Origin: an uncultured Myxococcales bacterium
GTDB lineage: Bacteria > Desulfobacterota > Binatia > UBA1149 > SPBQ01
DNA length: 64,000 nucleotides
Reading direction: 5' to 3'
NCBI GenBank assembly: GCA_964555245.1
Contig: CAZKRI010000051.1
Span: 57,755 to 121,754 of the forward strand
In this document: piece by piece, positions 1 through 64,000 of the stretch
Position numbering within the stretch: the stretch's first letter is position 1
Layout of the letters: each line of letters begins with the position of its first letter
Notes under the pieces: generated by a model
Told to the model about the DNA's origin: nothing
The model's database searches: none
Seen by the model: the letters and a program-made list of their open reading frames with translations, nothing else
Made by a program: the position numbers and the translations under genes

Positions 1-217
1 GCAGGGCAGGCGGCGCGCAGTTGATAGCGCGAATTCACGGGTGTGAGAACCCGGCCTCAGGAAACCCCGGACTTCCCGGGCTTGGGAATTCGACCCGGCT
101 CCATTCCTGACCGTGCGAGTCCGTAGCCGCATTCGCGCTGGTTAGCGGCGGTTTCGGTTTGGCATGACGGATGCTTCGTCAGTGGCGCGTTCGTAGCCGT
201 TCACGGACGCGTCGGCG

Positions 218-1102
218 ATGCGGGATTTTTTGGCCGCCTACTCGATTCAGAACTGGCTCGAGTCCTGTCCCCAAGGTTATCTGGAGGACACCGACTACGG
301 GCACCAGCCCGGTGAACACGAGCCCGACGCGTTGCTCAGCAACCCGGTGCTGCACGAGGAGTCGATCCGCACGACCGTGCAGCTGGTGGTGGGCGAGCGG
401 TGCGCGCTCGCAGCCTCGGCCGGTCTCATCAACGCGACGCCCGAGGAGGCCAGCAAGCGGTTCCTCGCCACCCAAACCCTGGATGAGGCCCGTCATGTGG
501 AGATCTTTACGCAGCGACTCTACGACCTCGGCGTCAAGCCGGAGGCGCTCGACGACACCATCCGCCAGTATGCCAACCCGCATCTGGTGAGTTTCGCAGA
601 AGTCCTGCTCGAGAAGGTCGACAAGAAAGACTTCATTGCCGGCGTGGTTGGCCAGAACATCATCCTGGAGGGCATGGCCTTTTCGGTATTCGAGATGATG
701 CAGGCGATGGCCGCACCGACCAATCCCAAGCTCGCGCACACGTTGAGCGGTACGATCGCGGATGAGCGCAGGCACGTGGGCTTCGGTGAGAATACCATCG
801 GTGATCTGCTGCGCCGACATCCCGAGAGGAAAATCGAGATCGAGAAGATGCAGCGCGAGATGTCCTACCACATGCTTGCGACCTTCGCCGAGGCGTTCCG
901 CGGCAATCCCATGCCGGCGGAGATGAGGCGCGTGGAGGCGGCGATGGGGCTCACCGACCTGCATACCGAGTGGAACGGAACCGATCTGGCGGGGCTAGAG
1001 CCCGAGGAGATGGAGCAGGTCCTGGCCGACTCTGTGCTCAAAGAGTTCAAGGTTCGGCTCGAGCGCATCGGGCTGCGCTACCAAACACCGGCGCGACCCT
1101 GA
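218..1102 (+). CDS. Ferritin-like diiron-carboxylate protein (aldehyde decarbonylase/desaturase/oxygenase-like)
   Basis: E60, D-E90-A-R-H93, E151, D-E183-R-R-H186: the canonical four-helix diiron ligand pattern. Confidence 0.8.
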   Translation: MRDFLAAYSIQNWLESCPQGYLEDTDYGHQPGEHEPDALLSNPVLHEESIRTTVQLVVGERCALAASAGLINATPEEASKRFLATQTLDEARHVEIFTQRLYDLGVKPEALDDTIRQYANPHLVSFAEVLLEKVDKKDFIAGVVGQNIILEGMAFSVFEMMQAMAAPTNPKLAHTLSGTIADERRHVGFGENTIGDLLRRHPERKIEIEKMQREMSYHMLATFAEAFRGNPMPAEMRRVEAAMGLTDLHTEWNGTDLAGLEPEEMEQVLADSVLKEFKVRLERIGLRYQTPARP

Positions 1103-1112
1103 AAGAGCCACC

Positions 1113-1430
1113 ATGCACACGCTGGAGCCCTCGGATCCCTTGCTCGTCGAATCTGCGACAGGTCTGCAGCACGGCACGCGACGGCGATTCTCACTGGAAG
1201 ACAGTGGCTTCAACGAGGTTCCCAGGCGATTTCGGCGCTTCTATCGGCGCTGGGGCGGGGAAGCCGATCTGCTCGCTCCCAACGAGGTCCTCTGTCCGAT
1301 CTGCAAGGTGGTAATTCGCTCCACTCGAGAGCTACGGGCGGGAGATCGGGTCTATTGCATGCCGTGCATGTCGCGACTGGTGGTCGTGCGCACCGCTTCG
1401 GGTCGGCTCGAAGGCCGCCCGATCCACTGA
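1113..1430 (+). CDS. Small protein with C-terminal paired CxxC (zinc-ribbon/rubredoxin-like) domain
   Basis: CPIC-x18-CMPC; starts 10 bp after the diiron gene. Confidence 0.7.
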   Translation: MHTLEPSDPLLVESATGLQHGTRRRFSLEDSGFNEVPRRFRRFYRRWGGEADLLAPNEVLCPICKVVIRSTRELRAGDRVYCMPCMSRLVVVRTASGRLEGRPIH

Positions 1431-1529
1431 GAGTCTGCGTCGATCGATCGGGTGGTCTGGGGCGCCGGCTCGGTTGAATCGCCTCCGGCTGCAGTTGAAA
1501 CGCCTCTGGCTCCGGGCTAGCAAAGCCGC

Positions 1530-1841
1530 GTGCCTCAGCTGAAACCCGGCACCCGGCTGCGCAGCGCGGTTTGCGGCACCGAGGTCATGGTCATCATGGC
1601 CCCGGCGACCGAAGTCGACGTGCGCTGTGGCGGTGCGAGCATGATCGGCGTAGGCGAGCAGCCGCCGGCCGGCGCGCTGCTCGACCCCTCCGCCGCTGAC
1701 GGCACCGCGCTCGGCAAGCGTTACGTCAGCGGATCCCGCGACCTCGAGCTGCTCTGCACCAAACCTGGCAAGGGCGCGCTCAGCGTCGGCGGCGCGCCGC
1801 TCGTGCTCAAGGAAGCCAAGCCGCTGCCCTCCTCCGACTGA
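1530..1841 (+). CDS. Conserved hypothetical small protein (3 Cys, two pseudo-repeats) upstream of CoA ligase
   Basis: GTG start; high-GC3 codon usage; C15/C33/C76; C-terminal KPLPSSD; 3 bp before next gene. Confidence 0.75.
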   Translation: MPQLKPGTRLRSAVCGTEVMVIMAPATEVDVRCGGASMIGVGEQPPAGALLDPSAADGTALGKRYVSGSRDLELLCTKPGKGALSVGGAPLVLKEAKPLPSSD

Positions 1842-1844
1842 CCC

Positions 1845-3350
1845 ATGAACATCATGATGCTGCTCGAGATGGCCGCCGAGGGCTTCGGCGCGCGTGTCGC
1901 CGTGCAGCACGGAGCAGCCAAGCTGACCTACGCGGAGCTTTTCCAGGCAGCGGGGGTGGCGGCTGAGCACCTGCGCGCCAGCGGCGCCGCGCACATGGTG
2001 GTGCTGGACGTGAGTAGCCCGGCCGTTCCGGTCGGCTTGTTCGCGGGCGCCTGGGCCGGCGTTCCGTACGTACCTCTCAACTACCGATTGACCGGAGCCG
2101 AGCTGGACGCGTTGCTCGAGCGGGTCAAGCCGTTTTATCTCGTGACCGACAGCGAGCGCGCCGCGTCGCTCGGCCGATACGGCGGGCAGACGATCGTCGA
2201 GCGCGAGCGATTCCTCGAACGGTCTCGGCAGTCGGCGCCAACGCCCACCGAGTGGCCGATGGACGGTGAGGGAATCGCCGTCCTACTCTTCACCAGCGGC
2301 ACCACCGGCGCGCCCAAGGCCGCCGTCCTGCGTCATCGGCACCTGGTTTCCTACATCCTCGGCTCGATCGAGTTCGGTTCGGCCGCCGAGGATGAGGCGG
2401 TGCTGGTGAGCGTGCCGCCCTACCACATCGCCGGGATGGCGGCGATTCTGAGCTCGGTCTACTCGGGCCGCCGCATCGTTCAGCTCTCCAGTTTCACGCC
2501 GGAGGCCTGGCTAGATCTGGTGCGCCGCGAACGCGTCACACACGCGTTCGTTGTGCCCACCATGCTTGCGCGGATCGTCGAGACGCTGGGAAAGGAGAGG
2601 GACGCCGCCCTGCCGAAGCTGCGCGCGCTGGCTTACGGCGGCGGCAAGATGCCGCAGCCGGTGATCGAGAAGGCCATGCGGCTCTTTCCGCAGACGGACT
2701 TCACCAACGCCTACGGATTGACCGAAACCAGCTCGACCATCGCCGTGCTCGGGCCCGAAGACCACCGAGCGGCCGCCGCAAGCAACGACCCGGCCGTGCG
2801 CCGTCGGCTAGTGTCCGTCGGCAAGCCGCTGCCCAGCGTGGAAGTCGAGGTGCGCGACGAACAGGGAAGAAGACTCGCACACGGTCAGTCCGGCGAGATT
2901 TATGTCCGTGGCGAACAGGTCTCGGGAGAGTACCTGGGGCGCGGCAGCTCGATTGGTCCCGACGGCTGGTTTCCCACGCGGGACGGTGGATGGATGGATG
3001 AGGAGGGCTACCTGTTCCTGGAGGGGCGGATTGACGACGTCATCGTGCGCGGCGGCGAGAACCTCTCTCCCGGCGAGATCGAAGACACGCTGCTCGAGCA
3101 CGAGGCGGTGGCCGACTGCGCCGTGGTCGGCGTGCCGGACGTCGAGTGGGGAGAAGCCGTGGCCGCCGTGATCGTGGCCAAGCCCGGCTGCACCGTGAGC
3201 GCCGACACTCTGCAAGCCCACGTCAAGAACCGGCTGCGCTCCTCGCGTGTCCCCGCGCGTATCGAGTTCTGGGAGGAGCTTCCCTACAACGAGACCGGCA
3301 AGCTCCTGCGCCGCAAGGTCAAGGCTGCGCTCAGCGGAGGTGCGCCGTAG
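1845..3350 (+). CDS. Acyl-CoA synthetase / AMP-binding (class I adenylate-forming) enzyme
   Basis: FTSGTTGAPK, YGLTET, GENLSP and ETGKLLRR motifs. Confidence 0.92.
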   Translation: MNIMMLLEMAAEGFGARVAVQHGAAKLTYAELFQAAGVAAEHLRASGAAHMVVLDVSSPAVPVGLFAGAWAGVPYVPLNYRLTGAELDALLERVKPFYLVTDSERAASLGRYGGQTIVERERFLERSRQSAPTPTEWPMDGEGIAVLLFTSGTTGAPKAAVLRHRHLVSYILGSIEFGSAAEDEAVLVSVPPYHIAGMAAILSSVYSGRRIVQLSSFTPEAWLDLVRRERVTHAFVVPTMLARIVETLGKERDAALPKLRALAYGGGKMPQPVIEKAMRLFPQTDFTNAYGLTETSSTIAVLGPEDHRAAAASNDPAVRRRLVSVGKPLPSVEVEVRDEQGRRLAHGQSGEIYVRGEQVSGEYLGRGSSIGPDGWFPTRDGGWMDEEGYLFLEGRIDDVIVRGGENLSPGEIEDTLLEHEAVADCAVVGVPDVEWGEAVAAVIVAKPGCTVSADTLQAHVKNRLRSSRVPARIEFWEELPYNETGKLLRRKVKAALSGGAP

Positions 3351-4387
3351 TCCAGGTCGGACACAGCGAGGTTCTGAGTCTCTCGGTTGCGGCCGATCGG
3401 CTTCGCGATCCTGCCGTTCTCGAAGCGTACTCACCCCTGTTCGGTCGATCGCCCTTGGTCGTCGACTTGAGGTCAGCCGATGCGTCCGACCGCGCTGCGA
3501 TCGACTGGCTCGTGGCGGTCGTGTCCGAGCTACCGTGTCCTTCGATAGCGCTGATCTCCAAAGCACCGGCAGCAGGTGTGGCAGCGTTGAGGCGCGCCTT
3601 CGACATCATGGTCGAGAGCGAGGACGACCTTGGCAACGTGGTGACGGGGATCGAGCGCAACCCGCTGGCCTCGGCCGCTCTGGCTCAACTGCTCCGCGGC
3701 AGCGAGCAGCGCGACATTCGGGATGGCTTGCTCGTGGAGTCCTCAGTCTACGCGACGCTGCAGGCCGGACCCGAGCATGCAGCCTGGCTTGCCGGACGTT
3801 CGCCTTCCAAACCCGTGGTGCCGCCGAGCGAACCGGCCGTCTTGGTCGAGCGCGACGGCCCCAGGCTGACCCTGAGCCTCAACCGGCCGGCGACTCACAA
3901 TGCGTACAGCACCGGGATGCGAGACGCCCTGGTCGAAGGTCTCCGGCTGGCCCAGGCCGACGCTTCGATCGACGAGATCCTGCTCATGGGCCGCGGCCCC
4001 TCGTTCTGCAGCGGCGGCGACTTGGGCGAGTTCGGCACACGCCCGGATCCAGCCACGGCGCATGCGGTGCGCAGTGCGCGCAATGCCGCCCGTCTGCTCG
4101 CGGCCTGCGCGGATCGGTTGCGCGCCGACGTGCACGGGGCGTGCATCGGGGCGGGAGTCGAGCTGGCCGCGTTTGCCAGATCGGTGCGCGCGCGGGCCGA
4201 TGCGTTTTTCCAACTCCCCGAAGTCGCGATGGGTCTCATCCCCGGAGCCGGCGGCACCTTGAGCATCCCGCGGCGGATTGGCCGGCAACGTACCGCCTAT
4301 CTGGCACTCGCTGGCGTGCGCATCGACGCGACCACGGCGCTGGCCTGGGGATTGATCGACGACATTGCGGGCGGCGCCCGCATGTGA
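3347..4387 (+). CDS. Enoyl-CoA hydratase/isomerase family protein with N-terminal extension (start uncertain)
   Basis: LNRPATHNA, FCSGGDL, GAGVELA and LPEVAMGLIPGAGGT crotonase motifs; the ORF-track N-terminus overlapping the ligase is probably spurious. Confidence 0.8.
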   Translation, partial: VVQVGHSEVLSLSVAADRLRDPAVLEAYSPLFGRSPLVVDLRSADASDRAAIDWLVAVVSELPCPSIALISKAPAAGVAALRRAFDIMVESEDDLGNVVTGIERNPLASAALAQLLRGSEQRDIRDGLLVESSVYATLQAGPEHAAWLAGRSPSKPVVPPSEPAVLVERDGPRLTLSLNRPATHNAYSTGMRDALVEGLRLAQADASIDEILLMGRGPSFCSGGDLGEFGTRPDPATAHAVRSARNAARLLAACADRLRADVHGACIGAGVELAAFARSVRARADAFFQLPEVAMGLIPGAGGTLSIPRRIGRQRTAYLALAGVRIDATTALAWGLIDDIAGGARM

Positions 4388-5160
4388 AGTGCTTTCTAGT
4401 TATCGCCGCGCCGCCCGGCGACACCTCCGCGCGCAACCGGGTGCGGCAGGATCATAGCAATCGACAGCGGCGGTCATGGGTTTCTAGCGGCACCAGTTGC
4501 TCTGCAAGCTTGCGCGCATGTGGCAGGACCCGCACTCGCTAAGTCACATTCGTGCGGCTCATGAGGATGCCTTGCTGGTCGAGTGTAGCGCCTCAAGGCC
4601 ACCCCCAGCGTTAAGCGACTCGTTCAACTAGCCCGTAGCAAGGGGGGTCCTGAAGAAACGGAGTGCGTGAGGTCGGCTTTACCCGATCTTTCCTTCGGCG
4701 GGTGACCGAGCTACGTCTCACGCAGCTTCCCGTACAGCGGATCGATTACCGAGTGCTCGGCAGCGAGAGCTCGAGGATGGCGACGAGGAGCAGCACGAGC
4801 TCGAAGAGCCCGATGAGCGGCAGCGCCAGCTGGAATCGCCGAGCGAACGTCAACACGAGCTCGAGTCTTCCACCGCGCCACAGCAGCCCGGCTACGAGGT
4901 CGACCTTCCCAGGTCTGGCAACCACGCGACCCCCGGTTGTCAGATCTGGGAAGCGCAACGGCCGGTGCGTCGAGCCATTCTCTGCCCGCCCGGCAGAAAG
5001 ACTGCACCACCCGCGTTGCGTCCGGCGGCGACGGTGCCGGCCACCGCCGTCAGATGGCACGGCAACTGCTGGAGCATTGCAGTCCCGGGGCACCCACAGC
5101 GGCTGCCCGCCGGCGTCCGAGGGAATCGCGGGAGCCAGGTAGCGAAGTAGCCAAGTAGTC

Positions 5161-7707
5161 ATGTACCGACTCGTCATCCGGCTGCGTATACCGATCCTCG
5201 TCGTATCGGTTCTCATCACCGCGTTCTTCGCCCGCCAGATTCCCAACCTGCGCTTCGAGCCGGACGCCGAGGCCTACGTGCCGGAGAACCACCCAGTGCG
5301 CGTCTTCTGGCGAGAAGCCAAGGACCGTTTCGGTCTGGGACGCGAGATTCTCGTCGCCGTCGAGGCGAGCGGACCCGAGGGCGTGTTCACGCCGACGATC
5401 CTCGGCGGGCTTTCGGCTCTGACCGACGCGCTCGCACAGGTGGAAGGAGTCGACGCATCCCAGGTGCGCAGCCTATCGACGGCCGAAGCGATGCTCGGGA
5501 CCGACGAGGGTTTGGACATCCAGAGATTCTTCGAGCAACCGCCGGCCTCGCTGCGCGAGGCTCGTGAGGTCCGAAAGCGGGTCTTCCAGAACCCTGTGTT
5601 TCTCGACCGTTTAGTGTCGCGTGACGGCAGCATCGCGGCGATTTTCCTCAAGTCAGAGCTAGCCGAAGAAGCCGGCCCGCAGGTCTACGCACGGGTAGCG
5701 GACGTCGTCGAGGGCCACACGATAGAAGGAGCGCGCGTCCTGATCGCCGGGATGCCGGCCATCGAGTACGTCTATGGGCGTCAGATGGCCGCCGATCTGC
5801 AACGGCTGATTCCGCTCGCGCTCGCCGCCGTGGTCGCGATCCTGTACGCGTGCTTCCCGACCGTGCCGCTGCGCTCGGTCGCCTTACGCTGCGCGGTGAT
5901 CTTCGCTGGTCTGCTCGCGTGGCAGGCGTACCAGGGTACGTCGTGGCCGCTCGCGACCGTGCTGCTCGCCAGCGTCATCACCGGGCTGCTCAGCGTCGGC
6001 TGCGTGTTCTTTCCCGCAGCGGTGGTCGCGATGTCGGTGGTCTGGACTTGGGGTTTGCAGGCGATGCTCGACCTGCCGGTCTACATCGCGGGCACGTTGG
6101 TGCCACCGCTTCTGCTCGCAATCGGCTGCGCGGATGCGATCCACATCACCGAAGGCTATCACGCACGAATGCGATCCCCGGGCGCCGACAAGACTGGAGC
6201 CGTCGTTGCGGCGATGCAGGAAGCATGGCTGCCGGTGGTGCTGACCTCGCTTACCAACGCGGCCGGATTCGGATCCCTGATCTTCGGCAGTATGGCGGTC
6301 TATCGGGTCTTTGGCCTGACCGCCGCGTTCGGATTGCTCGTCGCCATGGTGCTTTCCGTGACGTTTCTGCCGGCGGGGCTCTCCCTCCTGCCGGTGCCGC
6401 GCGCTGGCCTGCAGCGGCCGGGATCGTCCGGCTTGACGCGATTCTTGGTCCGCATGGCCGAGCGGCTCGAAGCCCGCCGCATGCTGGTGCTCGGCTGCAC
6501 GACCGCGGTCGTCGCGGTGTTCGGCTACTACGCCGCCTCGTTGAAAATCGACTACTCCTGGGTAGAGAGCTTGGCGCCGGACACGCCCGTGCTGGAGGCC
6601 GACCGGGTCCTGCGCACCCGCCATGGAGGAACGACGCCGTTGAACGTCATCGTGCGAGCACCGGCAGCCGACGGCATCAAGGATCCCAATCTGCTGCGCG
6701 CGATCGATCGCGTGCTGACCTCGATCGCCGAGCATCCAGCGGTAGGCGATACGCGCTCGATCGCGGAATACATCAAGCGCATGAACCAGGCGATGAACGA
6801 GGACCGGGAAGATGCCTTCCGGATCCCCGACAGCCGCGAACTGGTCGCCCAGTATCTTCTGCTCTACTCGATGTCGGGTGACCCGACCGAGTACGATGAC
6901 TTGACCGACTACGACTACCAGGCCGCCAATCTCTCGATTCTGCTGCGTACCGATCGACTCTCGGTCATCCACGAGGTCGACGAGCAGCTCTCCGGCCTGC
7001 TCGACGCGAACCTGTCTCCACTCGGCGCCAGCGCGACGATTACCGGCTCGGCGAACGTGCTGGAAACGATCCTCGATATGGTGGTCGACAGTCAGATCGG
7101 GTCGTTGGGGTCGGCGACGGCCATGGTCGGGATCTTCCTGTGGATCTTCTTTCGTTCGCTGCGCGACGCGATGATCTGCCTGCTACCGATGCTGGTGACG
7201 GCGGTCGTCAACTTCGGCGGGATGACGATGCTCGGAATCCCGCTGGGTCCGGACAAGGCGATGATCGGCGCGATCGCGCTCGGCCTGGGTATCGATTACT
7301 CGATCCACCTGATGTCGCGCTTCCACCGCACGCTCGCCGCTGGCATGACCGTCAATCAAGGAGTAGTCGAGGCGATGCGGAGCATCGGCAGGGCGATCCT
7401 CTTCAACGGCGCCGTCGTGGTCGCGGGCTTCTTGGTGCTCGGCACCTCGGCGACACCGAGCAATGCGACGTTCGGTCTGATGATCGCCAGTAACATCGTA
7501 CTGGCGTGTGTGACCGCAATAGCGGTGGTGCCGGCCGCGCTTGCCGTGGTCGGACACGTCGTGCTACGCCGGGCGCAACGCCGGCCGGTACGTATCGCCG
7601 GCCGTCTGTTCGACGCGAGCACCGCGCGCGCCCTCGGCGTCGGCGGCGATCCAGCGATGACGACACGCGGTGAATCCGCGGCGGAGCCATTGGAAGTCGG
7701 CTCGTAG
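5161..7707 (+). CDS. MMPL/RND family transporter
   Basis: Two TM blocks with IGCADAIH and LGIDYSIH motifs plus periplasmic loops; 848 aa. Confidence 0.9.
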   Translation: MYRLVIRLRIPILVVSVLITAFFARQIPNLRFEPDAEAYVPENHPVRVFWREAKDRFGLGREILVAVEASGPEGVFTPTILGGLSALTDALAQVEGVDASQVRSLSTAEAMLGTDEGLDIQRFFEQPPASLREAREVRKRVFQNPVFLDRLVSRDGSIAAIFLKSELAEEAGPQVYARVADVVEGHTIEGARVLIAGMPAIEYVYGRQMAADLQRLIPLALAAVVAILYACFPTVPLRSVALRCAVIFAGLLAWQAYQGTSWPLATVLLASVITGLLSVGCVFFPAAVVAMSVVWTWGLQAMLDLPVYIAGTLVPPLLLAIGCADAIHITEGYHARMRSPGADKTGAVVAAMQEAWLPVVLTSLTNAAGFGSLIFGSMAVYRVFGLTAAFGLLVAMVLSVTFLPAGLSLLPVPRAGLQRPGSSGLTRFLVRMAERLEARRMLVLGCTTAVVAVFGYYAASLKIDYSWVESLAPDTPVLEADRVLRTRHGGTTPLNVIVRAPAADGIKDPNLLRAIDRVLTSIAEHPAVGDTRSIAEYIKRMNQAMNEDREDAFRIPDSRELVAQYLLLYSMSGDPTEYDDLTDYDYQAANLSILLRTDRLSVIHEVDEQLSGLLDANLSPLGASATITGSANVLETILDMVVDSQIGSLGSATAMVGIFLWIFFRSLRDAMICLLPMLVTAVVNFGGMTMLGIPLGPDKAMIGAIALGLGIDYSIHLMSRFHRTLAAGMTVNQGVVEAMRSIGRAILFNGAVVVAGFLVLGTSATPSNATFGLMIASNIVLACVTAIAVVPAALAVVGHVVLRRAQRRPVRIAGRLFDASTARALGVGGDPAMTTRGESAAEPLEVGS

Positions 7708-7715
7708 GATGACGG

Positions 7716-8014
7716 TCACCACCGCAGCTCTGTTCCCGGCCGCAACCAGGAGTTTCCATCCTTCCATTCGTGCTCGAGGACGAAGCTCAGCACACGTTGC
7801 TTTTCGAAAGCGTGGACCGGCCGATCTAGCGGCTCGGCATCGTTGCTGCGGCAGCGGTACATAACCACAGTGGCGGCCTGCACCGGTGTCCCGAGCAGCG
7901 GAACGGTGACCGAAAAGCCCGGTTGGATCCGATCGTCGGCGAGCGCATGCGTGCCGAAGGCGCCAATCGCAAGGGCGCAAGCACTGGCCAACAATGCCGT
8001 CTGCTTCGATTCAC
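7716..8014 (-). CDS. Small putative secreted protein (probable frameshift near its start)
   Basis: Signal-like KQTALLASACALAIGAFGTHALA; a GTG overlapping the porin stop (GTGA) would be in frame if one extra A were present. Confidence 0.35.
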
Positions 8015-9363
8015 AGATCTACTTTGGCACGGAGCCCGAGCACGAGTGCGGTGTCCACGTTTTGCAGCAGCGGCTCGAGAATCTGGAGATCGGGCGTCAG
8101 GTGCAGCCAGGGCATGATCTCGAAGTTGTAGTACATTTCGATGCCCCACACTTTGTCGTTGAACTCGATGAGCGGAGCTTCGATCTCGTCGGAGATCGTG
8201 GTCATGAACCCCGCGACACCGTAAGTATCGTCACGGCGCAGATCCGCGAGACCGCGCCCGCCGAGCCCGAGCGCGAAGTAGAACCTTCCGGGGTTGACGT
8301 CACCGTTGGCGAAGGCGAGGCGGCCGAACACGCCGAAGCCTTCCAGTTGCTCACTGTTGGCGTCGTAGCCTTTGGCGGCGGAATCTTGTCCCTCGCGCAC
8401 GAGCAGGTACTGGTGAGCGTTGTAGCTCACCACCCAGGCCTGGTCTCCATCCGGATCGCGGCCCGGCAGAATCAGCGCCGGAAGATCGCCGAGCTGGATG
8501 AACTCCCGCGTGTTGTAGTTGAAGCCGAAGTTCTGGCTGCCGGGTAGGTCGAAGAACCGCGTCGGCACGTGATACTCCGCCGCGACGTACTGCTGGTCGA
8601 AAAAATCGTGGTCGAAGCCCGAACCGTCGGGGTGCACCTGCGGATCGGCGACGACGACGCTCAAGATGCCGGGATGGTCGGTGAGCGGATTGGGCGTGAC
8701 GAACAACGCGCCGAGGCCCATCAGCACGTACGGGGTCGTGAGTGCGCTTTGCGGGCTGAACGTGAGCCGCGGGTTCAAGAACTGCGTACGCCCGCGGCCC
8801 GCCGCGAAGTGGTTGCCGTCACCGTCGGCGGTGTCGAAGCGGCCGACGAACACGCCGGCCCATTCGGCCAGGAACTGCGTGAACATCAGCTTTGAGATGA
8901 CGACCGTGTTGTCGTCGAGGTCGGGAAACAGACCGACCATGTTGGCGCCGAGCACAGATCCGGTCTTTTGGTTGATCGACTCGCCGAAGCTCTTCTCGAC
9001 GCGCAGGTCGAGGAAGCCGCCCGGCCACAGCCCAGCCTTCTGTGAGTCGAAATGCGCCTCGAGGTAGATCGATCCGTCGTTGTCCGTGTCGCCGTCGGTG
9101 CCGCCCTCGGCAATACCTTGCACGATGTCTACGACGTCGATGCCGAACGTGAGCCCCTTGTCCGCCAGCCTCCGACGCGCGCCGAACCAGTCGCCCGTGA
9201 GCGGCGGCCGCCCCCAGCGCGGACCCGCGAGCGGGCCGTCGCCCAGATTCGAGGCGGCAAGGATGTTCGCCTCGGTGGCATCGTCGGCGTGTGCAGCGAA
9301 GGAGCTCGACAGGATCAACGCAGCAGCCACGATCGAGAACGAACGAACGAACTGGAAACGCAT
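8011..9363 (-). CDS. Carbohydrate-selective porin (OprB family)
   Basis: Signal peptide MRFQFVRSF...AHA, LTGDWFGARRRLADKGLTF, EMYYNF...LTPDLQ, C-terminal beta strand GLRAKVDL. Confidence 0.85.
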   Translation of the reverse strand: MRFQFVRSFSIVAAALILSSSFAAHADDATEANILAASNLGDGPLAGPRWGRPPLTGDWFGARRRLADKGLTFGIDVVDIVQGIAEGGTDGDTDNDGSIYLEAHFDSQKAGLWPGGFLDLRVEKSFGESINQKTGSVLGANMVGLFPDLDDNTVVISKLMFTQFLAEWAGVFVGRFDTADGDGNHFAAGRGRTQFLNPRLTFSPQSALTTPYVLMGLGALFVTPNPLTDHPGILSVVVADPQVHPDGSGFDHDFFDQQYVAAEYHVPTRFFDLPGSQNFGFNYNTREFIQLGDLPALILPGRDPDGDQAWVVSYNAHQYLLVREGQDSAAKGYDANSEQLEGFGVFGRLAFANGDVNPGRFYFALGLGGRGLADLRRDDTYGVAGFMTTISDEIEAPLIEFNDKVWGIEMYYNFEIMPWLHLTPDLQILEPLLQNVDTALVLGLRAKVDL

Positions 9364-9476
9364 CTGGAGGCTCCCCTGGGATTGCGTGACGCGGCCGTCG
9401 GGCTCGGCGATCGCGTCGACTAGATAGACCGGAGTGGTTCCGACAGTCGAGCTACGCGACACCTGCAACGATAGAA

Positions 9477-9517
9477 TGGCCGGAGTTGACAACAAAATGG
9501 CTCTGCCGGACAAGGCG
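9477..9517. promoter_or_regulatory. Putative AraC-family operator, copy 1
   Basis: 33/41 nt identical to 11866-11906; AATGGC repeated at 21-bp spacing; lies between divergent genes. Confidence 0.6.
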
Positions 9518-9606
9518 GTGCTTGCGCTTCGTTAGTATATGTAAGGACGCTGTGCGGCGGCCGAGGGCGTGCATGTCCGCGCGACGAGCGGAGGGCTTCT
9601 GAGGAC

Positions 9607-10800
9607 GTGAGCGAACAAAGGCACGACTCGGCCGTGACAGGACTTGGTCTGTCTCTCGTATGGGGGGACTTGGCCTTCCGTCTTCAACGGCGGGTGGGGC
9701 TCATTCCCGAAGCAGGGCTCGGGCTGGTGCGCAGGGCGATCTTCTGGGCGCTGCTGGCGTGGCTGCCGATCGTGCTGAGCGCGTGGTACCTCGCGCAAAC
9801 GTCGGGGCCGCTCGCCGCCGAGCCCTTGCTCGCCCACTTCGGCATTCACGCGCGGTTTCTCCTCGCGGTACCGTTGTTGATCCTCGCCGAAGGGTCCGCA
9901 CATGAGTTGACCGTGCGACTCCTGCCGCACTTCGTCGATTCCGGCGTGATTCCCGCAGCCGAGATCCCGCGGTTCCGCGCCGCCTTGCAGGATGTCGTGA
10001 AGCTGCGCGACGCGACTCTGCCGTGGGTCACGATTCTCGGTCTGGTCTTCGCATTGAGCACGATTGCCGAAATCGTTCACCACTCTCACGAGGTCTCGTG
10101 GGCTGTCGCGGACGCTCCGACCGGAGGTCGTCTCGGATTCGGCGCGTGGTGGTTCCTCTATTTCGCGCGGCCCGTCTATCTCGCGCTATTGGCGGCGTGG
10201 GTCTGGCGCGTCGCGCTCGTCGGCTTGCTCTTCCGCCGCATCGCCAAGCTCGATCTGTCGATCGTCCCGACCCACCCCGACACGATGGGCGGGCTCGGAT
10301 TCCTCACGCGCGTGCCGACGATATTCGCGCCGGTGGTGCTGGCGGTTGGCATCGTGCTCGCGTCGCGGTGGGCGCACGAGATCCTCTATCACGGGGTCGA
10401 CGTGCAGTCGTTACGCCTCGAGATGGGCGCGTTCGTCGTGATCAGCGTGCTTTTGTTCTCGTCGCCGCTGTTTGCCTTCATGCCGCTCATGAAGCGCACC
10501 AAGCGTGAAGCGCTGCTCGACTACGGTGCGTTGGTCGGCCGTCATGGCCGACTGGTGCGCGATCGCTGGATCGCCGGCAAGCTGGTACCCGACGACGCGC
10601 TCTTGAGTGCACCCGAGCTCGGGCCCATTGCCGACACCGGCCCCATATACGACGCGGTTGCGGCGATGCGGACTTTGCCGGTCGGAAAGGCCGCCGTTGC
10701 ACCGCTGCTGTTGGCCGCGGCGGTGCCAATTGCCGCGGTGCTCGCGATCGAGATCCCGATCGCGAAGATTCTTTCCGCTCTGGTCAAAGCGATCATCTGA
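9607..10800 (+). CDS. Hypothetical multi-pass membrane protein
   Basis: GTG start after RBS; several hydrophobic segments; PTHPDTMGGLGFL motif. Confidence 0.8.
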   Translation: MSEQRHDSAVTGLGLSLVWGDLAFRLQRRVGLIPEAGLGLVRRAIFWALLAWLPIVLSAWYLAQTSGPLAAEPLLAHFGIHARFLLAVPLLILAEGSAHELTVRLLPHFVDSGVIPAAEIPRFRAALQDVVKLRDATLPWVTILGLVFALSTIAEIVHHSHEVSWAVADAPTGGRLGFGAWWFLYFARPVYLALLAAWVWRVALVGLLFRRIAKLDLSIVPTHPDTMGGLGFLTRVPTIFAPVVLAVGIVLASRWAHEILYHGVDVQSLRLEMGAFVVISVLLFSSPLFAFMPLMKRTKREALLDYGALVGRHGRLVRDRWIAGKLVPDDALLSAPELGPIADTGPIYDAVAAMRTLPVGKAAVAPLLLAAAVPIAAVLAIEIPIAKILSALVKAII

Positions 10801-10828
10801 ACGACTCGTCGGCGAAAGCTCGACAAAT

Positions 10829-11851
10829 CTACTCGTAGGAAACGCGCTCGGGCTCCAGTCGCTCGCGATAGCGAGTCGGCGAGCAGCCCGACCAGCGCGC
10901 GAACGCCTTCGAGAATGACGCAACCTCCGCGAATCCAACGCTCTGCGCGATCGTTTCGACCTTGAGGGCGCGATTCGCCAGGAGCGCTTGCGAGAGCTCT
11001 GAGCGCACCGCGTCGTGCAGAACCTTGAAGGTCGCGGATTCTTGCTCCAGCTGCCGCTGCAGCGTCCGTTCGCTCAGATGGAGCTGCTTCGCGACTGCGG
11101 ATCGGTTGGCCGGGACTCCTGCCACTATGAGCGTTCGGATCGCGTCGACGACTCGGTCCTTCACGCTTCTTGCCGTGATCTGGTCGAACAGCGACACGGT
11201 AAACTTCCGGATCTGCTCCGCGATTGCGGGATTGGCGGCAGCCGGAATGTCGTGGAGCGTCGAGTCGGGAAACCGCAGCATGTTGCGGCGGCCGCCGAAC
11301 CGCACCGGGCAACCGAATACGCGTGCGGTCTCGCCGGGCTCGCCCACTTCCGCATGCGCGAGGGTGATGCCGACCAATCGGAAGTCCGGAATCGCGCGGC
11401 GAAGGCTGCTCACATTGGCGCCGACGATGTAGTCGACGGCGTGGCGGCTCTGCTCGATCGTGGGGTCACCGGGGTCCATCATGAGGTCGACGATGCCATC
11501 GTGCGCGGCCATCTCCATTACCTGCGTGTCCAAAGGCACGCGCGCGAAGCGAGTGAACAGGCGCAAACCTTCACTGATGCGCGGGCTCGACAGCAGCAGA
11601 TAGAAGAGGGGGCCTCGGGTCTCGGCTCGCGCGCCGGCGTGCAAGCCGACCAAGGGATCGTTTAGGCGACGCCCGGCAAGCTCCAGCAGAGCAACGAGCT
11701 GGGACGACGGTACGCGAGCGATGGGGTCGTCAGTCGACGGGATCGTGAGCCCTGCCGTCGCCGCCAACGCGGCGGGGTCAGCGCCGAGCTTTCTCAGCGC
11801 TTCGAGCAGATCGGCGACCTGAATGCTCCCGACGGTAGAACCTCGCGACAC
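10829..11851 (-). CDS. AraC family transcriptional regulator (N-terminal ligand-binding domain + C-terminal HTH)
   Basis: VAKQLHLSERTLQRQL and VGFAEVASFSKAFARWSGCSPTRYR; GTG at 11851 follows GGAGG. Confidence 0.9.
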   Translation of the reverse strand: MSRGSTVGSIQVADLLEALRKLGADPAALAATAGLTIPSTDDPIARVPSSQLVALLELAGRRLNDPLVGLHAGARAETRGPLFYLLLSSPRISEGLRLFTRFARVPLDTQVMEMAAHDGIVDLMMDPGDPTIEQSRHAVDYIVGANVSSLRRAIPDFRLVGITLAHAEVGEPGETARVFGCPVRFGGRRNMLRFPDSTLHDIPAAANPAIAEQIRKFTVSLFDQITARSVKDRVVDAIRTLIVAGVPANRSAVAKQLHLSERTLQRQLEQESATFKVLHDAVRSELSQALLANRALKVETIAQSVGFAEVASFSKAFARWSGCSPTRYRERLEPERVSYE

Positions 11852-11865
11852 GTCCACCTCCGAAT

Positions 11866-11906
11866 TGGCCGCAGTAGACAACAGAATGGCTCGGTTGGCT
11901 AAGGCG
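11866..11906. promoter_or_regulatory. Putative AraC-family operator, copy 2
   Basis: 33/41 nt identical to 9477-9517; ATTGGC/AATGGC at 21-bp spacing; lies between araC and the first sulfatase. Confidence 0.6.
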
Positions 11907-12003
11907 TAACCTCTCGTTAGCGACTATAAGTAGGGAGTTTTACGGTCAATTGCCTTTTCCCGCCCTGAGTAGAGCGAGAGCAGAGGAGAGAAGGGTAGAG
12001 AGA

Positions 12004-13481
12004 ATGAAGCGCAGTTGTCTGTCGTTGGCCGTACTGATCGGCGTCGTCGCGATATGTCCGCGCGATGCCGTGGCACAATCGGCGAAGCCGAACGTCGTCT
12101 TCATCATGGCCGACGACCTCGGAAACGCGGACCTCGGCTATCGCGGCGGAGAAATCCAAACACCCTATATCGACAGGTTGGCCAAGGAAGGCGTACGCCT
12201 AGAGTCCTTCTACGGGGAGCCCGTCTGCACTCCCTCACGGGCCGCGCTCATGACCGGGCGCTACCCGATGCGGTACGGACTGCAGACGCTCGTCATCTTT
12301 CCCAGCCACACCTACGGCCTGCCGACGGACGAGCGCACCCTCCCTCAAGCGCTGAAAGACGTCGGGTATGAAACCGCGATCGTCGGCAAGTGGCACCTCG
12401 GCCACGCCGACACGAAGTATTGGCCACAGAATCGTGGGTTCGACTACTTCTATGGAAACGTCGTCGGCGAGGTGGACTACTTCACGCGTGAGCGGGGCGG
12501 GATCATCGACTGGCAGCGCAACGGAACGTTCCTGAAGGAGAAGGGGTACTACACTCAGCTGATCGGCGACGATGCGGTCCGTCTCATCAGCGAGCACGAC
12601 ACGTCCAAACCGTTGTTTCTCTACTTCGCGTCGCTCGCGCCTCACGCACCTTACGAGGCGCCGCCGGAGTATGTCGCCCGCTACGCGGGCATCGCGGGCG
12701 AGAAGCGGCGTACGTACGCCGCGATGATCACCGTGCTGGACGATCAGGTCGGTCGCATCGTCGCCGCGCTGGAACGGAAAGGCATGCCAACACGCTGATC
12801 ATTTTCGCCAGCGACAATGGTGGTGCCACCAGCGCGCTGTTCGCGACCGGTGCGCGCTCCGAAGAGGAACGGGCGGAGAGCGGCGGTGTTGCGCTCGGCG
12901 CGAAGCCGCCGGCATCCAACGGCAATCTGCGCGGAGGCAAGGGCACGCTCCACGAAGGGGGCGTACGGGTGCCGACGTTTTTCAACTGGCCGGCGAAGCT
13001 GAAGCCGCGGGTCGTGGACGAACCGTTGCACATGGTCGACGTCATGCCGACCTTGCTGGCGTTGGCCGGCGGCAAGGGCAGCGCAGACCACCCCTTCGAC
13101 GGGAAGAACATCTGGCCGACCGTGGCGGAGGGACACGATTCCCCGCACGAGGACATCCTCATCAACGTCGAAGCCATTCGCGGTGCAGTCCGCAAAGGAA
13201 AATGGAAGCTCGTCGTGTGGGCGACGCTGCCAGGCAAGACCGAGCTGTTCGATCTGTCGGCGGATCCCGGCGAGCAGAACGACCTGGCGGAGCGCCGTCC
13301 CGACGTCGTCCGCGATCTCGCAGCTCGGCTCACGGCCTACGCGAAACAGCAGAAGCCGAGCCAATGGATCAAGGCACAGCCGGCTTACCTGGGCGCACAG
13401 GGCAAGACCGTCCTGGATCCGGACTTCGACGTGGACGACGGCGGTCTGCCGCACGAGAAGCCGGCACTACCGAAGCACTGA
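12004..13481 (+). pseudogene. Arylsulfatase (arylsulfatase B-like), frameshifted at ~12787
   Basis: Signal peptide, DDLG, CTPSR and GKWHLG motifs; NTLIIFASDNGG continues in another frame into ORF 12969-13481. Confidence 0.85.
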
Positions 13482-13503
13482 GCAGGACGGAGAGAATCAG
13501 ACC

Positions 13504-15036
13504 ATGAAACGAATCGTCGGACTCGTCGCCGTCCTACTCTGCACGCTCGCGGTCAGCACCGCGCATGCCACGGGCGAGAAGCCCAACATCTTCGTCATCA
13601 TGGGTGACGACATCGGGATGTGGAATCTCAGCACGTACCACCAAGGCATGATGGGTTACAGTACGCCGAACATCGACCGCTTGGCCGCCGAAGGCGGTAA
13701 GTTCATGACCTACTACGCGCAGCAGAGCTGCACGGCGGGTCGATCGGCGTTCATCACCGGGCAGCTGCCGTTTCGAACCGGCCTCAGTAAGGTCGGACTG
13801 CCGGGCGCCGATCTCGGACTACGCAAGGAGGATCCGACCCTCGCCGAGCTGCTGAAGCCGATGGGCTACATGACCGGTCAGTTCGGCAAGAACCACCTCG
13901 GCGACAGAGATGAGTTTCTGCCGACCAATCACGGCTTCGACGAGTTCTTTGGCAACCTCTATCACCTCAACGCGGAGGAAGAGCCCGAAAACCCCGACTA
14001 TCCGCCAGCTCCCGAGTTCAAGAAGAAGTTCGGCCCGCGCGGCGTCCTGCGAGCGACGGCGGGCGGAAAGATCGAGGATACGGGGCCGCTGACGATCGAA
14101 CGGATGAAGACGATCGACGAAGAAGTCCTCGCCGCGGCGACCGATTTTCTCGCCGGCGCGCAGAAGACCGACAAACCGTTCTTCCTGTGGTTTAACACCA
14201 CCCGCATGCACAACTTTACCCACGTGAAGGACGAGAACCTGGGTAAGACCGGCCTCGGCTTCTATGCAGACGGAATGGTCGAGCACGACGCGCTGGTCGG
14301 CAAGCTGCTCGACGCCGTCGACGAGATGGGTCTGGCCGAGAACACCATCGTCCTCTACCTCACGGACAACGGCCCCATGGTGTGCCTGTTCCCGGACTCC
14401 GGCACCACGCCGTTTCGGGGCGAGAAGAACACCAATTGGGACGGTGGCTGGCGCGTGCCCGCCCTGATCCGTTGGCCGGGAGTGGTGAAGCCGGGCACCG
14501 TGTTCACCGACACCTTCGCGGGAGAAGACTGGTTGCCTACGTTGCTCGCGGCGGCGGGCGAGCCGGACATCACGTCGAAGCTTCTCAAGGGTCACAAAGC
14601 CGGCAACACGACCTACAAGGTTCATCTCGACGGTTACGATCAGAGCCAGTACTTGGCCGGAAAGGGCCCAGGAAAGCGCAAGGAGTTCTTCTACTTCAGC
14701 GACGACGGCGACTTGCTCGCCGTTCGCTACGATCACGTCAAGGTTCACTTCGCGATCCAGGAGTCGAAGGGAATCGACGTGTGGCGTCGCCCGTTTACCA
14801 CGCTGCGCGCGCCGATCTTCTTCGATCTAGCGGTCGATCCGTTCGAGCGCGGGGACGAGGGCATGAATTACGATGAGTGGTGGTACCGCCGCGCATTCAT
14901 CGCCGTGCCGATGCAGCAGATCGTCGGCCAGACGCTGGCGTCTTTCAAGGAATTTCCGCCACGACAGAGGCCGGCGAGCTTCACGATCGACCAGGCGATG
15001 GAGCAGTTGATGCGCGCGAGCGGGGGCGGGAAATGA
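13504..15036 (+). CDS. Arylsulfatase
   Basis: Signal peptide, GDDIG, SCTAGRS (C-x-A-x-R), GKNHLG and TDNG motifs. Confidence 0.92.
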   Translation: MKRIVGLVAVLLCTLAVSTAHATGEKPNIFVIMGDDIGMWNLSTYHQGMMGYSTPNIDRLAAEGGKFMTYYAQQSCTAGRSAFITGQLPFRTGLSKVGLPGADLGLRKEDPTLAELLKPMGYMTGQFGKNHLGDRDEFLPTNHGFDEFFGNLYHLNAEEEPENPDYPPAPEFKKKFGPRGVLRATAGGKIEDTGPLTIERMKTIDEEVLAAATDFLAGAQKTDKPFFLWFNTTRMHNFTHVKDENLGKTGLGFYADGMVEHDALVGKLLDAVDEMGLAENTIVLYLTDNGPMVCLFPDSGTTPFRGEKNTNWDGGWRVPALIRWPGVVKPGTVFTDTFAGEDWLPTLLAAAGEPDITSKLLKGHKAGNTTYKVHLDGYDQSQYLAGKGPGKRKEFFYFSDDGDLLAVRYDHVKVHFAIQESKGIDVWRRPFTTLRAPIFFDLAVDPFERGDEGMNYDEWWYRRAFIAVPMQQIVGQTLASFKEFPPRQRPASFTIDQAMEQLMRASGGGK

Positions 15037-15077
15037 GGATTGCAATGACTCGCGCGGCCCCTAAAGGAGGACCTGTC

Positions 15078-15362
15078 ATGAAGAAGATCGTAGGGATGAT
15101 GGTGACGCTTGCGGTGGCGATGTACGCGCAACTAGCGCTGGCTGGCCCGCTCGACCCGGATTGCACCGCCGAGAAGGCGGCTAAAGGTGCGGCCGCCAAG
15201 GCCACCGTGGGCGTGGGCGGCCGCTGCTCGCCCGCCGAGGCCGCCAAGGACTCGGCGAAACGCGCCGCCGGCGTCGAGGACAAAGGACCGATCGAGAAGC
15301 GACGCGACGACAACAAGCTCGGAGAGGTTGTCAAGGACGCGGTAGAGCAAGGCGCGCCTTGA
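15078..15362 (+). CDS. Small secreted Ala/Lys-rich protein with 2 Cys
   Basis: Strong RBS AAAGGAGG; signal peptide ending ALA; stop overlaps the next start. Confidence 0.75.
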   Translation: MKKIVGMMVTLAVAMYAQLALAGPLDPDCTAEKAAKGAAAKATVGVGGRCSPAEAAKDSAKRAAGVEDKGPIEKRRDDNKLGEVVKDAVEQGAP

Positions 15363-17749
15363 CGCTCGAGCACCACCAGACGTATACAGCTGCGCGTCTC
15401 TTCACCGCTGCCCTGTGCGGGCTGTTGAGTCAGCCTATTTCTGTTTCTGCCGGTGCATCGCCTGACGACGGCTCGGTACTTCCGTTTCCACCGACTCCTT
15501 CGGCCAGCGTAGCCGCGCCGAGGCTGCAGGATTCCAAGCAACAGCGGCGGGTAGAGAAGAGCCGCCTGGCGAAGGATGCCCCCAACATTCTCATCATCTT
15601 ACTCGACGATGTTGGCTTCGGTCTGCCCGACACTTACGGCGGGCCGATTCATACGCCGACGCTGACGCGCATCGCGAATCAGGGCATCAGCTACAACGCA
15701 TTCCACACCACTGCGATCTGCTCGCCGACACGTGCAGCGCTGCTGACCGGCCGCAATCATCAGCGCGTCGGCTCCGGCACGATCGCCGAGCGCGCGGTCG
15801 ATTGGGACGGCTACTCCGGTGTGATCCCGAGGACTTCTGCGACCCTTGCGAAGGTTCTCGGCGCCTACGGCTACAAGACGTCGGCCTTCGGCAAGTGGCA
15901 CAACACCCCCGCGACCGAAACCACGGCGATGGGACCGTTCACCCTTTGGCCGACCGGCGAGGGCATCGGCTTCGACTATTTCTACGGCTTTCTCGCCGGC
16001 GAGACCTCGCAGTGGGAGCCGCGACTGGTCGAGAACTTCAACCCGATCGAGCCGCCGCCCGACGAGAAATACCACTTGAGCGAAGACATGGCGGAGAAGG
16101 CGATCACGTGGATGCGCAAGCACCGCGCGTTCTCGCCCGACGAGCCGTTTTTCATGTACTGGGCCCCCGGCGCTGCGCACGGGCCGCACCACGTCTTCAA
16201 GGATTGGGCCGACAAGTACGAGGGCAAGTTCGACGGTGGCTGGGATGCCCTGCGCGAGCGCACCTTCGAGCGCCAGAAAGAGCTCGGTTGGATCCCCGCG
16301 GACGCCGAGCTCACGCCGCGAGCCGAGAACATGGCCGGGTGGGACAGCATCCCCGAGCCGGAGCGGCCGTTCCAGCTACGATTGATGGAAGTGTTCGCCG
16401 GCTTCGTCGAGCACGTCGACACCCAGGCCGGCAAGGTGATCGACGAGCTGGACCGCCTCGGCATCCGCGACAACACGATCGTGATCTACGTCTTCGGGGA
16501 CAACGGCTCGAGCGCGGAGGGCCAGAACGGCAGCATCAGCGAGTTGTTGGCCCAGAACCAGATCCCCACCACAATCCAGCAGCAGCTCGACGCGCTAAAA
16601 AAGATCGGCGGCTTGAACGCGCTTGGTGGTCCGAAGGTGGACAACATGTATCACGCCGGCTGGGCGTGGGCGGGCAGCACGCCGTTCCATCACACCAAGC
16701 TCGTCGCCTCGCACTTCGGCGGAACGCGGAACCCTTTGGCGATCTCGTGGCCCGCGCGCATCAAACCCGACATGACGCCGCGGCCGCAGTTTCACCACGT
16801 CAACGACATCGTGCCGACGCTCTACGAGATCCTCGGCATCGAGCCGCCGAAGCTGGTCGACGGGTTCGAGCAGGACCCGATCGACGGCACGAGCATGGCC
16901 TACACCTTTGCCGACGCCGCAGCGCCCGCGCGCAAGCGCACGCAGTACTTCGACAACAACGGCAGCCGCGGCATCTATCACGACGGCTGGTATGCCTGCA
17001 CCTTCGGGCCGCTGACGCCGTGGCTGACCGTGAGCCCGGGACTGAGTACGTGGGATTCAGACAGGGATGTCTGGGAGCTCTACGACCTCAGCACCGACTT
17101 TTCGCAGGCCGAGAACCTCGCAGCGAAGGAGCCCAAGCGGGTCGAAGACCTGAAGTCGCTGTTCCTCAAAGAAGCGAAGGCGAACAAGGTCTTCCCGATC
17201 GGCGCTGGCATTTGGCTGCGCATTCACCCGGAGGATCGCGTCAAGACGCCCTACACGAGCTGGCAGTTCGACGCGACGACGACCCGCATGCCCGAATTCG
17301 CGGCACCGGGCCTCGGTCGCGAGAGCAACCGCGTCACCGTCGATGTCGAGCTCGACAAGAATGCGTCCGGCGTTCTCTATGCGCTGGGCGGCGCCTCCGG
17401 AGGCCTAACGCTCTATCTGGACAAGGGCCGGCTCGTCTACGAGTACAACATGATGATCATCGAGCGCTACACCGCGCGTTCGAAAGAGAAGCTCGTGGCG
17501 GGCAAGCACCGGATCGAAGTGGACACGACGATCGCAAAGCCCGGCGCGCCGGCAGAGGTGGTGCTCACGGTCGACGGTGAAGCGGTCGCCCGCACGACGG
17601 TCAAGCGCACCGTGCCCGCCGCATTCACCGCCAGCGAAACGTTCGACGTCGGCGTCGATCTTGGCTCGCCGGTGTCGCTCGCCTATCTTGACAAGAGGCC
17701 GTTCCGCCTCGACGGGAACATCGACGTCGTGCGCGTCGAGTTGAGGTGA
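15359..17749 (+). CDS. Arylsulfatase (long AtsA-like, with C-terminal beta-domain)
   Basis: LDDVGFG, CSPTR, GKWHN and GDNG motifs; 796 aa. Confidence 0.92.
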   Translation: MTLEHHQTYTAARLFTAALCGLLSQPISVSAGASPDDGSVLPFPPTPSASVAAPRLQDSKQQRRVEKSRLAKDAPNILIILLDDVGFGLPDTYGGPIHTPTLTRIANQGISYNAFHTTAICSPTRAALLTGRNHQRVGSGTIAERAVDWDGYSGVIPRTSATLAKVLGAYGYKTSAFGKWHNTPATETTAMGPFTLWPTGEGIGFDYFYGFLAGETSQWEPRLVENFNPIEPPPDEKYHLSEDMAEKAITWMRKHRAFSPDEPFFMYWAPGAAHGPHHVFKDWADKYEGKFDGGWDALRERTFERQKELGWIPADAELTPRAENMAGWDSIPEPERPFQLRLMEVFAGFVEHVDTQAGKVIDELDRLGIRDNTIVIYVFGDNGSSAEGQNGSISELLAQNQIPTTIQQQLDALKKIGGLNALGGPKVDNMYHAGWAWAGSTPFHHTKLVASHFGGTRNPLAISWPARIKPDMTPRPQFHHVNDIVPTLYEILGIEPPKLVDGFEQDPIDGTSMAYTFADAAAPARKRTQYFDNNGSRGIYHDGWYACTFGPLTPWLTVSPGLSTWDSDRDVWELYDLSTDFSQAENLAAKEPKRVEDLKSLFLKEAKANKVFPIGAGIWLRIHPEDRVKTPYTSWQFDATTTRMPEFAAPGLGRESNRVTVDVELDKNASGVLYALGGASGGLTLYLDKGRLVYEYNMMIIERYTARSKEKLVAGKHRIEVDTTIAKPGAPAEVVLTVDGEAVARTTVKRTVPAAFTASETFDVGVDLGSPVSLAYLDKRPFRLDGNIDVVRVELR

Positions 17750-17805
17750 ACGGGCGGATGGAAAGTTCCAACTAACTCGGACGTCGTCGAGAGGAGGGAA
17801 TCAAT

Positions 17806-18501
17806 ATGCCGTTGGGAAATCGTTTGGCTGCATAGTTCATCGGGACTTTTTGGCTTGTGCTCGGAGGATGCGGCAGCGCCGTGCTGGCCGCTGCGTTCCC
17901 CGATGTTGGAATCGGGCTGCTCGGAGTGTCATTCGCGTTCGGCCTCACCGTGCTGACCATGGCGTATGCCATCGGCCACGTCTCCGGATGCCATCTCAAC
18001 CCCGCCGTGTCCGTCGGCCTCGTCGTCGGTGGCCGGTTCAAAGGCTCGGAGTTGATTCCGTACGTGGTCGCGCAAGTGCTCGGCGCCATCGTCGCTGCCG
18101 GGGTTCTCTACTTGATCGCGAGCGGGAAGGCGGGCTTCGATCTGTCCGGCGGGCTCGCATCGAACGGCTTTGCGGAACACTCGCCGGGCGGCTACTCGCT
18201 CGTTTCGGGCTTCGTCACCGAGGTCACGATGACGTTCATGTTCTTGATGATCATTCTCGGCGCGACCGACTCGCGAGCGCCGGCCGGTTTCGCACCGATC
18301 GCGATCGGGCTCGGCCTCACGCTCATCCACTTGATCAGCATTCCCGTGACCAATACGTCGGTGAATCCCGCGCGCAGCACGGGTCCAGCCGTGTTCGTCG
18401 GCGGCTGGGCGCTCGCACAGCTCTGGATGTTCTGGGTGGCTCCGATCGTCGGTGCTGCGCTGGCCGGCGTCGCCTACCGCAGCGTCGCTGAGAAACGCTG
18501 A
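17806..18501 (+). pseudogene. aqpZ: Aquaporin Z with in-frame TAG at codon 10
   Basis: [34 protein letters not shown] and VNPARS; 231 codons; TAG at 17833-17835 where Glu is expected. Confidence 0.88.
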
Positions 18502-18720
18502 GCTACGAGCCTCGGCCGCAGGCCGGCGCGTGCCGCTTCGAGGTACGCGCGTACCTGCGCCTCCGGATCGGCGGACCGCTCGAACCGCTGCGACCGGAAC
18601 GTTTTCATCACCGACGTGGACGCCGGCCGCACCCGCGGCGAGCGCGATGTCGGCCCGATCGTGGCGTCGTCGTAGCGCTCGGTTGCGACCCCTGGCCCGA
18701 CAGCGCACACTCGGCGCGAG

Positions 18721-19617
18721 ATGCCGGCGGCGGCACAAGATCCGCGGCGGGTTGCTTGGCTGGACTGGCGGGGTCCGGGCGATCCGCCCTGGACCGATCG
18801 TGAGCTCGTTCTTCCGCGGCGTGGTCAGACATCGATCCGTGACGTTCCAGGGCCCCCAGGCGCACCCGTGCTGATTCTGCTCCACGGGCTCGCGGCAACC
18901 GGGCGACTGAACTGGTACACCTCGCTGCCGGCGCTGTCGGAACGCTTCCGGGTCGTCGTGGTCGACCATCGCGGTCATGGGCGTGGCATTCGCACGCAGC
19001 ATTTCCGTCTGGCCGATTGCGCCGACGACATCATCGCCGTCGCCGACGCGCTCGGCATCGATTCCCTGGTAGCCGTGGGCTACTCGATGGGCGGCCCGAT
19101 CGCGAAGCTCTGCTGGAGCCGACATCCTGACCGGGTGCGGGGCCTGGTGCTGTGCGCGACGGCCAACCGCTTCGTGCGACCGCAGGCTCGCGGCGTGGTC
19201 AGCGCCGTGTTTCCCGGCGTGGTCGTCACTGCGCGACTGATGCCCGGTTTCTTCCGAGACCGGATCATCGACGGGATGACCCGGGGCATCCGTGACCGTG
19301 AACGACGCGAGCGCGCCCGCCAGGAGATGGCCGGCACCGACCCGGCAACGGTCATGCAAGCGACACGAGCCCTAATTCGCTTCTCATCCCACGACTGGGC
19401 TTCCAACATCAACGTACCGACGGCCGTCGTGGTCACCGCCCGAGATCAACTCGTCTCTCCGCGACGCCAGTATCGGCTCGCTGCCTCGATACCGGGCGCC
19501 AAGGTCTTCGAGGTCGAGGGTGATCACCTTGCCTGCGTGCGCGCCGCCCATCGTTTCGTACCGGCGCTGGTCGAGGCCTGTGAATACGTCGACAGGGAAG
19601 CGGCGGCACACGGTTGA
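18721..19617 (+). CDS. Alpha/beta hydrolase
   Basis: LLHGL, DHRGHG, GYSMG nucleophile elbow, C-terminal GDH. Confidence 0.88.
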   Translation: MPAAAQDPRRVAWLDWRGPGDPPWTDRELVLPRRGQTSIRDVPGPPGAPVLILLHGLAATGRLNWYTSLPALSERFRVVVVDHRGHGRGIRTQHFRLADCADDIIAVADALGIDSLVAVGYSMGGPIAKLCWSRHPDRVRGLVLCATANRFVRPQARGVVSAVFPGVVVTARLMPGFFRDRIIDGMTRGIRDRERRERARQEMAGTDPATVMQATRALIRFSSHDWASNINVPTAVVVTARDQLVSPRRQYRLAASIPGAKVFEVEGDHLACVRAAHRFVPALVEACEYVDREAAAHG

Positions 19618-19686
19618 GGAGCCGCCTTGGATTCGTTCCTCGACTCAAAGCGCGCCAGTTGCGATCGCTCGGGCCCGCTTTCTCGA

Positions 19687-20454
19687 TCAGTCGTTCGTGC
19701 AAACCCCCCAGCTCGCGCCCAACGAGGCGTCGGCCAGGAGCTGCACGCTGAGTTCGCAGGTGCTGTTTTTCAGTCGAGGGCGCTTGTAGGTTTTTAGATC
19801 GTAGCTCGGATCGAAATCCGTCCCGTTGCCCGTCACGGTCGAATCAATCAACAGGCCGCCGCCGTTGCCGCTCAGAATCCCGCTCCCGTCGTTGCCCTGG
19901 ATCGTCGCGGCAACGAAGCGAAACTTCTTGCTCTTCACTCCCGGCCCGTCGTTGCCGGTGATCACGACGTTGGTGCCTTTGACCTTTCCTTCGCCGGCGC
20001 TGGTGGTGGGGCCCAGGGTGATGCCACCGAAGTTGTTGTCGCTGACGGTCACGTCGGTCAGCCAGAGTCGCCCGTCGTACGTGGTCACGATGCCGTAGTG
20101 GAGGTTGTCGTGCACGACCACGTCGCGGACGTCGATCTTGGGATGCGGATTGGTCGAGGAGGCGATGCCGGCGTCGGCGAAGCCCATCACCTCTCCCGGG
20201 CCCTCGATCGTGCACTGGCGCGAGCAGACCAGGCCGATGTTGCCTCCCGATATGCTGTGACCGTTCAGGCGCAGGACGCCGCCGTCTCCGATCACGACGC
20301 CGTTCTGCGTCACTGCTTGGCAGACGATGTCCGCCTCCAGCACACCGACTTGACCGGACTCCAGGGACAGGCCGCAGCTCGTGATGGATACGTCGGCCCG
20401 TGCGAGGCCGGCCGCAGCTAGAACCATGACCGGCACACACGTAAATCGCAGCAC
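19687..20454 (-). CDS. Secreted right-handed beta-helix repeat protein
   Basis: AAGGAGG RBS + GTG; signal peptide; repeated V/I-x-x-N-x-x-x-G-I units. Confidence 0.7.
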   Translation of the reverse strand: MLRFTCVPVMVLAAAGLARADVSITSCGLSLESGQVGVLEADIVCQAVTQNGVVIGDGGVLRLNGHSISGGNIGLVCSRQCTIEGPGEVMGFADAGIASSTNPHPKIDVRDVVVHDNLHYGIVTTYDGRLWLTDVTVSDNNFGGITLGPTTSAGEGKVKGTNVVITGNDGPGVKSKKFRFVAATIQGNDGSGILSGNGGGLLIDSTVTGNGTDFDPSYDLKTYKRPRLKNSTCELSVQLLADASLGASWGVCTND

Positions 20455-20471
20455 GCGAGTCCTCCTTGTCT

Positions 20472-21308
20472 TCAGTCGCCCTTGAAATCGGCCGGTCGCT
20501 TCTCGGTAAACGCGTTCAGAGCCTCGACGATATCGTTGCTCTGGAAGAACGACGAGTTCCACTGGGCCACGTACTCGAGCCCCTCATCCGTGGAGTGTTC
20601 GTCCGAATAGTTCAGCACGCTCTTGGTGCCCTGCACCGCCAGCGGAGAGTTCGCGGCAATGTTCTTGGCCAGAGCGCGCGCGCCCGAAAGCAGAGCGTCT
20701 TTGTCCGCGTACACCTCGTTGACCAGACCGCAGCGCAGCGCGCGGTCGGCACCGATGAACCCTCCGGTGAACGCCATCTCTCGCGCCATGCCCTTGCCCA
20801 CGATCGGCGTGATGCGCTGCAGGGTGCCCACGTCGGCGACGATCGCGATCTTGGTTTCGTAGATCGAGAACGAGGCATCCGCCGAGCACAGCCGGATGTC
20901 GCAAGCGGTGACCAGATCGACGCCACCACCGATGCACTTGCCGTGCACGGCGGCGATCGACGGCTTGCGGCAGCGCTCGATGGCGGTGAAGCAGTCTTGC
21001 AGCTCTTTGATCGTCCGGTAGAGACGCAGATTCTTCGCAGCGAGACTGGCCTTGGCCCCGTTGCCGCCGGCGGTCCCGAGGAACGGTCCCATCGCTGCGG
21101 CCAGGTCCAGACCAGCGGTGAATATCCGTCCTTCCGCCCACACCACCACCGATCGTATGGAGTCGTCGGCTTCGATCCCCTCGAACGCGGTCCGGATCTC
21201 ATAGAACAGCTCGAACGGCATCGCGTTGAGCTTGTCAGGCCGGTTGAGCACGACCTCCGCAATCGGTCCACGTCGCTCGACCCGGATGTACTGATGGTTC
21301 TCGCTCAT
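20472..21308 (-). CDS. Crotonase/enoyl-CoA hydratase (ECH1-like)
   Basis: LNRPDKLNAM, FTAGLDL, GGGVDL and DVGTLQR motifs. Confidence 0.92.
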   Translation of the reverse strand: MSENHQYIRVERRGPIAEVVLNRPDKLNAMPFELFYEIRTAFEGIEADDSIRSVVVWAEGRIFTAGLDLAAAMGPFLGTAGGNGAKASLAAKNLRLYRTIKELQDCFTAIERCRKPSIAAVHGKCIGGGVDLVTACDIRLCSADASFSIYETKIAIVADVGTLQRITPIVGKGMAREMAFTGGFIGADRALRCGLVNEVYADKDALLSGARALAKNIAANSPLAVQGTKSVLNYSDEHSTDEGLEYVAQWNSSFFQSNDIVEALNAFTEKRPADFKGD

Positions 21309-21382
21309 GGCACAGGTTCCTCGTTCTGCAATCTCGGCAGGGCGATTGTCGAGCGGCAGGGAGACTCAGTCAAATCTGGCGC

Positions 21383-22186
21383 CTACTTCTTGCGCGTGAA
21401 GTCGGCGGGCCGCCGCTCGAGGAATGCCGCGATGGCCTCGGCCATGTCGCCGCTGTGCTGGGCAAGAATCTGCGTTCGATTCTCGCGGTCGATGGCGGCG
21501 GCCAGGCTCGGCGTCTCGAGATTGGCCCACATTACCTCTTTGGTCATCCAGACGCCGAACGGTGAGTTCGCGCGGATGATCCGGGCGGTTTCGAGGGCGG
21601 TCTCCATGAGCTCTCCGTCCGGAACGACCCTGAGGACAAGGCCGATGCGTTCGGCTTCGGCGGCGTCGAAGGTCCGGCCGGTCAGCATCAGCTCGAACGC
21701 GCGGGAGGCGCCGACCAATCGCGGCAGCAAGTAGCTCGTACCGACGTCGCAACCGGACAGACCGATCTTGATGAACGAGACCGCAAAGGTTGCCGACTGC
21801 GCCGCGATGCGGACGTCGCAACCGAGGGCGAAGGCGAGTCCTCCGCCAGCGGCCGGACCGTTAACTGCCGCGATGATCGGCTGCGGCAACGCTCGCATTC
21901 GTGGAACCAGATCGGCGATCAGCTGCTGAGCCCGCAGGGCGGAGCCGACCCGCTCGGCAGGATCGGTCCCGAAGCCGGCGAACGCCTTCAGGTCGAGGCC
22001 GGCGCAGAAGCCACGGCCGGAGCCATTGAGAATCACGACCCTGCAATCCCTGTCGGCCGCGATCTCGGCCAGGGCGGCGTGCAGCTCGCGCACGCCGTCG
22101 AAGTCGATGGCGTTCAGCCGCTCGGGCTTGCTCAGCGTGACCAGCCGGATGCCGGTTTCGATCTCTTCGACCAAGACATAGGCCAT
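21383..22186 (-). CDS. Enoyl-CoA hydratase/isomerase family protein
   Basis: KPERLNAI, FCAGLDL and GPAAGGG motifs. Confidence 0.92.
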   Translation of the reverse strand: MAYVLVEEIETGIRLVTLSKPERLNAIDFDGVRELHAALAEIAADRDCRVVILNGSGRGFCAGLDLKAFAGFGTDPAERVGSALRAQQLIADLVPRMRALPQPIIAAVNGPAAGGGLAFALGCDVRIAAQSATFAVSFIKIGLSGCDVGTSYLLPRLVGASRAFELMLTGRTFDAAEAERIGLVLRVVPDGELMETALETARIIRANSPFGVWMTKEVMWANLETPSLAAAIDRENRTQILAQHSGDMAEAIAAFLERRPADFTRKK

Positions 22187-22364
22187 GTATCGCCACCTCC
22201 GCTCGAGCGCGCTGGGATGGACGTTATGTTAGGAGCGAGACTCCAACCAACCGGATCGCGCCCGCCCGGGTGGGCGGCGCGCTGCGGCTTGCGATGCTTC
22301 CCTGGCTTCGTCCCTCCGGTTAGAGAAGACGCGTAGCCGGCTCTGCCGGCCACGGGAGGTCGCT

Positions 22365-23090
22365 ATGGGAACAGCCGTCGTCGTCGGCGTCGGACCCCTG
22401 GAGGGTCTCGGCGCGCAGCTCTGTGTTCGGTTCGCGCGCGAAGGATTGCAGGTCTTCGCGATCGGGCGCACCAAGGAGAAGATCGAACAGGTTACCGTCG
22501 CGATCCGCGGGCAGGGCGGTCGAGCGACCGCCCTCGTTTGCGATGCGACCCAGCCGTCGGAGGTCGCGCGAGTTTTCGCATCCGTGGATCGCGACGGCGG
22601 CGAGCTCAACCTCGTCGTCTACAACGCCGGCAACGCCGCGCTCGGCGACCTACTGGAGATGGAGCCAGCTCAATTCGAGGCGGTCTGGCGCCTGACCTGC
22701 TACGGCGGCTTTCTGGTGGGCCAGCAGGCCGGCCGCCGGATGGTCGCGCAGGGGCGTGGCTCGCTCCTGTTCACCGGGGCGAGCGCGTCGGTACGCGGGC
22801 GGCCGCCGTTCGGAGCGTTCGCCTCAGCCAAGGCCGGGCTGCGCTCGCTCGCTCAGACGATGGCGCGGGCCTGGGGACCGCGCGGTGTGCACGTGGCCCA
22901 CGTCGTCATCGACGGCGCGATCGGTGGCGAGAAGATCAAGAAGAACCTCCCTCAGGTGGCCGAACGCCTGGGCGAGGACGGAATGGTAGGCCTCGACGGG
23001 CTCGCGCACGCGTACTGGAGTCTGCACACCCAGCCCAAGAACGCTTGGACCTTCGAGATCGACGTCAGGCCTTACAAAGAAACCTGGTAA
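22365..23090 (+). CDS. SDR family oxidoreductase
   Basis: VVVGVGPLEGLG, YNAG, FTGASAS and AKAGLR motifs. Confidence 0.9.
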   Translation: MGTAVVVGVGPLEGLGAQLCVRFAREGLQVFAIGRTKEKIEQVTVAIRGQGGRATALVCDATQPSEVARVFASVDRDGGELNLVVYNAGNAALGDLLEMEPAQFEAVWRLTCYGGFLVGQQAGRRMVAQGRGSLLFTGASASVRGRPPFGAFASAKAGLRSLAQTMARAWGPRGVHVAHVVIDGAIGGEKIKKNLPQVAERLGEDGMVGLDGLAHAYWSLHTQPKNAWTFEIDVRPYKETW

Positions 23091-23105
23091 GCGGGGCCGG
23101 TCGGG

Positions 23106-24008
23106 TCAGGCTCTGGCCTGGGACCTGGCATCGACGGCGAGCACGATGGGCGCGACGATGAACACCGTCGAATAGGTCCCGGCGACGAAACCCACGAGCA
23201 AGGCGAACGCGAAACCCTTGAGCGTTTCGCCACCGAAGAGGTAGAGCGAGAGGACCGAAAGTAGCGCTGTGCCGGTGGTGAGAATGGTTCGGCTGAGGGT
23301 CTCGTTGATGCTGGCGTTGAGGATCGTCTGCAACGACTCACGGCCGTGACCGTGCATCTTCTCGCGAACGCGATCTGAAATGACTACCGTATCGTTGACC
23401 GAGAAGCCGATGATGGTGAGTAGAGCGGCGACGATGTTCAGGTCGAACTCGTAGCCCACCAGTGAGAGCGCGCCGACGGTGACCAGCACGTCGTGGAAAA
23501 GCGCGACCCCGGCGCCCAGACCGAAGCGCGGCTCGAACCGAATCGCCACGTAGACGCCCATCAGCACTGTCGCGGCGAGCACCGAGAGGATTGCCCGCCT
23601 CGACAGCTCGCGACCCACCCGGGGGCCGACGCTCTCGACCCGCCTCACTTCGATCGATCCCTCTCCGAACCGCTGGGTGAACGCTTCGAGGACCTTGCTC
23701 GGCAGCTCCTTTGAAGCTTCTGGCTCGGACTGGGAGACACGAACGATGTACTCGCCGGTGCCGGATTCCTGCACGCTGGCGTCACCCGTCGAGATTGAGT
23801 CGATCACAGCGCGCACTTCCTCGATCGTCAGCTTTGCGCTGGGACGGATCTCGACGAGCATGCCGCCGGCAAAATCGATCCCGTAGTTCATGCCGCGCGA
23901 GGAGATGGAGAAAAGCCCGACCAGAATCACTGCTATGGAGATCCCGATCGCCACCGTACGATAGCGCAAGAAATCGATCTTGGTCCCCGGCTTTACCAGC
24001 TCGAACAT
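23106..24008 (-). CDS. secF: Protein translocase subunit SecF
   Basis: NYGIDFAGG, VGPRVGREL, FHDVL, GFSVNDTVVISDRVRE and SRTILT motifs. Confidence 0.92.
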   Translation of the reverse strand: MFELVKPGTKIDFLRYRTVAIGISIAVILVGLFSISSRGMNYGIDFAGGMLVEIRPSAKLTIEEVRAVIDSISTGDASVQESGTGEYIVRVSQSEPEASKELPSKVLEAFTQRFGEGSIEVRRVESVGPRVGRELSRRAILSVLAATVLMGVYVAIRFEPRFGLGAGVALFHDVLVTVGALSLVGYEFDLNIVAALLTIIGFSVNDTVVISDRVREKMHGHGRESLQTILNASINETLSRTILTTGTALLSVLSLYLFGGETLKGFAFALLVGFVAGTYSTVFIVAPIVLAVDARSQARA

Positions 24009-24105
24009 CAGCAGCTCATCCTCCGCGACAGTGTGCGGGCCGGGAAGCTACCACGGAAAACGATCGCCACCAACAGCGCCACACGGTGTCTCGAGGGGCC
24101 CGAGC

Positions 24106-25239
24106 TCAGCCCAGCCGCGGCTTCATCCGTACCCGGACCGTGATCAGGAGCAGGGCGAACAGCAGCAGCAGGGCGAACCCCGGGACCGCGACCTCACTCA
24201 GCCCGCCGCCGCGCTCGACGATCCGCCGCAGCGAGATCTGGTACCAGCGAAGCGGAAAGAGCGCCCCGAACTCGCGCACGCCGTGCGGCATGAGCTGGTA
24301 GGGGAGCATGGATCCCGAGAGCACGAACGACGGCATGATGAAGAACATCGTAAGAAAGATCGCCTGGGCCATGGTGTGGGCGAGGACCGACACCAGCACG
24401 CCGATGGTGAGGGAGGTGAGTACGAAGGGCAGCGTGACGACCAGCAGGGCGATGATGCTGCCCTGCGGCCATACGCCGAAGAGGAATCCCGCGGCCAGGA
24501 CCACCCCGATCAGCAGGGCGTAGGCCATGGCGATGTACGGAATGAGCTTGCCGAGCACGATTTCGAGCGCGCTGATTGGCAGCGCCAGCATCTGCTCGTA
24601 GGTCCCGTTCTCTTTCTCACCAACCAGGCCCATGGCGGTTGCCGCGAAGCATACGTTGGTGAGAAGCATTCCAGCGATCGAAGCGAGGAAGAAGTTCCGG
24701 TCGCGTAGCGTCGGGTTGAACCGAAACCGTTGCCGGATATCGACAGCAGCGGGGCGCCGGGAGAGACCGAGCGTGCGATCGGGGACCGGGCGTGGTTGGA
24801 AAGCCGCTGCTGTGGTGGCGATGTAACCCGCCACCCGCGCGCTCGACAACGGGTCGCTGCCGTCCAGAAGCAACTGGACTTGCGCGCTGCCTTCAGCGAG
24901 GTCGGCGGCAAAGGTTTGAGGCATGACCAGCAAGACCAGCGAGACGCCGTCGTGTAGCCGGTCGCGGGCTTCGGGGTAGTTGGTGACGGCGACCGGCCGC
25001 AGGAAAAATCCGGTTGCCTCGATGTCGGCCACCAGCCGGCGGGATGCAGCCGTGTCGCTGCGGTCGAGCACGGCCCACGGTACGTTGCGCGGCTTGTTGG
25101 ACAGCACCAGTCCGAAAAGCACGAGCATGACCACCGGTTGCAGGACGAGCACCCCCACAATGGTAGGGTCGTGCCGCACGATGCGCGCCTCGCGGTACGC
25201 GATGGCCCAGATGTTCGACCAGAAGTGGCGCGCCTTCAT
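24106..25239 (-). CDS. ABC-2 type transporter permease (YbhR/YbhS-like)
   Basis: GEKENGTYEQML; six-TM layout; SGSMLP. Confidence 0.9.
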   Translation of the reverse strand: MKARHFWSNIWAIAYREARIVRHDPTIVGVLVLQPVVMLVLFGLVLSNKPRNVPWAVLDRSDTAASRRLVADIEATGFFLRPVAVTNYPEARDRLHDGVSLVLLVMPQTFAADLAEGSAQVQLLLDGSDPLSSARVAGYIATTAAAFQPRPVPDRTLGLSRRPAAVDIRQRFRFNPTLRDRNFFLASIAGMLLTNVCFAATAMGLVGEKENGTYEQMLALPISALEIVLGKLIPYIAMAYALLIGVVLAAGFLFGVWPQGSIIALLVVTLPFVLTSLTIGVLVSVLAHTMAQAIFLTMFFIMPSFVLSGSMLPYQLMPHGVREFGALFPLRWYQISLRRIVERGGGLSEVAVPGFALLLLFALLLITVRVRMKPRLG

Positions 25240-26351
25240 GAGCGAGCCTCGATGGTCCGCAGGGCGATCACGGTCAGCACCGTCGCGAAAAAGACTAGCG
25301 GAATCAGATCCGGAAGCAGCTCGATCAAGCCCTCGGCCCGGATGTAGATCGCGCGGCTGATTCGGATGTAGTGTGTTGCCGGAAACAGCTCCGTGAGCCA
25401 GCGCGCCGGCGCCGGCATGTTGCGGATGGGAAAAGCGAAGCCGCTCAGTTGCACCAGTGGGACGCTGAACAGAACGGTCTTTTGCACGGCTGCCGCCGCG
25501 GTGGCCGAGGTCGCCGAAAAGATCAGGCCGAGCGCGAGCGATACCTGCACGTAGAACGCCGAGATCAAGATGAAGAGCACGACGTCGCCCCGCGGCCAGA
25601 CGCCCAGGACCACGCCGGCCACGACGACCATCAAGATCACGTCGACCGTGAACATCCCGCCCAATGGCAGGAGCTTGCCCAGAAAGATCTCGAGCGACGT
25701 CGCCGGCGTCACCTGTAGCTGCTCGAAGGTCCCGTTGACGCGCTCGTTGACGATCGAGACCGCCGTGATGAGCGTGGTCAGAAAGGACAAGACGAAACCG
25801 AACGTGCCGGCGACCATGAAGGGCTCTCCGGCCAAGGTCGGATTGTAGAGGGCGCGCGTCACGACGCTCACCGGTGAGCCGATGCTACCTCTCTCGACGA
25901 GGGCCGCGCCGCTGGCCGCGACCATGCTGCGGAGGAATCCCTCGGCATTGCCCGCCAGCACCGCCTCGGCTCCGTCGTAGATCAGCTCGACCTGCGGGGG
26001 CGCGCCGCCCGAAGGGATTTCCGCCAGACCGCGCGCGAAGCCGGGAGGGATGACCAGGGCGGCGCTGACCTCGCCTCCGACCAGCGCTTGCTCGACTTCT
26101 TGACGGGTGTCGGCACGGTCGGCCAGGAAGGTCTCCGTCGCCACCAGATCGGCCACCAGCCGTCGGCTGGCCGCGCTGTCGTCGGCGTCCAAGACGGCCA
26201 GCGGCAGATTCTTGACTTCAGTCGACAGTACGAAGCCGAACAGGAGCAAGGCGACCAGGGGTACCGCGATCAGCACGACGATCGTGAAAGGATCGCGAAA
26301 CGATGCGCGGATCTCCCGCACCAGCAACGTACGCAGCCGGCGCCAGTTCAC
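25236..26351 (-). CDS. ABC-2 type transporter permease (YbhS-like)
   Basis: ERVNGTFEQLQVTP, LSGFAFPI; GTG overlapping the upstream stop. Confidence 0.9.
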   Translation of the reverse strand: MNWRRLRTLLVREIRASFRDPFTIVVLIAVPLVALLLFGFVLSTEVKNLPLAVLDADDSAASRRLVADLVATETFLADRADTRQEVEQALVGGEVSAALVIPPGFARGLAEIPSGGAPPQVELIYDGAEAVLAGNAEGFLRSMVAASGAALVERGSIGSPVSVVTRALYNPTLAGEPFMVAGTFGFVLSFLTTLITAVSIVNERVNGTFEQLQVTPATSLEIFLGKLLPLGGMFTVDVILMVVVAGVVLGVWPRGDVVLFILISAFYVQVSLALGLIFSATSATAAAAVQKTVLFSVPLVQLSGFAFPIRNMPAPARWLTELFPATHYIRISRAIYIRAEGLIELLPDLIPLVFFATVLTVIALRTIEARS

Positions 26352-27280
26352 GGGACAGCTCCGTCGCGGCCGAGCACGCGCCGGAAGACGGCGGTCATCG
26401 GTAGCTGATCGACCCGGACCACCGCACTCGGAAGCCGGGAGACGGCTTCGAGTGCGTCCAGAGCCGCTGCGTCGAGGCTCGGGGCGGTAAACGTCCAACC
26501 GGTCTGACTTGCGACGGCTGCGATCCCCGCCGCAGCGAGCCGCGCGGCCGCGAAGGTCTGTTGCTCGCTGGCGACGTCGAGGTGGACCCGGTAGGCATCG
26601 GCGTAACGCGCGCGCAGATTTTCCGGCGCATCATCGGCGACGAGGCGCCCCTGGTCGATGAAAGAGACACAATCGCAGAACTCCGCTTCCTCGAGGAAGT
26701 GCGTGGTGACGAACACCGTCACACCGGTTTCCGCTTCCTCCTGTATGACCTCCCAGAACAGGCTCCGGTTGCGGACGTCGACGCCGGCAGTAGGCTCGTC
26801 CAAGAACAAGACGCGGGGCCGGTGCAGGGTGGCCAGCGCCAGCCCTGCACGCTGGCGAAGCCCAGCGGGTAACTCCTCGACCCTATCGTTCTCGAAGCGC
26901 CGCAGCTCGAAACGCGCGCCGACCTCGTTCCAACGTTGCGCCAGTCGAACGCCCTCCAGATCGTAGAGCCCACCGTAGAACTCCACGTTCTCGCGCAGCG
27001 TGAGCCCTTGGTAGAGGCTCACCCGCTGGCCCATGTAACCGATGCGGTCGCGCACGCGGCGGGGATGGCGAATCACATCGACGCCGTCGATCTCAATCTG
27101 GCCGGCGGTCGGCCGTAGCAGCCCGATGAGCATGCGAATGGTCGTACTCTTTCCCGACCCATTCGCACCCAGGAATGCGTAGATCGAACCCGGCACGACC
27201 GAGAGCGATACGTTGTCGACCGCGGTGAAGTCCCCAAAGCGCCGGGTCAGCCCGGCGACCTTGATGATGGGCTCCTTCAT
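26348..27280 (-). CDS. ABC transporter ATP-binding protein
   Basis: GANGSGKST, LDEPT and TTH motifs. Confidence 0.92.
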   Translation of the reverse strand: MKEPIIKVAGLTRRFGDFTAVDNVSLSVVPGSIYAFLGANGSGKSTTIRMLIGLLRPTAGQIEIDGVDVIRHPRRVRDRIGYMGQRVSLYQGLTLRENVEFYGGLYDLEGVRLAQRWNEVGARFELRRFENDRVEELPAGLRQRAGLALATLHRPRVLFLDEPTAGVDVRNRSLFWEVIQEEAETGVTVFVTTHFLEEAEFCDCVSFIDQGRLVADDAPENLRARYADAYRVHLDVASEQQTFAAARLAAAGIAAVASQTGWTFTAPSLDAAALDALEAVSRLPSAVVRVDQLPMTAVFRRVLGRDGAVP

Positions 27281-28206
27281 GAGGCTGCAGCCAGGGCCAG
27301 AAGCGTGGATTCCATGTCGGCCTCCAGCCGCTCGGCGAACCGGACCGGCGCTCCGGGGAGGCTCGACAGCTCGCGCAGCACGGTGGCAGGGTCGGGTGAG
27401 CGGTCGCGGTGCACCTCGACGCGCGCGTGGCGGCCTACCGGACGGGCCCCGTGCACGTAAGCCAGTGCACGCGCGGCGCGCGCGATCGCGCCCGGGGACT
27501 CACCCCATGCCCGGTAAAGCTCCAGAGGGGTGCTCGTGCGCAGGTCCGCCGGCGTTCCGACGGCGGCGATACGTCCCTGGCTGAGGTAGACGAGCGTGTC
27601 GCAGGCCGCGGCCTCCTCGACGTAGCTCGTGCTGATGACGACCAGGGCGCCGGTGCGCGCACTCTGCAGCATGGACCACAGCTCGGCGCGCGCCATCACG
27701 TCCACGCCCGCCGTCGGTTCATCGAGCAGCAGAAGCCGCGGCTCGGGCAGCAGGGCATTGGCGATCCCGAGCTTCTGACGCATGCCCCCCGAGAGCGCTC
27801 CAGCCGGCCGGTCGGCGAACGGCGTCAGGCCGGTCTGCGCCATCAGCTGGGCCGCGCGAGTCTCGAACGCCGCTCTCGGCAACCGATGGATTCGCGCGGT
27901 GAAGCGTAGGTTCTCGATGATCGAAAGGTCGCGGTGCAGGCCGAACGACTGCGGCATGTAACCGACCTGCGATTTGAGCGCGTTCACATCGCCCGTCAGA
28001 TCCGTACCGAGCACCCGCGCCCGCTCGGCGCGCACCTCGAGCAGCCCCGCCAGCGCTCGCAGCAAGGTGGTCTTGCCGGCACCGTCGGCGCCGACCACAC
28101 CGAAGATCTGGCGATCGGTCACGGTCAGGTCGATGCCCGCCAGCGCGCGGCGCGGTCCGAAGCGTTTTTCCAGCCGGCGTAGCTCGATGATCGGTCCGCC
28201 GCTCAC
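27277..28206 (-). CDS. ABC transporter ATP-binding protein
   Basis: GADGAGKTT, LSGGMRQK and LDEPT motifs. Confidence 0.92.
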   Translation of the reverse strand: MSGGPIIELRRLEKRFGPRRALAGIDLTVTDRQIFGVVGADGAGKTTLLRALAGLLEVRAERARVLGTDLTGDVNALKSQVGYMPQSFGLHRDLSIIENLRFTARIHRLPRAAFETRAAQLMAQTGLTPFADRPAGALSGGMRQKLGIANALLPEPRLLLLDEPTAGVDVMARAELWSMLQSARTGALVVISTSYVEEAAACDTLVYLSQGRIAAVGTPADLRTSTPLELYRAWGESPGAIARAARALAYVHGARPVGRHARVEVHRDRSPDPATVLRELSSLPGAPVRFAERLEADMESTLLALAAAS

Positions 28207-29242
28207 CGACTCGACCCTGCCTCGGCGCCCTCGTCCAGTGACTCGGCGAGAAAGACGTCACACTCGGCGCCAGGTTGCAGCCGCTCGGGGTTCTCCAGGA
28301 TCCGGACTTTTGCCCGGTAGACTTGCCCGACGCGGTCGTCGCGGGTTTCGATCTTCTCGGGCGTGAAGCTCGCCCGGTCGGCGACGAAACTGACCTCGCC
28401 GGGGACGCGCTTTCCTGGTGCGCTGTCCATCTCGATCTCGACCTTACGGCCGATGCGGAACCGGCCAGCTCGTGGACCGGCACGTAGACCTGAACGTACT
28501 TGTCCTTGGGGTCGAGAACCGAAACGACCGGTGCGCCTGACTGGGCCAGCTCGCCCGGCCAGATGAACTGGGTTTGCAGCTCGGTCGGGATCGCGGGCGC
28601 GCGCACTTCGTACTTGGAGCGGGTCACGTCGAGCTCGGCGATCTGCGCCAGAATGAGGCCGCGCCTTTCACCGAGACCTTCCAGCGTATGGCGCGCGACC
28701 GCGATGTTGGCCTCCTCGGCCGCTGTTCGCGCGGCCAGTTCTCGCGCACGCTCCAGAGCGCTTCGCGCCTGGTCACGGCGCGCTTGTGCGTCGTCGAGAA
28801 ACTGCTCGGTGCTGGCGCCGCTCTTGGTCAGGTCGCGCTCGCGGACGAAGCTACGCTCGGCGTTCTCGGCAGCCGAGATCGCCTGATCGACCTCAGCGCG
28901 GCGTGCGGCGACGTCGCGCTGCCAGGTGGTCTCGGTCAAGCGCACCCGCTCCTGCTGGGTGCGCACCTCGGCGTCGAGGACGTCCAGCTCCCGCCGCTTC
29001 GATTCCAGGCGGCTGTCGATGTCGCGCGCATCCAGCCGTGCCACGATCGCGTCGGCGGCTACGGCATCGCCTTCTCGAAACGGGACCTCCAGCACGCGGC
29101 CGCTGACCTCGCTACGGATGATCCGCTCCTCGCCCTCGACGAATCCGGTGAAGCGATCGGGGGTCTCATCGCCCGTAGACCACCACAGCGCGAGCGTGAG
29201 AAGGGGAGCCACGGTAATGATGGCGAGGATGCGCTTGTTCAT
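28203..29242 (-). pseudogene. HlyD family membrane-fusion protein, -1 frameshift at ~28463 (likely error)
   Basis: N-terminal anchor, SEVSGRV lipoyl-like segment, coiled coil; FTPEKIETRDDRVGQVYRAKV continues in the shifted frame. Confidence 0.85.
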
Positions 29243-29246
29243 GCGC

Positions 29247-30764
29247 TCACGGCTCCCGGGCGGCGACGGGACCGATCGGGACGCCCATCAACTGGCGCAG
29301 CTCGGCGGCCCGGTTGTGTGCCTGATAGAGGGCGGTAGCGGCGGTCGCGCGCTCTCGCGCGAGGATGGTCACCGCGGTCAGCACGTCGTCGCTCGCGGCC
29401 CTACCGGCGTCGAATTGTTGCTCGCGGATGCGCAGGTTCTCTGCTGCCTGCTCGACCGCCTCCTTCGCCGTGGCGAACGCGAGCAGGCGTTCGTGGACCG
29501 CCAGGGCGGTGAAGCGCACGGCCGCCTCGAGCGAGCGCATCTCTCGCTCCGTGGCAATCCGGTTCTGCTCGGCGGCGGCCCGCGCAGCGGCGATGTCGGA
29601 CTCGCGGCGCCAGTCGGTGCCAAGATCCCACGTGAAGCCCACGAACGCCGAGCCCACGTCCTGCGGCTGCACGACGTCGGAGCTGGTCCAGTCGATGGCG
29701 GTTCCACCGGCAAACCGTGGCAGCCGGCTGCGCTCGAGCGCGGTCAGAGTCTCATCGAGGCGCTGCTGTTCTTCGACGAGCCACGCGACGAGCGGATTGC
29801 GCTTCCAGGTCGCGTCCAGCGCTGCGTCGACCGGCGGCACGGCCGGCGCCTCGACGACGTCGACGACTCCGGTCGGCGCATTCACCGGTAGTCCGACTGC
29901 TTGGTTCAGGGCCCAGCGCGCCCGCGCCAGTAGCAACTCTTCTTGCACAAGCCGCTGTTCGGCGTTGCGTAGCGAGACTTGCACGACCAGGAGGTCGTTC
30001 TTGGTGGTGCGCCCTCGCGCGTAGCGCGCCTCGGCGCTGGCGAGCTGACGGCGCTGAGCCGTGATCGTCTGCTCGGTCACCTCGCGCAGGCGCTGGGCTT
30101 CGAGCATGTCGAGGTAGGCTCTGACCACCGCCGCCTGCTCGGCCAGGACGGTTGCCCAGCGGCGTGCGCGCTCTCCACGGTAGCCGGCCTGGGCGCCGGC
30201 GAGCGCGTGCCGAAGCTCGCCGAACAGATCGATCGGCACCGTTACCAGACCTCCTATCGTTCCCGCTTTGTCCTCGCGGATGTCGACAACCGGATTCGGC
30301 CCGCCGCCCGGCACCCCACCCGGCAGGACCACCTCGTTGGTGAGCGGGTCCGTGTACCAAGTGTACCGGCCTGATGCGGTCGTTGACGGGAGCAGACGGC
30401 CGCGCGCGCTCCAGACCTGCTCGCGAGCCCGATCGACCTGCTGGTCGCTCTCGGCGATGCGACGATTCCCGGTCGAGGCCAGCGCGAGCGCATCCGTCAG
30501 AGTGAGCGGTTGCCCCGGATGCCCGCTAGACGTGTCCGAGGAACCGGCGGGTTCGTCTCCACGCCGATAGACGACGCCGGCGGCCTGGGCGCGCTCGGCA
30601 AGCGCACGCGCGCGTTGCGTCGGGGTCCACCCACCGTCGCCTTCCGGACGCGTGAGCTGCGCGCCGATGGCGCACGCCGCGCTCTGCGTCGCCAAGGCGA
30701 GACAAAAGGCTACACGGACAACCCGTCGCCGATGCAGAGTCGCGTCGCTTGGCTCGCGCCGCAT
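29247..30764 (-). CDS. TolC family outer-membrane efflux protein
   Basis: Lipoprotein-like signal (SAAC), amphipathic helices, FDAGRA motif; first gene of the HlyD/ABC operon. Confidence 0.85.
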   Translation of the reverse strand: MRREPSDATLHRRRVVRVAFCLALATQSAACAIGAQLTRPEGDGGWTPTQRARALAERAQAAGVVYRRGDEPAGSSDTSSGHPGQPLTLTDALALASTGNRRIAESDQQVDRAREQVWSARGRLLPSTTASGRYTWYTDPLTNEVVLPGGVPGGGPNPVVDIREDKAGTIGGLVTVPIDLFGELRHALAGAQAGYRGERARRWATVLAEQAAVVRAYLDMLEAQRLREVTEQTITAQRRQLASAEARYARGRTTKNDLLVVQVSLRNAEQRLVQEELLLARARWALNQAVGLPVNAPTGVVDVVEAPAVPPVDAALDATWKRNPLVAWLVEEQQRLDETLTALERSRLPRFAGGTAIDWTSSDVVQPQDVGSAFVGFTWDLGTDWRRESDIAAARAAAEQNRIATEREMRSLEAAVRFTALAVHERLLAFATAKEAVEQAAENLRIREQQFDAGRAASDDVLTAVTILARERATAATALYQAHNRAAELRQLMGVPIGPVAAREP

Positions 30765-31090
30765 GAACATCTCGTCCAAACCTGGCGGCACGCCCGGGCT
30801 CAGACCGCGACCAGCGCGAACGAACCGGCGCGCGATCCGTGTTGTCTGCGAATGCGGTAGCCAGCTCGACGCTGCGGCTGGGCTGGCCACACCTCTCTGG
30901 GCATCGATGATCGTTCAGGGTGATCCTCGCCTACTGCAAGGCGTGTTGCTCGGCGCAGCCCCATCCGGGGGAGCGCGAACCCCGATGTGAGTTCGTTCCG
31001 GCGGGTCGATCACGTTGCGTGCCGCTCGCGTGTGCGGCCGGCGCCAAGGCGCACACGCCTCGCCTGCGGGGTTCCGCTCGCTCGGCAGCC

Positions 31091-31345
31091 TCAGGCCGGC
31101 ACCGGGTTGAGCAGGCGCCACAGACGGAAGTAGACACGACCGAACCAGCCGGCCTCGGGCGCGAAGTCGTGCGAGACCGTGCGCTTGGGCGTAATGGTGA
31201 TCACCCGAACCGCCGCCTCGCCACGTCCCGCCGCCGTTTCCCCGCGCACGTACTGATCGCCGGCGTAGCGATACGGCGGCACCTCGCTCTGAATCGTCAG
31301 GCACACGGGCGCGCGTCCCAACTTCGCGGTGTGTTCGTCCATCAT
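31091..31345 (-). pseudogene. Small ORF, probable remnant of a PPOX-class/pyridoxamine-phosphate-oxidase-like gene
   Basis: CLTIQSEVPPYRY and VITITPKRTVSHDF resemble that family; high GC3; N-terminus and middle appear missing. Confidence 0.4.
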
Positions 31346-31375
31346 CGGGTGTGCCTCGTCACGGGAGCGGCGGCC

Positions 31376-31633
31376 TCAGCCCCCGCTCAACGCTTGCAGG
31401 ATCTGGACGCGATCGGCGGGGGCCACCGGCGCGTCCAGCCGCCAGACCTGTTCGCCGTTGAGAAAGATGCGCACGTGTGGGCGGACTTTTCCCTGCTCGT
31501 CGATCATGCGAAAGCGAATCCCCGGGTAGCGCCGATCGAGGTCCTGCAGCAGCTCATCGATCGTCGAGCCCTGCGCTTCGACGCTGCGTGTGCCGGTGTA
31601 AGAAAGCAGCGGCGTTGGCAGCTCGACCGTCAT
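31376..31633 (-). CDS. MoaD/ThiS family ubiquitin-like protein
   Basis: 85 aa beta-grasp pattern ending in LSGG; ATGA overlap with the upstream gene. Confidence 0.9.
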   Translation of the reverse strand: MTVELPTPLLSYTGTRSVEAQGSTIDELLQDLDRRYPGIRFRMIDEQGKVRPHVRIFLNGEQVWRLDAPVAPADRVQILQALSGG

Positions 31634-32784
31634 CGGGCGAGCTCGGCGGCTTCGACCGCCAAGACGTGCGGGAGATGGCGCGCGATGCAGCTCCAGGTGC
31701 GGCCCTCGTTGCGGCTGGCCCAAACCTCGCCGTTGGTCGTCCCGAAGTAGAGCCCGAGCGGATCGCGTGCATCCGCTGTCATCGCTTGGCGTTTGACCGT
31801 CAGGTAGGCGTGCTTGCGCGGCAGGCCCGCATCCAGCCGCTTCCAGCGCTTGCCGGCATCGCGCGTAACGTAGACCGCCGGCTTGCCCTCGGGGCTGGTG
31901 CGAGGCCAGACGGTGGTGCCGTCCATCGGAAAGACCCAGGCCGTCTTGGGATCGCGCGGGTGTAGGACGATGGGAAAGCCGATGTCGCCGGTTTTCTTCG
32001 GCATGTTATCGCCGATGCGTACCCACGTGCCTTGCGCGCGCTCCATCCGGTAGATACCGCAATGGCTCTGCTGATAGAGCACATCGGGCGCCAGCGGGTG
32101 AAGCCGCAGACAGTGCGGGTCCTGGCCGAACTCGGGGTACGGCTCCGGGAGAAAATCCGCGAGGCAACCCGCGTTGAGCGGCCGCCAGTCGGCGCCCGTG
32201 TCTATGCTCTCGAAGACCCCGCCACCCGACATCGCGATGTAGATGTGGGCAGGGTCTCGCGGATCGATCTGGATGGAGTGGACAATCGGACCGTCCGGCG
32301 TGCCGTCCTGCCCGCTGCCGCGCCAGCGGTCCCAGTGAGGATGGTCGTTGAATCCGGCAACGCCATCCCAGGTCTGGCCGGCGTCCTCCGAACGGAACAA
32401 AGACTGCGGTGAGGCCCCCGCGTACCAGACGCCGGGCTCGCTCGCGTGGCCGGGGACCAGGGCGAAGACGTGCTGGACGACGCGGCCGGTTTCACCCTCG
32501 CCCGCCTTGGGAAACGCGGGAGGCCGCGTTGCCTCGGACCAGGTGCGCCCGAAATCGAGGGAGCGCAGGACGGTCGGCCCCAGGTGCCCGGTACGCGTCG
32601 CCATCAGCATCGTCTTGCGGTCGCGGGGATCGAGCACGATGTGGTTTACGATGCTGCCGAGTTGAAGCGGCACCGCGAGCTTCCACGCTCGCCGAGCCAT
32701 GTCCGAACGCAGGATGAACGCGCCCTTGCGTGTCGCGATCAGAAGCGCCGGGATCGGCACGGGCGCACCATAGCCTACGGCCAC
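31630..32784 (-). CDS. BNR/Asp-box repeat beta-propeller (WD40/YVTN/BNR-like)
   Basis: Repeated S/T-x-D-x-G-x-T/S-W boxes (SLDFGRTW, SEDAGQTW, SIDTGADW, TRDAGKRW, SRNEGRTW); no signal peptide. Confidence 0.88.
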   Translation of the reverse strand: MAVGYGAPVPIPALLIATRKGAFILRSDMARRAWKLAVPLQLGSIVNHIVLDPRDRKTMLMATRTGHLGPTVLRSLDFGRTWSEATRPPAFPKAGEGETGRVVQHVFALVPGHASEPGVWYAGASPQSLFRSEDAGQTWDGVAGFNDHPHWDRWRGSGQDGTPDGPIVHSIQIDPRDPAHIYIAMSGGGVFESIDTGADWRPLNAGCLADFLPEPYPEFGQDPHCLRLHPLAPDVLYQQSHCGIYRMERAQGTWVRIGDNMPKKTGDIGFPIVLHPRDPKTAWVFPMDGTTVWPRTSPEGKPAVYVTRDAGKRWKRLDAGLPRKHAYLTVKRQAMTADARDPLGLYFGTTNGEVWASRNEGRTWSCIARHLPHVLAVEAAELAR

Positions 32785-32899
32785 AACCTGAGTGAACCGT
32801 AAGTGCCGGTCGGTTCGGGATGATCGTCTGGCATGCTACCGTGCCGCGTGCAGCACCTACTTCCTCGACACACCTGCACGTAAATGACCCCGGGGAGGC

Positions 32900-33640
32900 T
32901 CAGTCATCCGCGTATCGCTGGCGCAGATGAACGGGTCTGGCCGTCGCGCGCGCGCGTAAGTTGAGCGTCTCGACGAAGACCGAGAACCCCATCGCGAAGT
33001 AGATGTAGCCTTTCGGTATGTGGTGCTCGAATGCTTCGGCAATGAGGGAGACGCCGATGAGGAGCAGGAAGCTCAGCGCGAGCATCTTCACGGTCGGGTG
33101 ACGCTCCACGAAGCCGCTGACCCGGCCAGCGAATGCCATCATGAAGCCGACCGCGATCAGAACGGCGAACACCATGATCAGGATCTGGTCGACCATGCCG
33201 ATCGCCGTGATCACCGAATCGAGAGAAAAGACCAGATCGAGCACCATGATCTGCGCGATCACGCTGCCGAAGGTCAGCGCCTGCCGCTCGGAAGCGTGGC
33301 CTTCTTCACCCTCGAGCTTGTCGTGGATCTCGTAGGTGGCCTTGGCCAGCAGGAACAGTCCCCCACTGGCCAGGATGAGATCGCGACCGGAAATTCCATG
33401 AGAAAACAACGCGAAGAGGTCGTCCTCCAGCCGGATGACCACGCTGATGGAAAACAGCAGTGCGATCCGCGAGACCATGGCCGCCGCCAAACCCCAGAAG
33501 CGAGCGCTGGCCTGCTGAGCGGGCGGCAGTTTTCCGGCCAGGATCGAGATGAAGACGATGTTATCGATGCCCAGGACGATCTCGAGGCTGGTCAGCGTGA
33601 CCAGAGCGATCCACGCGTTGGGGTCGGTCAACCATTCCAT
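32900..33640 (-). CDS. TerC family membrane protein
   Basis: LEIVLGIDNIVFI, DLVFSLDSVITA and HIPKGYIYFAM motifs. Confidence 0.92.
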   Translation of the reverse strand: MEWLTDPNAWIALVTLTSLEIVLGIDNIVFISILAGKLPPAQQASARFWGLAAAMVSRIALLFSISVVIRLEDDLFALFSHGISGRDLILASGGLFLLAKATYEIHDKLEGEEGHASERQALTFGSVIAQIMVLDLVFSLDSVITAIGMVDQILIMVFAVLIAVGFMMAFAGRVSGFVERHPTVKMLALSFLLLIGVSLIAEAFEHHIPKGYIYFAMGFSVFVETLNLRARATARPVHLRQRYADD

Positions 33641-33659
33641 GGCGCTCTCCTAGGGCGGA

Positions 33660-33712
33660 AATGGGGTCAGGTCCAATTTTCCGCAGAGCGGAAAATTGGA
33701 CCTGACCCCATT
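33660..33712. repeat. REP-like doublet: perfect 25-bp inverted repeat with 3-nt loop
   Basis: AATGGGGTCAGGTCCAATTTTCCGC-AGA-GCGGAAAATTGGACCTGACCCCATT; a near-identical half copy sits at 62527-62550. Confidence 0.8.
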
Positions 33713-33813
33713 CATTGCGGCACCCGCCTGGAGAAATCCAGGCGGGTGCCGGTTGGGCAGGAGAAGGCGGTCCGCAGAAGGGGACCGAATCCGCGAACCG
33801 CTCCTCCGTCCGC

Positions 33814-35367
33814 CTAGGACGATGTCGCTTGGGCCGGCTTGTAGGCCGCCGAAGCATACTCGGCAGCCGCGGCATGCGCGCCAGCCGGCAGCGAGCCGCC
33901 AGAGAAGCTCGCGTGGACCGCGAAGTCGGGGTAGGCGAGGTTGCCGTGCTCGCCGATGTCGAGCCCTTCGATCTCCTCTTCTTCGCTTACGCGGACGCCC
34001 ATGATGGCCTTGATTGCCAGCCAGAAGACCATCGACGCAGCGAAGCCGTAGACACCCACCGCGACGATGCCCTTGAGCTGAACGAGCGTCTGCTCGAAGC
34101 GCGAGAGACCGGTTGCCAGTGCGGCGACGTTGGTCGCGACCTCGTTATCGTAGAACAGACCCAGCGCCAGGGTTCCCCAGACGCCGTTGACCAGATGCAC
34201 CGACAGGGCCCCGACGGGGTCGTCGACCCGAACTCGATCGAACGCGACGACGGCGAGCACTACCAGGATGCCGCCGATCGCGCCGATCAGCGCTCCAGCG
34301 CCGATCGACACGAACGCGCACGGTGCCGTAATTGCGACCAGTCCAGCCAGGCAGCCGTTGAGGATCATGCTGAAATCCGGCTTGCCCAGGAGCAGCCACG
34401 CGGTGACGAGCGCGCTGAGCGAGCCGGCTGCTGCGGCCAGATTGGTAATCACAAGAATGTGCGCGATCGCCGAGCCGTTGCCGGCTGACATCGTCGATCC
34501 GGGATTGAACCCGAACCAGCCGAGCCACAGGATCAGGACCCCCAACGCCGCCGAGGTCATGCTGTGGCCAGGAATCGGCACCACCTTGCCGGACTTCGAG
34601 TACTTACCCAGGCGCGGGCCGAGCACGACCACACCGGCCAGCGCCGCCCAGCCGCCCACCGAGTGGACGACCGACGAGCCGGCGAAGTCCCGGAAGTTGT
34701 TGGAGCCGAGCCATCCGCCGCCCCAGATCCAGTGACCCGTGATCGGGTAGACAAAGGCGACCAGGAGGAAGCTGAACACCAGGAAGGAGCCGAACTTGAT
34801 GCGCTCAGCGACCGCACCCGAGACGATCGTGGCGGCGGTGCCGGCGAACACGAGCTGGAAGAAGAACTTCGCCCACAGCGGCACCGGCGTCCAGTTGATC
34901 GAGCCATAGACGCCTTGGTAGCTCGACGTCGAGAACGGGTTCATGGCTGCGTAGGCTTCCCCCAGCGCGGGCGAATTGTCCGCGCCGGCCGTGAAGAACA
35001 GGCCTTCGAGCCCCACGAATCCGTTGCCGTCACCGAACATCAGGCCCCAGCCGATCACCCAGAACGAGATCGTCGAGGCCGCGAAGACGATGAAGTTCTT
35101 CGCCAGAATGTTCGTTGCGTTTTTCGCCCGGCACAGGCCGCTCTCCACCAGCGCGAAGCCCGCGTTCATCCAGAACACGAGCATCGCCGTGACCAGGACC
35201 CACACGGTGTCGACGGCGATCCGCAGATCGCTGCTGCCCGCCATCAACGCTTCCAGTCCTTGCTCGGGGGCCGCCATGGCAGGCCAGGCGCCAAGCGTCA
35301 GTGCCGCCAGCACGACCGCGGCCCATGCGTAGCGAGCGTCGTTTCTCAGACCGATCGTTTTTTTCAT
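33814..35367 (-). CDS. amt: Ammonium transporter
   Basis: MNAGFALVESG, HWIWGGGWL, DFAGSSVVHSVGG, GWFGFNPGS, DDPVGALSVH and GLDIGEHG motifs. Confidence 0.95.
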   Translation of the reverse strand: MKKTIGLRNDARYAWAAVVLAALTLGAWPAMAAPEQGLEALMAGSSDLRIAVDTVWVLVTAMLVFWMNAGFALVESGLCRAKNATNILAKNFIVFAASTISFWVIGWGLMFGDGNGFVGLEGLFFTAGADNSPALGEAYAAMNPFSTSSYQGVYGSINWTPVPLWAKFFFQLVFAGTAATIVSGAVAERIKFGSFLVFSFLLVAFVYPITGHWIWGGGWLGSNNFRDFAGSSVVHSVGGWAALAGVVVLGPRLGKYSKSGKVVPIPGHSMTSAALGVLILWLGWFGFNPGSTMSAGNGSAIAHILVITNLAAAAGSLSALVTAWLLLGKPDFSMILNGCLAGLVAITAPCAFVSIGAGALIGAIGGILVVLAVVAFDRVRVDDPVGALSVHLVNGVWGTLALGLFYDNEVATNVAALATGLSRFEQTLVQLKGIVAVGVYGFAASMVFWLAIKAIMGVRVSEEEEIEGLDIGEHGNLAYPDFAVHASFSGGSLPAGAHAAAAEYASAAYKPAQATSS

Positions 35368-35431
35368 GTGTCCCACCTCGCTGTCAGTCACAGCATCAGA
35401 AGCACTCCGACTGCACTACGAGCGGGTGATT

Positions 35432-35448
35432 AGCAGGATCGATGCCAA
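35432..35448 (-). promoter_or_regulatory. Sigma54-type promoter upstream of amt
   Basis: Minus strand TTGGCATCGATCCTGCT = GG-N10-GC. Confidence 0.6.
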
Positions 35449-35497
35449 CAGCAGGCACCGAGAAAGCGCGACGCAGCGCGGCCACCAACCTTGCCAC

Positions 35498-35514
35498 TGC
35501 TCAATATCGAGGCA
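35498..35514. promoter_or_regulatory. Possible NtrC-type binding site
   Basis: TGCTC-AATATCG-AGGCA, a 17-bp TGC..GCA site with AT-rich core, ~50 bp upstream of the sigma54 site. Confidence 0.4.
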
Positions 35515-35562
35515 GGTAGCTGACTAATCGATGAACACGGCGAGCAGTGGAAGCTCGTCGGC

Positions 35563-36669
35563 TTACCCGAGCTCTCTGGCGCTGATCGCGTACTTGAAGT
35601 TATCCGGGTCGAGGCAGTCACGCCGGCCCTGGGCGGTCTCCGCCTGCGGATACATCAGGAAGCCAATCCTGCCGCCTTGGGTCGCTTCGGGGAGAGCCAC
35701 GTCGTGCGCCATGTTGTAGGCGAGCCAGTTGCCTTCCCAGCCGCCAAAGAGCGCCGGCCGAACCGCTGCGACGAGCGGGTGATCGAGGGCAACCCGCTCG
35801 CCAGCTTCCTCGCGCGCCACTTTCCCCACGTCGGCCGGGTCCATCGCCATCCAGCCGTAGTCCGCCAGAAAGACCTCGGCCCGGCAGTGCTGGGATCTGG
35901 TGATGTCGGTCGTGCCGGCGCCGAGCGTCTTGTAGCCGAACGCCGAGGGCGCCGTGCGGATCCCGTAGACGTCACGCGCGGGAACACCGGCTGCGCGCAC
36001 CAGCCCCACGAACAAGGCATTGATGTCCGCACACTTGCCGCCGAGATTCTGCGTCTCGAGCATCGCCTGAATGTCGCCCACACCGCAGCCGCGGACCTTG
36101 GGCTCCCGGTACGTGTTGGCCAGAATCCAGTCGTAGACCACTCGGACTTTCTCGAAGTCGGTCCGTGCGTTGCGAGTGATCCGCTGCGCCGTCTCCCCGA
36201 CGATGCCGTCCGTGGGCATGAGGTCGGTCGCTGCGGTCCAGCGCTGGGCTTCCGCCGGTGAGAGCATGGCCGGCTGCGGCTTCGACCAGTCGAGCGCACG
36301 GTCCTGGGTCTGAATCCGGCTCTTGACGGTAACGGCCGGCGCCTTCTCGGTCTGGTCGAACTCGGCGTAGAGCATGCCCGCGCCGTACCTGGAGTCGGTG
36401 CGCCGCTCGAGCACCTTTGCGTTGCCCGACCACTCGTCCGCGAGTGCCTTCTGGTAGTTCACGGCAGTCATGGGGAGCGGGATCCAGACGCGCGCCACGC
36501 CGGTGGGTCGAAGCACCTCTACGCGCGTCGTGACCTCATAGGTGCGCCACGTCCCGGGCGTGGGCTCGAAGTCCCGCTGCTGGGCCCGCGCGCGGCACGG
36601 GTGGAGCTGAGCGAGCAGCGACGCGGCGGGAAGCGCCGACGTCAGTCTGAGAAATGCGCGCCGTTTCAT
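35563..36669 (-). CDS. Tat-exported transglutaminase-like protein
   Basis: MKRRAFL twin-Arg signal; GGKCAD, QHCRAE and WMAMDPAD triad motifs. Confidence 0.88.
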   Translation of the reverse strand: MKRRAFLRLTSALPAASLLAQLHPCRARAQQRDFEPTPGTWRTYEVTTRVEVLRPTGVARVWIPLPMTAVNYQKALADEWSGNAKVLERRTDSRYGAGMLYAEFDQTEKAPAVTVKSRIQTQDRALDWSKPQPAMLSPAEAQRWTAATDLMPTDGIVGETAQRITRNARTDFEKVRVVYDWILANTYREPKVRGCGVGDIQAMLETQNLGGKCADINALFVGLVRAAGVPARDVYGIRTAPSAFGYKTLGAGTTDITRSQHCRAEVFLADYGWMAMDPADVGKVAREEAGERVALDHPLVAAVRPALFGGWEGNWLAYNMAHDVALPEATQGGRIGFLMYPQAETAQGRRDCLDPDNFKYAISARELG

Positions 36670-36913
36670 CCGTATCCTCATCCTCCTGTAAGTCCGTCGT
36701 CCGAGGGATCGGTTGCCGAGCGTCTCTACCTGTTTTCACGAACGGAAAAAAGATCGGGACGCTATCGACCCTGCGGCGCCTCCCCCACTACGTGTAGTCC
36801 GGGTCGGGCCCCAGCACCGTCGCCGTGCGGCCGTGGGCGTCCGCGGAGAGTCTGGGATCACGTCCAAAGAGTTTCGTGAAGTATGAATCCGGTGGGCGGA
36901 TGATCACCGTGTG

Positions 36914-37150
36914 CTAGACGCGCGGTGGCGGTGGAACCGTCGGTCGCAGCTGCGCCGGAACGTGCTGGAAAGCGTGCTGGCAGTCGACTAGCGTGCGCTC
37001 GTACGTCGCCCAGATCTCATCGAGACGCGCGGTGGTGCCGACCGCGGAGTCTTCGCGCTCCGAATTCTCCAAGTAGTCGGCCAGCGCTCGACTCACGTTC
37101 TGCAGTCGATCGAGCGCGAGACGGTACTCAGCAATCGACGAGTCCACCAC
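36914..37150 (-). CDS. Hypothetical small helical protein
   Basis: GAGGA RBS + GTG; 78 aa. Confidence 0.45.
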   Translation of the reverse strand: MVDSSIAEYRLALDRLQNVSRALADYLENSEREDSAVGTTARLDEIWATYERTLVDCQHAFQHVPAQLRPTVPPPPRV

Positions 37151-37593
37151 CGGAATGTCCTCCCCCGGGAAGCGACGGGGTGAGCATAGAATCGCGCGCC
37201 CCACGCCGTCAACAGAAATCGCCCGTATGCACGTCCGTGTCGCGGTGCGGCAATCGTGCGTTCGTGCGAGCTCGGACAAAAGCCCTAGGGCGCCCGTCTC
37301 TGTCGGTTGGCAAGGGCCTGGTCCCGTAGTCGCATTGACCTGCCATCTTCGATGTTTCATCACGTCCTCAGTTCCGAGTCGGCGGAGTCAGAGATCATGG
37401 CTCGCAACACCGTCCCGGGAACGATCTTCGTCGGTGCCTTCCCCGTTATCGACGTGGATCTCGACCTGTTAATTCGCAACGTCGTCATTGGCGTCACGAT
37501 GGCGGCGCAGTAGCCGCCGGCCGGCTGCCCATCGCCGGTGCGGTGGCGTCAGCCGGCATTTTCACCGATAAGACCGGGGCCCGTGATCGCCCG

Positions 37594-38928
37594 ATGACCA
37601 AGTCCACGATCGACTGGGCCGCGATTCAAGAAGAAGCCGCAGCGCTGCTGCGCGAGTATCTGCGGATCGACACCACCAACCCGCCGGGAGGCGAGGAGGC
37701 GGGCGCGATCTTTCTACGTGATGCGCTGGCGCGCGAGGGGATCGCCTCCCAACTGTACGATGCAGGAGACGCGCGGGTGTCGCTGGCGGCACGTTGGCCG
37801 GCCAGTGACGGCGTCCGCGGCAAGCCCATCGTCTTGCTCTCCCACATCGACGTCGTCCCGGTCGAGCCCGAGCACTGGGAGGTTGAGCCCTTTGCCGGCG
37901 TGGAGCGCGACGGCGTCGTCTGGGGCCGCGGTGCGCTCGACATGAAGGGCATGGGGATCATGGAGCTGCTGGTGCTCGCTCTGGCCAAGCGCCACGGCGT
38001 GCGCACCCATCGCGATCTGGTGCTTCTGGCGGTCGCCGACGAGGAAGAGGGTGGGCGTAAGGGCATCCATCACGTCGCGCGCACTGCACCCGAGTTGCTG
38101 AATGCATCGGTGGTGGTCAACGAGGGAGCCTACGGGTTCTCCGAGTTCATGGGACGCCAGGTCACGATGTTCGGCCTGGCGCCGAGCGAGAAGAGCCCCT
38201 GTTGGCTGCGGCTGCGCACCCGCGGCCAGCCCGGGCATGGCTCGGTCCCGCACGGTAAGAACGCCGCCGCGCGACTGGTCCGTGCCCTGGGTCGCATCGA
38301 GGCTCGCGAGCAACGCGCGCGCGTGACGCCGACAGTCGAGGCGATGTTCCGGACTTTGCGCGCCAAGGAGTTGATACCCGCGGACCTGGACCTGATGGAT
38401 CCGGCAACCCTGGAAGCGGTCGCGGCAGTGGACGCACACGTCGGCGCGATCACGCGGGATACCATCAGCCTCACCGGTCTGTGCTCGGGCTCCAAGCACA
38501 ACGTGATTCCGGCCGGTGCTGAAGCGACCTTGGATTGCCGGATCCTTCCCGACACCGATGCCGAGGCGTTCGTCGCTGGCTTGCGCGCGGTGATCGATGA
38601 CCCCGAGGTCGAAATCGAGCGGGTCCTCGAGCACGACTCCGGCCACTCCTCGATGGACACACCCTTCGCGAGCGTGGTTGCCGAGGTGGTCGCGGAGCGC
38701 TTCGGGCCGCAAGGCATGGTCGTTCCGATGCTCTCGCCAGGATTCACGGATTCTCATGTGTTTCGGGCGGCGGGCGTGGATGCCTACGGCTTTACCCCGG
38801 CACTCCTGACGCGTGCCGAGCTGGCCACCATCCACGGCCACAACGAACGGATCAGCCGCGCGAACCTCGGCCTGGGCACCGAGATGCTGTTCGAGGTGAC
38901 TACGCGCCTGGCCGCCCGGCCGGGGTGA
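37594..38928 (+). CDS. M20/M25/M40 family metallo-hydrolase
   Basis: SHIDVV, GRGALDMKG, DEEEGG and HGHNER motifs. Confidence 0.92.
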   Translation: MTKSTIDWAAIQEEAAALLREYLRIDTTNPPGGEEAGAIFLRDALAREGIASQLYDAGDARVSLAARWPASDGVRGKPIVLLSHIDVVPVEPEHWEVEPFAGVERDGVVWGRGALDMKGMGIMELLVLALAKRHGVRTHRDLVLLAVADEEEGGRKGIHHVARTAPELLNASVVVNEGAYGFSEFMGRQVTMFGLAPSEKSPCWLRLRTRGQPGHGSVPHGKNAAARLVRALGRIEAREQRARVTPTVEAMFRTLRAKELIPADLDLMDPATLEAVAAVDAHVGAITRDTISLTGLCSGSKHNVIPAGAEATLDCRILPDTDAEAFVAGLRAVIDDPEVEIERVLEHDSGHSSMDTPFASVVAEVVAERFGPQGMVVPMLSPGFTDSHVFRAAGVDAYGFTPALLTRAELATIHGHNERISRANLGLGTEMLFEVTTRLAARPG

Positions 38929-38934
38929 CGAGCG

Positions 38935-39444
38935 ATGATCCTCACGCACGATCGGATTCTAGCCGAGATTGCTGCGGGCCGGCTGGCCATCGAGCCGTAC
39001 GATGAATCCATGGTCGGGCCGGCCTCCGTCGATCTCCACCTGGGCGATGAAGTGCGCGTGCTCGACCGCGAGCACCGTGAGATCGATGTCCGCGACGACA
39101 CCGACTACCGGTGCTTCTCGCAGGTGACCCGGCTCGACCAGCCGCTGGCGCTGGCCAGCGGTGAGACCGTGCTCGGCATCACTCGAGAGCGGCTGCGCCT
39201 GCCGCCCGACATCTGCGGGTGGCTCGAGGGCCGCTCGCGCTTTGCGCGCTTGGGTCTGACCGTACACGTGACGGCGGGTTTCGTGAGCCCGGGCGTGGAC
39301 AACCGGCAGGTGCTCGAGATCTCCAATCTTTCCGGCCGTACGTTGCGCGTGCACCCGGGGACGCGGATCTGCCAGATCGTTCTTCAGAGAACCGAGGGCT
39401 CGGCCGTCTACCGCGGCCGCTTCGCCGATCAGAACAATCTCTGA
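38935..39444 (+). CDS. dcd: dCTP deaminase
   Basis: PASVDLHLG, EGRSRFARLG, TAGFVSPG and RICQIV motifs. Confidence 0.9.
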   Translation: MILTHDRILAEIAAGRLAIEPYDESMVGPASVDLHLGDEVRVLDREHREIDVRDDTDYRCFSQVTRLDQPLALASGETVLGITRERLRLPPDICGWLEGRSRFARLGLTVHVTAGFVSPGVDNRQVLEISNLSGRTLRVHPGTRICQIVLQRTEGSAVYRGRFADQNNL

Positions 39445-39451
39445 ACGTGGG

Positions 39452-40012
39452 CTAGTGAACGCCGCTGGCGGGGACGAGCGACTGCGGCTCGATGCCGATC
39501 CGGCGCACGGCGGCTTCCCACAGCTCATCCGACGGGGTGTTGAAGACCAGGTCCGCGGTGACGTCGCTGTTGACCCACGCCCCCTCGCGCAGCTCGCCTT
39601 CCAGTTGCTCGGGTCCCCAGCCGGCATACCCCAAGACCAGACGGACGCGTCCCGGCGGGTGCTCGCTGAGTGAGCGCAGGACCGAGGGAGCCGAAGAGAG
39701 CAGCAGACCGGGGGCGACCTCGCTCGTGGTCTCGTTGACCAGTCCCGTCACCGGCTCGTGCAGGATCCACCCGCTCTCGGGTTGAACCGGCCCGCCCCAC
39801 CAGGCCACGGCCTCGGGGTTGCCGCGCCAGCGGATCGCGAGCGGGGCGAGCAGCTCGGAAAGGCGGTTCTTGCTCGGTCGGTTGACGATCAGGCCGAAGG
39901 ATCCTTCCGATTGGTGCTCGATCATCAGAACCACGCTGCGGTGGAAATTCGGGTCGGCGAGCTGGGGCATCGCGATGAGCAATCCGGGGGCAACCCTCAG
40001 CTCCGCGACCAT
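39452..40012 (-). CDS. YqgE/AlgH (UPF0301) family protein
   Basis: LIAMPQLADPNF, GLIVNRP, GGPV and LGYAGWGPEQLEGE motifs. Confidence 0.92.
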   Translation of the reverse strand: MVAELRVAPGLLIAMPQLADPNFHRSVVLMIEHQSEGSFGLIVNRPSKNRLSELLAPLAIRWRGNPEAVAWWGGPVQPESGWILHEPVTGLVNETTSEVAPGLLLSSAPSVLRSLSEHPPGRVRLVLGYAGWGPEQLEGELREGAWVNSDVTADLVFNTPSDELWEAAVRRIGIEPQSLVPASGVH

Positions 40013-40138
40013 GGAATCATCTGTAGCCGCGCTACGGCGGCTGGGCAAGATGAACCCGCATTGCCACGGCGCTGCCGTGCGGATTAGGGTGACGCAGGCC
40101 GTCACGGGACGGACCCCTATATAAGAAGGAGAGTGACC

Positions 40139-41107
40139 ATGGAGTTTGGCGTGTTGGTGCCGCAAGGCTGGCGACTGGAACTATCGGGGGTCACCGGCGC
40201 GCGTGCGAAATGGGACGTCGTCAAGCGCGTGAGCGCGTTACTCGACCAGGCGGGCTGGGACTCTTTGTGGGTCTACGACCACTTTCACACGTTTCCGCGT
40301 AAAGAGGTGGAGGCGACCTTCGAGGCATGGATGATGATGGCCTCGCTCGCCGAGATTACGGCTCGCGCGCGCCTGGGACAGTTCGTTACCTGCGTGCAGT
40401 ACCGGCCGCCGGCCTATCTCGCCAAGATTGCCGCATGCGTCGACGTCGCCTCAGGCGGCCGTCTCAACGTTGGGCTCGGCTCGGGCTGGTTCGAGGAGGA
40501 GTTCAACGCGTTCGGCTACGACTTCAGGACGGTTGGCGGCCGGCTGCGGCGGTTGGAGGAGGCGATCGAAGTCTTGACGAGAATGTGGTCGGACGATCGC
40601 GCGAATTACGAGGGACGGCACTTTCGGCTGGTCGACGCGATCTGCGAGCCCAAGCCGCTGCAGAGACCGAGGCCGCCGATATGGATCGGCGGAAGGGGAC
40701 GTAAGGTCATGCTGCGGCTGGTAGCCAAGTACGCAGACGTCTGGAACTACAACGGCTCGCTCGAGGAGTTCGACGAGACCGTCGAAGTGCTCAAGGGTCA
40801 CTGCCGGGAGGTCGGGCGGGACTTCGACCAGATCCGGCTGACCGCTATGTCGGGGGGCATCTGCTACGACGACGAAGAAGAGCTGGAGGAGTTCTTCAAC
40901 CGCATCGCACCCCAAGGGCTCCCGCGCGAGCGCCTGCTCAAGGTGGTCAGTTGCAAGGGAAGCCGAGAGCAGTGCGGTGAATACCTGAGCAAGTGGAAGC
41001 GCAAGGGTTGCGACGGCCTGGTCTTCTTCTTCAACGACATTGCCAGCTTCGGCGACGGCCATAGCCAGGCCGAGATCTTCAAGCGCGATATTCTGCCTCA
41101 GCTCTGA
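40139..41107 (+). CDS. LLM class F420-dependent oxidoreductase
   Basis: DHFH, SGGRLNVGLGSGWFEEE and PPIWIGG motifs. Confidence 0.9.
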   Translation: MEFGVLVPQGWRLELSGVTGARAKWDVVKRVSALLDQAGWDSLWVYDHFHTFPRKEVEATFEAWMMMASLAEITARARLGQFVTCVQYRPPAYLAKIAACVDVASGGRLNVGLGSGWFEEEFNAFGYDFRTVGGRLRRLEEAIEVLTRMWSDDRANYEGRHFRLVDAICEPKPLQRPRPPIWIGGRGRKVMLRLVAKYADVWNYNGSLEEFDETVEVLKGHCREVGRDFDQIRLTAMSGGICYDDEEELEEFFNRIAPQGLPRERLLKVVSCKGSREQCGEYLSKWKRKGCDGLVFFFNDIASFGDGHSQAEIFKRDILPQL

Positions 41108-42569
41108 CCGCCGGCACGCAGCGCGCACCGAGCTGCGTGAAGATCGCCTGGGCCGCCTCCTCCGCGCTGTGGATGCAGTCGGGGATGCCGCTGCCCCGGT
41201 AAGCCGCCCCGGCGAGGAACAAGCCCGGGTGCGCGCGCAGCTCGGCCTCGATCCGGGCGATGCGCTCCAAGTGCCCGACGTGATACTGCGGCATCGAGCG
41301 AGGCAGTCGCGTGATCAGTACGTCGCGCGGCCGGCCGCGGACGGCCAGCAGATCGCGCAGATCGGCAAGGACGGCCTTCACCACGGCCGTGTCGTCCAGG
41401 TCGAGGGCGTGAGGTGCGAGCGCGCCGCCTACGAAAGCGCGTAGCAGGACGCTGCCCTCGGGCGCCCGGCCCTCGTACTTGATGCTGCTGAACGAGCAAC
41501 CGATCGTGACCCGGCCTTCTACGGCTGGCACGACGAAGCCGAAGCCGTCCAATGCATGCCCGATCGCCGCGCGGTCGAAGACCAGATTGACCGTGACGGA
41601 AGACGCGTACGGAATCGCGCTCAGCTCGCCGGAGAGCCCGGGCGCGGTCTCGCCGAGCATCGCCGCGGCGGCGAACGCAGGCGCGGTCACGCAGACCGCG
41701 TCCGCGCGCACGGAACGCTGCGCCGTATCGACTCGCCAACCCTCCGCCGTGCGAACGATGCGGGTCACGGGACAGCGCAGCTTCAGGACTCCGGCCGGCA
41801 AGCGTTCGCGTAACCGTTGGGGCAGCTCTTCCATCCCGTCTCGAAGCGAAGCGAACAGGTCGTAGCGCGGTCCGGACGCCGAGCCCACGGCCTCGCTACC
41901 GCGGCGCGCGGCGATCATGGCTCGGATCAAGCTCCCGTGACGCTGCTCCATCTCGATGAAGCGCGGCATGGTCGCACTCAGGCTCAGCCGCTCGGGGTCG
42001 GCCGTGTAAATGCCGCCGACCATGGGCTGCGCGATCCGCTCGAGCGCCTCGCGGCCCAGCCGGCGGCGGACGAAGCTGGCCAGGCTCTCATCACCTGGAT
42101 CGGTGCGTGGCGGGATGACGAGATCGGCGGCGAGCCGCAGCTTGCCGAGCGGCGAGAGCAGGCCCGAGATGAGGAACGGCCACAAGCGCGAGGGCGCCAT
42201 GAGATGAAAGCCCTCGGGCACCCGGCAGAGCCTCCCGCCGCGGGCGATGAAGCTGCCACGAAAACCGGCACGGGTGGGAATCACCCGGCTCTCCGCGCCC
42301 AGCTCGCGGCAGAGCGCGATGCCCCAGGGCTTCTCGGTGACGATCGAATCGGCGCCGCGCTCCATCGTGAAGCCGTCGCGGTGCACCGTCTCGATCGAGC
42401 CTCCGGCGCGCTCGCCGGCCTCCAACAGGCTCAGCTGCAAAGCCCGGCCTGCTTGCGAGGCGAGCTGCTCGAGCCGATACGCGGTGGCCAAGCCTGTGAT
42501 GCCGGCCCCGACGATCGCCACGTGTACGGCGTCGGTCCCGGTGGCTGGCGGCGCGGGGCTATTTTTCAA
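41079..42569 (-). CDS. hemG: HemY-type protoporphyrinogen/coproporphyrinogen oxidase
   Basis: GAGITGL, RAGGSI, GGIYTADPERLS, MPQYHVGH and GSGIPDCI motifs. Confidence 0.92.
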   Translation of the reverse strand: MKNSPAPPATGTDAVHVAIVGAGITGLATAYRLEQLASQAGRALQLSLLEAGERAGGSIETVHRDGFTMERGADSIVTEKPWGIALCRELGAESRVIPTRAGFRGSFIARGGRLCRVPEGFHLMAPSRLWPFLISGLLSPLGKLRLAADLVIPPRTDPGDESLASFVRRRLGREALERIAQPMVGGIYTADPERLSLSATMPRFIEMEQRHGSLIRAMIAARRGSEAVGSASGPRYDLFASLRDGMEELPQRLRERLPAGVLKLRCPVTRIVRTAEGWRVDTAQRSVRADAVCVTAPAFAAAAMLGETAPGLSGELSAIPYASSVTVNLVFDRAAIGHALDGFGFVVPAVEGRVTIGCSFSSIKYEGRAPEGSVLLRAFVGGALAPHALDLDDTAVVKAVLADLRDLLAVRGRPRDVLITRLPRSMPQYHVGHLERIARIEAELRAHPGLFLAGAAYRGSGIPDCIHSAEEAAQAIFTQLGARCVPAVRAEAEYRA

Positions 42570-42975
42570 GCAGGCCCTTGCCCGGCACGTAGTTCATTTC
42601 CAGGCGAATGCCGTCGGGATCCTCGAACAGCACTGAGTAGTAGCCGGGGGCCCACGCCGCTTCCTCGGGCGGGTGAATGATCTTGGCGCCCATCTCGTGC
42701 AGCAGGTCGTGGAATGCGTCGATGTCCTCGCGAGAGCGCGCGCGGAAGCAGACATGGTGCAGGCCCACACGGAACTGGACGAAGCTCTCATCGCGGTAGC
42801 GTTCCTCGGCGCGCATGATGCCGAGCGCAGTGCGACCGCCCACGCAGTAGAGCCACCCGTCGGTGTCGATCACGGGCTTGAGGCCCATGAACTCCAGGAT
42901 GCGCGCGTAGAACGGCCGGCAAGCTTCAAAGTTGCTCACCGTCAGCATGACGTGGGCGATGCCGTTGATCTCCAT
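42559..42975 (-). CDS. VOC/glyoxalase family protein
   Basis: IAHVML, GLHHVCF and FEDPDGIRLE motifs. Confidence 0.9.
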   Translation of the reverse strand: MEINGIAHVMLTVSNFEACRPFYARILEFMGLKPVIDTDGWLYCVGGRTALGIMRAEERYRDESFVQFRVGLHHVCFRARSREDIDAFHDLLHEMGAKIIHPPEEAAWAPGYYSVLFEDPDGIRLEMNYVPGKGLLEK

Positions 42976-43005
42976 GACGACGCTCCCTTGCGTCCGGCGC
43001 GGCGA

Positions 43006-45000
43006 CTACGGCCGGGCGCTCAGCTCGTGAACTGCATCCACCAGCGCGACGACATGGTCGACCGGGGTCGCCGGCAGCACACCGTGACCGAGATTGAAAA
43101 TGTGTCCCGGGCGCCCGCCGACCTCGTCCAGGATCCGTTTCGCGGCCGTGCGGATGAACGAAGGCTCGGCGAACAAGGCCACAGGGTCGAGATTGCCCTG
43201 CACGGTCAGGCCAGGATAGCGCGCGAATACATCGCCGATCTGAACGCGATGATCCACACCGAGGATGCGCGCGCCGGCGGCCACCTGGTGCTCGAGCAGA
43301 GTCGCCGTGTCGGTGCCGAAGTGAATCAGCGGCACCTCGCCCGGCAGGGCTTCGACGATCTTGCGCATGTGAGGCAGGACGTAGCGGTCGTAGTCGGCCG
43401 GTGAGAGGCAGCCGACCCAGCTGTCGAAGAGCTGGAGCGCCTGGCACCCGGCCTCGATCTGGCCGCGTAGATAGTCCGCGACGGCATCCGCGACCAGCGA
43501 CATCATCGCGTGCCAGGCTCCCTCGTCCGTGTACATCAGAGTCTTGGTCGCCGTGTAGTTGCGCGAGGATCCGCCCTCGACGATGTAGGAGGCCAAGGTG
43601 AACGGAGCGCCGCTGAAACCGATGAGGGGAATATCTGCGGCGAGCTCGGCCCGGGTCTTCCGCACTGCCTCGAATACGTAAGCGAGAGATTCACGCACGT
43701 CCACGCGCCGCAGCCGATCGACATCGGTGCCGCTTCGCACCACTCGGCTGATCGCCGGGCCTTCTCGGGCTGTGTACTCCAGCCCGAGGCCCATGGGCTC
43801 GAGTAACAATAGAATGTCCGAGAACAGGATGGCCGCGTCCGCCCCGATGCGTTGCTGGGCGGTCACCGCGATCTCGGCGGCCAGCTCCGGGTTCTTGCAC
43901 AGCTCGATGAAGGGCACGCGCGCGCGGACCTCGCGGTACTCCTGCATGTAGCGACCGGCCTGACGCATCAGCCAGACCGGGGTGTAGTCGACCGGCTCTC
44001 CACGACACGCCTTGAGGAAGACGCAGTCCTCCAGCCGGGTCCGCTTCGCGCGAGCCGGTTTGGCTCCAGCCGATTGCGTGACCGAGCCTCGCGCGCGGCG
44101 TTGCGCCGAGCGCTTGGCCGCCAGGAGCGTGCCCGAACGTTCCGCTGCGGCGCGCACCAGATGACCGAGCTTCGTATGCTCGGGTTCCAGATCGACCGCG
44201 ATCGACAGCTCGGCGAGCGTCTCACTGCACACCGGCCCGATGGATGCCACGACGACTTCCTCGAGCGCAGTGCGCAACGTCTCCTGAGCCCCCTGCTCCG
44301 TGGCCTGCTGCAAGAGATGCCGGACCTGGATCGCGCTCGTGAACAGCACGACGTCCACCGTGCGCGCCAGTAGCTGCCGGATCGCATCGGCCAGCGGCCG
44401 GCGATCCTCGGGCAGCGCCCAGCGGTAGACCGGCACCGCATCGACCTCCGCGCCGCGCGCGCGCAACCCCTCGATCAGGCGCGGATTGCTCTCGCCGTAC
44501 TCTTGAACGGCGACCCGCGCGCCTTGCAGCTCGACGCCGCGGCTGCTCTCGGCGGTGGCCGCGAGCAACTCACGCCAGGTATTGGGCTCGGGAACCGCCA
44601 CGGCGATCGGCACGCCCAACTCGCGTAGAACCGCGACTGGCTTGGGACCGCGCGCAACCACCGTCGTCTTCGACAGCGCGGCGACGAGGCTCGTGCGGTC
44701 GTAGTGCGTTTCCATCGCTTCGAAGAGATGGCGCGTGCCGACGCCGGTCAGGAAGATGACGGTGTCGTACTTGCCGCCCAGCAATCCTTCCGCGAAGGCC
44801 AGCGCCTGCGGGTTCTCGCCGATGGGGATCTCGCGCATCGACGGAGCCGAGATCGGTACTCCGCCGGCTTTCTCGATCAGTCGCGCGGTTTCGGTCGCGA
44901 GCCGGCTCTCGAATGCCACGACCCGCAGCCCGCCGAAGTCGACGGCATCCTTGGTCGGCGTGCTCTTGATGTCGGCATCCGTCACGGTCGCGGCGAGCAT
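43006..45000 (-). CDS. hemE: Fusion: uroporphyrinogen-III synthase (HemD) + uroporphyrinogen decarboxylase (HemE)
   Basis: N-half: FESRLA, FLTGVG, ARGPKP, PEPNTW, YRWALP, FTSAIQV, IGPVCS; C-half: WLMRQAGRY, FSDIL, QLFDSW, QGNLDP, FNLGHG; one uninterrupted 664-aa ORF. Confidence 0.9.
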   Translation of the reverse strand: MLAATVTDADIKSTPTKDAVDFGGLRVVAFESRLATETARLIEKAGGVPISAPSMREIPIGENPQALAFAEGLLGGKYDTVIFLTGVGTRHLFEAMETHYDRTSLVAALSKTTVVARGPKPVAVLRELGVPIAVAVPEPNTWRELLAATAESSRGVELQGARVAVQEYGESNPRLIEGLRARGAEVDAVPVYRWALPEDRRPLADAIRQLLARTVDVVLFTSAIQVRHLLQQATEQGAQETLRTALEEVVVASIGPVCSETLAELSIAVDLEPEHTKLGHLVRAAAERSGTLLAAKRSAQRRARGSVTQSAGAKPARAKRTRLEDCVFLKACRGEPVDYTPVWLMRQAGRYMQEYREVRARVPFIELCKNPELAAEIAVTAQQRIGADAAILFSDILLLLEPMGLGLEYTAREGPAISRVVRSGTDVDRLRRVDVRESLAYVFEAVRKTRAELAADIPLIGFSGAPFTLASYIVEGGSSRNYTATKTLMYTDEGAWHAMMSLVADAVADYLRGQIEAGCQALQLFDSWVGCLSPADYDRYVLPHMRKIVEALPGEVPLIHFGTDTATLLEHQVAAGARILGVDHRVQIGDVFARYPGLTVQGNLDPVALFAEPSFIRTAAKRILDEVGGRPGHIFNLGHGVLPATPVDHVVALVDAVHELSARP

Positions 45001-45125
45001 AGGCGGGACAGAGCCGACAGGCTAGCTGGCGGGGCTTCTGACTCCGCCTACTACTTCAGCGGCTTACGAAGAGTGATCCTTGGCTCCCTTGCCCTGGCGG
45101 GCGTGAATGAGCATGGGCCCGGTAT

Positions 45126-45209
45126 GACGTCGCAGATCCGTAGTCGAGAGACCTCAGAGGCCCGCAGCCTTGCGGCGTAAGTCGTCAGGGCGACGGCTCG
45201 GTGCTTGAG
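45126..45209 (-). pseudogene. Tyrosine recombinase remnant
   Basis: LKHRAVALTTYAARLRASEVSRLRICDV matches the box-I (GLRxSE) region. Confidence 0.6.
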
Positions 45210-45377
45210 GGTGGTGATGGCGGCGCCCTTTGCTGAGTCGTCGGTGTCCGACTGTCGGAGGTTGTCCGCTAAGCGCCTCTCGGAAGGTTCGTGATGCTTT
45301 TCTCGCAACCTACGCTGTCTCCAGCGGATGGGAATGCCGGGGATCGCGACGATCGGGTATAGGCCAACGGTACGCCG

Positions 45378-45597
45378 GCGTCGCGAGGGTGCCCTCAGTG
45401 CGGAGCACGCGAAACAACTGCAGCATGCGATCCTGGCCGATCTGGAAGCTGGGTTCTTCCAGGGCATCGATCTGACACGGGACATCCACCGCCGGGCCGA
45501 GCGTTTTCTGCTCACACTTCCCGTCGCACTGCGTGCGGCAGATGCGCTCCACCTTGCGCTCGCCGTCGAAGCGGGCATCGCGACGGACTCGCGTTGA
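45378..45597 (+). pseudogene. PIN/VapC toxin C-terminal remnant
   Basis: RREGALS...LRAADALHLALA; N-terminus absent. Confidence 0.6.
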
Positions 45598-45796
45598 CTC
45601 CGCCAAACTCCGCGAAGCTATCGGTCACCGTTCGGGAGGCGAGATTCCACGGCTATCCCGCACGGCGGGGGCAAGGCGCTTCAGCCGGCGCAGCGCACGA
45701 GTTCATGACAGCGATGGTGTCGGCGCCGACTTCCCGGCTCGGGTTACACGCCCGTGTGGCCGGCGGTCTTGAAGGAGGGTGGCGACATCCCTGTTC

Positions 45797-45914
45797 GCGT
45801 TGGATCCGGTGGTACAACACCGAGCGGCCGCGTCAGGCGCTCGGCTACAAGAGCCCGGTCGAGTACCGGGGAGAACAAGTGGCTTCAGTGACTTGAGTCA
45901 GGCGGAGCATTACA
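45797..45914 (+). mobile_element. IS3-family right-end remnant (integrase-core C-terminus + terminal ...CATTACA)
   Basis: WIRWYNTERPRQALGYKSPVEY followed by GGAGCATTACA ending in CA. Confidence 0.7.
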
Positions 45915-46150
45915 GGATCTCGCCGCCCGCATCGATGCGCCGATGAGGCGCAGTGGATATTCGTACCGGCGTTAGCCGCGGCTGCCGTAGGCACAGTCCA
46001 CAAACGGCATTTCCCCGACTATTCCCGGCTCGGCCAGGGGCCGCCGTACATTCTTGTTCAGCGCGCGCGCTTCGGGTAGTGGTAGCCCACTGTAGTGCAC
46101 CCGCCGGTGCACGCCGCCGACCGATCTAGAACAATCCGGGGGTCCAGAGC

Positions 46151-47645
46151 ATGCGCGTACGTCGAAATCTGCTCGTTGCGGCCGTAGCAGCAGCCGTTAC
46201 CATCGGCAGTCATCTTTCATTCGTCGATACATTCGACGAATCGGTTGCCGTGGTTTTCGAACTCCTCGTCCCGTCGGCACATGCGCGGGACGACGACCGA
46301 GACAGCGCCGGTGACCGTGACAGCGATAGCGACGATCAGCCGGATCCACCAGAGGATGAACGAGAGGCACTCATAGCTAAAGGAGAGCGGTTGTTCTTCG
46401 AGGAAACCTTTGGCGGCAACGGCCGCACCTGCGGAACCTGCCACCGGCGCGAGAACAATTTCACTATCGACCCGGTTTTCATCGCGACACTGCCGCCTGA
46501 CGACCCGCTGTTCATCGCCGAGACCAACCCCGAGCTGGCGGGGCTCGAGATTCCCATCTTGATGCGCCGGTTCGGGCTCATACTGGAGAACGTCGACGGC
46601 ACGCAGGATCCGACGAACAAGTTCACGATGCGCAGCGTTCCGCACACGCTGGCGCTGTCGACTTCCATCGGATCAGCGTCTACGGAGGCTCCTCTCCAGA
46701 ACACCGGATGGTCGGGGGACGGCGCGCCCGGAGATGGTACGCTCCGGGAGTTTGCCACCGGCGCGGTCGTACAACACTTCACGCGAACCTTGGAGCGGAT
46801 CCCAGGACGCGACTTCCGGCTCCCGACCCCAGCCGAGCTCGAGGCGCTCGAAGCGTTCCAGGCGAAACGAGGATCTCGACCTCACGCAGCTGAGACTACG
46901 GGGGACGGTCGCACAAAGCGGTCTCGAGATATTCACCGGCAACGTCGGCAAGTGTAACACCTGCCACGTCAACGCCGGCGCGAACTTCCGTCTGGCGCCG
47001 GATGAGAATCGCAACTTCGATACCGGCGTGGAAGATATCGTTGATCAGCCCGCTCGCCTGGTGATGGATTTTCCGTTCGACGGCGGTTTGGGAACCGATC
47101 CGGACGGCGGACGACTGGACATTCCCAATGCGGACGGCAGCTTCGGTGATGAAACGTTCAATTCTCCACCCCTCGTCGAAGCCGCGGACACCGCGCCGTT
47201 CTTTCACAACAACGCCATCGGGACCCTCGAAGAAGCTGTCGCATTCTACAACAGCGATGCGTTCAATAACTCGCCGGCTGCCGTGCGTGCGGGCCCGATT
47301 CGGATGCAACCGACTGAGGTGGAAGCCGTCGCGGCATTCCTGCGCGTGCTGAACGCACTCGAGAACATTCGCCAGGCTTCCGATCTCGAGGAGCGCGCAC
47401 TGGCGGCGTGGAATTGGAGCCGGCAGCGCGATCTCGTCGATGGTCGTCTACGGCAAGCGTACGAAGAGACCGGGGACGCAGTGCGGGTTCTGCGCGAGGC
47501 GGGGTTACACTCAGATGCCGTACAGCGGCTCGTGCTGGCGCAGCGCTTCCTGAAGACCGCGCTGCACAAGCGTTCGACCCTACTGGTGCGCGCTGCGCTA
47601 CGCGCGCAAGCAGAAGCGCGCGCCCTGCTGGTCGACGAGACCTGA
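46151..47645 (+). pseudogene. Secreted di-heme cytochrome c (bCcP/MauG superfamily-like), frameshift at ~46861
   Basis: Signal peptide, CGTCH and CNTCH heme motifs, TAPFFHNN; split across two frames. Confidence 0.75.
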
Positions 47646-47760
47646 TAAGATTCACGGCAGCTGGCAAGCCGCCCAGAGAAAACCGGTTGCCTGAAGAGCG
47701 CCGGTTCACATAACCTCCAGACCAAGACGTTCGGAAACCGCCCCTATGATGCCTATCCGC

Positions 47761-47843
47761 ACGGCGAGCACGCGGATTCGGCCGCCGCAGCGGGAGCAGT
47801 TCAGAACGTCCAGCGCGGACACGCGCCGCATGGGCTCTGCCCA
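47761..47843 (-). mobile_element. IS91-like (Y2) transposase C-terminal remnant
   Basis: WAEPMRRVSALDVLNCSRCGGRIRVLAV. Confidence 0.65.
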
Positions 47844-47962
47844 CTGGGCCGCCGTGGCTGGGAGCGGGATCGGTCCTTGGGTACAGGTCGACGCGATTAC
47901 GTGCACGCCGAGCCCCCTCTCCGTGGCAGCGGTGTCGCCATTGTTTCGGTAAGAATGGCGGC

Positions 47963-48728
47963 ATGTTCGCCAGGCAGGTGCGGATCCCCCGCGACCACAG
48001 CTTTTTCCTGTCCGGGCCGCGCGGGACCGGAAAGTCCACGCTCCTGAAACACGTTTTTCCGAGCGCGCTCTACATCGATCTGCTCGATGTCTCCGTTTAC
48101 ACGGAGCTGCTCACCCATCCCGACCGTCTCGAAGCCCGCGCGCTCCCGGCGCGGTGGTGTAAACCTCCTCGCTGGACGCGCGCGTACGGTGGCGATGAAT
48201 CCGCTGACGGCGGCGGAACTGGGCGAGTGCTTCGATCTGACCCATTCGGTTCGCTACGGGCAGCTCCCGAGCGTGTACGTCGAGAAGGATCCCAAGGAGT
48301 ATCTCGCGAGCAAGACCGTCGAAGGCTACTTCGATCTACTCGACGACCTCCTCCTCTCCGCGCGCCTTCCGGTGTTCACGCGCAGGGCGAAGCGTCCCAT
48401 GACGACGCATCGGAAATTCTTCTTCTTCGACGCCGGTGTGTATCGCGCCCTTCGTCCCAAAGGTCCGCTCGACTCCGCCGAGGAAATCGACGGACCTGCG
48501 GTCGAGACGCTCGTGCTCTACGACGAGCGCGGACTCCTGGCTTTCGAGGTCAAGCGTTCTTCACGCTATCGTGACTCCGACCTGGCGACGCTTCGACATT
48601 TTCGGGCGGACTACCCGATGGCCCGTTGTTTCCTTCTCTACGGAGGCAAGGACGAGTACGAGGTAGATCGGATCCGGATTGTTCCCCTGAGCAAAGCGCT
48701 CCCGCGGCTCGGAACGATCTTGAGCTGA
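47963..48728 (+). pseudogene. AAA_14/DUF4143 ATPase with internal deletions
   Basis: GPRGTGKS, NLLAGRA, KFFFFDAG and FEVK motifs present; Walker B and other blocks absent; frameshift at ~48148. Confidence 0.75.
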
Positions 48729-48764
48729 CGAGCCCGGTATCGTCTTCTCCGATGATGAGCACCA

Positions 48765-49060
48765 CGTGGGAGATCCGATCCCACGACGAACGCCCGGAGC
48801 GGGGCGGGAAGACCGCGAAGCCTACGGGTTTCGCGGACCAGCGCAGTCATCAACTCCTCGACGTCTGGACCGGCATGGATGGAGCCACCGTCCCACAGCA
48901 CGATGATGTGGCCGCGCAGATGGCGGTGCAGCAGTCGCAGGAACAGCACAACCTCGACGTGAGTGACGTTGCCGAGGTGGAACTGCCCGTACAGTGCGCA
49001 GCGCCGACGATGCGGGCTGATGCTGAGGGCGGAGGTCGTCACCGTCCAAGGTCGCCCAGC
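48765..49060 (-). mobile_element. IS630-family transposase remnant
   Basis: LSISPHRRRCALY...FLRLLHRHLRGHIIVLWDGGSIH. Confidence 0.65.
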
Positions 49061-49173
49061 TCGGTCACCGCCTGGCCGAAGCTCAGCGCGACTGCGCGCG
49101 GACATACGCTTCTTCATGAGCGCTACGGCATTGCACCGCATCGGCGTTCAGTAAAAGTCTCGGGTGCGATAGG

Positions 49174-51102
49174 GTGCCGTCTCCTGTGGAAAGCACGAAG
49201 AGCCCGAGTGTCGATCTCGACGCGGCGGTGCGGAGCCTCGGGTACGACGCATTTCGGCCCGGCCAACGCGAAGCTGTGGAGACGCTGCTTGCCGAACGTC
49301 GTCTCTTGCTCGTGGCACCCACCGGCGGCGGTAAGAGCCTGATCTACCAGCTCACCGCGACGCTCTTCCCAGGTACGACGCTCGTGATCTCGCCGCTGGT
49401 GGCGCTCATGCACGACCAGGTCGAGGCGCTGACGGCGCGCGGCGTGCCGGCGACGTACCTCGCCGCGACGCTCGAGGGCGACGAGCTTCGCGCGCGCACC
49501 CGGCGCGTCGCCTCCGGCGAGCTGAAGCTCGTATACGTGGCCCCCGAGCGCTTGGCCTTCGAAGGCTTCCGCGCCCTGGTCGGCAAGATCGCCTGTCCGC
49601 TCATCGCCGTCGACGAGGCGCACTGCATCAGCGAGTGGGGTCACGACTTCCGGCCCGAGTACATGCAGATCGGCGAACTGGTCCGCCAGCTCCCTGACGC
49701 GCGCGTCTTGGCGTGCACGGCCACGGCCACGCCGATCGTTCGCGACGAGATCGTCGAGCGCCTCGGCCTCAATGCTGACACGCCGCAGCTCGTTCGCGGC
49801 TTTGCCCGCCCGAACCTCTCACTGCGGGTGCGCGAGGTAAGGTCGCGACGCGAGCGCGACCTCTATCTCGACGCGGCCCTGGCCGAGGCGCTGGCAAGTC
49901 CGGGCAAGGGACGCGGCACCGCGATCGTCTATTCGCCGACGCGGCGTCTGTGCGAGCAGGAAGCGGCCCGACTCGAGGCCGCGGGCTGGCGTGCTGCGGC
50001 GTACCACGCAGGGATGGACGGGGCCGGTCGAGAGCGCGTTCAGCAGGAGTTCCAGGACGCGCTCCTCGAGGTCGTGGTCGCTACGAACGCGTTCGGCATG
50101 GGCATCGATCGCCCCGACGTCCGGCTCGTCGCGCATCTGGCGCCGCCCGGGTCGGTCGAGGCGTACTATCAAGAAGTCGGACGCGCCGGGCGCGACGGAG
50201 CCGACGCGATCGGGCTCCTCACCGTTTCGGCCGGCGACATGGCGCTGCGCCGCCGCCTGATCGAGAGTGCAAGCGAAGGGCGCGCGCCGGATCCCGCGAT
50301 TGTTCGCCACAAATGGAACCTATTCCTCGAGCTCATGCGCTGGGCCGAAGGCGGGAGCTGCCGGCACGACGCAATCCTTCGCTACTTCGGTGACGAAGAA
50401 GAGACGCTGTCGGGCTGCGGGCGTTGCGACAACTGCCTCGAGCTCGGCGCCAACGCCGCCGCCGATCCCGAAGAGGTATCGCTGATCGTCCGCAAGGCGC
50501 TGAGCGCCGTCGCTCGTGTGCACGGCCGCTTCGGGCTGCAAGCGGCGGCCAAGCTCTTGCGAGGCGCCGACGATCCCAGGCTTTCCGCCGCCGGCCTCGA
50601 CAAGACCAAGACGTTCGGCGCACTGGCCGACCGAAGCGACGACTGGCTGACCCGCTTGCTGCGCCGCTGCGTGACCGCAGGTTGGGTCGACTTCCACGGC
50701 GGCGACCGGCCCGTCGCCGTGCTCACCGAGGACGGCGCCCATGTTATGCACGGCCGCAGGCCCGCTCGGGTCCTGCTGCCGTGCATGCGGAGCGCCAGCG
50801 ATCGCGCTGTGGCTGCACCCGCGACGCGCGGGGCAGCCGTGGCTTCGGCGGCGGCCGCCGCCGACGATCTCGACGAGTGCGGTCGCGCGGTGTTCGAATC
50901 ACTGCGGCGCTACCGACTCGAGCTGAGTCGACGCGAGCATGTGCCGCCGTACGTGATCGCGAGCGACAAGACGCTGCGCGAAATGGCTTCGATGCGCCCG
51001 CGCACCGTCGAAGAGCTACTGCTCGTCCACGGCATCGGCCCGTCCAAAGCGGACAAGTACGGTGCGGGCTTGCTCGACGTGGTCGCGGCCACCGTCAAGT
51101 AA
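49174..51102 (+). CDS. recQ: RecQ family ATP-dependent DNA helicase with HRDC domain
   Basis: PTGGGKS, DEAHCISEWGHDFRPEY, TATAT, ATNAFGMGID, QEVGRAGRDG, Zn-Cys cluster and HRDC. Confidence 0.95.
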   Translation: MPSPVESTKSPSVDLDAAVRSLGYDAFRPGQREAVETLLAERRLLLVAPTGGGKSLIYQLTATLFPGTTLVISPLVALMHDQVEALTARGVPATYLAATLEGDELRARTRRVASGELKLVYVAPERLAFEGFRALVGKIACPLIAVDEAHCISEWGHDFRPEYMQIGELVRQLPDARVLACTATATPIVRDEIVERLGLNADTPQLVRGFARPNLSLRVREVRSRRERDLYLDAALAEALASPGKGRGTAIVYSPTRRLCEQEAARLEAAGWRAAAYHAGMDGAGRERVQQEFQDALLEVVVATNAFGMGIDRPDVRLVAHLAPPGSVEAYYQEVGRAGRDGADAIGLLTVSAGDMALRRRLIESASEGRAPDPAIVRHKWNLFLELMRWAEGGSCRHDAILRYFGDEEETLSGCGRCDNCLELGANAAADPEEVSLIVRKALSAVARVHGRFGLQAAAKLLRGADDPRLSAAGLDKTKTFGALADRSDDWLTRLLRRCVTAGWVDFHGGDRPVAVLTEDGAHVMHGRRPARVLLPCMRSASDRAVAAPATRGAAVASAAAAADDLDECGRAVFESLRRYRLELSRREHVPPYVIASDKTLREMASMRPRTVEELLLVHGIGPSKADKYGAGLLDVVAATVK

Positions 51103-51125
51103 CACGAGGCAAAGCGGCGCGAGCG

Positions 51126-51243
51126 CATCCGCGTTGGAGATGACTGCGACGATTTCGACCGTGCTTTTGGTGACATCGTAAAATCGCCTCACGTCGTCGA
51201 CCCGCAGCCGGTATTGTGGCCGACGCTGGCCGTGCGCCCCGTG
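51126..51243 (-). pseudogene. RelE/ParE-type toxin remnant
   Basis: RPQYRLRVDDVRRFYDVTKSTVEIVAV. Confidence 0.55.
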
Positions 51244-51482
51244 AGGTGCCACGCCGGCTGCGCCTGCGTCACAAACGCTGAATGTCGCTGTGTCGGTCAT
51301 CCATGAATAGTCCCGCTGATGACCCGGACACCTTCAGCGCTCGCTACACGAGCGGAGGCCAGTCTCTTAGCCTAACCCGCCCGGCCGAATAGGACATTTC
51401 GACTCTGTGGGGACAGTCGCTGACGCCGCGCTGCGGGTTCGTGCAGCAGGTCCGGTTCAACTAGGAATTCCGTTGCCGGATT

Positions 51483-51512
51483 CCGGAGGGAGCGCGAGGG
51501 CGCTCCCTCCGG
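51483..51512. terminator. Strong hairpin downstream of the minus-strand gene (terminator-like, no clear U-tract)
   Basis: CCGGAGGGAGCGC-GAGG-GCGCTCCCTCCGG, 13-bp perfect stem. Confidence 0.5.
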
Positions 51513-51534
51513 CTCTGCCGCATGATCTACCGAG

Positions 51535-52233
51535 TCACGGCTTCACGAAGGAGCTTTCGGTGATCGACTGGTTTCCGCTCACGTCGATCGCGAGCACCTC
51601 GAACAGGTTCAGCCCTGACGGGAGAGAGCCCACGAACTCCGGCGACACCGTCACCGACGTGACGTTGCCTGGGACCGTCACCTGAAACGGCTTGACGATG
51701 AGCTGATAGCCGACGATCGAGATCGGCCGGATCGGAAAGCCATCGGGTATCGTCGTTACAGCGTCCCAGCTGATGACCAGCGAATCGTTGGCGCCCAAGA
51801 GCGCGGTGACGTTGCCGGGTCCGTTCGGTACGGCGTGCGACAGCGTCCCCGTGCCCTCGATCTCCTCGTTGTCGACCGTCATGCCCTCGAACTCGTAGTC
51901 CCCCTCCGGGAACAGCGCGAGCAGGTCCTCGAGTGGAAACTCGTCGAGATTGGGCTCCGCGCCCTCGAAGAAGAGCTCGGTCATGCCGAGCAGTTTGTAG
52001 GCCGCCGTGCCCTTGACCTGGAAGATCGTTCTCCCGCTGGGGTTGACGATCTGCAACTGCTTCCAGTCTTCTCCATCGAGCGAGACGTGATAGCCGAGAT
52101 CGTTCGCCGATTGGTTGAACTCGATGTAGATCCTGTGCTCGCTAAACTGGACGGCCCAACTGCGGCTGCTGCCCGCCGACATCAATGCGACGATGGTTGC
52201 GACTGAAACGAGAAACGAGCGTTTCATCATCAT
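51535..52233 (-). CDS. Secreted hypothetical protein with C-terminal Fn3-like beta domain
   Basis: Signal peptide MMMKRSFL...SWA; ISWDAV, GYQLIV and EVLAIDVSGNQS. Confidence 0.75.
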   Translation of the reverse strand: MMMKRSFLVSVATIVALMSAGSSRSWAVQFSEHRIYIEFNQSANDLGYHVSLDGEDWKQLQIVNPSGRTIFQVKGTAAYKLLGMTELFFEGAEPNLDEFPLEDLLALFPEGDYEFEGMTVDNEEIEGTGTLSHAVPNGPGNVTALLGANDSLVISWDAVTTIPDGFPIRPISIVGYQLIVKPFQVTVPGNVTSVTVSPEFVGSLPSGLNLFEVLAIDVSGNQSITESSFVKP

Positions 52234-52367
52234 GGTCCTGTTCTCCTCTGACGAGGGTATTTCCCTCGGTAGAGCAAGTGCGCGGTCACGCCGTAAGGTC
52301 GCGAGATCCGCCTCCGGGCTTGCTCGGTAAGGCGATCCCGGCGTCGCCATCGGTCGGCGTCGTCGGT

Positions 52368-53387
52368 TCATGGGATCGTGAACTCGACCAGCTCGATGCG
52401 GGTCCCGTCGGGCTCGACCTCGAGGATGAGACCGACACCCGCCTTGTAGTGCTTCAGCTCGTTCACGCCCGGCTCGAGCGCAGTAAAGTTGCGCGTCACG
52501 ACACAGTCGTTGTTGCACTGGGCAGCGGGCACCGACTCTGTTCCGGTAATGCTGATGATCTCCGCAACGTCCTCGGCCTCTCCGAGTGAGACCTCCTCAC
52601 GGTACCCCTGCCCAACCTCCGGGTTGACCAGCACGAGCATCCCGGCACTGTCGCCTTCCCGTCCGGCCTTCCACGCGCCGTCGATGTTGACGAGCTCTGC
52701 TTCTTCAGGGTCATCGCCGTCGAAGGTCTCGAAATTCTGCGGGATCTCGCCGCAGTACCAGACGTTGCCGTCCAGGTCCTGAGCGAACCAGTCGTCGGTG
52801 ACCTCGATCACCTGGCCGCCTTCCTCGACCACGTCGTGAACCACGCGACAGGTCACGCCCTCGATCAGCTTGGTCTTGTTCGTTACCGTGTCCGTGATCG
52901 TCTCGTCGCCGCCGGCCCAGACCCACCGAGCGCCGGGAACTAAGGGAAAGTACGGGTTGGGCGCGACGGTGTCGCCGATATCGTCGGGATTGACGAAGTT
53001 GGCGGGGTCGAAATCGGGGTCGTGACGGCGCTGGCCCAGTAGGTCGCAGACGTCCTGTCGGACTTCGCACTGCTCGATGCACTCCCCCTGGGCTTCCTCA
53101 CGCGCCGCACCGGCCTCGGTGGCACACTCACGCCTTCCTTCGGAAAGGTTCCGGCACTTCCCGATCGCTATCCAAAAGTCGTCTCTGGCCTCGGCGCGGC
53201 ACGCTCTCAGCGCCGCGTCAGAGGTACGGGTGCACGCGCCCGGCGGGCTGAGGTCACACTCCTCCTGGGCTCCTGCAGGTGCGCCGCGGCCGGCGAATGC
53301 GAGGACGGCCAGGATCACCGCCAGAACTCGTGCCTTTGCATACCAGCGTTCGCGTCTCTTTCTCATCGTCGAAATATCTCGCGTCAT
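52368..53387 (-). CDS. Secreted hypothetical protein (Cys-rich helical N-domain + NPYFPLVPG domain)
   Basis: AAGGAGGAG RBS; signal peptide ending AGA; 8 Cys in the N-domain. Confidence 0.75.
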   Translation of the reverse strand: MTRDISTMRKRRERWYAKARVLAVILAVLAFAGRGAPAGAQEECDLSPPGACTRTSDAALRACRAEARDDFWIAIGKCRNLSEGRRECATEAGAAREEAQGECIEQCEVRQDVCDLLGQRRHDPDFDPANFVNPDDIGDTVAPNPYFPLVPGARWVWAGGDETITDTVTNKTKLIEGVTCRVVHDVVEEGGQVIEVTDDWFAQDLDGNVWYCGEIPQNFETFDGDDPEEAELVNIDGAWKAGREGDSAGMLVLVNPEVGQGYREEVSLGEAEDVAEIISITGTESVPAAQCNNDCVVTRNFTALEPGVNELKHYKAGVGLILEVEPDGTRIELVEFTIP

Positions 53388-53470
53388 GGGCTTCTCCTCC
53401 TTACACCTCGTGCCATCGCGGGATTGCGGGGGCACCGCGTCCGCAGGCGTTCTACGGACCCACGGACGCG

Positions 53471-53517
53471 TTTGGCACTAAAGCGCCAAATCCATCTTTT
53501 GGCACAATACTGCCAAA
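53471..53517. promoter_or_regulatory. Tandem palindromic operator-like sites
   Basis: TTTGGCA-CTAAAG-CGCCAAA (53471-53490) and TTTGGCA-CAATAC-TGCCAAA (53498-53517). Confidence 0.55.
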
Positions 53518-53737
53518 GCTTGCGGGTTGTCAAGAGGGACGCGCGCGCGGTGGGCCGGCAACGACGACGACCACGCTGCCGCTGGGATGCGCTCCGCAGC
53601 CTTTAACATCAGGCTGCTTGGCCGCCGGGAGGGAACCGGACATTTCCACTGTGAACAGACATGGAAGACCACCCCGCACCACCCGCTGGCCGTCCCGTAG
53701 TCTTAGCGCGGTGCGCAGCGGTAAAGTCGCCACGCCG

Positions 53738-54511
53738 ATGGCCCGGTACGTCTACGACCAGGCGTGGGAGCAGGAGCGCGAGCGCCTGCTCGGGATGGCG
53801 CGGCTCTGGGACGCGGGCACGTTCGCTCTGCTCGAGCGTCTCGGCGTCAGCCCCGGCTGGCGCTGCCTGGAGGTCGGCGCGGGAGTCGGCTCGGTCAGTC
53901 AGTGGCTCGCGCAGCGAGTCGGCCCGCGCGGACGCGTCGTCGCCGCCGACATCGATCCGCGCTACGTCGAGCCGCTCGCGGGCGGGCCGCTGGAGGTCGC
54001 GCGCATCGATGTGCTCGCCGACGACATCGAGCAGAAGGCCTTCGATCTCGTCTACGCGCGGCTGGTGGCCGAGCACCTCGGCTCCGGTGCGGTGTGCCGA
54101 TTGGCAGCCGCCGTCGCGCCGGGCGGCGTGCTACTGCTCGAGGACTACGACATGGCTTCCATGGGCGCATACCCGCCCGATGAGGAGCTAGAGCGCGTTC
54201 CGCGTGCCGTCATCGACTTCATGTCGCGCGCGGGGTTCGATCCGTACTTCGGCCGCCGCCTGCCCTCGGAGCTACGCGCCGCCGGTCTGACGGACGTGCA
54301 CGCCGAGGGTCGCGTGCGTGTCTATGCGGGCGGGACGCCCGACACGGCGTTTGGTCGGCTGTCGCTCGCCGCCCTGCGGGTCCCGCTCGTGCAGTCGGGC
54401 GCGGTCACCGACGAGATGGTCGAGCGTGCGCTCAGCGCATTCGAGGATCCGCAGCGTACCTACCTCAGCCCGACGCTGGTCGCGGCCTGGGGACGCGCCC
54501 GCGTCCACTAA
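53738..54511 (+). CDS. Class I SAM-dependent methyltransferase
   Basis: LEVGAGVG, VAADID and FDLVYARL motifs. Confidence 0.9.
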   Translation: MARYVYDQAWEQERERLLGMARLWDAGTFALLERLGVSPGWRCLEVGAGVGSVSQWLAQRVGPRGRVVAADIDPRYVEPLAGGPLEVARIDVLADDIEQKAFDLVYARLVAEHLGSGAVCRLAAAVAPGGVLLLEDYDMASMGAYPPDEELERVPRAVIDFMSRAGFDPYFGRRLPSELRAAGLTDVHAEGRVRVYAGGTPDTAFGRLSLAALRVPLVQSGAVTDEMVERALSAFEDPQRTYLSPTLVAAWGRARVH

Positions 54512-55148
54512 GAACCAAAGGACGAGCCCCCGGTTCGCGCCATTGCGTCGCTCCCAGGAAGATCACGCGGAGCTGCCGCACGAAGTTCTCCATCAGTTCT
54601 TCTTCCACCTGTGGTTGGTCGGGCGGCAGATCGAGAATGTCGGTCGCTGCGTTGAGCATCGTATTGACGACCAGGCCGCAGATCGTCTGGAGCGTAGGCA
54701 TGGTCAGGCTCGGCAGCAGGTTCAGCTCACGCAGGTCTTGCGCCATCTCGGTGGCGAAGTGCTGCACTTCGTAGCGGATAGCGCGGCGAATCAGCGGCGA
54801 TCCACCCCAACGCTCGCCGGCCATGAACATGATGTGGAGGCGATGCGCCTCGACGAATTGTTCGTAGATCTGCACGGAGTGGCGGATGATGTGCGTCGGC
54901 GGTACGCCGGCTTTGCGCGCCTCGCGAAGTAGCCGCCGTAGCGTCGCGCCTGTCTCCTCCACGAGCGCCAAGCCCAGCTCGTCGACATCCTGAAAGTGCC
55001 GATAAAAGGAGGTTGGTACGACGCCGGCGGCGCGCGTGATCTCGCGCAAGCCAAGGCTCGTGAAGCTGCGGCCCTCGTTCATGAGCCGCAGTGCGGCCTC
55101 GAGCAGGTGGTTGCGCGTGCGCTGCTTGCGCTCGGCGCGCGTGACCAC
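54465..55148 (-). CDS. fabR: TetR family regulator, DesT/FabR-like (start may be 55223)
   Basis: SFTSLGLREITRAAGVVPTSFYRHF; divergent from the desaturase operon. Confidence 0.85.
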   Translation of the reverse strand: MVTRAERKQRTRNHLLEAALRLMNEGRSFTSLGLREITRAAGVVPTSFYRHFQDVDELGLALVEETGATLRRLLREARKAGVPPTHIIRHSVQIYEQFVEAHRLHIMFMAGERWGGSPLIRRAIRYEVQHFATEMAQDLRELNLLPSLTMPTLQTICGLVVNTMLNAATDILDLPPDQPQVEEELMENFVRQLRVIFLGATQWREPGARPLVLSGRGRVPRPRPASG

Positions 55149-55302
55149 GGCTCGGTCGTATAGGTCAGCACCGGTCGGCGGCGCGGCCGGGCGCGTAGCC
55201 GGCTTGCGCTCGGTCTTCCTCACGGAACAGCCCTCATCGCGTCGTAAGCTGGTGAACTCCCTGGTTTTTCCAGCCGCGTCGCAGAATAAGGGGTTCCCCG
55301 TC

Positions 55303-55320
55303 GGTAAACAAGTGTTGACT
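55303..55320. promoter_or_regulatory. DesT/FabR-type operator 1 (overlaps -35 TTGACT)
   Basis: GGTAAACA-AG-TGTTGACT. Confidence 0.7.
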
Positions 55321-55334
55321 GAGTTCGGAAGGAT

Positions 55335-55352
55335 AGTTAACATCTGTTCACT
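55335..55352. promoter_or_regulatory. DesT/FabR-type operator 2 (overlaps -10 TAACAT, 17 bp from -35)
   Basis: AGTTAACA-TC-TGTTCACT. Confidence 0.72.
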
Positions 55353-55355
55353 GAA

Positions 55356-56468
55356 ATGAAACCGACGAACCTCATGCGTCGTAAAACGGCTGAGAGCGGC
55401 GCCGCTGCTTGGGTCTGGCGCAGCTCGTGGCTCAAGCCTTTGAACGACGTCACCGCCATCGACGACTTGCTCGAGCAGGTCCATCCCACCTGGTCGCTCG
55501 GTCAGATCAAAGCGCGCGTGGTTGCGGTGATCTCGGAGACGTCCGATACGCGTAGCCTCGTACTCCGTCCCAATCGCAACTGGCCCGGATCAAAGCCCGG
55601 GCAGCACGTGCTGGTGCACGTGGACATAGACGGCGTGCGCCATATGCGCTGCTACAGTCTGTCGTCGGCGACGGCTCATGACGGTACGGTCGCGATCACC
55701 GTCAAGCGGCAGCCGGACGGCAGAGTTTCGAACTGGCTGCACGACAACGTTGGGGTAGGCGAGGTGCTTACGCTGGGTCGACCGACCGGCGAGTTCGTGC
55801 TGCCCGAGCCGCCGCCGGCGCGGCTGCTGATGCTTTCGGCGGGTAGCGGCATCACGCCACTCATGGGGATGGTGCGCGATCTGCAGCGGCGCGACTACGA
55901 GGGCGACATCGAGTTCGTTCACGCCTGCCGCAGCCGCCAGGGCGCGATCTTCGGCACCGAGCTGGCGGGCCTGACCGAGACTTGGCCTGCGTTCCGTTTG
56001 TGCCCTCACTATTCGCTCGAGAGCGGGAAACTCGAGGTTGCTACGCTGTCGCAGCTAGTGCCCGACTACGCAGAGCGCGACACGCTGTTGTGCGGGCCGC
56101 AGGCCTTCATGGAGATGTTTCTGAAGCACTGGCGGGAGCGCGGTATCGAAGGCCGATTGAGAATCGAGAGGTTCACCGCGCCGGCGATGCACGCCGCGTC
56201 CAGCGAGAATGGGTGCATGAGCGTCCGACTGGCGCGTTCGGAACAAGTGTTCACCGCAAACGGCACCAGCGCGCTGCTGTTCGAAGCCGAACGCGCCGGT
56301 CTCAAGCCCCGTTACGGCTGCCGGATCGGGATCTGTCACACCTGCCAGTGCACCAAGCGAAGCGGGATCGTCGAAAATCTGAAAACCGGACGCGTTTCAT
56401 CGGAGCCTGGCGAGCGCATCCAGCTCTGCATCAGCCGCGCGCGATCGGATCTCATTCTCGAGGCCTAG
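55356..56468 (+). CDS. Ferredoxin reductase partner of acyl-CoA desaturase (FAD/NAD + C-terminal 2Fe-2S)
   Basis: RCYSLSS, AGSGITP, CGP, CRIGICHTC and LCIS motifs. Confidence 0.92.
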   Translation: MKPTNLMRRKTAESGAAAWVWRSSWLKPLNDVTAIDDLLEQVHPTWSLGQIKARVVAVISETSDTRSLVLRPNRNWPGSKPGQHVLVHVDIDGVRHMRCYSLSSATAHDGTVAITVKRQPDGRVSNWLHDNVGVGEVLTLGRPTGEFVLPEPPPARLLMLSAGSGITPLMGMVRDLQRRDYEGDIEFVHACRSRQGAIFGTELAGLTETWPAFRLCPHYSLESGKLEVATLSQLVPDYAERDTLLCGPQAFMEMFLKHWRERGIEGRLRIERFTAPAMHAASSENGCMSVRLARSEQVFTANGTSALLFEAERAGLKPRYGCRIGICHTCQCTKRSGIVENLKTGRVSSEPGERIQLCISRARSDLILEA

Positions 56469-56490
56469 CCCGATGGAAAGAAGCAGGAGG

Positions 56491-57579
56491 ATGAAACAGG
56501 TGAATACCAAGCCGACGTTGGCGCGAGAACAGATCGAAGAGTTCGGCGCCCAATTGGACGCGTTACGGCAAGAGGTCGTTGCAGATCTCGGTGAACGCGA
56601 CGCCGCCTATATCCGCCGTCTCGTGCGTGTCACGCGCCTCAGTGCGGTCGCGGGTCGCAGTCTTCTGATGTTTGGCTTCACGCCGATCAGCTGGACGCTC
56701 GGCGTTGCGACGCTCTCCACGGCCAAGATCCTCGAGAACATGGAAATCGGCCACAACGTGCTGCACGGCCAGTACGATTGGATGAACGATCCGATGCTGG
56801 ATTCGCAGACCTACGAGTGGGACAACGTCTGCGATTCGGGTCAGTGGCGTCACTACCACAACTACGAACACCATACCTTCACCAACGTTCTCGGTAAGGA
56901 CCGCGACATCGGCTACGACTTCCTGCGCGTCAGCGGGGAGCAGAATTGGCGGCCCTGGCACCTGTTCCAACCGCTCTCGTACCTGGTGCTGGCGACCCTC
57001 TTTCAGTGGGGTATAGGCCTGCACGACCTCGATCTCACCCGTGCCCTTGCGGGCAGCGCCGATCGCGCGACCCTGCGGCGAAAATGGCAGGAGTTCCGGC
57101 GCAAGGCCGGTCAGCAGCTGTTCAAGGACTATGTGTTCTTTCCGCTTCTCGCGTTGGGAAATGCGCCGCGCGTGCTTCTCGGCAACGTCGCTGCCAACCT
57201 GGTCCGCAATGTGTGGACCAACGTCATCATCTTCTGCGGTCATTTTCCGGACGGCACGCGGGTCTACACCGAGGAGGAGACGCGCAACGAATCGCGTGGC
57301 GACTGGTACCTGCGCCAGTTACAGGGCTCGGCCAATATCGAGGGCTCGCGTTCGTTCCACATCCTCAGCGGCCACCTCAGCCACCAGATCGAGCACCATC
57401 TTTTCCCGGATCTGCCGGCACATCGCTACCCGGAAATCGCGCGGCGCGTGCGTTCCATCTGTGCGAGCCATGGCCTACCCTACAACACCGGTAGCTTCGG
57501 AAAACAGTACGGCAGCGTGCTGAGGAGCATTGTCAGATACGCGCTACCCGGGCTGGCAGCACGCCCGGCAATGGCCTGA
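56491..57579 (+). CDS. Membrane acyl-CoA desaturase (DesA3/DesB-like)
   Basis: His boxes HNVLH, HYHNYEHH and QIEHH; AGGAGG RBS. Confidence 0.93.
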   Translation: MKQVNTKPTLAREQIEEFGAQLDALRQEVVADLGERDAAYIRRLVRVTRLSAVAGRSLLMFGFTPISWTLGVATLSTAKILENMEIGHNVLHGQYDWMNDPMLDSQTYEWDNVCDSGQWRHYHNYEHHTFTNVLGKDRDIGYDFLRVSGEQNWRPWHLFQPLSYLVLATLFQWGIGLHDLDLTRALAGSADRATLRRKWQEFRRKAGQQLFKDYVFFPLLALGNAPRVLLGNVAANLVRNVWTNVIIFCGHFPDGTRVYTEEETRNESRGDWYLRQLQGSANIEGSRSFHILSGHLSHQIEHHLFPDLPAHRYPEIARRVRSICASHGLPYNTGSFGKQYGSVLRSIVRYALPGLAARPAMA

Positions 57580-57590
57580 GGAGACACGCG

Positions 57591-57935
57591 ATGAACAAGC
57601 TGCAGCGACTCGAACTGACCAAGGATCTGATCCAGCAGGCGATCGATCGCGGCGCGACCTCCGCCGAGCAGATCCACCAGTTCATTGCCGATCTGCCGTT
57701 CGAGGTGCTGGAGAAATCCGGTCTCATCGGCGACGACCCGATGCGGCTGCGCCAACGGCAACGTCGCACCATCGGCCTGGTCTACGACGCCATCCGTCGC
57801 ATCAACGCTGACGTCGGGAGCTTTCTCAGTGACCAGATCGAGAACTTGGAGGACAGCCAGGCAATCGCCGATTCGATGAAGCCGCGCACCGTCCCGCGCC
57901 GCAGTTCACGGCATCGCCAGGACAGATCGCAGTAG
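57591..57935 (+). CDS. Hypothetical helical protein in the desaturase operon
   Basis: GAGGAG RBS; 11 bp after the desaturase stop. Confidence 0.75.
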   Translation: MNKLQRLELTKDLIQQAIDRGATSAEQIHQFIADLPFEVLEKSGLIGDDPMRLRQRQRRTIGLVYDAIRRINADVGSFLSDQIENLEDSQAIADSMKPRTVPRRSSRHRQDRSQ

Positions 57936-58026
57936 CACCGTACGATGACCACGGTGTCGGGCGCCTCGGGGGTCGCGTCAGGGTACGCTCTGGGCTACCG
58001 TCCGCTGCTCACGAGAGGAGGATCTC

Positions 58027-58536
58027 ATGAATCCTATCGACGCCATCCAACTGTTCGCCAAGACGCTGCAGAACCTCGAGCGGTGGATGGACAAGGCCAC
58101 CGCGTACGCGAAGGCCCGATCCTTCGAGGTCGACGTGCTCGCCCAGGCCCGCCTGGCGCCGGATCAGTTTGGGTTTGTCCGCCAGGTGCAGTCCGCCTGC
58201 GACCAGGCGAAGTACGCGGCCGCGTACCTCGGCGGCAAGGCGGCGCCGTCCCACCCGGATACGGAGCAGACGTTCGCCGAGCTGCGGCAGCGGATCCAGA
58301 CGTGCCTCAGCTTCCTCGAGACCGTCCAGGCGAAGGACTTGGCCGGAGCCGACGAGCGGAAGGTGGCTCCACCTTGGCTCAGCGGGAAGTGGCTCCGCGG
58401 CGACGACTATCTGGTGCACGTCGCGCTGCCGAATTTCTTCTTCCATGCGACGATGGCGTACGCGATCCTCCGCCACAACGGCGTCGAGCTCGGCAAGATG
58501 GACTACATCGGCTCGATTCCGACGAAGGAAGGCTGA
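58027..58536 (+). CDS. DUF1993 family protein
   Basis: ARLAPDQF, QVQSACD and LPNFFFHATMAYAILRHNGVELGKMDYIG motifs. Confidence 0.9.
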   Translation: MNPIDAIQLFAKTLQNLERWMDKATAYAKARSFEVDVLAQARLAPDQFGFVRQVQSACDQAKYAAAYLGGKAAPSHPDTEQTFAELRQRIQTCLSFLETVQAKDLAGADERKVAPPWLSGKWLRGDDYLVHVALPNFFFHATMAYAILRHNGVELGKMDYIGSIPTKEG

Positions 58537-58592
58537 GCTCGGCCAGCTTTTCGAGGATTTCGTCGGCCCCGCTGGCGGCGCAAGCTCAAGGC

Positions 58593-59615
58593 ATGCGACA
58601 AGTATGGATCACGAAGGCCGGTCCTCCCGAAGTGCTCGCGGTCAAGGAAGCTCCGGATCCTGTGCCCAAGCCAGGCGAGCTCCGCGTGCGCGTGGAGGCA
58701 GCAGGCGTCAACTTCGCCGACATCATGGGGCGCATGGGCATGTACCCGGATCTCCCGGGCATTCCGATCGTCGTCGGTTACGAGGTCGGCGGTCGCGTCG
58801 ATGCCGTGGGCGAAGGTACGGACAACAGTTGGGTGGGGCGCGACGTCTTCGCCCTCACGCGCTTTGGCGGCTACTCGGATGTCGTCTGCGTGCCGCAGAA
58901 CCAAGTGTTCGCGCGGCCACCCGGAATGTCGGCGGCAGCGGGCGCGGCGATCCCGGTGAACTACTTCACCGCCTACGTGCTCGTCGTCGTGATGGGTGGG
59001 CTCCGCAAGGGCGAGACCATGCTCGTGCACTCGGCCGGCGGCGGTGTCGGTATCGCGGCCACGCAGCTCGCCAAGCACATCGGTGCGGTGGTTATCGGCA
59101 CCGCGTCGAGCTCCAAGCACGAGTTCCTACGAGGCATCGGTGTCGATCATCTCATCGACTATACACGCGAGGACTTCGAGAAGCGGACCACCGAGATCAC
59201 GCGCGGCCGCGGGGTCGAGCTCATCCTTGATGCTGTGGGCGGCGAGTCGTTCAAAAAAGGCTATCGCTTGCTCGCGCCGACGGGGCGTCTGGGGATGTTC
59301 GGCATGTCGTCGGCGGCGACCGGCAAGCAGCGGAGCGTGGCGAGCCTGCTCCGCACCGTGGTCTCGATGCCGTGGCTGCAGGTCACGCCGGTCTCGCTCA
59401 TCGACAAGAACAGATCCGTCTTCGGCGTCAATCTAGGACATCTTTGGGGCGAGGTGGACCGTATCCGCACGTGGGCCGATCATCTGCTCGAGCTCTGGGG
59501 CAAGGGCGTCGTTCGGCCTCACGTGGACAAGATCTTCCCGTTCGCCGAAGCCGCCGCGGCTCACCACTACATTCACGATCGCCGCAACATCGGGAAGGTG
59601 TTGTTGGCGCCGTAG
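58593..59615 (+). CDS. MDR/quinone oxidoreductase-like (VAT-1 homolog) dehydrogenase
   Basis: GVNFAD, GYEVGG, HSAGGGVG and NIGKVLL motifs. Confidence 0.9.
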   Translation: MRQVWITKAGPPEVLAVKEAPDPVPKPGELRVRVEAAGVNFADIMGRMGMYPDLPGIPIVVGYEVGGRVDAVGEGTDNSWVGRDVFALTRFGGYSDVVCVPQNQVFARPPGMSAAAGAAIPVNYFTAYVLVVVMGGLRKGETMLVHSAGGGVGIAATQLAKHIGAVVIGTASSSKHEFLRGIGVDHLIDYTREDFEKRTTEITRGRGVELILDAVGGESFKKGYRLLAPTGRLGMFGMSSAATGKQRSVASLLRTVVSMPWLQVTPVSLIDKNRSVFGVNLGHLWGEVDRIRTWADHLLELWGKGVVRPHVDKIFPFAEAAAAHHYIHDRRNIGKVLLAP

Positions 59616-59631
59616 CCGGGACGTGGCCGCC

Positions 59632-60273
59632 TCAACGAAGCAATCGGCGCACACCGGGCGCGCCGAACGTCGCTTCGAAGGACGGATGGCGTTTCTCGTC
59701 GACGACCTTGAAGCCGGCGCCCTCATAGGCGCGCTGCGCCGGGGTGTTTCCGATCAGCACGCCGATCTGCGAGAGCGTGTGTCCTTGCTGACGGCCGACG
59801 TCGAGGATCGCGCCCAAGAGTGCTCGAGTTAACCCCTTTCCTCGGTATTGCGGAGCCGTCGCGACCCACTCGAGTATCCACGCGTCCTCCGGCATCTCCG
59901 GAACGCACGTGAGAAACGGAGCGATGCGCTGTTGCATCGCTCCCATCCGGGCCTCTGTCCAACCTTCGGTGGTGAGCGCTTCGACCATCGCTTGCAGGAG
60001 CATCACTCCAGTCGCGGCGGCGGGGTTCTCATAGCCCGACAGTGCCGCGGCGGGCTTGCCGGCGACCTCGGCGATCAGGAAGCCTGACCAGTGGCAGAAC
60101 GACTTTGCCTCGGCGCGGCAGATCCGCTCGATGATGCGCAGGCGATACTCATCGGGGCCAGGGAACGCCAGGTCCCAGAAGCCGAACGGCAAGTGCGAGC
60201 GCGATGCTTCCTGTTGTACCCATGCGAGAAAAGGCGCGTCGGTTGCGGTCGCCGGTCGAATGCTGAATTCCAT
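59632..60273 (-). CDS. GNAT family N-acetyltransferase
   Basis: IRPAT, VATAPQYRGKG and NTPAQRAYEGAGF motifs. Confidence 0.88.
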   Translation of the reverse strand: MEFSIRPATATDAPFLAWVQQEASRSHLPFGFWDLAFPGPDEYRLRIIERICRAEAKSFCHWSGFLIAEVAGKPAAALSGYENPAAATGVMLLQAMVEALTTEGWTEARMGAMQQRIAPFLTCVPEMPEDAWILEWVATAPQYRGKGLTRALLGAILDVGRQQGHTLSQIGVLIGNTPAQRAYEGAGFKVVDEKRHPSFEATFGAPGVRRLLR

Positions 60274-60353
60274 CGTCGGACTATGCCATGCGATCACGGC
60301 TCTGTCGCGCACGGGGTGGACATAGCGATACCGGTCGGACACACGAAGCTCCT

Positions 60354-61028
60354 ATGCCAAAACCCCATGCCCTTACGATGCCGCTGGAAGACGCGATGCG
60401 TACCCAACGTGCGATTCGCCGTCTTAAACCCGACCCCGTCGACGATGACCTCGTGCTCCATCTGATCGAGCTTGCGCTTAGGGCGCCGACCGGATCGAAC
60501 GCGCAGAACTGGGAGTTCATCGTCGTGAAGGACCCGGCTGTGAGGGCGCGGCTGGGGAGTCTCAACCGCCGTGCCTTTTCGCTCTACGGCGGACTCGGCC
60601 GCAGACAGAACCGACGCGCCGGCAATCAAGCGATGCTTCGCATCCTGGATGCCGTGCAGTGGCAAGCGGATCACTTCGAGGAGATCCCCGTGATCGTCGT
60701 CGCCTGTCTCAACGGCTGGATTCCGCCGTGGCCCCCGATTGCCGCCTCCAGTCTATACGGGTCGATCTATCCCTCGGTGCAGAACCTTCTGCTCGCCGCG
60801 CGGGCCGCCGGCCTCGGGGCCGCTCTCATTACGCTGCCGCTCTGGAGCAAACTGCTCGCTCAGCGCGCGCTCGGCTTGCCGTTCAAGGTCACGCCCGTCG
60901 CCGTGATTCCGCTGGGCTGGCCGACGGGCCGCTACGGACCGACTACACGCAGGCCCGTCGGCGAGGTGGTGTCGCTCGACCGGTATGGGAACCGGGCGTT
61001 TCTGGAGCGAGCGGGCGAGCCCGGATAG
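60354..61028 (+). CDS. Nitroreductase family protein
   Basis: TQRAIRR, APTGSNAQNWEF, QNLLLAARAAGLG and IPLGWP motifs. Confidence 0.9.
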   Translation: MPKPHALTMPLEDAMRTQRAIRRLKPDPVDDDLVLHLIELALRAPTGSNAQNWEFIVVKDPAVRARLGSLNRRAFSLYGGLGRRQNRRAGNQAMLRILDAVQWQADHFEEIPVIVVACLNGWIPPWPPIAASSLYGSIYPSVQNLLLAARAAGLGAALITLPLWSKLLAQRALGLPFKVTPVAVIPLGWPTGRYGPTTRRPVGEVVSLDRYGNRAFLERAGEPG

Positions 61029-61196
61029 AGATCCCCGACGGGCCGACTTTCCCCGCAACTCTACCGTAGTTTTGCATTGCAATTCTACGGTGGTGATGGC
61101 GGATTGCGACGGTGATCGGCGAGCCGCTGCGCCTTCTTCCCATGCCTGACAGGTCGTTCTTCGTCTTTGGGCCGCGCGGCGTTGGCAAGAGCACAG

Positions 61197-62492
61197 CTAC
61201 GCGGCCTTCGCTTCCGTGAACACCGGCGCGAAGCCGCCGCCGGCGGTGCGGAAGTTGGTCGTCTGACCGCGGTAGAGACGCGCAGCCACCAGCTGTACCC
61301 GTCCGTCGTAGACGTAGTTGCGAAGGTCGAGCTTGAGAGGCATCTCGACACCGTCGACGAGGATGGTCCGCTCGGTCGGCGCGACCACGCGTTGCACGAC
61401 GTAGTCGCGTTTCAGAATCTCCTCCCAAGTCGAACGCGTGAGCTTGTCGCCGCGATAGGCGGCCTTGCTGCCGTACCCGATCGCGGGTTTGAAGAAGTAG
61501 CCCTTGCGCTCGCGCCAGAACTCCTCGGCACGCGCGGGATCGAGGCGACGCGTTTCGGGAACGCCGGCCGCGAGCGTGAGTCGGATCGGTTCGGGCACGC
61601 CCCACGATCGCAATCGTTCGGTGTCGGAGAGCACCGTGAGCAAGCGCTTGTCCGCGTACAGCGCGTAGGTCCGAGGGTGGGGCGATACGACCACCACGCC
61701 CGCTTCGTACGCCGACCGAATCGCGGCCGACCCCTCGGCCTCGAAATAGAAATCGGTGAGGCGGTTGTACACGAAATCGATCCGGCGCCCGTGCGCGGTG
61801 AGCTCGCCGCCCGCATGGCGAAGGTCGGCTACGTCGACGATCTCGGCGTCGACGCCAGCGCGCCGGAACAGCTCGCGGAACAGCAGAAACTCCGGGTACA
61901 AGAACTGTTTCGCGGGCTCCTCGTCGACGATCGCGATCGATCGGAGCGGCTCATCGCCGCGCTGGAGCCGCCACTCGCTTTGGAACATTGCGACCAGCTC
62001 GTCCTGCAGCCGATTCGGATCGGTGCTCGAGCCGAGCATGGCGGACACGTCCTGGCAGCAGGCCTGCTGCGCTCCCGCGAGAGCGGCGTTGAGTAGAGCC
62101 CCACCGGCATTGGTGTTGATCTCGATGAGCTGCGGTCCGTTGTGTCCGAGGTGAAAATCGTAGCCCAAGAACACGCCACGCGGGCCGTGGTCGTGCAGCG
62201 CGATGCGCGGTGCGGCGTCGAGCGCGTGACGGCGAAACGGTTCGCTCGCGACCACCGCTTCGATCGCCGTCACCACCGCCTGCATCTGATCGAGCTGCGC
62301 GCGAGCGAGAAACACCGGCGAATCGGAGAACAGATTCGGCTGATCCTTGAGGATCGAGGCATAGACGCCAGCCGTCTCGGCGCTCGACTCCAGGCGTTCG
62401 CGGAGCTTGACCGGATCGACGGCGATGCAGTGGCATCGCCGATTGAGCTCTTCGGCGATCGCGGAGGGATCGAACCCAGCCTCATCCGTCAC
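61197..62492 (-). CDS. Circularly permuted ATP-grasp (amidoligase-like) protein
   Basis: YDFHL...LIEINTNAGG, FFKPAIGYGS, YVVQRVV, KLDLRNY and TTNFRTAGGG. Confidence 0.75.
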   Translation of the reverse strand: MTDEAGFDPSAIAEELNRRCHCIAVDPVKLRERLESSAETAGVYASILKDQPNLFSDSPVFLARAQLDQMQAVVTAIEAVVASEPFRRHALDAAPRIALHDHGPRGVFLGYDFHLGHNGPQLIEINTNAGGALLNAALAGAQQACCQDVSAMLGSSTDPNRLQDELVAMFQSEWRLQRGDEPLRSIAIVDEEPAKQFLYPEFLLFRELFRRAGVDAEIVDVADLRHAGGELTAHGRRIDFVYNRLTDFYFEAEGSAAIRSAYEAGVVVVSPHPRTYALYADKRLLTVLSDTERLRSWGVPEPIRLTLAAGVPETRRLDPARAEEFWRERKGYFFKPAIGYGSKAAYRGDKLTRSTWEEILKRDYVVQRVVAPTERTILVDGVEMPLKLDLRNYVYDGRVQLVAARLYRGQTTNFRTAGGGFAPVFTEAKAA

Positions 62493-62526
62493 GCGCGCGT
62501 TCTAGCACGCGCCACGTGAACGCTGT

Positions 62527-62550
62527 AATGGGGTCAGGTCTAATTTCCGC
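62527..62550. repeat. Single half copy of the REP-like element
   Basis: AATGGGGTCAGGTCTAATTTCCGC, differing from 33660-33684 by 1 substitution and 1 deletion. Confidence 0.7.
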
Positions 62551-62555
62551 TGCGG

Positions 62556-63962
62556 CTAGAGGCTCCGAAGGCTGACCGTGCAGTGGCGCACGACGCATTC
62601 CGCGCGAACTTCTTCGGCGCGGGCGCTGCACGCCTCGGGAGCGACGCCTTCGGCGGCGCACGTTTGCCCGAACTCTTCGGCCGCCGCGGCGCACTCTTGC
62701 TCGCACGACGGTGGCACGTCGTGGCATTCCGAGGCAACGCACTCGCTAGCGATCTCGGCGGCTCGAGCGCGGCATGCCTCGGGATCGATCCCATCCTCGA
62801 TGCAACCGGAGAGGAAGTCGCTCGCTTTGCGCTTGCACCATTCGTCGCAAGTCGGAGGAGCGGTGGCGCAGCGCTCGACGACGCAGGCCTGCTCGACGGC
62901 TTCGGCTCGCTCGCCGCAAGCCTCCGGATCGCTGCCTTGCTGCGCGCAATGAGCCTCGAACTCGTCCGCGCCTGCTGCACATTTGTCTTCGCAGGTCGCG
63001 GGATCGTCGTTGGGCGCGCAGTTCTCCTGGAGGCAAGCGTCGACGATCACGCGTGCGCGCTCCGCGCAGCGCGCGTCATCCGCCCCGCAGCTCTGCAGGA
63101 ACGCCTCACCGCGCGCGGCGCAGGCTTGCTCGCACGTCGGCGGCTGCTGGTCCTCGCAGTTGTCCGCGATGCACTGAGCCCGCACGCCCGTGGCGGCTTC
63201 GCGACACGACTCCTCGGAGCCACCGCCGCTCACGCAACTGTCGAACTGTTCCCTTGCCGCTGCCGTGCAGCGGTCTTCGCACGACGGTTTGTGGCTGCAC
63301 TCCAAAGCGAGGCATTGCTCGAGAGCGCTCGCGGCCCGAGCCTCGCACGCCGCCGGTTCGCCACCTTCATCGACGCAACCGGCGAGCAGCTTCCTGGCGC
63401 GCGCGTGACAGGCCTCTTCGCAGGTGGTCTCTGGCTCGCAGTTCTCGACGACGCATGCACCAAACGCCACGCGGGCCCGGTGTCCACAGCCGCGGCTCGG
63501 ATTCCCCTCGGCCACGCATTGGTCGCGCAGGTCGGCGGCGAGATCGGCGCAGCCCGCTTCGCAGGTTGGCCGGCCGTCGCAGCTTTCGGCAAGACACGCG
63601 CTCAGCACCTCGCGCGCGCTCAGCGCGCACTCCTCTTCGGCGCCGCCGGATTCCACGCACTGCTCGAAGTTGGACCGCGCCAGCTCCGAGCAGCGCCGCT
63701 CGCAGGAGGTGACCGGATCACAGTGTTTCTCGAGACACTCCTTGAAGGCCTGCTCGCCCTGTCCCCGGCAACCGACCCTGGGCATTCCGCCGGCGACGCA
63801 GCCTTCCACGGTGCCCCATGCGTACGACCGGCAGAGCGTGACGCACGGAGGTTTGCAGCTTGGTTCCGTCACCCCGATGGGTTCGGTTGCCAGGGCAGCG
63901 CCAGACGAACCGGCTTCGAGCGCCAAGACGAGGAGTGACAAGACGATCCAACGACGTTGCAT
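62556..63962 (-). CDS. Secreted protein with nine tandem ~47-aa six-cysteine repeats
   Basis: GAGAGGG RBS; signal peptide ending ALA; C-x3-C-x10-C-x9-C-x10-C-x4-C repeated nine times; 55 Cys in total. Confidence 0.85.
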   Translation of the reverse strand: MQRRWIVLSLLVLALEAGSSGAALATEPIGVTEPSCKPPCVTLCRSYAWGTVEGCVAGGMPRVGCRGQGEQAFKECLEKHCDPVTSCERRCSELARSNFEQCVESGGAEEECALSAREVLSACLAESCDGRPTCEAGCADLAADLRDQCVAEGNPSRGCGHRARVAFGACVVENCEPETTCEEACHARARKLLAGCVDEGGEPAACEARAASALEQCLALECSHKPSCEDRCTAAAREQFDSCVSGGGSEESCREAATGVRAQCIADNCEDQQPPTCEQACAARGEAFLQSCGADDARCAERARVIVDACLQENCAPNDDPATCEDKCAAGADEFEAHCAQQGSDPEACGERAEAVEQACVVERCATAPPTCDEWCKRKASDFLSGCIEDGIDPEACRARAAEIASECVASECHDVPPSCEQECAAAAEEFGQTCAAEGVAPEACSARAEEVRAECVVRHCTVSLRSL

Positions 63963-64000
63963 GAGATTTCCCTCTCGACCCAGGGCCCGCACGATCGGCC

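Follow-up and report, generated by a model that had tools for sequence, protein, structure and literature searches.

A putatively exported bacterial protein of nine predicted six-cysteine alpha-hairpin repeats, its relatives and its possible roles

The locus and the nine-unit protein

The window, by which we mean the whole 64,000-nucleotide stretch of DNA analysed here, from an uncultured bacterium of sediment, carries close to its end a complete coding sequence on the minus strand, with an ATG at 63962 and a stop codon at 62556-62558, whose 468-residue product is built of nine cysteine-rich units (Table 1). For the upstream context that the window lacks we turned to L001, an identical metagenome contig. 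Two other starts lie in the same frame: GTG at 63992 and, past the window end but visible in L001, a second ATG located 60 nt further upstream than the one at 63962. The N-terminus resembles, by eye, a signal peptide with an AxA cleavage site, in agreement with the initial annotation, and has an RR pair ahead of the hydrophobic core. Removal of this peptide would leave a strongly acidic mature protein of about 443 residues (pI about 4.5, net charge about -43).

Table 1. Coordinates of the hairpin-array gene and of the segments of its product in the window
Feature	Position	Strand	Description	Basis
CDS	62556..63962	minus	468 aa, 55 Cys	identical protein called on two Logan contigs
Shine-Dalgarno-like GAGAGGG	63970..63976	minus	7 nt upstream of the ATG	read from sequence
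Signal peptide	63888..63962	minus	aa 1-25 (MQRRWIVLSLLVLALEAGSSGAALA); AxA cleavage site before TEP	judged by eye
Mature N-terminal segment	63846..63887	minus	aa 26-39; odd 55th cysteine, C36	Cys count
Hairpin unit 1	63720..63845	minus	aa 40-81; most divergent	Cys spacing, AF2, unit profile
Hairpin unit 2	63579..63704	minus	aa 87-128	Cys spacing, AF2, unit profile
Hairpin unit 3	63438..63563	minus	aa 134-175	Cys spacing, AF2, unit profile
Hairpin unit 4	63297..63422	minus	aa 181-222	Cys spacing, AF2 (full-length and two-unit), unit profile
Hairpin unit 5	63156..63281	minus	aa 228-269	Cys spacing, AF2 (full-length and two-unit), unit profile
Hairpin unit 6	63018..63134	minus	aa 277-315; turn 3 residues shorter (C-x6-C)	Cys spacing, unit profile
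Hairpin unit 7	62868..62993	minus	aa 324-365	Cys spacing, AF2, unit profile
Hairpin unit 8	62724..62849	minus	aa 372-413	Cys spacing, AF2, unit profile
Hairpin unit 9	62580..62705	minus	aa 420-461; followed by the 7-residue C-terminal tail TVSLRSL	Cys spacing, AF2, unit profile

A recount gave exactly the 55 cysteines first reported, with gaps of 3, 10, 9, 10 and 4 residues between the six cysteines of eight units and, in the shortened unit 6, of 3, 10, 6, 10 and 4; the extra residue, C36, stands four residues before unit 1. Linkers of 5-8 residues join the units, all nine of which match the unit profile at 30-48 bits each. Identity between units is 34% in protein and 49% in DNA and falls to 24% outside the cysteines, and Tandem Repeats Finder did not detect the array in the DNA; to judge from their sequences, the units are old duplicates. 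We propose a six-cysteine alpha-hairpin repeat family defined by a match to the unit profile, the framework C-x3-C-x10-C-x9-C-x10-C-x3/4-C, a glycine four residues after C3, small residues in the middle of both helices and an N-terminal export signal, and the window protein shows all of these features. The glycine-rich central turn described initially recurs throughout the family (G24 is present in 91% of its units), and the family-unit alignment likewise confirmed proline-rich linkers ending in T/S/D-C-E.

The gene is real and transcribed. In the minus-strand frame the GC content is 78% at the third codon position (GC3) against 58% at the second, which fits coding on that strand, and contigs from a sediment run labelled as RNA-Seq span the greater part of the gene, about as deeply as they do the neighbouring genes, which speaks to the concern, raised at the outset, that the ORF might not be expressed. 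The probability that the gene is non-functional, either a repeat in decay or an ORF that arose by chance in GC-rich DNA, is in our view negligible: long shadow ORFs are common in such DNA and a 451-aa ORF on the plus strand overlaps this one, but the GC3 value, the Shine-Dalgarno motif and the coverage by the RNA-Seq-labelled run all argue for a working gene, as does a cysteine framework that is held across nine otherwise divergent units and preserved in hundreds of relatives. None of 20,000 composition-preserving shuffles gave more than a single copy of the motif, of which the protein itself has nine, and chance is thereby excluded; with the profile relatives and the metagenome ORFs of the family described below, the shuffles refute a chance or decaying ORF for practical purposes.

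The surroundings of the gene vary among its relatives, and no neighbour gene is conserved across about 124 loci (5 + 119). The thiol-redox genes seen at some loci (AhpC/TSA near the relatives P0001 and P0151, GFA upstream of the window gene) are not conserved across the 119 loci, and we regard them as coincidence. No radical-SAM maturase was found adjoining the window gene. The downstream 431-aa ORF, considered as a RiPP/graspetide partner, was rejected; it matches no family or PDB entry and does not occur beside the relatives. This ORF has almost no coverage in the RNA-labelled run. The RecQ encoded in the window shares no more than 70% identity with any GTDB representative, and the labels of its best matches, Myxococcota or delta-proteobacterium, Gemmatimonadota and Latescibacterota, do not agree on a phylum.

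Predicted fold and pairing of the cysteines

The initial annotation had read the units as helix-turn-helix hairpins, and the AlphaFold2 (AF2) models agree. The full-length prediction contains 18 helices forming nine hairpins, with pLDDT values of 82-92 within units, and a two-unit fragment is predicted at a pLDDT of 95.6 with helices at residues 5-22, 27-45, 52-69 and 74-92; a four-residue glycine turn separates C3 from C4, and the cysteine positions are symmetric about it. The linkers are of low confidence and the full-length pTM is 0.21, so that the mutual arrangement of the units is not fixed by the models. Foldseek searches of the PDB with the full-length and two-unit models returned nothing below an E-value of 0.2, a result that is uninformative because a helical hairpin is too simple a fold. 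Across the family, the conserved positions other than cysteine are Ala13 and Ala34, hydrophobic residues at 17, 21, 38 and 42, the G24-G25 pair and the helix N-caps at 4 and 26, all of which are, as read from the alignment, structural.

The statistics of the cysteines carry the argument for their pairing. All six are present in 1,574 of the 1,614 family units scored (804 + 770); exactly C3 and C4 are absent together in 34 units (7 + 27), against only four (2 + 2) in which a single cysteine is absent. This paired loss, with the symmetry of the positions, supports the nested 1-6, 2-5 and 3-4 disulfides suggested in the initial annotation, although the 34 cases may reflect few evolutionary events because most of them are instances of a single basic cap unit that is conserved at the C-terminus. 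Of the spacings in the family, 3-10-9-10-4 is seen in 269 units, and 3-10-9-10-3, which is an exact palindrome, in 184. From these statistics and the models, each hairpin is probably locked by the three nested disulfides C1-C6, C2-C5 and C3-C4, an arrangement that leaves C36 unpaired. Disulfides between units, from C6 to the next C1, were considered and rejected: the array of P0001 has a spare cysteine at neither end, and C1 and C6 are retained where linkers of 20-24 residues hold the units apart.

The same observations bear on an alternative that was also raised initially, a thiolate-rich metal store like Csp or metallothionein, in which Cu(I), Zn or Cd would sit between the helices, bound by reduced cysteines. 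Csp proteins (DUF326), of which Csp1 is exported, have cysteine-rich helices with CxxxC motifs and form a four-helix bundle whose core is lined by reduced thiolates. The window protein, 12% of which is cysteine, also carries CxxxC motifs on its helices and, given the RR pair in its signal peptide, may leave by Tat as a folded, reduced protein; among its relatives, P0090 has a C-terminal YHS metal-binding domain and P0151 sits about 3 kb from a Cus/Czc-type efflux operon. However, DUF326/Csp and every other metal-binding family in Pfam and NCBIfam failed to match, AF2 predicts separate two-helix hairpins rather than a four-helix bundle with a cysteine-lined core, an RR pair occurs in just 13 of 113 family signal peptides, histidine (2.0%) and methionine (1.1%) are not enriched, and metal-resistance genes are not conserved neighbours across the 119 loci. 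Exactly six cysteines per unit, with C3 and C4 lost together, are the signature of disulfide pairs, and a metal store seems to us quite unlikely.

The family, its domain partners and candidate functions

In a search of the kind recommended initially, a profile of the unit matched, among 1.84 billion proteins, 483 cluster representatives at E<=1e-3, of which 74 remained at E<=1e-30. With at least 483 clusters, defined at 50% identity, and hundreds of metagenome loci, the family is sizeable and unnamed in Pfam and NCBIfam. A DNA pattern of the cysteine framework located at least 120 further JGI metagenome contigs, 119 of 120 with a family ORF. Word-index homologue searches yielded just two to four relatives, and none with 47-residue queries, because the family is too divergent for shared 5-mers; a search of GTDB genomes for related loci with the window protein also found none. 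Family proteins contain from 2 to about 40 units and occur in Myxococcota-like bacteria, Bradymonadia and Planctomycetota. Their units have a mean charge of -4.3 and are negative in 84% of cases, and their linkers are 28% proline and most often five residues long. In public records these proteins are either "hypothetical" or take their name from a fused PKD domain. The literature searched contained no description of this bacterial repeat; the "CysRReps" of a 2026 preprint are repeats of another kind.

An N-terminal hydrophobic stretch is present in 113 of 151 family proteins and a lipobox-like motif in 25. Most members consist of the array only or carry dockerin-like or PKD domains: dockerin-like domains occur in some 26, Kazal domains in 13 of 150 representatives, PKD domains in 9, antistasin domains in 2 and a trypsin domain in 1 (P0081), and a Kazal domain is also found in 6 of 69 complete metagenome ORFs. 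The predicted extracellular location of the family is well supported by these export signals and fusion partners. In the PKD- and dockerin-bearing relatives the array lies at the distal or cargo end, so it is not just a passive spacer. Its repeated fusion to Kazal, antistasin and dockerin-like domains suggests that, in uncultured high-GC bacteria, it takes part in proteolysis outside the cell or in surface assembly.

Inhibitors and proteases are the most specific functional association of the family, and some of the plant alpha-hairpinins inhibit trypsin (PMC7191063). The array might accordingly bind or inhibit extracellular proteases, or carry inhibitor heads in a protease-proof form. For the window protein this is unlikely, since it has no Kazal domain, its turns (G-G-[D/S/T]-[E/P]-[E/D]) are acidic and do not contain the Arg or Lys of the reactive loop of alpha-hairpinin inhibitors, and the majority of its relatives are array-only proteins or bear dockerin-like or PKD domains.

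A polyprotein precursor, cut in its linkers to release nine disulfide-rich hairpin peptides as toxins, antimicrobials or signals, would also account for tandem self-contained modules with adjacent ends; plant alpha-hairpinin precursors hold five to seven modules (PMC7191063), and the lineages of the family include predatory bacteria, such as a Bradymonadia MAG. We judge it very unlikely. The linkers are short, rich in proline and variable, with no conserved basic or other processing motif, so that the release of mini-proteins envisaged in the initial annotation is disfavoured; the units are acidic rather than cationic, many relatives fuse the array in frame to folded domains at either end, and no protease or exporter is conserved in the neighbourhood.

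We propose that these cystine-stapled alpha-hairpin repeats form a new bacterial family and act outside the cell as robust, polyanionic modules for scaffolding or binding, a proposal to which we give about an even chance. Its parts differ in strength: the fold and the location are well supported and the function is what we infer, the scaffold or binding role weakly, by elimination and from the fusion partners. The array protein is not an enzyme. After export and removal of the signal peptide, the acidic mature chain would comprise nine independent 42-residue modules. In each module, helix 1 is predicted to run from C1 to just past C3 and, after the four-residue Gly-Gly turn, helix 2 from before C4 to C6, with an interface made up of the six cysteines, two conserved small residues (Ala/Gly) and two hydrophobic residues. 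In the oxidising envelope, C3-C4 would form by the turn and C2-C5 in mid-hairpin, and C1-C6 would clasp the open end. With its two ends adjacent, each hairpin would hang beside the next from a short proline-rich backbone made of the 5-8-residue linkers. Most likely, the array would act as a protease- and heat-resistant polyanionic scaffold whose variable surfaces bind a cationic or protein partner multivalently.

A bolder version, which we think doubtful, is that the six-cysteine alpha-hairpin is a widespread, unrecognised bacterial extracellular domain with a biochemical activity of its own, for example as a multivalent protease- or cation-binding module. If this were true, it would be an independently arisen bacterial counterpart of the plant alpha-hairpinins, and within sediment and soil communities the secreted arrays would work as sponges or as multi-headed inhibitors. 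The immediate value of the proposed family lies in annotation and structure rather than in mechanism. As a compact and probably hyperstable scaffold, the hairpin may also be of interest to protein engineers.

Comparison with known cysteine-rich helical repeats

The initial annotation did not recognise the repeat as a named bacterial domain, and the database searches bear this out: no Pfam or NCBIfam family matched the whole protein at E<=10, the NCBIfam models for the Myxococcus cysteine-rich repeat and the six-cysteine SCIFF peptides included, and neither the protein nor the unit profile found anything above noise (E>1) among PDB sequences. Single units did produce sub-threshold Pfam matches, to thionin, COX17, CX9C and hefutoxin. 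The most frequent of these is thionin (PF00321), matched weakly by 15 of 139 units over the helix-turn-helix part of the profile; unit 2 of the window protein scores 14.5 bits against a gathering cut-off of 23.6, and the whole protein gives no match. One 16-unit relative passes this cut-off solely by summing weak repeats, with no stretch passing alone. In crambin the turn is flanked by the same local spacing, C-x3-G-x5-C, with a C16-C26 disulfide as the bridge, which shows that a disulfide can span C-x9-C over a turn of this kind. Thionins differ in having a beta-sheet and another overall cysteine pattern, and the resemblance is one of analogy, not membership.

Helicobacter Hcp proteins are secreted and consist of tandem alpha/alpha hairpin repeats with one disulfide each. 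Their 36-residue Sel1/TPR-like repeats stack into a solenoid, whereas the window units have 42 residues, six cysteines and proline-rich linkers, and Sel1 (PF08238) gave no Pfam match to the window protein. RECK combines cysteine-rich helical repeats with Kazal motifs, a layout that the Kazal-bearing relatives of the window protein presumably echo; no Pfam model of RECK matches the window protein, and the PDB searches returned no chain of RECK. CHCH or twin-CX9C proteins (COX17, Mia40 substrates, COX6B) and the scorpion kappa-hefutoxins share with the units two antiparallel helices joined by interhelical disulfides. They differ in having two disulfides instead of three, with CX9C or CX3C on both helices, and in being eukaryotic single domains of the mitochondrial intermembrane space or of venom. 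The weak matches to these families (COX17, CX9C, COX6B, CHCH and hefutoxin) are confined to a few single units and one relative and lie below threshold, and the window protein, with its spacings of X3 and X10, does not match the twin-CX9C models (PF06747, PF16860) at E<=10. In architecture the protein also resembles the SCREPs, a descriptive class of proteins in which a signal peptide precedes tandem disulfide-rich modules thought to give avidity (PMC6262176), yet this class is not a homology family.

The closest parallel is with the alpha-hairpinins (EcAMP1, VhTI, Luffin P1, Sm-AMP-X), which share with the predicted window units a helix-loop-helix with CX3C motifs on opposite helices, whose nested disulfides resemble those proposed here, and which also include a six-cysteine, three-disulfide variant and tandem modules behind a signal peptide (PMC7191063; PMC11591084). 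The AF2-predicted units, confident in the two-unit model, have the two antiparallel helices of that fold. The four- and six-cysteine alpha-hairpinin motifs are C-X3-C-X4-20-C-X3-C and C-X3-C-X3-C-X4-20-C-X3-C-X3-C (PMC11591084); the nine units, spaced X3/X10/X9(6)/X10/X4, follow neither, and their outer pairs lie 31 residues apart, beyond the range of 4-20. They further differ in being bacterial, in having helices about twice as long (18-19 residues), in the acidic rather than basic character of the family units and in linkers that carry no conserved processing site, and no sequence homology to alpha-hairpinins was detected. A 42-residue hairpin with three disulfides, as predicted here, would be among the simplest possible stable folds, and such a fold has so far been described in plants, venoms and mitochondria; its presence on bacterial surfaces, in long arrays of tandem copies, suggests that evolution has converged on it.

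Gene, product and repeat unit

The 468-residue ORF, read from the sequence, is preceded by a Shine-Dalgarno-like GAGAGGG 7 nt 5' of its ATG, and its GC content at codon positions 1, 2 and 3 (70%, 58% and 78%) fits a real gene in DNA of 66% GC. A plus-strand ORF of 451 aa that overlaps it was rejected as a shadow ORF. The N-terminus, MQRRWIVLSLLVLALEAGSSGAALA ahead of TEP, reads as a signal peptide and includes an RR pair; L001, an identical Logan contig that prolongs the window upstream, shows a longer alternative start (488 aa), so that this protein may use either the Sec or the Tat route. The protein has exactly 55 Cys, whose successive gaps (3; 3, 10, 9, 10, 4; 5; 3, 10, 9, 10, 4; etc.) define nine units of C-x3-C-x10-C-x9-C-x10-C-x4-C (cysteines C1 to C6), with an x6 turn in unit 6 and linkers of 5-8 residues. 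The initial annotation's description is borne out in every detail. The unit pattern occurs nine times in the protein versus never more than once per shuffle in 20,000 composition-preserving shuffles, and the idea that the array is an artefact is scarcely credible. The units are 34% identical as protein, 24% outside the cysteines and 49% as DNA, Tandem Repeats Finder reports no array in the gene DNA, and they are ancient duplicates; that the framework is kept despite 24% identity outside Cys indicates that selection maintains it.

The consensus of 405 canonical units is P-P-P-[T/D/S]-C1-E-x-R-C2-x3-[A/G]-x2-[V/A]-[F/Y]-x2-C3-[L/V/I]-x2-G-G-[D/S/T]-[E/P]-[E/D]-x-C4-x3-A-x2-x-[L/F]-x2-C5-[V/L/I]-x3-C6, and its conserved non-Cys positions are all structural: the small residues Ala13 and Ala34, midway on each helix face, which make close helix packing possible; hydrophobic positions 17, 21, 38 and 42; turn glycines at positions 24 (91% of units) and 25 (62%); and helix-capping residues, which stand ahead of the two helices at positions 4 and 26. 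The unit surface is variable and acidic (mean charge -4.3; 84% of units negative), and the mature window protein has a pI of ~4.5 and a net charge of ~-43. Linkers are 28% Pro, most commonly five residues long, and no conserved motif was seen in them across the family units; we consider it very unlikely that the array is a polyprotein precursor.

Coordinates of the features discussed (window numbering unless a contig or protein is named)
Feature	Position	Strand	Remark
Hairpin-array ORF, 468 aa	ATG 63962 to stop 62556-62558	-	
Segment with C36	63846..63887	-	S-C-K-P-P-C
431-aa ORF	61197..62492	-	63 nt downstream of the array gene
RNA-labelled contigs	62274-62881, 63328-63584, 63646-63950		word depth 3-8
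DNA depth spike, with single-base variants	58200..58600		DUF1993 gene
Contig joint	58816 -> 61834		skips 3,017 bases
HemD/HemE ORF, 664 aa	43006..45000	-	
Two adjacent sulfatase genes	13183..17749	+	
MMPL/RND-type transporter	5161..7707	+	
Toxin-antitoxin pairs and further upstream genes	L001 1..5035		upstream of window end
RND metal efflux operon	L005 1..6205		Cus/Czc type, ~3 kb from the gene for relative P0151
Four-Cys cap unit	P0002 475-518		

Predicted fold and disulfide pairing

From a shallow five-row alignment, AlphaFold2 predicts 18 helices for the full-length protein, two per unit, with pLDDT of 82-92 within units and low-confidence linkers. Units 4-5, modelled with 17 aligned two-unit windows, give helices at 5-22, 27-45, 52-69 and 74-92 with a mean pLDDT of 95.6, in agreement with the helix-turn-helix hairpins foreseen in the initial annotation; for packing between hairpins, pTM is 0.58 for the two units versus 0.21 for all nine. 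The predicted helix limits make C1 the first helical residue, place C6 just beyond the end of helix 2 and leave a four-residue turn between C3 and C4. Cysteines on helix 1 and helix 2 would then lie 3/4, 14/15 and 18/20 residues from the turn, which in the models is the register expected of nested pairs.

Across the family, 269 units show the spacing 3-10-9-10-4, and another 184 show 3-10-9-10-3, a perfect palindrome. All six Cys are present in 804 units of the representative proteins, seven have lost both C3 and C4, and two have lost one Cys; among the independent metagenome ORFs listed as matches, the corresponding counts are 770, 27 and 2. Most units that lack the C3/C4 pair are copies of a single conserved, basic cap unit at the C-terminus and hence represent few evolutionary events, but their existence means that a viable unit can lose C3 and C4 as a pair. 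Inter-unit disulfides were rejected: arrays such as that of relative P0001 begin and end without a surplus Cys and keep C1 and C6 over linkers of 20-24 residues, which argues for intra-unit C1-C6 closure. Paired loss, intra-unit closure and antiparallel geometry leave C1-C6, C2-C5 and C3-C4, and from sequence and model together we infer this map; joint loss of C3/C4, spacing symmetry and antiparallel helices all favor the nested pairs put forward at the outset. The alternative, a Csp-like thiolate metal store, is quite improbable. C36, the 55th Cys, four residues ahead of unit 1, has no partner in the three-disulfide model; it may stay a free thiol or join two molecules. In relative P0037, too, a Cys stands four residues ahead of the first unit, but there it is probably the lipobox Cys; in the other listed proteins the extra Cys is C6 of the preceding unit.

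The cap unit itself (C-x3-C-x31-C-x3-C, R/K-rich, e.g., RAARKARRAFRRC) characterizes a subfamily of relatives (e.g., P0002 and loci L101, L106, L108 and L114), where it invariably closes the protein; it is absent from the window protein.

Family, genomic setting and expression

The window protein matches no Pfam-A or NCBIfam family, even at E<=10, which upholds the earlier statement that no named bacterial domain is recognizable. A word-index search found only two relatives, P0001 and P0002 (~29% identical, same spacing, 11 and 9-10 units). The unit-profile search proposed in the initial annotation was run with a 47-column profile from 29 units (alignment A1) against 1.84 billion representative proteins, and matched 483 at E<=1e-3, 257 at E<=1e-10 and 74 at E<=1e-30, with 2 to about 40 units per protein. 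Named members include a "hypothetical protein" of a Bradymonadia MAG (2,649 aa, about 40 units) and a "PKD domain-containing protein" of a Phycisphaerales MAG. A DNA pattern of two consecutive Cys frameworks, scanned over JGI metagenome contigs, hit at least 120, of which 119 of the 120 listed hold an ORF matching the unit profile (GC of the loci listed, 57-76%). An N-terminal hydrophobic stretch occurs in 113 of 151 family proteins and a lipobox-like motif in 25 of 151; since RR precedes the hydrophobic core in only 13 of the 113, the usual export route is Sec or that of lipoproteins. Membership of a large, unannotated family of bacterial extracellular repeat proteins is well supported.

Like the window protein, roughly half of the family consists of the array and nothing else (41 of 69 complete metagenome ORFs among the matches listed). 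Among 150 representatives, about 26 carry a C-terminal dockerin-like double Ca-loop module, 13 Kazal inhibitor domains (1-5 copies), nine an N-terminal PKD domain, two antistasin, one a trypsin-like protease domain (P0081, where five hairpins follow it) and one a metal-binding YHS domain (P0090, C-terminal to four hairpins); save YHS, all are extracellular types.

Upstream, L001 carries a divergent GFA-family gene, two toxin-antitoxin pairs (RES with an Xre-family antitoxin, BrnT with a CopG-like antitoxin), two DHOR-family proteins and an FG-GAP protein. It also encodes a secreted protein of 337 aa that contains a poly-Thr linker and matches no family. Downstream, the 431-aa ORF matches nothing in Pfam, NCBIfam or the PDB, and no terminator-like site was seen between it and the array gene; its stretch LIEINTNAGG is reminiscent of ATP-grasp enzymes. 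None of the neighbors recurs beside P0001, P0002, P0151 or P0085. The largest shared cluster among 344 neighboring ORFs of 119 listed metagenome loci spans five loci, and recurrent neighbors are all housekeeping (SDR, Ser/Thr kinase, CoA-transferase, PAP2, HemN, luciferase-like, glyoxalase, Lon). The hairpin gene is a stand-alone unit.

Elsewhere in the window, the sulfatases, MMPL/RND-type transporter, OprB porin, Amt transporter and RecQ are genes to be expected on the chromosome of a high-GC Gram-negative bacterium; the single ORF with HemD (uroporphyrinogen-III synthase) and HemE (uroporphyrinogen decarboxylase) domains has the look of a gene fusion. The identity of the window's RecQ to GTDB species representatives does not exceed 70%, and its best matches are mostly Myxococcota or delta-proteobacterial MAGs, with mixed labels.

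The window DNA derives from freshwater sediment, and the whole gene is present in two freshwater-sediment DNA runs. A run labelled "METAGENOMIC RNA-Seq" contains 80% of the gene's sampled words, at depths similar to genes at 58.6-61.2 kb, and is near zero over the downstream ORF (61.4-62.2 kb); the DNA run, by contrast, stays level at about 24. Such unevenness speaks for a genuine RNA run and for transcription of the gene in situ, with the library label uncertain and the contigs unstranded. The depth of DNA run X1 spikes to as much as about 150, versus a flat 24 elsewhere, with several single-base variants over the DUF1993 gene, suggesting a segment common to several co-occurring strains or species. 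The joint seen in contigs of the RNA-labelled runs X3 and X4, supported on one side by only 21 letters, is probably a k-mer-level assembly artefact.

Role and relation to known hairpins

That the window protein is an exported protein of nine cystine-stapled α-hairpins is well supported, and we hold this part of the reading, fold and location, to be highly probable. Where relatives are fusions, the array sits distally or in the place of cargo, for example opposite a dockerin at the far end, or beyond a lipid anchor and PKD at the near one. Structural conservation, variable acidic surfaces, lack of an operon partner and this placement weakly suggest a sturdy polyanionic scaffold or a module for multivalent binding, and not an enzyme or passive spacer. 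The Kazal, antistasin and trypsin-like fusions would also suit an array that binds or inhibits proteases, which we judge unlikely; for the scaffold or binding module, taken together with fold and location, the case is evenly poised.

Cystine-stabilized α-helical hairpins are known from eukaryotes, including plant α-hairpinins with six-Cys variants and multimodular precursors (PMC7191063; PMC11591084). A search of PDB sequences yields nothing with the window protein and mere noise with the unit profile, and Foldseek finds no significant match in the PDB. When 139 diverse family units were scanned singly, all matches were sub-threshold and all were to disulfide-linked helical hairpins (thionin 15, COX17 3, hefutoxin 3, COX6B 3, CX9C 1). 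The unit works like plant α-hairpinins, CHCH/CX9C proteins and κ-hefutoxins, but it fails the defining Cys motif of each and matches none significantly by sequence or fold search, so the window protein is not a member of these families. The most fitting description of the unit is a new bacterial form of a known structural principle, probably reached by convergence.
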